The position numbers and the translations under genes are program-made. The notes below the pieces were generated by a model, which was given only the letters and a program-made list of their open reading frames with translations, ran no database searches and was not told the DNA's origin. Of a stretch of 21,551 nucleotides of DNA, positions 1-21,551 are shown piece after piece. The DNA lies in the NCBI GenBank assembly GCA_020697515.1, contig JAIXNB010000045.1, positions 1-21,551 on the forward strand. The letters are read 5' to 3'. The stretch is from Nanobdellota archaeon. GTDB taxonomy: Archaea > Nanobdellota > Nanobdellia > Nanobdellales > Nanobdellaceae. Numbering within the stretch: the stretch's first letter is position 1; every line of letters starts with the position of its first letter.

Positions 1-36
1 AATACAAATGCTCGAGCAGTTTTTATACTACAGAAG

Positions 37-789
37 GTGAATTTTTTAGAGAAATATTTTCTACACCCTATCCAATACTATGGAAAATATAATGCTGTAA
101 ATACAATAGCTTATTCTGTACTATTTATAGTCTTAAGCTACTTAATTTATATATACATAAAACGCTTAGAAATATCTATAGATAAAACTTTTGTTCTATC
201 TACAATACCATACATACTATTGGGAATTCTCATAAGAGTTCAGGTAGACTATGGATTATTACAACCGTCCTTAATCACAGTAACTCCAGGAGTTTGGTTC
301 ATTTCTCTAGGTCTTTGGATGATACCATTCTTAATACTAAAAAAACTGGCTATACCTAATTATCAGAAGTACGTGTTTTATTCTGGAATAATATTTATGG
401 TTATCTCGTTCCTTTGTGGACTCAAAATGTATTTGACCAATCTCCACATATTGGTAATATATATTTTATTGCTACTCCCATTGGTTTTATTTTTCATAAA
501 GAACATACCATTTTATTTCCTAGCAATCTACGGAGAGTTAATAGATGCTCTATCTTCCTACATTGCAATAAAGCATGGTTTTTCTGAAGAACATGTGGTC
601 TCTTCTATACTAGTCAATATCAGTCCAGAAGTGTTTTTTATAACGAAAGTGGCAACAACCCTTGTAGTAGTTTATTTAATAGAGAGATTTGTAAATGAAA
701 TGGAACTAAAAAAATATATATACCTAGTAATATTTATTTTGGGTTTTGGGCCTGGAACGAGGAACTGGCTTCTACTAATTGGTAAATGA
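37..789 (+). CDS. Polytopic membrane protein, DUF63-like
   Basis: 250-aa ORF from GTG with several hydrophobic segments. YNAVNTIAY and IPYILLGILIRVQVDYG resemble archaeal DUF63 membrane proteins as I recall them. The frame is open back to nt 1, so the true 5' end may lie upstream of the window. ATGA overlap with the next gene. Confidence 0.55.
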   Translation: MNFLEKYFLHPIQYYGKYNAVNTIAYSVLFIVLSYLIYIYIKRLEISIDKTFVLSTIPYILLGILIRVQVDYGLLQPSLITVTPGVWFISLGLWMIPFLILKKLAIPNYQKYVFYSGIIFMVISFLCGLKMYLTNLHILVIYILLLLPLVLFFIKNIPFYFLAIYGELIDALSSYIAIKHGFSEEHVVSSILVNISPEVFFITKVATTLVVVYLIERFVNEMELKKYIYLVIFILGFGPGTRNWLLLIGK

Positions 790-1529
790 AGTATAAGGAA
801 ATCTGGAAAGTATATGCCAAAGTATTCGATTTACAAACTTTTAAAAATCTCAATCAGTTAGAAAAGGCAGGATACATCAAAGAGGATCTCACCCCAATTT
901 CAGAGGGGAAGGAAGCTGTTGTTTTTAAGGGAGATAGCGAGTGGGGGGCGGTAGCTGTAAAAATTTATAAGGTAATGAACATAAGTTATCACGACCATTA
1001 TAAGTACTTGTTAATGGATCCACGATTCCACAAATTTCCTAGAACCAGGATAGGGATAGTCTACACATGGGTTAAAAAGGAATACGGCAACTTAAACAGA
1101 TTGTATAAAAATTTGGTTAATGTTCCTATGCCAGTTGCATTCAAAGGAAATATTCTTATAATGGAGTGGATCGGGGACAAGAATCCAGCTCCAAGCTTAC
1201 ATGATGTATTAGATAATATAAATAAGGAAGATTTTTTTTGGAAAATCCTTAAAGAGTATAAAAGAATGTTATATAAGGCTAACTTAGTTCATGGCGATTT
1301 CTCAGAGTATAATATATTAGTATATAAAAATAATTTGTTTATCATTGATGTCTCCCAGGCAATACCACTAGATACGGAAGCATCTAAGGAACTTTTATTA
1401 AGGGACTTACGAAATCTATTTAGAATTTCAAAAAAGCTAGGAGTAAGGATATCCACTAATGATTTGCTTAAGGAGCTAAAAATAAAATCTCTAAGTATAA
1501 ATTTTGATACTCCTTTTTATTTTGAGTAA
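786..1529 (+). CDS. RIO-type serine/threonine protein kinase (Rio1-like)
   Basis: 247-aa ORF. It has the nucleotide-loop ISEGKEAVVFKG, the lysine motif VAVKIYK, the catalytic LVHGDFSEYNILV and the metal-binding IIDVSQA. The N-terminus is short with no wHTH, which favours Rio1 over Rio2. Confidence 0.85.
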   Translation: MKYKEIWKVYAKVFDLQTFKNLNQLEKAGYIKEDLTPISEGKEAVVFKGDSEWGAVAVKIYKVMNISYHDHYKYLLMDPRFHKFPRTRIGIVYTWVKKEYGNLNRLYKNLVNVPMPVAFKGNILIMEWIGDKNPAPSLHDVLDNINKEDFFWKILKEYKRMLYKANLVHGDFSEYNILVYKNNLFIIDVSQAIPLDTEASKELLLRDLRNLFRISKKLGVRISTNDLLKELKIKSLSINFDTPFYFE

Positions 1530-1621
1530 TATTTTTAGGATATTGTTCTATTATCATTACAGGTAAGAACTAAAATTTTCTGTAGTTGTGATTTCCAGTT
1601 TGCAGGTTAAAAAATATTATT

Positions 1622-2152
1622 TTATGGAAGAGATATAGCGTTTAGCATCTTTATTATTTCTTGCTTGATCTCCTCAGATTCCGCATATAGATATTTTCCA
1701 GACAAGCTAACTGGTTGCGACCTAACACTAGACCATGTCTTTTTAAGCCAAGATGGGTGTATTTTAAAGTATTTAACTAGTATTTTTTCGATTTTTGTGT
1801 TAGGACGTGGTTCCTCTGGTTCTTTTATTTCGTGTTCTGTTTTAAATTCTATTTCTACAGATCCAGATTGTGCTCTTATATTATATGCGCTAACTCTCAT
1901 TGTTAATGTAATGTACCATATTATTGTTACTTCATCATCCCAAAAAACCTTTTTACCCTCCCAATTTATCTCTATAAAGAGCAAACCATCCGGGGTAACT
2001 TTGTGGTAATAATAAGTCTCATAATAATCTCCCCCAGGTATACCACTCCATCCTCTCTTATTTAGGGAATAGTATAATCCTTCGTACAATGAATTAATAT
2101 TAAATTTTCCACTAAACTTCAATTTTGTTTTATATATCTCTTTTCGACTCAT
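1622..2152 (-). CDS. Hypothetical protein, paralog of the upstream ORF
   Basis: 176-aa ORF with no family I recognise. It shares motifs with ORF 2152-2643: KFSG..N...LY......RGW versus KYSG..D...FY......KGF, and KV..DG......W..K.V. Its start overlaps the upstream stop by 1 nt (TGATG). Confidence 0.6.
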   Translation of the reverse strand: MSRKEIYKTKLKFSGKFNINSLYEGLYYSLNKRGWSGIPGGDYYETYYYHKVTPDGLLFIEINWEGKKVFWDDEVTIIWYITLTMRVSAYNIRAQSGSVEIEFKTEHEIKEPEEPRPNTKIEKILVKYFKIHPSWLKKTWSSVRSQPVSLSGKYLYAESEEIKQEIIKMLNAISLP

Positions 2153-2643
2153 CAGACTTTATAAGATGCTGTCAGGTCTTTTAACATGTCTATAAATTCT
2201 AAACCTATCTTAGCAACTTTATTTTTATGTTCCTTAATTTCACTACCAACGATATACTTCTCATATAGAGCTCTCAGGAATATATTAAATGGTTTATCCC
2301 CAAAAAATCTCTCATAATCAAACTCCAAATCTCCATTGAGGTTTACAGAAAGGCTATCAACATGTTCCATTTTCCTACCATCCACATCCACTAGTTTCAA
2401 ACCTTCTGCTTCTACTTCAATTTCATAGATATACACCGCATAGTCTGCGACTCTTTTCTCGCAATACCATTCAAATTTCACATCTCTGCTACCATCTTCC
2501 TTTACTTTTTCTTCATGCTTCTTTTCAATATAATCAAATCCTTTACTATCCCAAAAGTCTTTTATCGCTTTATAGAATACCTTAAAATCTATTAAGCCAG
2601 AATACTTAAATTTTATACCTTCCAAAATCCTCTCTTTAGGCAT
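2152..2643 (-). CDS. Hypothetical protein, first gene of a tandem paralog pair
   Basis: 163-aa ORF with charged, mixed alpha/beta-looking composition. A TATA-like TTTTTAAATAAAAA lies about 25 nt upstream of its ATG on the minus strand. I recognise no family. Confidence 0.6.
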   Translation of the reverse strand: MPKERILEGIKFKYSGLIDFKVFYKAIKDFWDSKGFDYIEKKHEEKVKEDGSRDVKFEWYCEKRVADYAVYIYEIEVEAEGLKLVDVDGRKMEHVDSLSVNLNGDLEFDYERFFGDKPFNIFLRALYEKYIVGSEIKEHKNKVAKIGLEFIDMLKDLTASYKV

Positions 2644-2705
2644 TATTTTAAAACATCTGTTTTTATTTAAAAACCATATGGAAAAAATTAGAATTTATTC
2701 ACTAT

Positions 2706-2748
2706 TTACAACTGAAAACTTCTCTCTTCAAGACGGAGAGGAGGTCAG
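2706..2748. repeat. 43-nt element, copy 1: conserved arms TTACAACTGAAA and AGAGGAGGTCAG around a 19-nt hairpin-forming core
   Basis: Both 12-nt arms match copy 2 (7047-7089) exactly, and the spacer length is the same (19 nt). The core CTTCTCTC-TTCAAGACG-GAGAGGAG can form an 8-bp stem, including one G-U pair. Confidence 0.6.
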
Positions 2749-2989
2749 AAAAATTGAGAATAAGGAGTGTATATGACATCTACGAGATAAGGAAAATACC
2801 AACAGGAGAATCTCTAGGAAGTACCAATATTAACAGACAGAAATAAAAGAGAGAGTATATAAGATATTTATGCGACTATTTCATTATTAGAGGGTTAATT
2901 ATAAATAATAAATCCAGGCGAGTGATCTTTAAAGATGCTTGGAGTCGTTCGTGTAGAAGAATTAAAAATCAAAATAAATAACTTAAAAC

Positions 2990-3652
2990 ATGTATTTGAA
3001 TATGAAAAGCTTACAAGATTTTATTAAATATTTAAGAACTTTAGGAATTTCAAACAATGTTATAGAAGCCTTTAAAGTTATAAAGAGAGAATGGTTTGTT
3101 CCAGAGGAATATAAGAATTTTGCATATAATGATGAAGTAATTCCTATAAAAGAAGGAGTTACAATATCTCAACCAAGTGTTCTCGCAACTATGATAGATG
3201 CTTTGGAAATTAAACCAGGGTTAAAAATTTTGGAAATAGGAACTGGATCTGGTTTTTCTACAGCAATATTATCTTACTTAGTCGGGCCAAATGGTAGGGT
3301 CATATCTGTAGAAATGGATGAAGATGCTTATTCATTTGCTAAAGAAAGACTAAATTATTTAATAAACAAAAAAATTATCCCTAATAATATAAAGCTTATT
3401 TTAGGGGATGGTTCTTTAGGATATTCTCAAGAAGCTCCGTATGATAGGGTAATCTCGCATGCAAGCTGTACTAGAGTCCCAAATCCATGGATATGGCAAC
3501 TAAAGGATAATGGAGTAATAGTAGCGCCAATAGGACCGGTATGGGATCAAAAATTAGCCAAGATTAAAAAAGTGAGTGGAAAGTTAGAAAAAGAAATACT
3601 AATGGACGTTTTATTCGTGCCATTAAGAGGAAAATTTGGAGATATTGAGTGA
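2990..3652 (+). CDS. pcm: Protein-L-isoaspartate O-methyltransferase
   Basis: 220-aa ORF with WFVPEEYKNFAYNDEVIPI, TISQPSVLATMIDAL, SAM motif I LEIGTGSGFSTAIL and GDGSLGYSQEAPYDRV. The start may instead be the Met at 3002. Confidence 0.85.
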   Translation: MYLNMKSLQDFIKYLRTLGISNNVIEAFKVIKREWFVPEEYKNFAYNDEVIPIKEGVTISQPSVLATMIDALEIKPGLKILEIGTGSGFSTAILSYLVGPNGRVISVEMDEDAYSFAKERLNYLINKKIIPNNIKLILGDGSLGYSQEAPYDRVISHASCTRVPNPWIWQLKDNGVIVAPIGPVWDQKLAKIKKVSGKLEKEILMDVLFVPLRGKFGDIE

Positions 3653-3669
3653 AATTTAAATTGATATTT
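3652..3669 (+). promoter_or_regulatory. TATA-like box upstream of the tandem C/D sRNAs
   Basis: AAATTTAAATTGATATTT is centred about 26 nt upstream of the first C box at 3687. Confidence 0.35.
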
Positions 3670-3686
3670 CTACCATCAATATTTAT

Positions 3687-3735
3687 ATGATGATAGCGAT
3701 CCAGACAGAAAAATGAAGATTCCTTTAAGTACTGA
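3687..3735 (+). ncRNA. C/D box sRNA (unit a of a tandem pair)
   Basis: ATGATGA(C) TAGCGATCCAGA CAGA(D') AAAA TGAAGA(C') TTCCTTTAAGTA CTGA(D). Both guides are 12 nt and the spacing is canonical for archaea. The D guide is complementary in 11 of 12 positions to the conserved SSU rRNA sequence ACUUAAAGGAA. Confidence 0.75.
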
Positions 3736-3783
3736 TGATGACGGACGAAAAAACAGACATATGAAGAGGGACCAAAACTCTGA
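3735..3783 (+). ncRNA. C/D box sRNA (unit b of a tandem pair)
   Basis: ATGATGA(C) CGGACGAAAAAA CAGA(D') CATA TGAAGA(C') GGGACCAAAACT CTGA(D). The architecture is the same 49 nt as unit a. The first A of its C box is the last A of unit a's D box. Confidence 0.7.
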
Positions 3784-3803
3784 ATACAATATTTTTCCAG
3801 ATC

Positions 3804-5174
3804 TCAACCAGTATCTAAATTTTTATTTCTCTCTATCTTAAATCTCTTAAGTGGGTATGAAATAGGATTTTTTATTAATTTACAAATTTCATCCGGGTTA
3901 CATACACCCATATCCTTGTAATACCCTGCATTAGAACAGTTAGGAGGTAGATATCTGAGTCCCTTACCATATTTTTCTTTGTGCCACTGCAATTGATATT
4001 CTATGTATCTTTCCCTTAAAGGATTCGGATTTTTATCGTTCCACTTCCATAACAATGCTTCTATTTCTTTCCAAGACCATTCAAGGTTTATTAAAAAGTT
4101 AATTAGAATAAATAGCGCTCTTTTTCTACCATCTTCAATACCATTCAAAATGTTTTTGATGCATGGCGGAAAATATTTCTCTGGAACTTTTCCTTTAAAT
4201 TTTATCTTAGTCCTTTGCAAATCTTTGGCTACTTCTTCCTCTACTGAGATTTTTAGCTGAGTAGCGCGAATTCTCTCTTTTTCTATTTTATTCACTGCCT
4301 CCCACTTAATAGCAGTATAAATTAGCTTTTCTAATCTAGGTTCTTGATCTACTTCTTCTGTAAGAAATGGTATGCCTTCATAGACATAGTAATCTATATC
4401 TGCTATTTCTGGATTGAATGTATCTGTGTCTTTGGGATCTATTGGAATAGATATTCTACCAGTTTTCTCATTAATGGAGTAAGGCATTCTGAATAAATGC
4501 CTGGATGATATGAGTATAGTATCTATTTCAATTAGATGAAAAGGTGATAGCTGCTCAGGTAGTATATTTAAATTATATTCATTTATTATTTCATTAATGT
4601 CCCAATTTCTTTCTATAAATTTCTTTAGATCCTCTTCTATTTTATAAGCAATATATGATGCTAATGTTCTGGCTAATTCCGGAAATAAGTTTTTAGTGTC
4701 CTCTTTTATAAGTTCATCTCCTTTAGGTACTGTTACTTCTTTTGGGAACAATTCCCATGGAACTGCAATATGGAATCCTTTACCCCCAGAGTACTTTATG
4801 TAAATAGGATGGATTTCTTTACCTGTTAAGAGATCTATAATAAGTTTTGCAGTATAACGAGCTATATTAAAGTTTTTTGAGTCTAGATCTATAATAAGAT
4901 CCCAACCTAGCCTTAATTCATTTAGCTGTGTTTTTTTGAGCTTTGTACTAAGTTCTAGTGGATTTAACCAACGTTCAACAGACATATGAAAAGAAACCGC
5001 CCCTTTTTTTATTAGTTCAAAAATATCTCCTTCATTCTCTAAAATATAAGGTCTTTTGCCAAAAGTACCATCTTCAAACATGTATCCAATTTCTCTATTT
5101 TGAGCAACTTTTATCATATCTCCAAGAACTTCTGGATTTCTCTTATAAAAACTAATTAACTTTGTTTTTAGCAT
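3804..5174 (-). CDS. DNA primase, fused catalytic (PriS) and PriL C-terminal Fe-S domains
   Basis: 456-aa ORF. PriS motifs are WDLIIDLDSK (DxD), YSGGKGFHIAV and SSRHLFRMPYSINEKTG. The C-terminal ~120 aa has FPPCIKNIL plus Cys413/425/431 (PPNC..., GVCNPDEIC), which matches the PriL-CTD 4Fe-4S ligand pattern. Confidence 0.8.
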   Translation of the reverse strand: MLKTKLISFYKRNPEVLGDMIKVAQNREIGYMFEDGTFGKRPYILENEGDIFELIKKGAVSFHMSVERWLNPLELSTKLKKTQLNELRLGWDLIIDLDSKNFNIARYTAKLIIDLLTGKEIHPIYIKYSGGKGFHIAVPWELFPKEVTVPKGDELIKEDTKNLFPELARTLASYIAYKIEEDLKKFIERNWDINEIINEYNLNILPEQLSPFHLIEIDTILISSRHLFRMPYSINEKTGRISIPIDPKDTDTFNPEIADIDYYVYEGIPFLTEEVDQEPRLEKLIYTAIKWEAVNKIEKERIRATQLKISVEEEVAKDLQRTKIKFKGKVPEKYFPPCIKNILNGIEDGRKRALFILINFLINLEWSWKEIEALLWKWNDKNPNPLRERYIEYQLQWHKEKYGKGLRYLPPNCSNAGYYKDMGVCNPDEICKLIKNPISYPLKRFKIERNKNLDTG

Positions 5175-5204
5175 AAGATATAAAGATAATTATAAATTAT
5201 AAAA

Positions 5205-5218
5205 CTATAATATATTTT
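5205..5218 (+). promoter_or_regulatory. TATA-like box upstream of C/D sRNA c
   Basis: CTATAATATATTTT lies about 25-30 nt upstream of the C box at 5241. Confidence 0.3.
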
Positions 5219-5240
5219 GAAAAATCTAATTTTTATTTAG

Positions 5241-5290
5241 ATGATGAAGTCCGTAGTGCGCAGAGTAATGATGAGGGAGGTTTCGCCTGA
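5241..5290 (+). ncRNA. C/D box sRNA (unit c)
   Basis: ATGATGA(C) AGTCCGTAGTGCG CAGA(D') GTAA TGATGA(C') GGGAGGTTTCGC CTGA(D). The D guide is complementary to GCGAAACCUCC, a sequence I recall from archaeal 16S rRNA just after GCAGCAGGCGCGAAA. Confidence 0.75.
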
Positions 5291-5306
5291 GTCTTGAACC
5301 AGAGTT

Positions 5307-5615
5307 TTAGTTATTCTGTTCTATCTTAAACCACTTTTTTACATCTCTTGGTATCTCTAGCAAATCAAGGTTTGCAAGAATATCTAACATGCCCCAAATA
5401 TAGTTCACAAGCTCAAATGCCTTGATATAGTCGTTTTTATTATAAAAATGCTTGCAATCTTCCCAGTAAGATAAAATTAATATCCATACATCCTTTTGAT
5501 TTCCTATGAAATGAACTTTACTGAAAACTATTTCCAGCTTTCTATATTCCCTCTCCAGATAGTACATCAACTCGCCATAAGCTCTCTTTGGAATATCTTT
5601 ATCATTTGTAACCAT
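5307..5615 (-). CDS. Small conserved archaeal protein, DUF357-like
   Basis: 102-aa ORF. WEDCKHFYNKNDYIKAFELVNYIWGMLDILANLDLL resembles the DUF357 pattern (D..yF...gDy..A......YA.G.LDa) as I recall it. A TATA-like box lies about 22 nt upstream. Confidence 0.5.
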   Translation of the reverse strand: MVTNDKDIPKRAYGELMYYLEREYRKLEIVFSKVHFIGNQKDVWILILSYWEDCKHFYNKNDYIKAFELVNYIWGMLDILANLDLLEIPRDVKKWFKIEQNN

Positions 5616-5754
5616 AATCTCTATTCACAAGATATGGTTTATATCTATCAAGTTGAATAAATTTTTCGTTAAAACAGAAATCAAAGAGTAGAAGATAAAA
5701 ATCTTAGTGTGTTCTTCATGCATTGTCTTTATAAAACTATAAATAAGGGAGAAT

Positions 5755-6837
5755 TCATAGGAATGGGGCTATAAGTATAGGCAAAATGATTGTTATATCA
5801 CCCCAAACTGTTACATGTTTGGCTTCTTTTTTAATTTTTCCCCAAGATATCGCTTCTCTGGTCTTAGCCCCAGACAAAGATCCATCCAACTCTACAGCAG
5901 AAGTTATATACACTGCATATTCTAAACCACCTGAAAATTGCGCCCACCAAATTACATGGTGCTTAGATATCCCTCCCCCAAGCATTAGAGATCCAATACG
6001 TCTTTCTCCGAAGAATAATTTTGATAAAAATAGTTCATCACTCCATACGGATACTTCGAAATCAGGATGTTCTGTTTTGAACATTAGGATTTGTGTCCCT
6101 ACAGCACCATCCGTAATCCCTGGTACTATCATGGGTATTTTATTTTTATAGCTCCAGTAGATTATACTTTCTTCTTTCTTAGGATGAGACTCTAATCTTC
6201 TCCCAATCTCCCAAATTAACTCGTACGTACCAATAATTTTTTTATTTTCTTCATCTATCTTGAAGTTCAGCTCAGACAAATCTTTGCTATGCGTTTTCAG
6301 ATGATTTTCCAGTTTAACGATCAAACCTTCTTTCTCTCTATCAAATATTTTCTCACCACAAACCGGACATATGATATAATAATAACTTTTCTCTTTAAGT
6401 TTTGTGTAAATATCTTTCAAGATGGGTTGCAACACATTTTCTATAGCGGGTCCATAGTTATCTTCTGGGATAAAAACATTTCCTAGTCTCATCACTCCCT
6501 CATTCTTCAGATATATATCATCAGCCTCAAAGTATCCTAAATGATAGCTCCTTTCTAATCTTGCTAAATCATGATCTAAAGTACCACAAGTAGTTATAAT
6601 CAAATCAAACATTTTATTTTTAACCAAATCTCTAAGTATCCCTCTTGTACCTGTTGCTACAATATCCGCAGGAAAGCTTAGGACTCTAATAATTTCTTTA
6701 TCATTGAACATCTCTTCTAGAATTTCGTAGGCTCTATAAAGTTCTTGAGCCTGAAAACCTCCAATGTTCTTAAACTGTTTTAATAATTCTTTTACCCTGA
6801 TATCGTTATGTATATTCAAATCTTTAACTGGTTCCAT
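5755..6837 (-). CDS. dys: Deoxyhypusine synthase carrying an internal insertion of about 55 aa
   Basis: Motifs are GFQAQELYRAYEIL, ITTCGTLDHDL, PGITDGAVG and LGGGISKHH. The ORF track starts at a TTG (6855). I prefer the ATG at 6837 (MEPVKDL) because AATTTATATTG sits about 24 nt upstream of it. Confidence 0.85.
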   Translation of the reverse strand: MEPVKDLNIHNDIRVKELLKQFKNIGGFQAQELYRAYEILEEMFNDKEIIRVLSFPADIVATGTRGILRDLVKNKMFDLIITTCGTLDHDLARLERSYHLGYFEADDIYLKNEGVMRLGNVFIPEDNYGPAIENVLQPILKDIYTKLKEKSYYYIICPVCGEKIFDREKEGLIVKLENHLKTHSKDLSELNFKIDEENKKIIGTYELIWEIGRRLESHPKKEESIIYWSYKNKIPMIVPGITDGAVGTQILMFKTEHPDFEVSVWSDELFLSKLFFGERRIGSLMLGGGISKHHVIWWAQFSGGLEYAVYITSAVELDGSLSGAKTREAISWGKIKKEAKHVTVWGDITIILPILIAPFL

Positions 6838-6903
6838 TACATATGAAATTATCAAACAATATAAATTAATTTGTATTCAGAAAAATAAATAGCTGAGGAA
6901 ATA

Positions 6904-7056
6904 TTGTTGGATTATCTGGAGAAGGTGGAGGTGAGGATTGGTAAAATAATCTCTGTAGAAGACCATCCAAATGCAGACAAACTGTATGTTTTAAAAGTAG
7001 ATTTAGGAAATGAAGTTAGAATAATAGTTGCCGGTTTAAAACAGTATTACAACTGA
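6904..7056 (+). pseudogene. Truncated tRNA-binding (Trbp111/CsaA/EMAP-type OB-fold) domain gene, N-terminal half only
   Basis: 50 codons from TTG: LLDYLEKVEVRIGKIISVEDHPNADKLYVLKVDLGNEVRIIVAGLKQYYN*. This matches the first half of Trbp111-like proteins (V.LRVGKI..VE.HPNADKLYVLKVDLG.E.R.IV.GI..YY). There is no ATG. A GAGG lies 6 nt upstream of the TTG. The ORF stops where the 43-nt element begins, and no downstream frame continues the domain. Confidence 0.55.
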
Positions 7057-7089
7057 AAGCCTCGCCCTTTAGGGCGAAGAGGAGGTCAG
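7047..7089. repeat. 43-nt element, copy 2: the same 12-nt arms around a different 19-nt hairpin core
   Basis: TTACAACTGAAA-gcctcgccctttagggcga-AGAGGAGGTCAG. The core forms TCGCCC-TTTA-GGGCGA. The element covers the stop codons of both convergent genes, the Trbp remnant (+) and gatD (-), and is followed by TTTTTCTTTT. Confidence 0.6.
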
Positions 7090-8396
7090 TAATATTTTTC
7101 TTTTAGCCCGGAGTTTATAAATTCCTCTTCCAAGCTTCTTGGTTTTATTTCTCCGGCTAGTGGTGTTAACATTAGATTTTTCACCTCCTCATAGTTTTCT
7201 GTATGACCTAAAACCCACATTAATTTAACGTATGCGACTTCTGGTAACATATCTTCGCAGTGAATTACTCCTAAATTATACAATCTTCTAGCATTGGAAT
7301 ATACAAAAGAATTTGTTCTTCCAAATATAGTTTGAGATGTCATACAAACAATAATTCCTTCCTCCACTGCTCTTTCTATATGAGGGAACCACGATTTTTC
7401 TCTATGTAATGTTTCGGTTGGAGCATGACCAAAACCTGTACCTTCTATTACTATCCCCTTATAACCCTTATCTACGAAGAAATCTATTATTTCAGGATCT
7501 GATCCAGGATATACCTTTACAAGAGCTACTTTTTCATATATCTTCGTATCTAAAAGTACCTCTCCATCATTTCTTCTCCTATAGTTCTTGTTAACGATCT
7601 CTATTTTTCCGGATGGATAGATCTTCGCTAATGGTAAATCATTTATTGATTGAAAAGCATCTCTTCTTTCTGTATGCATTTTTCTGACTCTTGTCCCTCT
7701 GTGTGCATAGCAAAATTCATCAGAAATATATCCATGCATAACAACTGAAACTTCTGCAATATTAGATGTAGCATAAATAGTGGCACAAATCATATTCATA
7801 AAAGCATCAGAGGATCCTCTATCCGAAGATCTTTGGGCGCCAACCAATGCAACTGGTTTACCTAAGTCTCTTAACATAAAAGACAAAGCAGCGGACGTAT
7901 AATGCATTGTATCAGTTCCATGAGGAATTATTACTCCATCTGATCCAGAGTTCAGTTCTTTAGCAACTATTTCAGCAATTTTTACCCATTCTTTTGGGGT
8001 AATATCTTCGGAAGCAATCGAAAATGGGTTTAATATATTGTTAATCACTGCTATATCTTCTAATTCTGGTATCTCATATAAAAGTTCATATGGATCGAGG
8101 AACATATGAACACCACCTGTTCTATAATCTACCCTAGACATTATAGTACCTCCAGTCACGATTATTGACACTCCTTTTAACCCCTCTCTGTATATTGGTT
8201 TTCTCCTTGGAAATTTTGCAACTTCTACCTTTTCTTCCAATGGTATTATATCCTTTATATGATCTTTTTGAAACCCAATATTATATCCATTATTCAGTTT
8301 AAGAATAATCGTGTCTTCATTGGGAGATGGGATAAAAGTACCTTCAAAACTGCGCCCATCTCTAAGTAATAATCTGACCTTTCTCCCATACTCCAT
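7086..8396 (-). CDS. gatD: Glutamyl-tRNA(Gln) amidotransferase subunit D
   Basis: 436-aa ORF with a GatD-type N-terminal domain (VRLLLRDGRSFEGTFIP) followed by an asparaginase-like core with IIVTGGTI and PHGTDTM motifs. Confidence 0.85.
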   Translation of the reverse strand: MEYGRKVRLLLRDGRSFEGTFIPSPNEDTIILKLNNGYNIGFQKDHIKDIIPLEEKVEVAKFPRRKPIYREGLKGVSIIVTGGTIMSRVDYRTGGVHMFLDPYELLYEIPELEDIAVINNILNPFSIASEDITPKEWVKIAEIVAKELNSGSDGVIIPHGTDTMHYTSAALSFMLRDLGKPVALVGAQRSSDRGSSDAFMNMICATIYATSNIAEVSVVMHGYISDEFCYAHRGTRVRKMHTERRDAFQSINDLPLAKIYPSGKIEIVNKNYRRRNDGEVLLDTKIYEKVALVKVYPGSDPEIIDFFVDKGYKGIVIEGTGFGHAPTETLHREKSWFPHIERAVEEGIIVCMTSQTIFGRTNSFVYSNARRLYNLGVIHCEDMLPEVAYVKLMWVLGHTENYEEVKNLMLTPLAGEIKPRSLEEEFINSGLKEKYY

Positions 8397-8953
8397 AATA
8401 TTCCTGTCGATGTAAGTTTTAAATCGATTTAACTTTTAACAAGGTATGCTAAAATTAAAAATTAAAAAAAGGTGTTATGATGCGGCTAAAATAAAGTAAT
8501 TAATATAATACGTGTTTCTCATACTATATAACTAGTTTTTATCCTTACTACTCTCTCCTCAAAATTATTTAGAAAATAAACAGTAATATTCATCCACCTT
8601 GAGAAGTTCTTCCGCTCTGTCCGTACACAGACTTCATCAGGGAGTGCCCTAGATGAAGATGGTTATAGGTTAATGGAGAAAAGATAGATAGTAACAAGTT
8701 AGCAAATACTATTTAAGGTTATTACATATATATGGTATCTTGCATACACTAAGGTATAGTGGTTACATATATAATAAGCATATATAAAATTATCTGAGGA
8801 TATTAAATTATTATCGCCATACTAATTGGGGAAAAACAGTGAGGATACAAAATATCCTGGAAATTATCTGTGTTTTAGTATGGTTGGACTATAAAATTTC
8901 TGTATTTATACCAAAAACAAAAAAATTGAATAGGAAGTGATATTCTACTAATG

Positions 8954-8965
8954 TTTATAATATAA
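8954..8965 (+). promoter_or_regulatory. TATA-like box of ftsZ
   Basis: TTTATAATATAA is centred about 24 nt upstream of the ATG at 8984, consistent with a leaderless transcript. Confidence 0.4.
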
Positions 8966-8983
8966 GCAAAGCAATGTGTTTAC

Positions 8984-10060
8984 ATGGAGATGGATAGGAC
9001 TGAGGACGAAATACTTGGTGTAGAACCTGGTGAAGAACTCAATTTGTTACCAACAATTAAAATAGTAGGTGTGGGTGGTGCAGGTTCTAATATGGTAGAT
9101 TGGTTATATAAAATGGATATACAAGGTGCTGAGTTGATTGCTATGAATACAGATTATGCTCATTTGAAGACAATTAGAGCACACAAGAAAATACTATTAG
9201 GTAAAGATGTTACAAAAGGTTTAGGGGCTGGTGGGCGGCCAGAAATAGGTATAGAAGCTGCGAGAGCTAGTCAGAACTTAATAAAACAGGTATTAGAAGG
9301 AGCAGATATGTTATGGATTTTACTCGGATTGGGTGGAGGAACTGGTACTGGTGCTGCTCCAGTAGTTGCAAAAGTGGCTAAGGATGTAGGTGTACCATTA
9401 GTTATTGCAGTTGCAACACTACCATTTAACTCTGAGGGAATTATAAGGAGAGAAAAAGCCGAGCAAGGTCTAATAGAGCTAAGAAAATATGTTGATAATG
9501 TGATTCTAATAGATAACAATAAAATACTACAATATGCTGGTAACTTACCATTACAACAGGCTTTCGGATTTGCAAACAATATAATTGGTCAGATGGTTAA
9601 AGGAATAGTTGAGACTATAGCAACAACTTCATACATTAACTTAGATTTCGCGGATGTAAAAACAGTATTATCCGTAGGAGGGGGAGCGTCAATTGTTGGA
9701 ATAGGTGTATCTGACTCAGAAAATAGAGCAAAAGAAGCTGCTAAGAGAGCATTAGAGCTACCGTTATTGGAAGTAGAGTATGAAAATGCTGCAGGAGCAC
9801 TAATTCATGTTGAGGGTGGTCCAGATATGACATTGAATGAAGTTAATGAAGTATCAGAATATGTACAACAACATCTTGGTGCGGATTCATTAACCATAGT
9901 AGGAGCAAGAGTTAATGAAAAGTTAAAAGGTAAAATAAAAGCAACAGTTATAGTATCTGGGGTAAAGAGCCCATACATATTGTCTAGATGGAAAGAAGGA
10001 AAATATGAACCAGTTGCTGTTACATACAAAGAACTCGGAATAGATTTACTCACAGTCTAA
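8984..10060 (+). CDS. ftsZ: Cell division GTPase FtsZ
   Basis: 358-aa ORF with VGVGGAGSN, the tubulin signature GGGTGTGAAPVVA, NTD, LPFNSEG and the DFADVKTV T7-loop region. Confidence 0.9.
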   Translation: MEMDRTEDEILGVEPGEELNLLPTIKIVGVGGAGSNMVDWLYKMDIQGAELIAMNTDYAHLKTIRAHKKILLGKDVTKGLGAGGRPEIGIEAARASQNLIKQVLEGADMLWILLGLGGGTGTGAAPVVAKVAKDVGVPLVIAVATLPFNSEGIIRREKAEQGLIELRKYVDNVILIDNNKILQYAGNLPLQQAFGFANNIIGQMVKGIVETIATTSYINLDFADVKTVLSVGGGASIVGIGVSDSENRAKEAAKRALELPLLEVEYENAAGALIHVEGGPDMTLNEVNEVSEYVQQHLGADSLTIVGARVNEKLKGKIKATVIVSGVKSPYILSRWKEGKYEPVAVTYKELGIDLLTV

Positions 10061-10061
10061 A

Positions 10062-10073
10062 TTTTTTGTTTTT
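10062..10073 (+). terminator. Oligo-T tract after ftsZ
   Basis: TTTTTTGTTTTT follows the ftsZ stop directly. Archaeal terminators are typically T-runs. lig starts only 20 nt further on, so read-through is possible. Confidence 0.3.
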
Positions 10074-10093
10074 CAATACATTTTTATACTTGT

Positions 10094-11788
10094 ATGGAAT
10101 ATTTAAAACTTGCTCAACTTTATAAACGACTCGAAGCTTTCTCTGAAAAGAGTATAAAGGTTGGAATTTTAGCTCGCTTTTTAAAAGACATTCCAGATAA
10201 CCATCTACAAAAAGTTTGTCTATTAATTCTAGGAACGGTGTTTTATCCATGGGAAAAAAACAAAGTTAGTATTGGTGAAAAATTAGCTATACGTGCGATC
10301 GCTCTTGCAACAGGGGTTAATAGAAACGTTGTAGAAAAGATGTTCGTGATGTACGGGGATCTTGGCATAGTTGCCGAAGAGCTTACAGAACAGAAAAGAC
10401 AAAGACCACTTTTCAAAAAGACTCTAACTATAGAAGAAGTTTTTCGCACATTAAGAAAAATTGGGGAATTAGAAGGAGAGGGCGCAATAGATAAAAAAGT
10501 TAAATTATTGGTAGATTTATTAATACACGCGGGGCCCTTGGAGGCCAAATATATTGTTAGAACTGTCTTAGAAGATTTGAGAATAGGTGTGGGTGAGGGA
10601 ATAATGATGGAAGCAATAGCAGAAGCATATGGATTACCATTAGACCTAGTAGAGTATGCATACTCAATACTACACGACTTTGGAAAAGTTATCTTAATAA
10701 TAAGAAAAGGGGGGAAACACGCTTTAGAAGATGTAAAACCAGAAGTTGGAACTCCTATACGGGTAATGTTAGCTGTAAAGGTAGATAGTGTCTCAGAAGC
10801 TTTTGAGATTGTTGGAAGGCCGGCGGAAGTTGAATATAAATATGACGGGTTTAGAGTACAGATTCACAAAAAAGGGGAGAAAATATGGCTATGGACTAGA
10901 AGGCTAGAAGACGTCACAAAACAATTTCCAGATGTTGTTGAGTATATAAAAGAGTGTTTACCCGATAGAGATTTTATAATCGAAGGAGAGATTGTTGGAT
11001 ACGATAAAGAGACAGGTAAATTTTTACCATTTCAGAAAATATCTCATAGAATCAAGAGAAAGTATGAAATTGAAAAGACGGTGAAAGAAATCCCGGTAGA
11101 GGCCCACCTTTTCGATATAGTATACTATGATGGCCAGATTTTATTCAAAACCCCATTTAGGGATAGAAGAGAACTTCTTGAGAGTATAGTTAATGAAAAG
11201 GAAGGAAAAGTCCTATTAGCCAAAAAAATAATTACATCTGATGATAAAGAAGCGCAAAAATTCTTTGAGAAAGCTATTAGCAAAGGTCTTGAAGGTGTAG
11301 TGTTTAAAAATCTGAGCGCACCATACAGGCCTGGAAGAAGGGTTGGGTATATGGTAAAACTCAAACCGGTTAAGGAAACATTAGATGTTGTTATAGTTGG
11401 CGCTGAGTGGGGAGAAGGAAAAAGAGCTGGGTGGCTAACTTCCTTTGTTGTTGCAGTTAAAGATCCAGAAACCGGGGAGTTTTTAGAAATAGGAGAAGTT
11501 GGAAGTGGTATTAAAGAAAAAAAGGAATCTCCAGAAGATATAACTTTTAGTGATTTGACAGAGATCTTAAAACCATATATATATAAGCAAGAAGGTAAAA
11601 GAGTGTTCATAAAACCGAAAATTGTAATAGAAGTTCTATATGACGAGATTCAGAAATCTCCAAAGTACTCCTCGGGATTCGCACTAAGATTTCCTAGAAT
11701 GATAAGGTTAAGGCCTGATCGTTCACCGAATGAAATAGACACATTAGATCGAGTGAAACAACTGTACGCAAAACAGCATGGGATGTAA
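10094..11788 (+). CDS. lig: ATP-dependent DNA ligase
   Basis: 564-aa ORF with the adenylation motif I EYKYDGFRVQIH (KxDG), plus EGEIVGYD, LEGVVFK, GYMVKLKP and the C-terminal OB-domain motif LRFPRMIRLRPDR. Confidence 0.9.
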   Translation: MEYLKLAQLYKRLEAFSEKSIKVGILARFLKDIPDNHLQKVCLLILGTVFYPWEKNKVSIGEKLAIRAIALATGVNRNVVEKMFVMYGDLGIVAEELTEQKRQRPLFKKTLTIEEVFRTLRKIGELEGEGAIDKKVKLLVDLLIHAGPLEAKYIVRTVLEDLRIGVGEGIMMEAIAEAYGLPLDLVEYAYSILHDFGKVILIIRKGGKHALEDVKPEVGTPIRVMLAVKVDSVSEAFEIVGRPAEVEYKYDGFRVQIHKKGEKIWLWTRRLEDVTKQFPDVVEYIKECLPDRDFIIEGEIVGYDKETGKFLPFQKISHRIKRKYEIEKTVKEIPVEAHLFDIVYYDGQILFKTPFRDRRELLESIVNEKEGKVLLAKKIITSDDKEAQKFFEKAISKGLEGVVFKNLSAPYRPGRRVGYMVKLKPVKETLDVVIVGAEWGEGKRAGWLTSFVVAVKDPETGEFLEIGEVGSGIKEKKESPEDITFSDLTEILKPYIYKQEGKRVFIKPKIVIEVLYDEIQKSPKYSSGFALRFPRMIRLRPDRSPNEIDTLDRVKQLYAKQHGM

Positions 11789-11863
11789 GATATTTTAACA
11801 TTTCTTTTAGAGTTTAACAACAAAAATTATCGAATAGTTATTGTTCAAAGCAAAATAAGAAGA

Positions 11864-11881
11864 TTTTTATATATTTTTAAA
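11864..11881 (+). promoter_or_regulatory. TATA-like box of the TrmB-family gene
   Basis: TTTTTATATATTTTTAAA lies about 20-28 nt upstream of the ATG at 11895. Confidence 0.35.
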
Positions 11882-11894
11882 CAGTTATTATTCA

Positions 11895-12725
11895 ATGGTA
11901 ATAAGAGAAGATTTAATCACTAAAGTAAAACAGATTTTTGGATTAAATACTTATGAGGCAAAGGTTTGGTTAGCTTTATTAGCTAAAGGGGTTGCTACAG
12001 CTGGTGAAATTTCCGATTTAGCAGAAGTTCCAAGATCCAGAACATATGATGTATTAGAATCATTAGAGAAAAAAGGTTTTGTTATTGCAAAATTAGGAAA
12101 ACCTATTAAATATATTGCAGTACCTCCAAAAGATATTTTAGCTAGATTAAGAAAGAAATATGAAGAAGAAATGAAGTATAAGCTGAAATTATTAGAAGAT
12201 CTTAAGCAGTCAGAAATTATACAAGAGTTGGAGACAATACATCAATCAGGCGTGAAGATACTAGATATCACAGAAAAATCTGGAGCCATAAGAGGAAGGC
12301 ACAATATATATGGACATTTGGAGACGATGTTCAAAGGTGCTGAAGAGGATATATACATAATGACAACAGATACAGCTTTTATTAGGAAAATTGATACTTT
12401 TAAGAACTTATTCTTAGAGTTAAAGGATAGAGGAGTAAAAATAAAAGTCATTACACCAATAAACGAGGCCAATGCAAGATATGTGCGTGATATGCTTGAA
12501 GTTGCAGAAATATATGATGCGGGAGACCTTAGAGGAAGAGTAATAATAGTTGACAAAGAGGAAGTTATGTTAATGCTCTTTGATGATAAAGAAGTACATG
12601 CAACTAACGACATTGCAATCTGGGTTTATGCACCATTCGTAGCTAGAGCTATTGCATCTCTAATAGATAAAGTTATACCTCAACTTAAACCAGCAAAAGA
12701 GAAGCTAGAGGAGTTGGGTCTATAA
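11895..12725 (+). CDS. TrmB-family transcriptional regulator
   Basis: 276-aa ORF. The N-terminal winged helix reads YEAKVWLALLAKGVATAGEISDLAEVPRSRTYDVLESLEKKGFV, followed by a coiled segment and a C-terminal domain, as in TrmB-like proteins. Confidence 0.75.
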   Translation: MVIREDLITKVKQIFGLNTYEAKVWLALLAKGVATAGEISDLAEVPRSRTYDVLESLEKKGFVIAKLGKPIKYIAVPPKDILARLRKKYEEEMKYKLKLLEDLKQSEIIQELETIHQSGVKILDITEKSGAIRGRHNIYGHLETMFKGAEEDIYIMTTDTAFIRKIDTFKNLFLELKDRGVKIKVITPINEANARYVRDMLEVAEIYDAGDLRGRVIIVDKEEVMLMLFDDKEVHATNDIAIWVYAPFVARAIASLIDKVIPQLKPAKEKLEELGL

Positions 12726-12732
12726 CTTTTAT

Positions 12733-13347
12733 TTATTGCTTCTTTAATCTATTCCTCAAATCTTTGAATTTCCAATTGAGATCTTCTAGTTTTTCTAATA
12801 ATGGATATAACTTTGGTATATAAACTCTGTTTCCCCATCTTTCAAAGAACACCTTCTCTCTTAAAGGTTGTCTGTCTGATGAGGGACTCTCATCTGGATA
12901 ACCTAAAGTTACCAGTGCGTGAACTTCTATATCCTTAGGAATCTCTAGTATCTCTTTAACTCTTTTTTCATCGAAAGCCCCTATCCAACAGGTCCCAATA
13001 CCTTCAGACCACGCTTCTAGAAGAATGTTCTGTATTGCAGCCGCTACATTCTGTATTGCATAGAACTTACCGCGGCTCCCATAGAAATATTCAACTTTTT
13101 TGGTATCAGAACATACCACAATTACAACTGGGGCTTCATAGACAAACCCTTGCCCCATACTGGCCTCTGCTAATTGTTTCCTTTTTTTAGGATCCTTAAC
13201 AACTATAAAATACCAATTTTGCAAATTTCCAGATGAAGGTGCCCAAATTCCAGCTTCCAAAATCTCTAGGATCTTTTCATAAGGTATATCTTGTATCTTA
13301 TATCTCCTTATACTCCTGCGTCCCTTTATGATATTTAGTATAACCAT
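12733..13347 (-). CDS. Nitroreductase-family flavoprotein
   Basis: RRSIRRYK, WAPSSGNLQNWYFIVV and IGTCWIGAF are typical of the nitroreductase fold. I start at MVILNIIKGRRS (13347) rather than the track's 13395, because the extra 16 residues overlap the upstream membrane ORF. Confidence 0.75.
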   Translation of the reverse strand: MVILNIIKGRRSIRRYKIQDIPYEKILEILEAGIWAPSSGNLQNWYFIVVKDPKKRKQLAEASMGQGFVYEAPVVIVVCSDTKKVEYFYGSRGKFYAIQNVAAAIQNILLEAWSEGIGTCWIGAFDEKRVKEILEIPKDIEVHALVTLGYPDESPSSDRQPLREKVFFERWGNRVYIPKLYPLLEKLEDLNWKFKDLRNRLKKQ

Positions 13348-13646
13348 ACTAGTAATATTGTTATTGCTAATGCTAATAAATAGCAATGCACACATAAAGT
13401 ACTAAGTGCGGCTAAGTATAACAACAGTATAGCTAACAAAAAGTTACTTTTTCTATTATATAAATAAAAGAGTATGAGAGGTAGCAATAATACTCCAAGG
13501 ATCTTTGTGAAAATCAATAACAAAGCTGATAATACTAATATTACAAATTTCAAATAAACCTCAAATAGTCTGATATCCTCTTCTACGTACTTCTTAAAAT
13601 AAAATGAAAATGTTCCTGCAAGCAGAATCAATGCAAATTCAAGCAT
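13335..13646 (-). CDS. Small hydrophobic membrane protein (hypothetical)
   Basis: About 103 aa from the ATG at 13646 (the track uses a GTG at 13661). It has 3-4 predicted TM helices and I recognise no homology. It overlaps the nitroreductase start by 13 nt. Confidence 0.4.
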   Translation of the reverse strand: MLEFALILLAGTFSFYFKKYVEEDIRLFEVYLKFVILVLSALLLIFTKILGVLLLPLILFYLYNRKSNFLLAILLLYLAALSTLCVHCYLLALAITILLVWLY

Positions 13647-13672
13647 AAAAGAGTATCCCACCAGTTATCTTT

Positions 13673-14848
13673 ATGAAGGTTATGATCACAACTAATAGAG
13701 GATTAGAAGATGTAGCCTCAAAAGAAATAAAAGATATTCTTGGTGTAGGTGCTAAAGAAAGACCGTTTGGGATTCTTGGAAGAGTCATGTTTGATGTAGG
13801 AGATATCATGGATGCTACATATTTCACTTATTTAACTAGGACTGCTAATAGAGTAACAGTCTTTTTGGAACATATTAAAATCTCAAGGGATAGGAAAGGA
13901 TTAGAAGAGTTATATAAAAGCTTGTATAATTTAGATTGGGAATTTTTAAAAGAATATCATACATTTGCTGTGAGGACTGATAGATTTGGAGTACATGAAT
14001 ACAATTCAATGGATATAATGAGGGTAGCTGGCCAAGCGATAATAGATTCTATAAAGGATAAAAAAAAGTACAGACAGAGAGTAAGCTTAGAAGACCCTGA
14101 TATAATTATCAGGGTTGACGTTATCGGAAATGAGGTGTTAGTAGGAATAGATCTTGTTGGGGAAAAAGCGCTGCACAGAAGGGGCTATAAAATATATCAC
14201 CATCCAGCTGCTTTGAAAACAACTTTAGCACAGCAATTAGTTATCCTTTCAGAATGGTCTAAAGAGAAAATTCTTTTAGATCCTATGTGTGGCAGTGGAA
14301 CTATTCCGATAGAAGCAGGTATACGTGTAAAGGATATTCCCGGATCTTTTTGGAGAAAGAAAGATCTTCAGTTTACCAAGATGGATTTAGGAATAGATTG
14401 GATAGAGTGGATGAGAAAAATAGATGATGATATAGTAAAGTTAGATGAGAAAGCTAAGATTATCGCAGCATATAGGATATTTAGACACATAAAAGGATCA
14501 GAGATAAATGCACAGAAAGCGTTAGTAAAAGATATTATACAGTTCAGAAGAATTGATCTAGAATGGTTGGATCTGAAGATTGGAGAAAAAGAGGTAGATT
14601 ATATAATAACTAACCCTCCATATGGGATAAGATTGTCTTATAGAGAGGAATTAAAGAAAATTTATAAATATTTATTTTATCAGGCAGACTACATATTAGA
14701 TAATAATGGGAAGATTGTCCTAATAACTCCCCAGAAGAAGCTAACTCTAGAGAATGCTAATAAATATAAATTTGAGCTTATTCATAAAAGAAAGGTCTGG
14801 AATGGTAATTTAGAAGCCTATGTCTTTATTTTCCAGAAGTGTGATTAA
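13673..14848 (+). CDS. THUMP-domain RNA (guanine-N2) methyltransferase, Trm14/RlmL-like
   Basis: 391-aa ORF. The N-terminal THUMP-like region is followed by SAM motif I DPMCGSGTIPIEA and catalytic motif IV ITNPPYG. Confidence 0.8.
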   Translation: MKVMITTNRGLEDVASKEIKDILGVGAKERPFGILGRVMFDVGDIMDATYFTYLTRTANRVTVFLEHIKISRDRKGLEELYKSLYNLDWEFLKEYHTFAVRTDRFGVHEYNSMDIMRVAGQAIIDSIKDKKKYRQRVSLEDPDIIIRVDVIGNEVLVGIDLVGEKALHRRGYKIYHHPAALKTTLAQQLVILSEWSKEKILLDPMCGSGTIPIEAGIRVKDIPGSFWRKKDLQFTKMDLGIDWIEWMRKIDDDIVKLDEKAKIIAAYRIFRHIKGSEINAQKALVKDIIQFRRIDLEWLDLKIGEKEVDYIITNPPYGIRLSYREELKKIYKYLFYQADYILDNNGKIVLITPQKKLTLENANKYKFELIHKRKVWNGNLEAYVFIFQKCD

Positions 14849-14918
14849 CAAAATTTGTATATTTATTATTGATGCTATTGACTAACTATTTTTAAATATT
14901 AAATTATTTGTTGCATAA

Positions 14919-15092
14919 ATGGAGCTGAAAGAGGTTCCTAAAAGTACAACAACAAAACAGCTTTTAATAGCTGAAGGAGGAGTAAAATTCATCTGTCCAA
15001 ATTGTGGACAAGGTATGATAATTAGAACTAACAAAGAAAGGAGGATGGGAATAAAATGGGTATGTCAAGTTTGTGGTTTTGAAGGTCCATAA
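14919..15092 (+). CDS. Zn-ribbon protein (COG2888-like) upstream of aEF-1beta
   Basis: 57 codons, too short for the ORF track: MELKEVPKSTTTKQLLIAEGGVKFICPNCGQGMIIRTNKERRMGIKWVCQVCGFEGP. It has two CxxC pairs. Its stop at 15090-15092 is 1 nt before the aEF-1beta ATG. As I recall, a small Zn-ribbon gene upstream of aEF-1beta is a conserved archaeal arrangement. Confidence 0.65.
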   Translation: MELKEVPKSTTTKQLLIAEGGVKFICPNCGQGMIIRTNKERRMGIKWVCQVCGFEGP

Positions 15093-15093
15093 G

Positions 15094-15369
15094 ATGGGAA
15101 AGGTAATAATAACCCTAAGATTATATCCAGAGAACGTTGAGACTGATTTAAACGCAATAGTAGAGGAAGTTAAAAAAATTATCCAAGAGTTTGGAGGAGA
15201 GTATTGGAAACACGAGGAGGTACCTATAGCTTTTGGTTTAAAGGCTCTTGAAATAAAATTCACATATCCTGATCAGGAATTTAAGGAAGAAGAATTCCTA
15301 AATAAGATAAAAAATACACCAGGAGTAAATGATGCAGAAATAGTCAATGTGACCTTATCGTCAGTTTAA
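15094..15369 (+). CDS. ef1b: Translation elongation factor aEF-1 beta
   Basis: 91 aa from MGKVIITLRLYPENVETDL, with the EEVPIAFGLKALEI core typical of aEF-1beta. The track's start at 15073 overlaps the Zn-ribbon ORF and is probably too early. Confidence 0.85.
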   Translation: MGKVIITLRLYPENVETDLNAIVEEVKKIIQEFGGEYWKHEEVPIAFGLKALEIKFTYPDQEFKEEEFLNKIKNTPGVNDAEIVNVTLSSV

Positions 15370-17363
15370 TGTCATTTGAACTAAAAAATCTAAGTGAGGT
15401 AGATATAGAGAAAATAAAAAGATATATAGAAGAAGAGAGAAAATTTGTTGAAAAAATAATTAGTGGAAAAATAAAAAAAGAAAAAAAGGAGCTTGTAAGA
15501 ACGGTACTTTTCATAGTAGAATCCCCAAATAAGGCTAGAACTATAGCTAATTTTTTTGGTAGGCCTTCTATTAGGACTTTTGGAGGAATACAGGCATACG
15601 AGGTCTCTATCGGAAATCGTCACTTGATTATTACAGCTACTAAAGGCCACCTCATAGATTTAACTACAGACAACATTGGATTATATGGAGTAGTAGTAGC
15701 AGAAAATGGAATATATCCATACTATAATTCTATAAAACGTTGCCTCGAGTGTGGTTATCAATTTACAGAGTATCAAGGACCTGAGAGAAAATGTCCAATA
15801 TGTGGAAGTACAGTTGTAGATGATGCCTGGGAAAGAATAGAAGCGTTACAAAAACTAGCACAGGAGGTAGATGAAATAATAATCGGTACAGACCCTGATT
15901 CGGAGGGCGAATTCATAGCATATGCAGTATATTTGTTACTACAACCTTATACTAAGAAAACTTATCGAGCAGAATTTCATGAAGTCACTAAATATTCAAT
16001 ATTACATGCTCTAGATAATTTAAGGGAGATAGATGTAAATAGAGTTAAGGCTCAAATGGTTAGAAGGATAGAGGATAGATGGTTGGGATTTAGCTTATCC
16101 GAAAAAGTTCAAAAGATATTTAAAAAAAACTGGTTGTCTGCTGGTAGAGTCCAAACCCCCGTCTTGGGATGGATTGTCCAAAGATTCCTAGAATACAAAA
16201 ATTCTCTTTCATATTTTATTGGAATAAAGGCTAGAAAAATAAATCTGGTTCTAGATTTAGACATCAAAGATAAAACAAAGTTGAATGAGATTATAAGGGT
16301 ATTACAGAATGCGAAAGTAGTCATAAAGAATAAAAAGTATTTTGAAGAGGAATTAAATCCTTTACCACCATATATGACGTCAACAATGCTTCAAGATGCT
16401 TCTAACTATCTAGGATTAGGTGTAGATATGATTATGCAGTTAGCACAGGATCTTTTCGAAGCGGGTTTAATAACATATCATCGTACAGACTCTGTAAGAG
16501 TCTCCCCCGCAGGTATACAAGTTGCTAGAGAATATATTTCTGAAAAATTTGGTGAGGATTACTTTAAGCCGAGAGTGTGGGGAGAAGGAGGAGCCCATGA
16601 ATGTATTAGACCAACTAAACCAATAAATTCTGAGACTCTTAGAAATATGATAGAATCTGGTGAGATGGAAGTTTTTGTAGATATATCACCCCAGCATTTT
16701 GCATTATATGGGTTAATCTTTAGGAGATTCATGCAGAGTCAAATGACTCCAGTGGTTGTTAAAAAATTAAAATACACAATAGAAATTCCAGAAATAGAGT
16801 ATAGTAAGGAGGAGGTAGGTATTTCAGATGTAATAAAGCATGGATGGGATTTAATTGATGATTATAGGATAAGGAGTCAGAAAATCGAGGATATAGATAG
16901 CATGGAACTCTCAATAGAGAAAGTAACATATTGGAAGGCAGCAAAAGTGAGATTATATTCTCAATCAGATATAATCAATTTGATGAGAGAGAAAAAAATA
17001 GGTAGACCCTCCACCTATGCGACAATAGTTTCTAAGATACTTAGAAGAGGTTATGCAATAGAATCCGGCAAAAAGCTCGTGCCAACAAAATTAGGAGTAT
17101 ATGTTTATTACTTCTTAAATAAGAAATATGGAAAGTTTGTATCTGAAGAGAGAACAAGACTCTTAGAAGAAAAGATGGACATGATTGAAGAGGGGAAGGT
17201 GGATTATATGCAAGTATTATATGGATTAAAGGAAGAAACTGACGAGATACTAAGACAAATAGATAAGGAAGAGGAACTACAACAAATAATTAACGAGGTT
17301 AATAATATATTTGGTTTCGGATCTGGAAAAAGAGGGGAGTTTAGGAAGTATAAAAAATCATAG
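15369..17363 (+). CDS. rgy: Reverse gyrase, topoisomerase (type IA) half only
   Basis: 664-aa ORF. It has Toprim LFIVESPNKARTIANFFGRPS, a Toprim-embedded zinc ribbon CLECG...CPICG, DPDSEGE and the catalytic tyrosine region GLITYHRTDS. No helicase-like module lies upstream. Its ATG overlaps the aEF-1beta stop (TAATG). Confidence 0.8.
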   Translation: MSFELKNLSEVDIEKIKRYIEEERKFVEKIISGKIKKEKKELVRTVLFIVESPNKARTIANFFGRPSIRTFGGIQAYEVSIGNRHLIITATKGHLIDLTTDNIGLYGVVVAENGIYPYYNSIKRCLECGYQFTEYQGPERKCPICGSTVVDDAWERIEALQKLAQEVDEIIIGTDPDSEGEFIAYAVYLLLQPYTKKTYRAEFHEVTKYSILHALDNLREIDVNRVKAQMVRRIEDRWLGFSLSEKVQKIFKKNWLSAGRVQTPVLGWIVQRFLEYKNSLSYFIGIKARKINLVLDLDIKDKTKLNEIIRVLQNAKVVIKNKKYFEEELNPLPPYMTSTMLQDASNYLGLGVDMIMQLAQDLFEAGLITYHRTDSVRVSPAGIQVAREYISEKFGEDYFKPRVWGEGGAHECIRPTKPINSETLRNMIESGEMEVFVDISPQHFALYGLIFRRFMQSQMTPVVVKKLKYTIEIPEIEYSKEEVGISDVIKHGWDLIDDYRIRSQKIEDIDSMELSIEKVTYWKAAKVRLYSQSDIINLMREKKIGRPSTYATIVSKILRRGYAIESGKKLVPTKLGVYVYYFLNKKYGKFVSEERTRLLEEKMDMIEEGKVDYMQVLYGLKEETDEILRQIDKEEELQQIINEVNNIFGFGSGKRGEFRKYKKS

Positions 17364-17462
17364 AGTGTGCTATTAGCAAAGATTATCAATAATATTTACG
17401 AGTGTGTTTAAGTTACAATAATAAGCATAAGTTTATATTGATTCTCGGACAAAGTTTTCCGA

Positions 17463-17657
17463 ATGATATATAGAAAACCAGTTAAAGTAGGTGATAAATT
17501 TAAGGTAGAGATAAAAAGAATAACAAAGAGAGGCGATGGATATATTAGAATAAAGGGTTTATCTGTGTTTGTTAAAAATGTAGATATTGGTTGGTCTGGA
17601 AAAATTGTCATAACAAAATTGGGTCCAACTTATGCTATCGCAGAGCCATCCGAGTAA
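17463..17657 (+). CDS. Small TRAM-domain protein
   Basis: 64 aa. PVKVGDKFKVEIKRITKRGDGYIRIKGLSVFVKNVDIGWSGKIVITKLGPTYAIAE matches the stand-alone archaeal TRAM pattern. A TATA-like AAGTTTATATTGA lies about 22 nt upstream. Confidence 0.7.
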   Translation: MIYRKPVKVGDKFKVEIKRITKRGDGYIRIKGLSVFVKNVDIGWSGKIVITKLGPTYAIAEPSE

Positions 17658-17718
17658 ATAATATACTTGTCGTATATATTTTTCATCTTATAAATTTTTC
17701 TAACTTTGTGATAAAAGG

Positions 17719-18123
17719 ATGACGAATATCATGATGACTCCACCTTATGTAAAATGGCCAGAGGATGTACTAAAAACTTTCTTAGAAAACTATGAGGAGA
17801 AAGTATATAAGCTATTTGAGATAGCAAAGCAAACTGGGAAGATAAAAAAGGGTACGAATGAAACTACAAAGGCTGTAGATAGAGGACAAGCAAAATTGGT
17901 AGCTATTGCACTGGATGTAGATCCTCCAGAGATTGTAATGCATTTGCCCGCATTATGTGAAGAAAAGGGTGTACCCTGTGTATATGTAGGCTCTAAGCAG
18001 AGGTTAGGGCAAGCTTGTGGAATACAAGTACAAGCAGCCTCTGCAGCAGTATTAGAACCAGGAGAGGGAAAAGAGCTTCTTGATGAGATAACAAAGGCCG
18101 TCCAGGAGCTATTAAAGAAATAA
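17719..18123 (+). CDS. rpl7ae: Ribosomal protein L7Ae (K-turn binding; also a C/D and H/ACA RNP component)
   Basis: [54 protein letters not shown]. The start could instead be the ATG at 17731. Confidence 0.9.
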
Positions 18124-18124
18124 C

Positions 18125-18141
18125 TTTTCTTTTTTATTTTT
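18125..18141 (+). terminator. Oligo-T tract after L7Ae
   Basis: TTTTCTTTTTTATTTTT follows the stop directly. Confidence 0.4.
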
Positions 18142-18221
18142 AATTATATCCTATCCATAAGCCTTTTGTACTGTTATTAAGTAGTTACAGAAGCGAAAAA
18201 TTTATATATTGATACGACTAT

Positions 18222-18779
18222 ATGGTAGATATGGTAACCAAACTACCACACCCCTATCTCCTAGATGTACAAGGAGAGGTACCTAACACATATCTAATAG
18301 GATTAGGTGCTGGATATGTTGCGACATTAGGAGGGGAGACTCTTGTAAGAGATTCTAATGCATTTCAAGCATTTCTTGGAAGATATTCCGATAAAACTGG
18401 GATAAAATTTGATAAGGGGATATTTGGCCATGAATTATTTAGAAGAGTCTTTGTATTAACCTTAGCCAATTTATACTCAGCGTATACTTCAGCAAGATCT
18501 CAATACTTAATCAGCCAAAAAGTACCGGAAGATCGCCTACCTCTATATACTACATATGATGATAAGCTAATAATGTTGGAATTCTTTGGAGAATCTTCCT
18601 ATGAGAACTTAGATGAAATCTTGAGAAGGAATAAGGATGTACATGATGCTATTCTATCTAAAATTCCAGCTAAACTTGAAAATGAACTGCCAAAGGAACT
18701 AAAAGGCGAAATGAATAAACCAAATGGGAAAAATTTTCAACAGCAAGGTGGAGATCAAAAGAAAAACAATCGGGAATAG
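18222..18779 (+). CDS. Hypothetical protein (globular N-terminal ~150 aa, low-complexity K/N/Q tail)
   Basis: 185-aa ORF with a TATA-like AAAATTTATATATTGA about 20 nt upstream. I recognise no family. VPNTYLIGLGAGYVATLGGETLVRDSNAFQAFLG faintly resembles Roadblock/LC7-type folds, but this is speculative. Confidence 0.55.
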   Translation: MVDMVTKLPHPYLLDVQGEVPNTYLIGLGAGYVATLGGETLVRDSNAFQAFLGRYSDKTGIKFDKGIFGHELFRRVFVLTLANLYSAYTSARSQYLISQKVPEDRLPLYTTYDDKLIMLEFFGESSYENLDEILRRNKDVHDAILSKIPAKLENELPKELKGEMNKPNGKNFQQQGGDQKKNNRE

Positions 18780-18784
18780 GGCAA

Positions 18785-19399
18785 ATGGGGTCCACCTTTC
18801 CTGATTTAAATAATAGGGGTGGACCGACAAAAACCCCATCTGATGAAATTAAAACAGATATATCCAAACGATCTATACAAGACTCTTCACAAGATATAGA
18901 TATAAATAAATCTAAAACAGAACCCTCTACACAAATTTCATCACAACAGGTCATGATGGAGCTGCCAAACCCCCTAAAGGAAAGCCTGGGTAAGATATAT
19001 CAGGGCCTAGAAGGCATGGCAAAGTACATTGTTGGTGTAGAGAGAAAGGCAGATGAAGGTTTGCAAAGAATAGGCGGATTAGAAGAGAGGATGGAGAAGG
19101 TAGAGGAAGAGTTTAACGATTTCAAAAAATTCGTAGAAGAGAAATTTGATAAAGTAGATAACAGATTGGACTATGTTGGAAAGGCACTAGACACATTGGC
19201 TGATGCAATAAGAAAAATACCAGTAACATACAATAAATTAGTAAAAGTAGAGCCAGATTCTACAGAAGGAGCACCATTTGAAACTGAAGATGGTGAAATA
19301 AAGTGGTATAAAATCGTCACAGTACACAATGAGGCAGGAAACTACAAACCTATAAAGAGCATTCTCAACAAATTTGAAGACTATAGAAAGAAGGTCTAA
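18785..19399 (+). CDS. Hypothetical protein (disordered N-terminus, central coiled coil, small C-terminal domain)
   Basis: 204-aa ORF starting 5 nt after the previous stop. Residues ~75-140 have heptad-like E/K-rich sequence (LEERMEKVEEEFNDFKKFVEEKFDKVDNRLDYVGKALDTLADAI). I recognise no family. Confidence 0.55.
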   Translation: MGSTFPDLNNRGGPTKTPSDEIKTDISKRSIQDSSQDIDINKSKTEPSTQISSQQVMMELPNPLKESLGKIYQGLEGMAKYIVGVERKADEGLQRIGGLEERMEKVEEEFNDFKKFVEEKFDKVDNRLDYVGKALDTLADAIRKIPVTYNKLVKVEPDSTEGAPFETEDGEIKWYKIVTVHNEAGNYKPIKSILNKFEDYRKKV

Positions 19400-19474
19400 T
19401 ATTTTTTTGTGGCCTCTTTATTATTATTTTTTATTAATCAAAAATTTTCTTTTATAAAAAACAATATTGAATAG

Positions 19475-21551
19475 ATGTACACTAAATGGTTTGAAGAAAT
19501 ATCCAAAAAAGATATTACACTAGCCGGTGGTAAAGGTGCTAATTTAGGGGAGATGGTAAAAATTGGAATTCCAGTTCCACCAGGATTTGTAGTAACATCT
19601 AGAGGATACTGGAGGTTTGTCGAGTATAATAAGTTAAAAGAGAAAATCCAAGAGATCTTAGAAAAAACAGATATAAACAACCCTAAAGATCTTTTATATG
19701 CTTCTAAAAGCATTCAGGGACTATTTATAAAAGGAGAGATACCAGATGACCTGGAGAGGGAAATTCTAGAAGCGTATAAACAATTGTCAAGTAGATTTAA
19801 TGAGGACGAATCTTTTGTAGCTGTAAGATCCTCAGCTACAGCGGAAGATCTACCTTCCATTGCGGAAGGATCTTATGTTTTAGTAAGAATAAATAAGGAA
19901 ATAGTTTTTGATAAAATTGAAAATGTATTTAAAAGAATTATAAGAGAAAAGTCCAAATTAGAAGTTCCTTCCTTTAAGGATGGGAAGATAAAATGGAAAC
20001 CTGCCGGGGTATACAAACATTATGTAAAAACAAAGCTTTATAAGATTAGAACAAAAACTGGAAAAGAGATAACAATAACTCCTGATCATTCTCTAATTGT
20101 TTTAGATAAAGGTATGAATTTAAAAATAGTAAATATTAGATTCTTAAATAAAGAAGAGGTTTATATTCCAACAATTCTAAATATTCCGATAAAAGAAGGA
20201 AAAGAAGAAATAGATGTTATTTCGATCTTTGAAAAAAATGAAATTGAGTATACGATAGAAAAAGAGAGAGTATATATAACAGATATTTTACAGTATAAGC
20301 AAGAATTAGGGATAAAATATAAGGTTCCATTAAACGAAAAGACAGGTTATTTATTAGGGATCTTTGTTTCAGAGGGAATTATTTATGGAGACCACGTAAT
20401 AGTAAATAATACGAATGAAGAAATCAGAAAGAAAGTTCTTGAGGGGTTAAGGGAATTAGGAATAGAAAAAAAAGATAAGGGAGTAGGCATAAAAGTTCAG
20501 TCTAAATCCTTAGCAAGATTCTTAGGAATGCTCTGTGTTTATAAAAAGGAAAGGGAAGAGGGGAAATTTATTAAAAAGATACCTGAAATTTTATTTGAAG
20601 CTAAGAAAGAAGCAAAATATGCTTTTATAGCTGGGTTAATTGATGGTAGTGGCTGTATTTCTGATTGTGAAATAGAAATTATTACAAAACATGAAATGCT
20701 AGCTTATGAACTAGTATATTTCCTTGCAACATTAGGAATTTTATCAATTTTAAGAAGAAAGGAAAAGTATTATAGGGTTATTATACCTTTAAAATATTCT
20801 AAGAAACTTGCAAAGGATTTAACAAAATACTCTGTTAAAAGAAAAGAGTTAAAGAGAATTTTGGAAAAAGAAATAAAATGCGCTTTTATTAATGGATTAG
20901 AAGATATCTATTTAAGTGGTGAAGATAGAAGTTTTGTAAAAGAAACGACTGTTTACAATGTAAGAGTTGTTTACGGGGGAATAGAAAAAGCTTTGCAGGT
21001 TTTAGAGAAATGTAGGCTGCAGAGGAATATTTTGAATGAAGATATCTTTTGGGACGAAATAGAGAGTGTGGAAGAAATTGAATATGAAGGTTTTGTTTAT
21101 GATTTCATTGTTCCAGAGTATGAAAATTTCTTGGCTAATGGAATATTTACTCATAACACCGCTTCTTTTGCAGGTCAGCAGGCAACATATCTTTGTATAA
21201 AAGGAAAAAACGAGCTTTTAGATGCTGTTAAAAAATGCTGGGCCTCTTTATGGACTGCAAGAGCTATACACTATAGGACTACTATGGGGTTTGACCATAT
21301 GAAAGTAGCATTAGCAGTAGTGATCCAAAAACAGATATTTTCTAAAAAGTCTGGAATAATGTTCACAGCCGATCCCGTTAGAAGTGATCTAAACACAATC
21401 TTAATTGAGGCCTCCTGGGGTTTAGGAGAATCTGTGGTTTCAGGAGAGGTAACACCCGATGAGTATTATGTTGATAAAAAAACCCTAGAGGTTAAAGAGG
21501 TTAGAGTTAATGATAAAGATATTATGACTGTATATAACACTGAAAGGAGAA
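19475..21551 (+). CDS. ppsA: Phosphoenolpyruvate synthase, 5' part, interrupted by an intein (3' end beyond the window)
   Basis: The ORF is open from ATG 19475 to the window end, so it is absent from the track. The N-terminus reads KDITLAGGKGANLGEM...GIPVPPGFVVT...VAVRSSATAEDLP. After the insert it reads TASFAGQQATYL...CWASLWTARAIHYR...SGIMFTADP...IEASWGLGESVVSG. Confidence 0.9.
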   Translation, partial: MYTKWFEEISKKDITLAGGKGANLGEMVKIGIPVPPGFVVTSRGYWRFVEYNKLKEKIQEILEKTDINNPKDLLYASKSIQGLFIKGEIPDDLEREILEAYKQLSSRFNEDESFVAVRSSATAEDLPSIAEGSYVLVRINKEIVFDKIENVFKRIIREKSKLEVPSFKDGKIKWKPAGVYKHYVKTKLYKIRTKTGKEITITPDHSLIVLDKGMNLKIVNIRFLNKEEVYIPTILNIPIKEGKEEIDVISIFEKNEIEYTIEKERVYITDILQYKQELGIKYKVPLNEKTGYLLGIFVSEGIIYGDHVIVNNTNEEIRKKVLEGLRELGIEKKDKGVGIKVQSKSLARFLGMLCVYKKEREEGKFIKKIPEILFEAKKEAKYAFIAGLIDGSGCISDCEIEIITKHEMLAYELVYFLATLGILSILRRKEKYYRVIIPLKYSKKLAKDLTKYSVKRKELKRILEKEIKCAFINGLEDIYLSGEDRSFVKETTVYNVRVVYGGIEKALQVLEKCRLQRNILNEDIFWDEIESVEEIEYEGFVYDFIVPEYENFLANGIFTHNTASFAGQQATYLCIKGKNELLDAVKKCWASLWTARAIHYRTTMGFDHMKVALAVVIQKQIFSKKSGIMFTADPVRSDLNTILIEASWGLGESVVSGEVTPDEYYVDKKTLEVKEVRVNDKDIMTVYNTERR
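19856..21157 (+). mobile_element. Intein (434 aa) with a LAGLIDADG homing-endonuclease domain
   Basis: It starts with Ser (SIAEGSYVLV). Block B is ITITPDHSLIV. The LAGLIDADG motifs are YLLGIFVSEG and FIAGLIDGSG. It ends FLANGIFTHN, followed by Thr +1. Removing it restores SSATAEDLP-TASFAGQQ exactly. Confidence 0.85.

Follow-up and report, generated by a model that had tools for sequence, protein, structure and literature searches.

The two 43-nt repeats analysed here belong to an ordinary kind of element and are not a new RNA, because they are leftovers of jumping genes, each of which has inactivated and in part removed a gene of this very small symbiont genome. Each copy consists of a host-derived TTAC followed by a 39-nt element in which three parts of IS200/IS605-family insertion sequences are joined: the terminal 9 nt at the left (AACTG plus AAAG), the end hairpin with its 8-bp stem and UUYA tetraloop, and the terminal 10 nt at the right (AGGAGGTCAG). 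It is highly probable that the copies are collapsed, non-autonomous remnants of this family, inert relics with a solitary hairpin that mark gene loss caused by insertion sequences. The parent family has an IS608-like layout, carries tnpA and/or tnpB, inserts 3' of TTAC, and is widespread in hyperthermophilic archaea.

The window, i.e., the complete stretch of 21,551 nt that was analysed, has a G+C content of about 33% and contains, among others, genes for RIO kinase, protein-L-isoaspartate methyltransferase (PIMT), a fused primase, a DUF357 protein, deoxyhypusine synthase, GatD, and FtsZ. Contigs identical to it are found in hydrothermal metagenomes (ENA), and the nearest named relatives of one window protein belong to the Nanopusillaceae (Nanoarchaeota).

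Two repeats with hairpin cores between identical arms

The repeats are located at positions 2706-2748 (copy 1) and 7047-7089 (copy 2), both on the plus strand and offset by 4341 nt. The pattern TTACAACTGAAA-N19-AGAGGAGGTCAG, identical 12-nt arms around spacers of 19 nt, was found twice in the window, and two matches were still obtained when up to three mismatches were allowed, compared to 0.00 expected from 100 shuffles. Coordinates, orientation, distance, arms and spacer lengths reported in a sequence-only reading of this DNA were all reproduced, and the relaxed search added no further copy in the window. In local alignments, similarity between the copies is confined to about 50 nt, and their flanks align with scores no higher than those of shuffled sequence.

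Plus strand folding predicts a hairpin of -14.2 kcal/mol (z = -2.6) for copy 1 and of -16.0 kcal/mol (z = -2.5) for copy 2, bearing out the earlier proposal that each core folds in this way. The same reading had regarded the cores as unrelated, but 11 of 19 positions are identical. Relative to the family consensus with a TTCA loop, copy 1 carries six changes, all from GC to AT, and copy 2 differs by one change from the consensus with a TTTA loop. If the real ancestor is taken as reference, the chance of all six copy 1 changes landing in the hairpin is P = 0.06; the contrast between conserved arms and variable cores is therefore not significant, and decay in an AT-rich genome suffices to account for it. 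A helix between CTGA of the left arm and TCAG of the right arm, which had been suggested to close the structure, shows no covariation: left-arm columns 8 and 9 vary without compensation among 28 family members (see below), a set in which the right arm is fixed by the way it was collected. The GGAGGU noted earlier as resembling a Shine-Dalgarno sequence is indeed present, but as GGAGGT it is simply a portion of the right end of the element.

The positions of all parts are compiled in Table 1. No second hairpin end was detected near either copy with covariance model R1 (see below) or by pattern searches.

Table 1. Location of the two copies, their constituent parts, and the affected genes in the window
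Feature	Position	Strand	Remarks
Copy 1, target TTAC	2706..2709	+	host-derived; counterpart of the left cleavage/target tetranucleotide in IS608-type elements
Copy 1, solo single-hairpin element, 39 nt	2710..2748	+	R1 54.8 bits, E = 3.9e-11
Copy 1, left-end linker AACTG	2710-2714	+	part of the 39-nt element
Copy 1, guide AAAA	2715-2718	+	part of the 39-nt element; decayed (consensus AAAG)
Copy 1, hairpin CTTCTCTC-TTCA-AGACGGAG	2719-2738	+	part of the 39-nt element; decayed
Copy 1, right-end tail AGGAGGTCAG	2739-2748	+	part of the 39-nt element
Small Toprim-domain pseudogene	2678..3027	+	copy 1 inside, 60 nt lost, further frameshifts
Copy 2, target TTAC	7047..7050	+	host-derived, codons TAT TAC of the tRNA-binding gene; same CAGTATTAC in the intact L155 gene
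Copy 2, solo single-hairpin element, 39 nt	7051..7089	+	R1 70.6 bits, E = 5.4e-15
Copy 2, left-end linker AACTG	7051-7055	+	part of the 39-nt element
Copy 2, guide AAAG	7056-7059	+	part of the 39-nt element
Copy 2, hairpin CCTCGCCC-TTTA-GGGCGAAG	7060-7079	+	part of the 39-nt element
Copy 2, right-end tail AGGAGGTCAG	7080-7089	+	part of the 39-nt element
Truncated tRNA-binding-domain (PF01588) pseudogene, 50 codons	6904..7056	+	TGA inside the left arm of copy 2
GatD gene	7086..8396	-	stops at TGA (7086-7088), which matches the terminal TCA(G) of the element in reverse complement

Similarity to the 3' ends of HgcC and sot0042

No Rfam family matched the window at its gathering threshold. In a sensitive search, copy 2 aligned with the 3' end of HgcC (RF00062), which reads ...CGCCCUUUAGGGCG..GAGGAGGUCAG, with 25.3 bits (E = 2.5e-4), and copy 1 with 12.0 bits, compared to a gathering score of 50 for the model of about 130 nt; the 3' hairpin and the tail alone carry both scores. 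A near-identical copy from Desulfurococcales (L019) reached 32.5 bits. For this copy and for copy 2, the terminal UUYA-loop hairpin of HgcC followed by GAGGAGGUCAG, approximately positions 88 to 117 of the model, is aligned near-perfectly. The copy 2 hairpin was also placed on the terminal hairpin of sot0042 with 11.1 bits and an E value of 0.64, which is weak when taken alone. Originally described as unclassified, the repeats therefore find their counterparts at the 3' end of HgcC/sot0042 and at the ends of complete tnpA/tnpB elements (see below).

A hairpin with an 8-bp stem and a UUCA or UUUA loop was described as 'RE-like tetraloop' by Gomes-Filho et al. 2015 (PMC4615843) in 3'-end transcripts of IS1341-type tnpB genes, in gene-less PATE elements, and in HgcC. 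Relatives of HgcC and the sotRNAs are transcribed in other archaea, and overexpression of two of them resulted in better growth of Halobacterium (PMC4615843). The window copies share the terminal hairpin of 8 bp with UUYA loop and the single-stranded tail GAGGAGGUCAG with HgcC and the sotRNAs (sot0042, RF02656), but are devoid of about 90 nt of upstream HgcC structure, and the left-end segment AACTGAAAG replaces the preceding HgcC hairpin. We take HgcC and the sotRNAs to be right-end transcripts of tnpB elements, now termed omega or reRNA scaffolds. No such TnpB omega/reRNA module is apparent at the window copies: host gene sequence lies upstream of both, their flanks are dissimilar to each other, and the window contains no tnpB.

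Single-hairpin copies in other archaea

When one genome per species was searched with the pattern CAACTGAAA-N15-23-AGAGGAGGTCAG, 19 matches were obtained, 13 of which reside in hyperthermophilic archaea (Desulfurococcales, Sulfolobales, Pyrobaculum, Ignisphaera, and Archaeoglobi). Their consensus, TTACAACTGAAAGCCTCGCCCTTTAGGGCGGAGAGGAGGTCAG, is one base off copy 2, and their flanks and neighbouring genes are unrelated to one another. The three free bases preceding the fixed C are TTA in ten of these archaeal matches, and all 13, defined by exact arms, are single-hairpin copies and not ends of full elements.

A regular expression combining left arm, hairpin, and right tail detected 30 distinct matches of 41-46 nt in archaeal genomes and metagenomes. 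For 28 of these, ranging from 42 to 44 nt and including both window copies, an alignment was produced and base pairs were counted. In this set TTAC is imposed by the expression, GAAA and the right tail are likewise fixed by the collection, and the linker varies. Pairing in the hairpin is kept throughout, with compensatory changes at four pairs. Covariance model R1, built from the family set, recovered the two known copies in the window and no others (scores in Table 1).

Single-hairpin elements deviating by only 1-3 nt from copy 2 are present at Desulfurococcales/Sulfolobales loci (L019, L011, L021, and others), orders which include known hosts of nanoarchaea. Near-identity of these crenarchaeal copies hints at a transfer from host to symbiont, and the G+C content of one complete element, 47.5% versus 33% in the window, would be compatible with it. 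Viral contigs contained no match to the element pattern, and a viral origin was dismissed.

A further, decayed single-hairpin element, TAACCCTGAACCCTCACACCTTGTGCGGGGAGGAAGTCAG, is located at positions 436-475 of L155, upstream of GatD (R1 21.5 bits, E = 0.0056). L155 is the closest relative of the window, with 89% identity in GatD, and the corresponding site in the window is empty. To judge from the two sequences, insertions of this element family seem to be polymorphic within the lineage.

Complete elements with the same ends

Metagenomes were scanned with the hairpin top and the right tail, the left side being left free, revealing at least 120 loci. Most of these show one of several conserved, structured scaffolds upstream, a diversity to be expected if the right ends belong to different lineages of tnpB. 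At a minority of the loci, TTAC-AACTGAAAG is found, followed further upstream by unrelated sequence. At 12 loci, the right end is preceded at a distance of 203-1785 nt by a second copy of the hairpin in the same orientation. The left end of each of these complete elements reads TTAC/AACTGAAAG ahead of the hairpin, and the linker varies. Downstream of the left-end hairpin, 11 of the 12 show a TATAA-type motif, in most cases behind ATGG. The ends of the family were therefore defined from these 12 elements, which come from hot-spring metagenomes, as TTAC/AACTG-AAAG-hairpin... and ...hairpin-AGGAGG-TCAG/, the slash denoting the element boundary.

Five of the 12 elements are 1.3-1.8 kb in size and contain tnpB, accompanied in three cases by a TnpA-like ORF. 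In the L051 element, Pfam identified TnpA as Y1_Tnp (E = 2.8e-39) and TnpB as OrfB_IS605 plus Cas12f1-like_TNB; for two TnpB ORFs from long elements without a TnpA-like ORF, only Cas12f1-like_TNB was found. The remaining seven elements (L032, L050, L057, L058, L080, L102, and L103) are gene-less and 203-327 nt long. Six of them match HgcC with 33-53 bits and/or sot0042 with 31-46 bits in their right-end halves; for L103, no match to either was obtained at an E value of 0.01. The right-end side of one gene-less element of 240 nt even exceeds the HgcC gathering score (53 bits versus 50). Comparison of these sequences suggests that the HgcC 'RNA genes' may be right-end scaffolds of IS200/IS605 elements and of miniature derivatives thereof.

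Complete elements of the family with these ends were found neither in the Nanoarchaeota contigs examined nor in the window, so that the source of the window insertions can only be inferred. The window also lacks tnpA and tnpB; tblastn searches with TnpA and TnpB of the complete elements yielded nothing better than E = 0.01.

Empty sites and disrupted genes

Copy 1 is located in a 347-nt gap between a gene for a 163-aa protein and the PIMT gene, where the window holds only short ORF pieces. In two relatives, L156 and L158, an intact Toprim-domain ORF of 123 aa is present at this place (70-84% identity in the 163-aa protein). Copy 1 stands in place of 60 nt between two TTTTGC sites of the L156 gene, and its TTAC aligns with TTGC, formed by the Leu codon TTG and the C of CAA. 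Given the synonymous Leu codon TTA, the two sites would read TTTTAC. In the relatives themselves, both copy 1 junctions are TTGC or CTCC, not TTAC.

The 50-codon ORF ending in copy 2 matches the Pfam tRNA_bind domain with an E value of 1.2e-13, but only at profile positions 1-42 of 96; an exact-protein look-up of the 50-aa sequence returned no record. Between GatD and deoxyhypusine synthase of L155, L151, and L152, an intact tRNA-binding gene of 109 aa is present (76-89% identity in GatD). The L155 site reads ...CAGTATTAC/AAACCGG...(165 nt)...AAAATTTAC/TAGTATTTTTC, and the second junction is ATTTAC/. The corresponding window sequence is ...CAGTATTAC/39 nt/TAATATTTTTC. Copy 2 thus substitutes for 165 nt of the tRNA-binding gene, and both junctions are located exactly after a TTAC of L155. 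The empty site reads ...TATTAC/, and no target duplication is present. Accordingly, the first four bases of the unit originally delimited as 43 nt are host target and lie outside the element. Host DNA was lost up to a second TTAC, exactly so at copy 2 and with a deviation of one base at copy 1; the two-TTAC junction pattern is directly seen for copy 2 only.

The insertion also affected GatD, encoded on the opposite strand. Its end, ...AAA TAC TAG in L155, is ...AAA TAT TAC TGA in the window, reaching 4 nt into the element. The original TAG was destroyed, one Tyr codon was added, and the stop codon is now provided by copy 2. Copy 2 is therefore situated between two convergent frames, the 50-codon ORF and GatD, and supplies the stop codons of both.

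From the empty sites and the intact genes in relatives, it follows that both copies are lineage-specific insertions in what are now pseudogenes. The sequence-only reading had considered a small-RNA family. A conserved family of this kind is at odds with L155, L151, L152, L156, and L158, where the respective sites are free of the element and the genes are intact.

Formation of the single-hairpin copies

The arms are the cleavage-site and guide segments, and the core the hairpin, which the TnpA transposase recognises in IS200/IS605 elements. The general part of an earlier suggestion, that arms around a variable core point to a module recognised by a protein or an RNA, such as a recombination site, is correct; its extension to a small-RNA family is not.

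We infer that the copies arose by collapse between the left-end and right-end hairpins. The hairpin of about 20 nt is present at both ends as a direct repeat, so that the interior would be removed by recombination or by slippage during replication, with a single hairpin remaining. The accompanying loss of host DNA could have occurred in two ways. Two insertions at neighbouring TTACs on the same strand might have recombined, eliminating the DNA in between. Alternatively, TnpA might have cleaved the right end and the next TTAC downstream and joined the element to the flank, a reaction whose chemistry would be that of ordinary strand transfer within one molecule.

With neither tnpA nor tnpB in the window and with a single hairpin per copy, the elements are most likely fossils unable to move. 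What effects they still have are incidental: they provide the stop codons of the truncated ORF and of GatD and may place a hairpin between convergent genes.

Relation to known elements

IS608 uses TTAC as target, has a guide 5' of the hairpin foot, and is cleaved at its right end 10 nt 3' of the foot (PMC3201880). Several properties of IS608 recur here: insertion occurs 3' of TTAC, which precedes both copies and all 12 complete elements, and without target duplication, as seen from the empty site in L155; AAAG is positioned at the foot of the window hairpin, where the left guide of IS608 sits; an imperfect palindrome forms a hairpin near the end; and the right end closes with TCAN at 10 nt past the hairpin foot, TCAG here and TCAA in IS608. 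The window copies differ from IS608-type elements in being only 39 nt long, in having one hairpin instead of two and no tnpA, tnpB, or internal sequence, and in the loss of adjacent host DNA at both sites. In addition, the distance from TTAC to the hairpin foot is 9 nt in contrast to 19 nt in IS608.

PATEs are likewise non-autonomous and retain only the end sequences of IS200/IS605 elements, and the seven gene-less elements of 203-327 nt, which share the ends described here, are of this type. PATEs, however, possess both hairpins and at least about 200 nt including the right-end RNA scaffold, whereas the window copies have a single hairpin with the outer 9 and 10 nt. Bacterial REP elements, which are associated with RAYT (TnpA-REP) transposases, are also short single palindromes with conserved flanking bases and a relation to IS200/IS605 ends. 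They occur in tens to hundreds of copies together with a dedicated domesticated transposase, in contrast to one or two copies per contig in the present case, and no transposase associated with the single-hairpin copies was seen. As far as their formation is concerned, solo LTRs offer an analogy, a single terminal repeat remaining after recombination between direct repeats; here, the repeat is only the hairpin of about 20 nt, and the product is a hybrid with the outer flank of each end.

Alternative explanations

IS200/IS605 ends, PATEs, and HgcC/sotRNAs are already known kinds of sequences. It is rather unlikely that the single-hairpin unit constitutes an undescribed archaeal class, be it mobilised in trans like REPs or generated as the end product of a TnpA-mediated deletion of adjacent DNA up to the next TTAC. 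In its specific form, an active minimal non-autonomous transposon of 39 nt, a counterpart of REPs inserted 3' of TTAC by TnpA acting in trans and encoded at another place in the genome or by the host cell, the idea is less probable still. The 28 aligned members, coming from many genomes, have a uniform length and precise boundaries, and some contigs harbor more than one copy, two in the window and two, one of them decayed, in L140; a third, decayed copy is present elsewhere in the close relative L155. The cis elements required by IS608 at one or the other end (TTAC, AAAG, hairpin, and terminal TCAG) are all kept, and as every one of the 13 exact-arm matches in archaeal genomes has a single hairpin, this form could spread alone. 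Uniformity is no proof of mobility, however, because collapse of any complete element would lead to the same product. The known mechanism requires two hairpins bound to a TnpA dimer and a right-end guide, which is absent here (PMC3201880), the host DNA missing at both window copies is not what a simple insertion would lead one to expect, and the window lacks tnpA.

Even when considered as insertions, the copies might have been recruited as functional RNA or DNA signals. A hairpin between convergent genes could serve as bidirectional terminator or as insulator, a ribosome-binding site could be sequestered, or a small RNA with a regulatory role could be made; the small-RNA and processing-site ideas of the sequence-only reading fall under this explanation. 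The plus strand folds, which are better than those of shuffled sequence (z about -2.5), the exact placement of copy 2 between convergent ORFs, both of which it terminates, and the transcription and growth effects of HgcC/sotRNA relatives (PMC4615843) would all be in line with such a role. It is nevertheless very improbable. Relatives with 84-91% protein identity manage with element-free sites and intact genes, the copy 1 hairpin is decaying through changes from GC to AT, the distance between GGAGGT and start codons is not fixed across family members, and the upstream HgcC scaffold of about 90 nt is missing, as reflected by the scores of 25.3 and 12.0 bits against the gathering score of 50.

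The idea that the copies join the halves of a split gene, one at 6904-7056 and the other behind copy 1, by RNA trans-splicing or DNA recombination has practically nothing left to recommend it. It was raised by the tRNA-binding ORF stopping inside copy 2 and by the frame following copy 1 (...SEKLRIRSVYDIYEIRKIPTGES...), which faintly resembles the missing half and whose fusion yields a Pfam score of 55.3 bits compared to 51.4 bits without it. This frame actually belongs to the central part of the Toprim pseudogene (...QELRIKNVYAVYEIRRIPTKK... in L156), the frames do not join across the element boundaries, the folds lack bulge-helix-bulge geometry, and relatives have an undivided tRNA-binding gene where copy 2 is located. 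The Toprim identity of the frame together with the site comparisons in L155 and L156 refutes a split gene as well as trans-splicing of mRNA.

Several other candidates were discarded. In the predicted folds, the bulges of copy 2 are located 5' of the central helix and copy 1 has no second bulge, excluding a bulge-helix-bulge motif, in which two 3-nt bulges on opposite strands would each be positioned 3' of a central helix of 4 bp. A C/D box sRNA with CUGA as D box was rejected, as no C box was seen within range on either strand and Rfam was empty at the gathering threshold, and so was a tRNA or tRNA half, ARAGORN finding none and T-arm or D-arm features not being seen. The exclusion of C/D, H/ACA, bulge-helix-bulge, tRNA-half, and CRISPR patterns in the sequence-only reading is upheld. 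A hairpin for UGA recoding or readthrough does not agree with the lack of a long in-frame ORF upstream of copy 1 and with the variable core length in the family. Replication-origin boxes, integron attC sites, riboswitches, and small ribozymes do not fit in their motifs, and the gene context varies; these readings were dropped when the link to HgcC and insertion sequences emerged. Finally, the repeats do not border an integrated element, for the 4.3 kb between them contain housekeeping genes (PIMT, fused primase, DUF357, and deoxyhypusine synthase) and the flanks are unrelated.

Implications

Collapsed remnants of IS200/IS605-family elements are thus the preferred explanation for the two copies. 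What may be new, to a modest extent, is the single-hairpin form as a hybrid of left and right end, and the record of gene erosion in a nanoarchaeal genome. Neither this hybrid form nor nanoarchaeal gene erosion by such elements was found described in a limited search of the literature, and searches with sequence strings of the element returned only irrelevant matches. The formerly unclassified element is now annotated, and two unannotated pseudogenes, one with a tRNA-binding domain and one with a small Toprim domain, are flagged. Insertion sequence activity is documented in a Nanopusillaceae-like genome, each event comprising insertion at TTAC and a loss of 60-165 nt of host DNA. The first sequenced nanoarchaeon has been reported to lack such insertion elements. 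If deletion of adjacent DNA by TnpA were the correct explanation, the element family would actively contribute to gene loss in Nanoarchaeota, whose genomes are reduced, and would probably have been acquired from crenarchaeal hosts, which carry near-identical copies. As a practical rule for annotation, TTAC plus AACTGAAAG plus a hairpin plus AGGAGGTCAG marks collapsed transposon ends and not RNA genes, and the same applies to HgcC matches below threshold.

Further observations

Additional features were recognised in the window. A single ORF of 456 aa at 3804-5174 combines the small- and large-subunit primase domains (PF01896 and PF04104), a fusion known as a feature of Nanoarchaeum. Between GatD and FtsZ, a gene-free gap of 587 nt (8397-8983) is present, at which the cumulative GC skew of the window turns. 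In the relatives L150, L151, and L153, this gap contains an ORF of 90-105 aa, of which the window has a weak N-terminal remnant on the minus strand (8635-8748, E = 7e-6). Since only this remnant is left, the gap probably harbors a third pseudogene. Rfam searches of 8397-8983 gave no match; around 8583-8645 on the minus strand, CUGAUGAAG...GGAUGAAUAUUACUGU bears a faint resemblance to C/D-box RNAs.

An interruption of a tRNA-binding gene was also noticed in an unrelated archaeal bin (GCA_964362065.1, L004 3478-3570). The gene follows that for MetRS. Behind ...IVAGLRN, its frame is broken by a stretch of about 90 nt, CAAAAACACGATGTGCC...GGCACTCGTGTTTTGG, which is highly self-complementary and contains inner hairpins, and resumes at YNKDQLKGK.... 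The interruption is three codons away from the insertion point in the window and, judged by its sequence, might represent either a miniature insertion or a short intron.

Follow-up and report, generated by a model that had tools for sequence, protein, structure and literature searches.

The phosphoenolpyruvate (PEP) synthase gene (ppsA) of a Candidatus Nanopusillus species is interrupted by a canonical class-1 intein with a LAGLIDADG domain. Very probably, this intein was acquired horizontally, has kept its splicing function while its nuclease decayed, and is now inherited vertically. The gene lies at the end of the analyzed stretch of 21,551 nucleotides, which is called the window here. The reading frame opens with ATG 19475 and remains stop-free for 692 codons up to and past the window end (19475–21551), so that translation confirms the open host frame noticed in the earlier sequence-only reading. 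It was absent from the list of open reading frames because frames that run off the source sequence are not listed. The features of the gene and its insert are as follows.

19475–19855, plus strand: N-extein of ppsA, residues 1–127, ending in VAVRSSATAEDLP (translation; first stretch of PPDK_N).
19856–21157, plus strand: 434-aa class-1 intein with LAGLIDADG endonuclease domain, Ser1 to His433-Asn434, codons 128–561 (Pfam, NCBIfam, AF2, Foldseek).
19856–19858 (tcc), plus strand: Ser1, N-terminal nucleophile in block A; S-I/V is invariant in 52 aligned same-site inteins.
20078–20089, plus strand: block B, T75-P-D-H78; His78 is invariant in the same-site family.
20348–20377, plus strand: LAGLIDADG motif 1, YLLGIFVSEG, with catalytic Glu173 (20372–20374) kept; the column holds Glu in 44/52 and Asp in 4/52 relatives.
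20624–20659, plus strand: LAGLIDADG motif 2, FIAGLIDGSGCI, with Ser265 (agt, 20648–20650) at the catalytic position (aligned to PI-PkoII and PI-PfuI).
20876–21034, plus strand: shortened, cysteine-poor relic of a zinc-ribbon/GRF..PWNKG module, residues 341–393 (pLDDT, alignment with the relative L034, regex).
21095–21106, plus strand: block F, V414-Y-D416-F; VYDF occurs in 52/52 relatives.
21149–21157, plus strand: block G, T432-H433-N434, with the penultimate His and the terminal Asn (aac); THN is invariant in the family, and TIGR01443 covers 413–434.
21158–21160 (acc), plus strand: Thr+1, first C-extein residue and second nucleophile; Ser or Thr in same-site hosts.
21158–21551, plus strand: start of the C-extein (TASFAGQQ...); the gene runs 1,514 nt past the window, and the C-extein comprises 635 codons and a stop.

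The host enzyme is a PEP synthase (pyruvate, water dikinase). Its start aligns with homologs beginning M.YIKWF.ELSK, and two longer contigs (L001 and L002) hold the full-length gene, which encodes a 1196-aa precursor with one intein and includes the catalytic-histidine motif GGINSHAAIVARE as well as the C-terminal PEP-utilizers and PEP-utilizers_C domains. When the insert is removed in silico, a 762-aa sequence results that matches the equivalog model NF005057 in a single stretch from end to end (911 bits, cut-off 598) and TIGR01418 with 884.6 bits (cut-off 739.75). The Pfam domain PPDK_N, which is split into two stretches in the precursor, becomes one continuous stretch (3e-95). The spliced junction reads GCGGAAGATCTACCT followed directly by ACCGCTTCTTTTGCA, and the exteins rejoin without a gap, as had been claimed. 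A junction-spanning peptide of the predicted spliced PpsA of 85 kDa would be AEDLPTASFAGQQ. The precursor is deposited as HIP90373.1 from Candidatus Nanopusillus sp. and is annotated just as “phosphoenolpyruvate synthase”; the true product would be the 762-aa enzyme plus an excised 434-aa intein. The deposited name, together with a split reverse gyrase and a fused primase encoded in the same window, bears out the earlier impression of a Nanoarchaeota-like genome. Scanning the window for Rfam families and tRNAs gave no matches.

The insert sits between ...SSATAEDLP and TASFAGQQ..., a conserved motif of the AMP/ATP-binding PPDK_N domain. Coordinates, intein profiles, and fold agree with the initial description of a 434-codon intein that splits the ATP-grasp motif. 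In Pfam, the insert matches Intein_splicing (PF14890, 2.4e-24), LAGLIDADG_3 (PF14528, 1.6e-12), and Hom_end (3e-7); in NCBIfam, intein_Nterm (TIGR01445, 3.4e-11) and intein_Cterm (TIGR01443, 9.5e-6; 25.7 bits, cut-off 15.6) exceed their curated cut-offs. These matches are far beyond chance, and the proposed search with Hint and LAGLIDADG models, which also returned PEP synthase for the spliced extein, thus came out positive. The AF2 model of the intein (pLDDT 83, pTM 0.85) retrieves the TliVMA intein (2e-22), PI-PkoII (2e-20), PI-PfuI (2e-17), and also PI-SceI in Foldseek. A class-3 intein with a WCT triad was considered and rejected, as Ser1 is present and block F reads VYDF without a cysteine. 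The intein has a GC content of 0.283 versus 0.35 in the exteins.

All residues typical of class-1 splicing are present, namely the nucleophile at position 1, the TxxH motif as T75-P-D-H78, VYDF, and the terminal HN within THN followed by Thr+1, in a Hint domain recognized by both profile and fold. The claim of intact splicing residues therefore holds, and splicing itself is predicted. We infer both the splicing steps, based on residue conservation and the known course of intein splicing, and the loss of cleavage activity discussed below. Splicing would start with an N-O acyl shift at Ser1 of the 1196-aa precursor, followed by transesterification through the hydroxyl group of Thr+1. Asn434 would then cyclize with the assistance of His433, and His78 of block B and Asp416 of block F would contribute. 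A final O-N shift would yield the contiguous SSATAEDLP-TASFAGQQ nucleotide-binding motif and the 762-aa PEP synthase. For PpsA to function, the splicing residues have to be intact, and they are.

The window intein belongs to a widespread family, as indicated by its identical insertion point (AEDLP/[ST]ASFAGQQ) and intein homology. A degenerate DNA pattern for THN-x-A-x-FAGQQ was searched over species-representative genomes, and all 66 of its 66 matches are true same-site PpsA inteins, each in a different species-representative genome. The hosts are DPANN archaea, haloarchaea, methanogens, and CPR bacteria. With 66 such genomes occupied, the notion that an intein at this site is rare has to be abandoned. 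Neither is the Ser1/Thr+1 pair special, as had been thought, since 66/66 carry Ser1 and Ser or Thr at +1; block B His, VYDF, and THN are likewise invariant. In intein-free relatives, the +1 position is N, E, or D and occasionally S or T. Relatives were found by a full HMMER scan; a word-index search, which performs poorly on Lys/Glu/Ile-rich intein sequences, gave only three matches (one for the phospho-histidine-site intein of Methanococci as query). The nearest members, L034 from an Aenigmatarchaeota metagenome-assembled genome (MAG) and P0001, are homologous over the full length with 38–43% identity, compared to 26–35% for the rest of the family. Members of the family usually combine a zinc-ribbon module with a double-motif LAGLIDADG endonuclease that looks active. 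A 162-aa mini-intein and degenerate relatives exist and represent the other stages of the homing cycle. In another nanoarchaeon, a single 90%-identity cluster contains alleles with and without the intein; therefore, the family is or was mobile. A scan of viral contigs revealed no viral reservoir, and its single match was due to chance (3-codon upstream open reading frame, PALFAGQQ).

The endonuclease domain has two LAGLIDADG helices in a doubled alpha-beta-beta-alpha-beta-beta-alpha fold, which is recognized by PF14528 in two stretches and by Foldseek matches to I-DmoI, I-Tsp061I, and PI-SceI. Two specific lesions set it apart from the family. The first concerns the acidic residue that ends each LAGLIDADG motif. 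Both acids had been read as kept, which holds for Glu173 in motif 1 but fails for motif 2, where the catalytic position is occupied by Ser265. The aspartate visible in FIAGLIDGSG (20624–20653), D263, is noncatalytic. In the alignment, Ser265 stands where PI-PkoII has Asp (IGDGD) and PI-PfuI has Glu (FDAEG), and its column contains Asp in 49/52 same-site relatives, while Ser is found in the window copy only (53 aligned members). The closest relatives, L034 and P0001, read DGDG at motif 2. The second lesion is the collapse of the zinc-ribbon module. A CxxC..CxxC ribbon is present in 47/52 relatives (regex), whereas the window intein lacks both the ribbon and the GRF..PWNKG stretch and counts 434 aa compared to a family mode of ~520. 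Relative to L034, ~55 residues are absent from the relic region together with the CxxC...CxxC ligands, and residues 341–393 have a pLDDT below 50 in the AF2 model and are predicted to be disordered. The statement that the endonuclease residues are intact is thus overturned by Ser265 and the lost module.

In LAGLIDADG enzymes, loss of one catalytic acid abolishes double-strand cleavage (I-CreI D20, PI-SceI D218/D326, I-DmoI D21/E117), while nicking is still possible for an enzyme with one intact site. The homing endonuclease is thus probably no longer intact. Given Ser265 and the collapsed ribbon, the Nanopusillus intein is most likely unable to home and inherited vertically, although some mobility may be left because one intact site can still nick. 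The copy would now be in a decaying state after invasion, with splicing intact. A column-wise comparison was rejected as proof of decay. The window intein deviates at 20/38 conserved endonuclease columns versus 3/29 splicing columns (Fisher p = 3e-4), but its sister L034, which keeps DGDG and the zinc ribbon, deviates similarly (18/41 conserved endonuclease columns). What the statistic captures is therefore divergence of the subclade, which leaves the two lesions as the sole basis of the argument for decay. Against this background, it is unlikely that the intein is fully functional and mobile, with splicing and endonuclease both active, and is now invading Nanoarchaeota. Two LAGLIDADG helices in an endonuclease fold, the retained Glu173, an intact frame in five assemblies, and empty sites in close relatives that suggest a fairly recent arrival would fit such an element; the unique Ser265, with its expected effect on cleavage, and the missing four-cysteine module speak against it.

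Horizontal acquisition of the Nanopusillus copy is probable, since the site is empty in the most closely related PpsA proteins; the direction of transfer is read from this sequence comparison. The nearest exteins are intein-free (80% identity for P0186; 63–70% for Nanopusillaceae, Nanoclepta, and Nanobdella) and read AEDLP-x-ASFAGQQ with the same spacing at a site of equal length. Among other hosts with an intein at this site, extein identity to the window does not exceed 53%. A less parsimonious history would place the intein in an ancestor, with repeated loss within Nanopusillaceae. Five independent assemblies (JGI, NCBI, ENA, Logan) contain the same allele and junctions, with 0–3 nucleotide differences within the intein; the four intein substitutions in total are too few for dN/dS, and the intein may be fixed in the host species, for which these five near-identical assemblies were compared. 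Metagenome contigs gave zero matches to an empty-site allele of the host species, in a search whose positive control, the occupied junction, also gave zero.

It is improbable that the intein has been co-opted as a temperature or substrate switch and that the AEDLP/[ST]ASF family forms an uncatalogued cysteine-free allele spanning both prokaryotic domains with its own zinc-ribbon DNA-binding module; if true, the family could supply redox-insensitive thermostable inteins. Very improbable is the proposal that temperature, redox state, or substrate gates splicing and thereby gluconeogenic PEP synthesis in this obligate symbiont. Such domestication would explain persistence without a working nuclease, the intein does interrupt the nucleotide-binding motif in an enzyme central to gluconeogenesis, and the strict conservation of its splicing residues contrasts with a decaying nuclease. 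Conditional protein splicing is also described for hyperthermophile RadA and for other proteins. However, any intein in a needed gene would keep its splicing residues, a redox switch of the known disulfide type is ruled out by the Ser/Thr nucleophiles, the intein is missing from the closest relatives, and no specific pointer to regulation is present. That a dead, non-splicing insert inactivates ppsA as a pseudogene, or that the assembly is chimeric, is scarcely credible, since nothing specific favors it beyond a reduced host genome, where gene decay is common, and the 1196-codon frame is open, the catalytic intein residues are all conserved, PpsA is otherwise of full length and scores above its curated cut-off, and the junctions are identical in five independent assemblies.

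The preferred reading, a horizontally acquired intein that would still splice and most likely no longer homes, makes the window copy an illustration of a late stage of the homing cycle, in which the nuclease is lost and splicing is kept. It is a genuine but ordinary intein of a widespread family that adds to the catalogue without a new mechanism, and the current understanding stands. At least four intein insertion sites are now apparent in PpsA, which makes it a multi-site host. Among the literature searched, only the phospho-histidine site of PpsA is named, and a published description of the AEDLP/[ST]ASFAGQQ site was not found; earlier cataloguing, for example in InBase, is possible.

The connection drawn at the outset with the PEP synthase intein of Methanocaldococcus does not hold at the level of the site. 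The described PEP synthase (PEPS) intein site is GG[TRM]T/CHAA at the phospho-histidine (PMC10710043). The corresponding position in the gene of the window reads GGINSHAA without an insert. The two types share PEP synthase as the host enzyme and a LAGLIDADG intein in a catalytic motif, but the Mja PEP-type site, known here from PMC10710043 and the Methanococci MAG L022, is located ~300 extein residues downstream. It furthermore uses Cys1/Cys+1 instead of Ser1/Thr+1, and the L022 intein at this site ends in FN instead of HN. This Methanococci MAG harbors a 412-aa intein at the phospho-histidine site plus one at the site of the window intein, and both types occur in one PpsA in L022, L043, L052, L062, L071, P0021, P0038, and P0050.

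Structurally characterized archaeal inteins resemble the window intein in architecture. TliVMA/PhoVMA (7qss, 7qst), PI-PkoII (2cw7), and PI-PfuI (1dq3) combine a Hint domain with a double-motif LAGLIDADG endonuclease, with Foldseek E-values of 2e-22 to 2e-17 and TM scores of 0.57–0.71; the sequence matches (2.5e-15 to 1e-8) reach only 16–21% identity. They reside in other host proteins and at other sites, and PI-PkoII and PI-PfuI have an acid at each of the two catalytic positions, unlike the window intein with Ser265. Inteins of archaeal VirB11/FlaI-type secretion ATPases (P0011, P0020, P0024, P0027) rank with the best non-allelic matches, at E-values of 1e-37 to 1e-27. They differ in the host protein and in the insertion site, which follows GxxGxGKS, and retain LIDGDG, yet they share with the window intein a similar C-terminal block, ...NFEANGIFVHN followed by T.

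The open reading frame of ppsA, which encodes phosphoenolpyruvate (PEP) synthase, extends over 19475-21551 as 692 sense codons with 0 stops on translation. It is absent from the ORF listing simply because frames that leave the sequence are not listed there. The sequence-only reading had it open to the window end without a stop and placed a 434-codon insert inside it; both points hold, the coordinates of the insert being borne out by translation and profile matches:

from 19475, + strand: N-extein, residues 1-127, ending in VAVRSSATAEDLP
19856-21157, + strand: intein, codons 128-561, reading SIAEGSYV...ANGIFTHN
directly after 21157, + strand: start of the C-extein, opening with TASFAGQQATYL

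The insert is an authentic class-1 intein of canonical type that includes a LAGLIDADG domain. On its own it matches both splicing and LAGLIDADG models, namely Intein_splicing (2.4e-24), LAGLIDADG_3 (1.6e-12, in two stretches) and Hom_end (3e-7) in Pfam, and intein_Nterm and intein_Cterm in NCBIfam, the latter two above their curated cut-offs. Among proteins of known structure, it is closest in sequence to PI-PkoII (2.5e-15), the PhoCDC21-1 intein and VMA inteins. The Pfam match to PPDK_N is broken in two in the precursor, and taking out the insert makes it a single continuous one (3e-95). The spliced extein can be followed further on longer public contigs, reached via the protein encoded just upstream, which span the entire ppsA of 1196 codons with one intein; downstream of the intein follow the PEP-utilizers and then the PEP-utilizers_C domains. 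The PpsA of 762 aa, spliced in silico, matches the equivalog models for PEP synthase over the full length (911 and 885 bits, above cut-off), and the same occupied allele is present in five independent assemblies with 0-3 nucleotide differences within the intein. This makes it very unlikely that the insert stems from misassembly or that ppsA is a pseudogene.

The exact protein record is HIP90373.1, "phosphoenolpyruvate synthase [Candidatus Nanopusillus sp.]". This agrees with the Nanoarchaeota-like genome proposed earlier, as do two hallmarks of Nanoarchaeota in the window:

15369-17363, + strand: topoisomerase half of reverse gyrase, 664-aa ORF (TIGR01054 positions 560-1171 of 1172, 7e-231)
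3804-5174, - strand: fused PriS-PriL primase, a single 456-aa ORF with small and large primase subunit domains

The helicase half of reverse gyrase is absent from the window; a split reverse gyrase is reported for N. equitans and Nst1 (PMC3655853, Table 1).

In the literature searched, a single intein site is described for PEP synthase, GG[TRM]T/CHAA in the phospho-histidine loop (PMC10710043). In L022, a Methanococci MAG, this loop holds an intein of 412 aa that ends FN|CHAA, and a second intein, of 494 aa, lies at AEDLP/[ST]ASF. In both its length and its penultimate Phe, the 412-aa intein appears to match the Mja PEP intein (InBase; Chen et al. 2000). Whereas the Methanocaldococcus-type intein occupies the phospho-histidine loop, the window's intein lies at AEDLP/[ST]ASF and its gene has the other site empty (GGINS-HAA), so the suggested link to Methanocaldococcus fails at the allele level. 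PpsA has at least four insertion sites: beside AEDLP/[ST]ASF, these are VNSEK/C, GGxT/CHAA (the phospho-histidine loop) and ELGIP/CIVG. Several PpsA proteins harbor two inteins (multi-site set: proteins P0007, P0010, P0021, P0038, P0050 and P0215-P0220; loci L022, L043, L052, L062 and L071).

When 1.84 billion representative proteins were scanned in full with HMMER, 1562 relatives of the window's intein were recovered. The top matches are PpsA proteins split at the identical point (...SSATAEDLP|SI....THN|[ST]ASFAGQQ), and where the host of such a protein is named, it is a MAG of Woesearchaeota, Nanoarchaeota or Aenigmatarchaeota. The junction THN-x-A-x-FAGQQ, searched as a degenerate DNA pattern, matched 66 stretches across 185,579 species-representative genomes, all 66 of which translate as PpsA genes with an intein at AEDLP/[ST]ASF. 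The DPANN hosts comprise Woese-, Pace-, Nano-, Aenigmat- and Micrarchaeota and Diapherotrites/Iainarchaeia; further archaeal hosts are several Halobacteria, a Methanococci MAG, Methanosarcinales, ANME-1 and Thermoplasmatales. The same-site intein also occurs in seven MAGs labelled CPR/Patescibacteria (L012, L013, L021, L027, L031, L047, L055) and in one labelled Gammaproteobacteria (L061), which suggests cross-domain spread if these labels are taken as given. The only match on viral contigs, L072 (IMGVR_UViG_3300005747_000076, 7615-7646), reads THN-PALFAGQQ behind a 3-codon upstream frame and was rejected as a chance match rather than a PpsA intein. No description of the AEDLP/[ST]ASF site was found in the articles searched, and IMG automated annotation already labels fragments "intein/homing endonuclease"; the site is common in public data yet apparently undescribed.

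Ser1, the block B His, VYDF of block F and THN of block G are invariant in a MAFFT alignment of 52 complete same-site copies and the window's. The Ser1/Thr+1 pair, singled out in the sequence-only reading, is thus the family norm, with Ser1 invariant and [ST] at +1. The usual length is ~520 aa, and in 47 of the 52 relatives the endonuclease domain is separated from block F by a CxxC...CxxC ribbon. In most same-site inteins (P0007-P0026; L006-L071) it takes the form CxxC..(8-30)..CxxC followed by a conserved GRFxKGxxPWNKG, for example at residues ~360-430 of the intein of L034, an Aenigmatarchaeota MAG. The region gives weak zinc-ribbon matches at most in Pfam and is presumably an additional DNA-binding module. 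Some copies are mini-inteins (162 aa) or degenerate (259-422 aa), and one 90%-identity cluster from another nanoarchaeon holds a 1281-aa intein-plus ppsA alongside a 765-aa intein-free one (P0008/P0156, from L015, Nanoarchaeota SCGC AAA011-G17, versus P0157-P0159). The empty site in this cluster reads AEDRAD-ASFAGQQ, and the flanks, DLP|T when occupied versus DRAD when empty, differ as would be expected from co-conversion or an immune allele. Such variety is expected for a homing element at differing stages of its cycle.

The splicing residues of the window's copy (Ser1, T75..H78, D416, H433-N434 and Thr+1) are complete, as judged from sequence and as read earlier. The claim of intact endonuclease residues, however, is unsupported. 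LAGLIDADG motif 1 retains Glu173, but in motif 2 (FIAGLIDGSGCI) the catalytic position, right before the final Gly, is Ser265 (agt, 20648-20650), which HMMER aligns with Asp in PI-PkoII (IGDGD) and with Glu in PI-PfuI (FDAEG). The column holds Asp in 49 of the 52 relatives, including the two closest (L034 and P0001), and Ser in the window's copy only. A LAGLIDADG enzyme that has lost one catalytic acid can no longer cut both strands and is a nickase at best, and the homing nuclease is for this reason probably disabled. Of the ribbon module, a shortened, cysteine-poor segment remains (residues 341-393), which is predicted to be disordered; the remainder of the AlphaFold model is confident (pLDDT 83, pTM 0.85), with the TliVMA intein (2e-22), PI-PkoII, PI-PfuI and PI-SceI as top structural matches. 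Conserved columns are changed at 20 of 38 endonuclease positions versus 3 of 29 splicing positions, but this count was set aside as evidence of decay, because the intact-looking sister intein of L034 is changed at 18 of 41 and the signal is therefore mostly subclade divergence. The most far-reaching reading, in which the intein has been co-opted to switch gluconeogenesis through conditional splicing, or the family is an uncatalogued one that spans domains, lacks cysteine nucleophiles and merits mining, is improbable. The window's copy appears to represent the standard homing cycle at its decaying stage.

Each of the closest exteins measures 750-765 aa and has an empty intein site with identical spacing. 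The closest relative, P0186, is 80% identical to the window's extein and has the empty site AEDLPEYSFAGQQ; exteins of Nanopusillaceae, Nanoclepta minutus and Nanobdella aerobiophila are 63-70% identical, with the empty site mostly DLPNASF. No extein from another same-site host exceeds 53% identity to the window's, the nearest intein (Aenigmatarchaeota MAG) is only 38-43% identical, and GC is 0.283 in the intein versus 0.35 in the exteins. Horizontal acquisition by this Nanopusillus lineage is the parsimonious reading.

Among the other genes of the window are:

5755-6855, - strand: deoxyhypusine synthase, model match in two stretches with a ~50-aa insert between
1622-2152 and 2152-2643, - strand; 18222-18779 and 18785-19399, + strand: four ORFs without significant Pfam match

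The gatD-ftsZ gap (8397-8983, ~590 nt) holds no ORF of at least 60 aa, no tRNA and no Rfam match. The insert of deoxyhypusine synthase, with its CPVC...H...H, looks like a small zinc finger. Among the four ORFs without Pfam match is one of 185 aa, whose homologue in the contig of P0186 (L073) shares 44% identity and sits two genes upstream of the intein-free ppsA.
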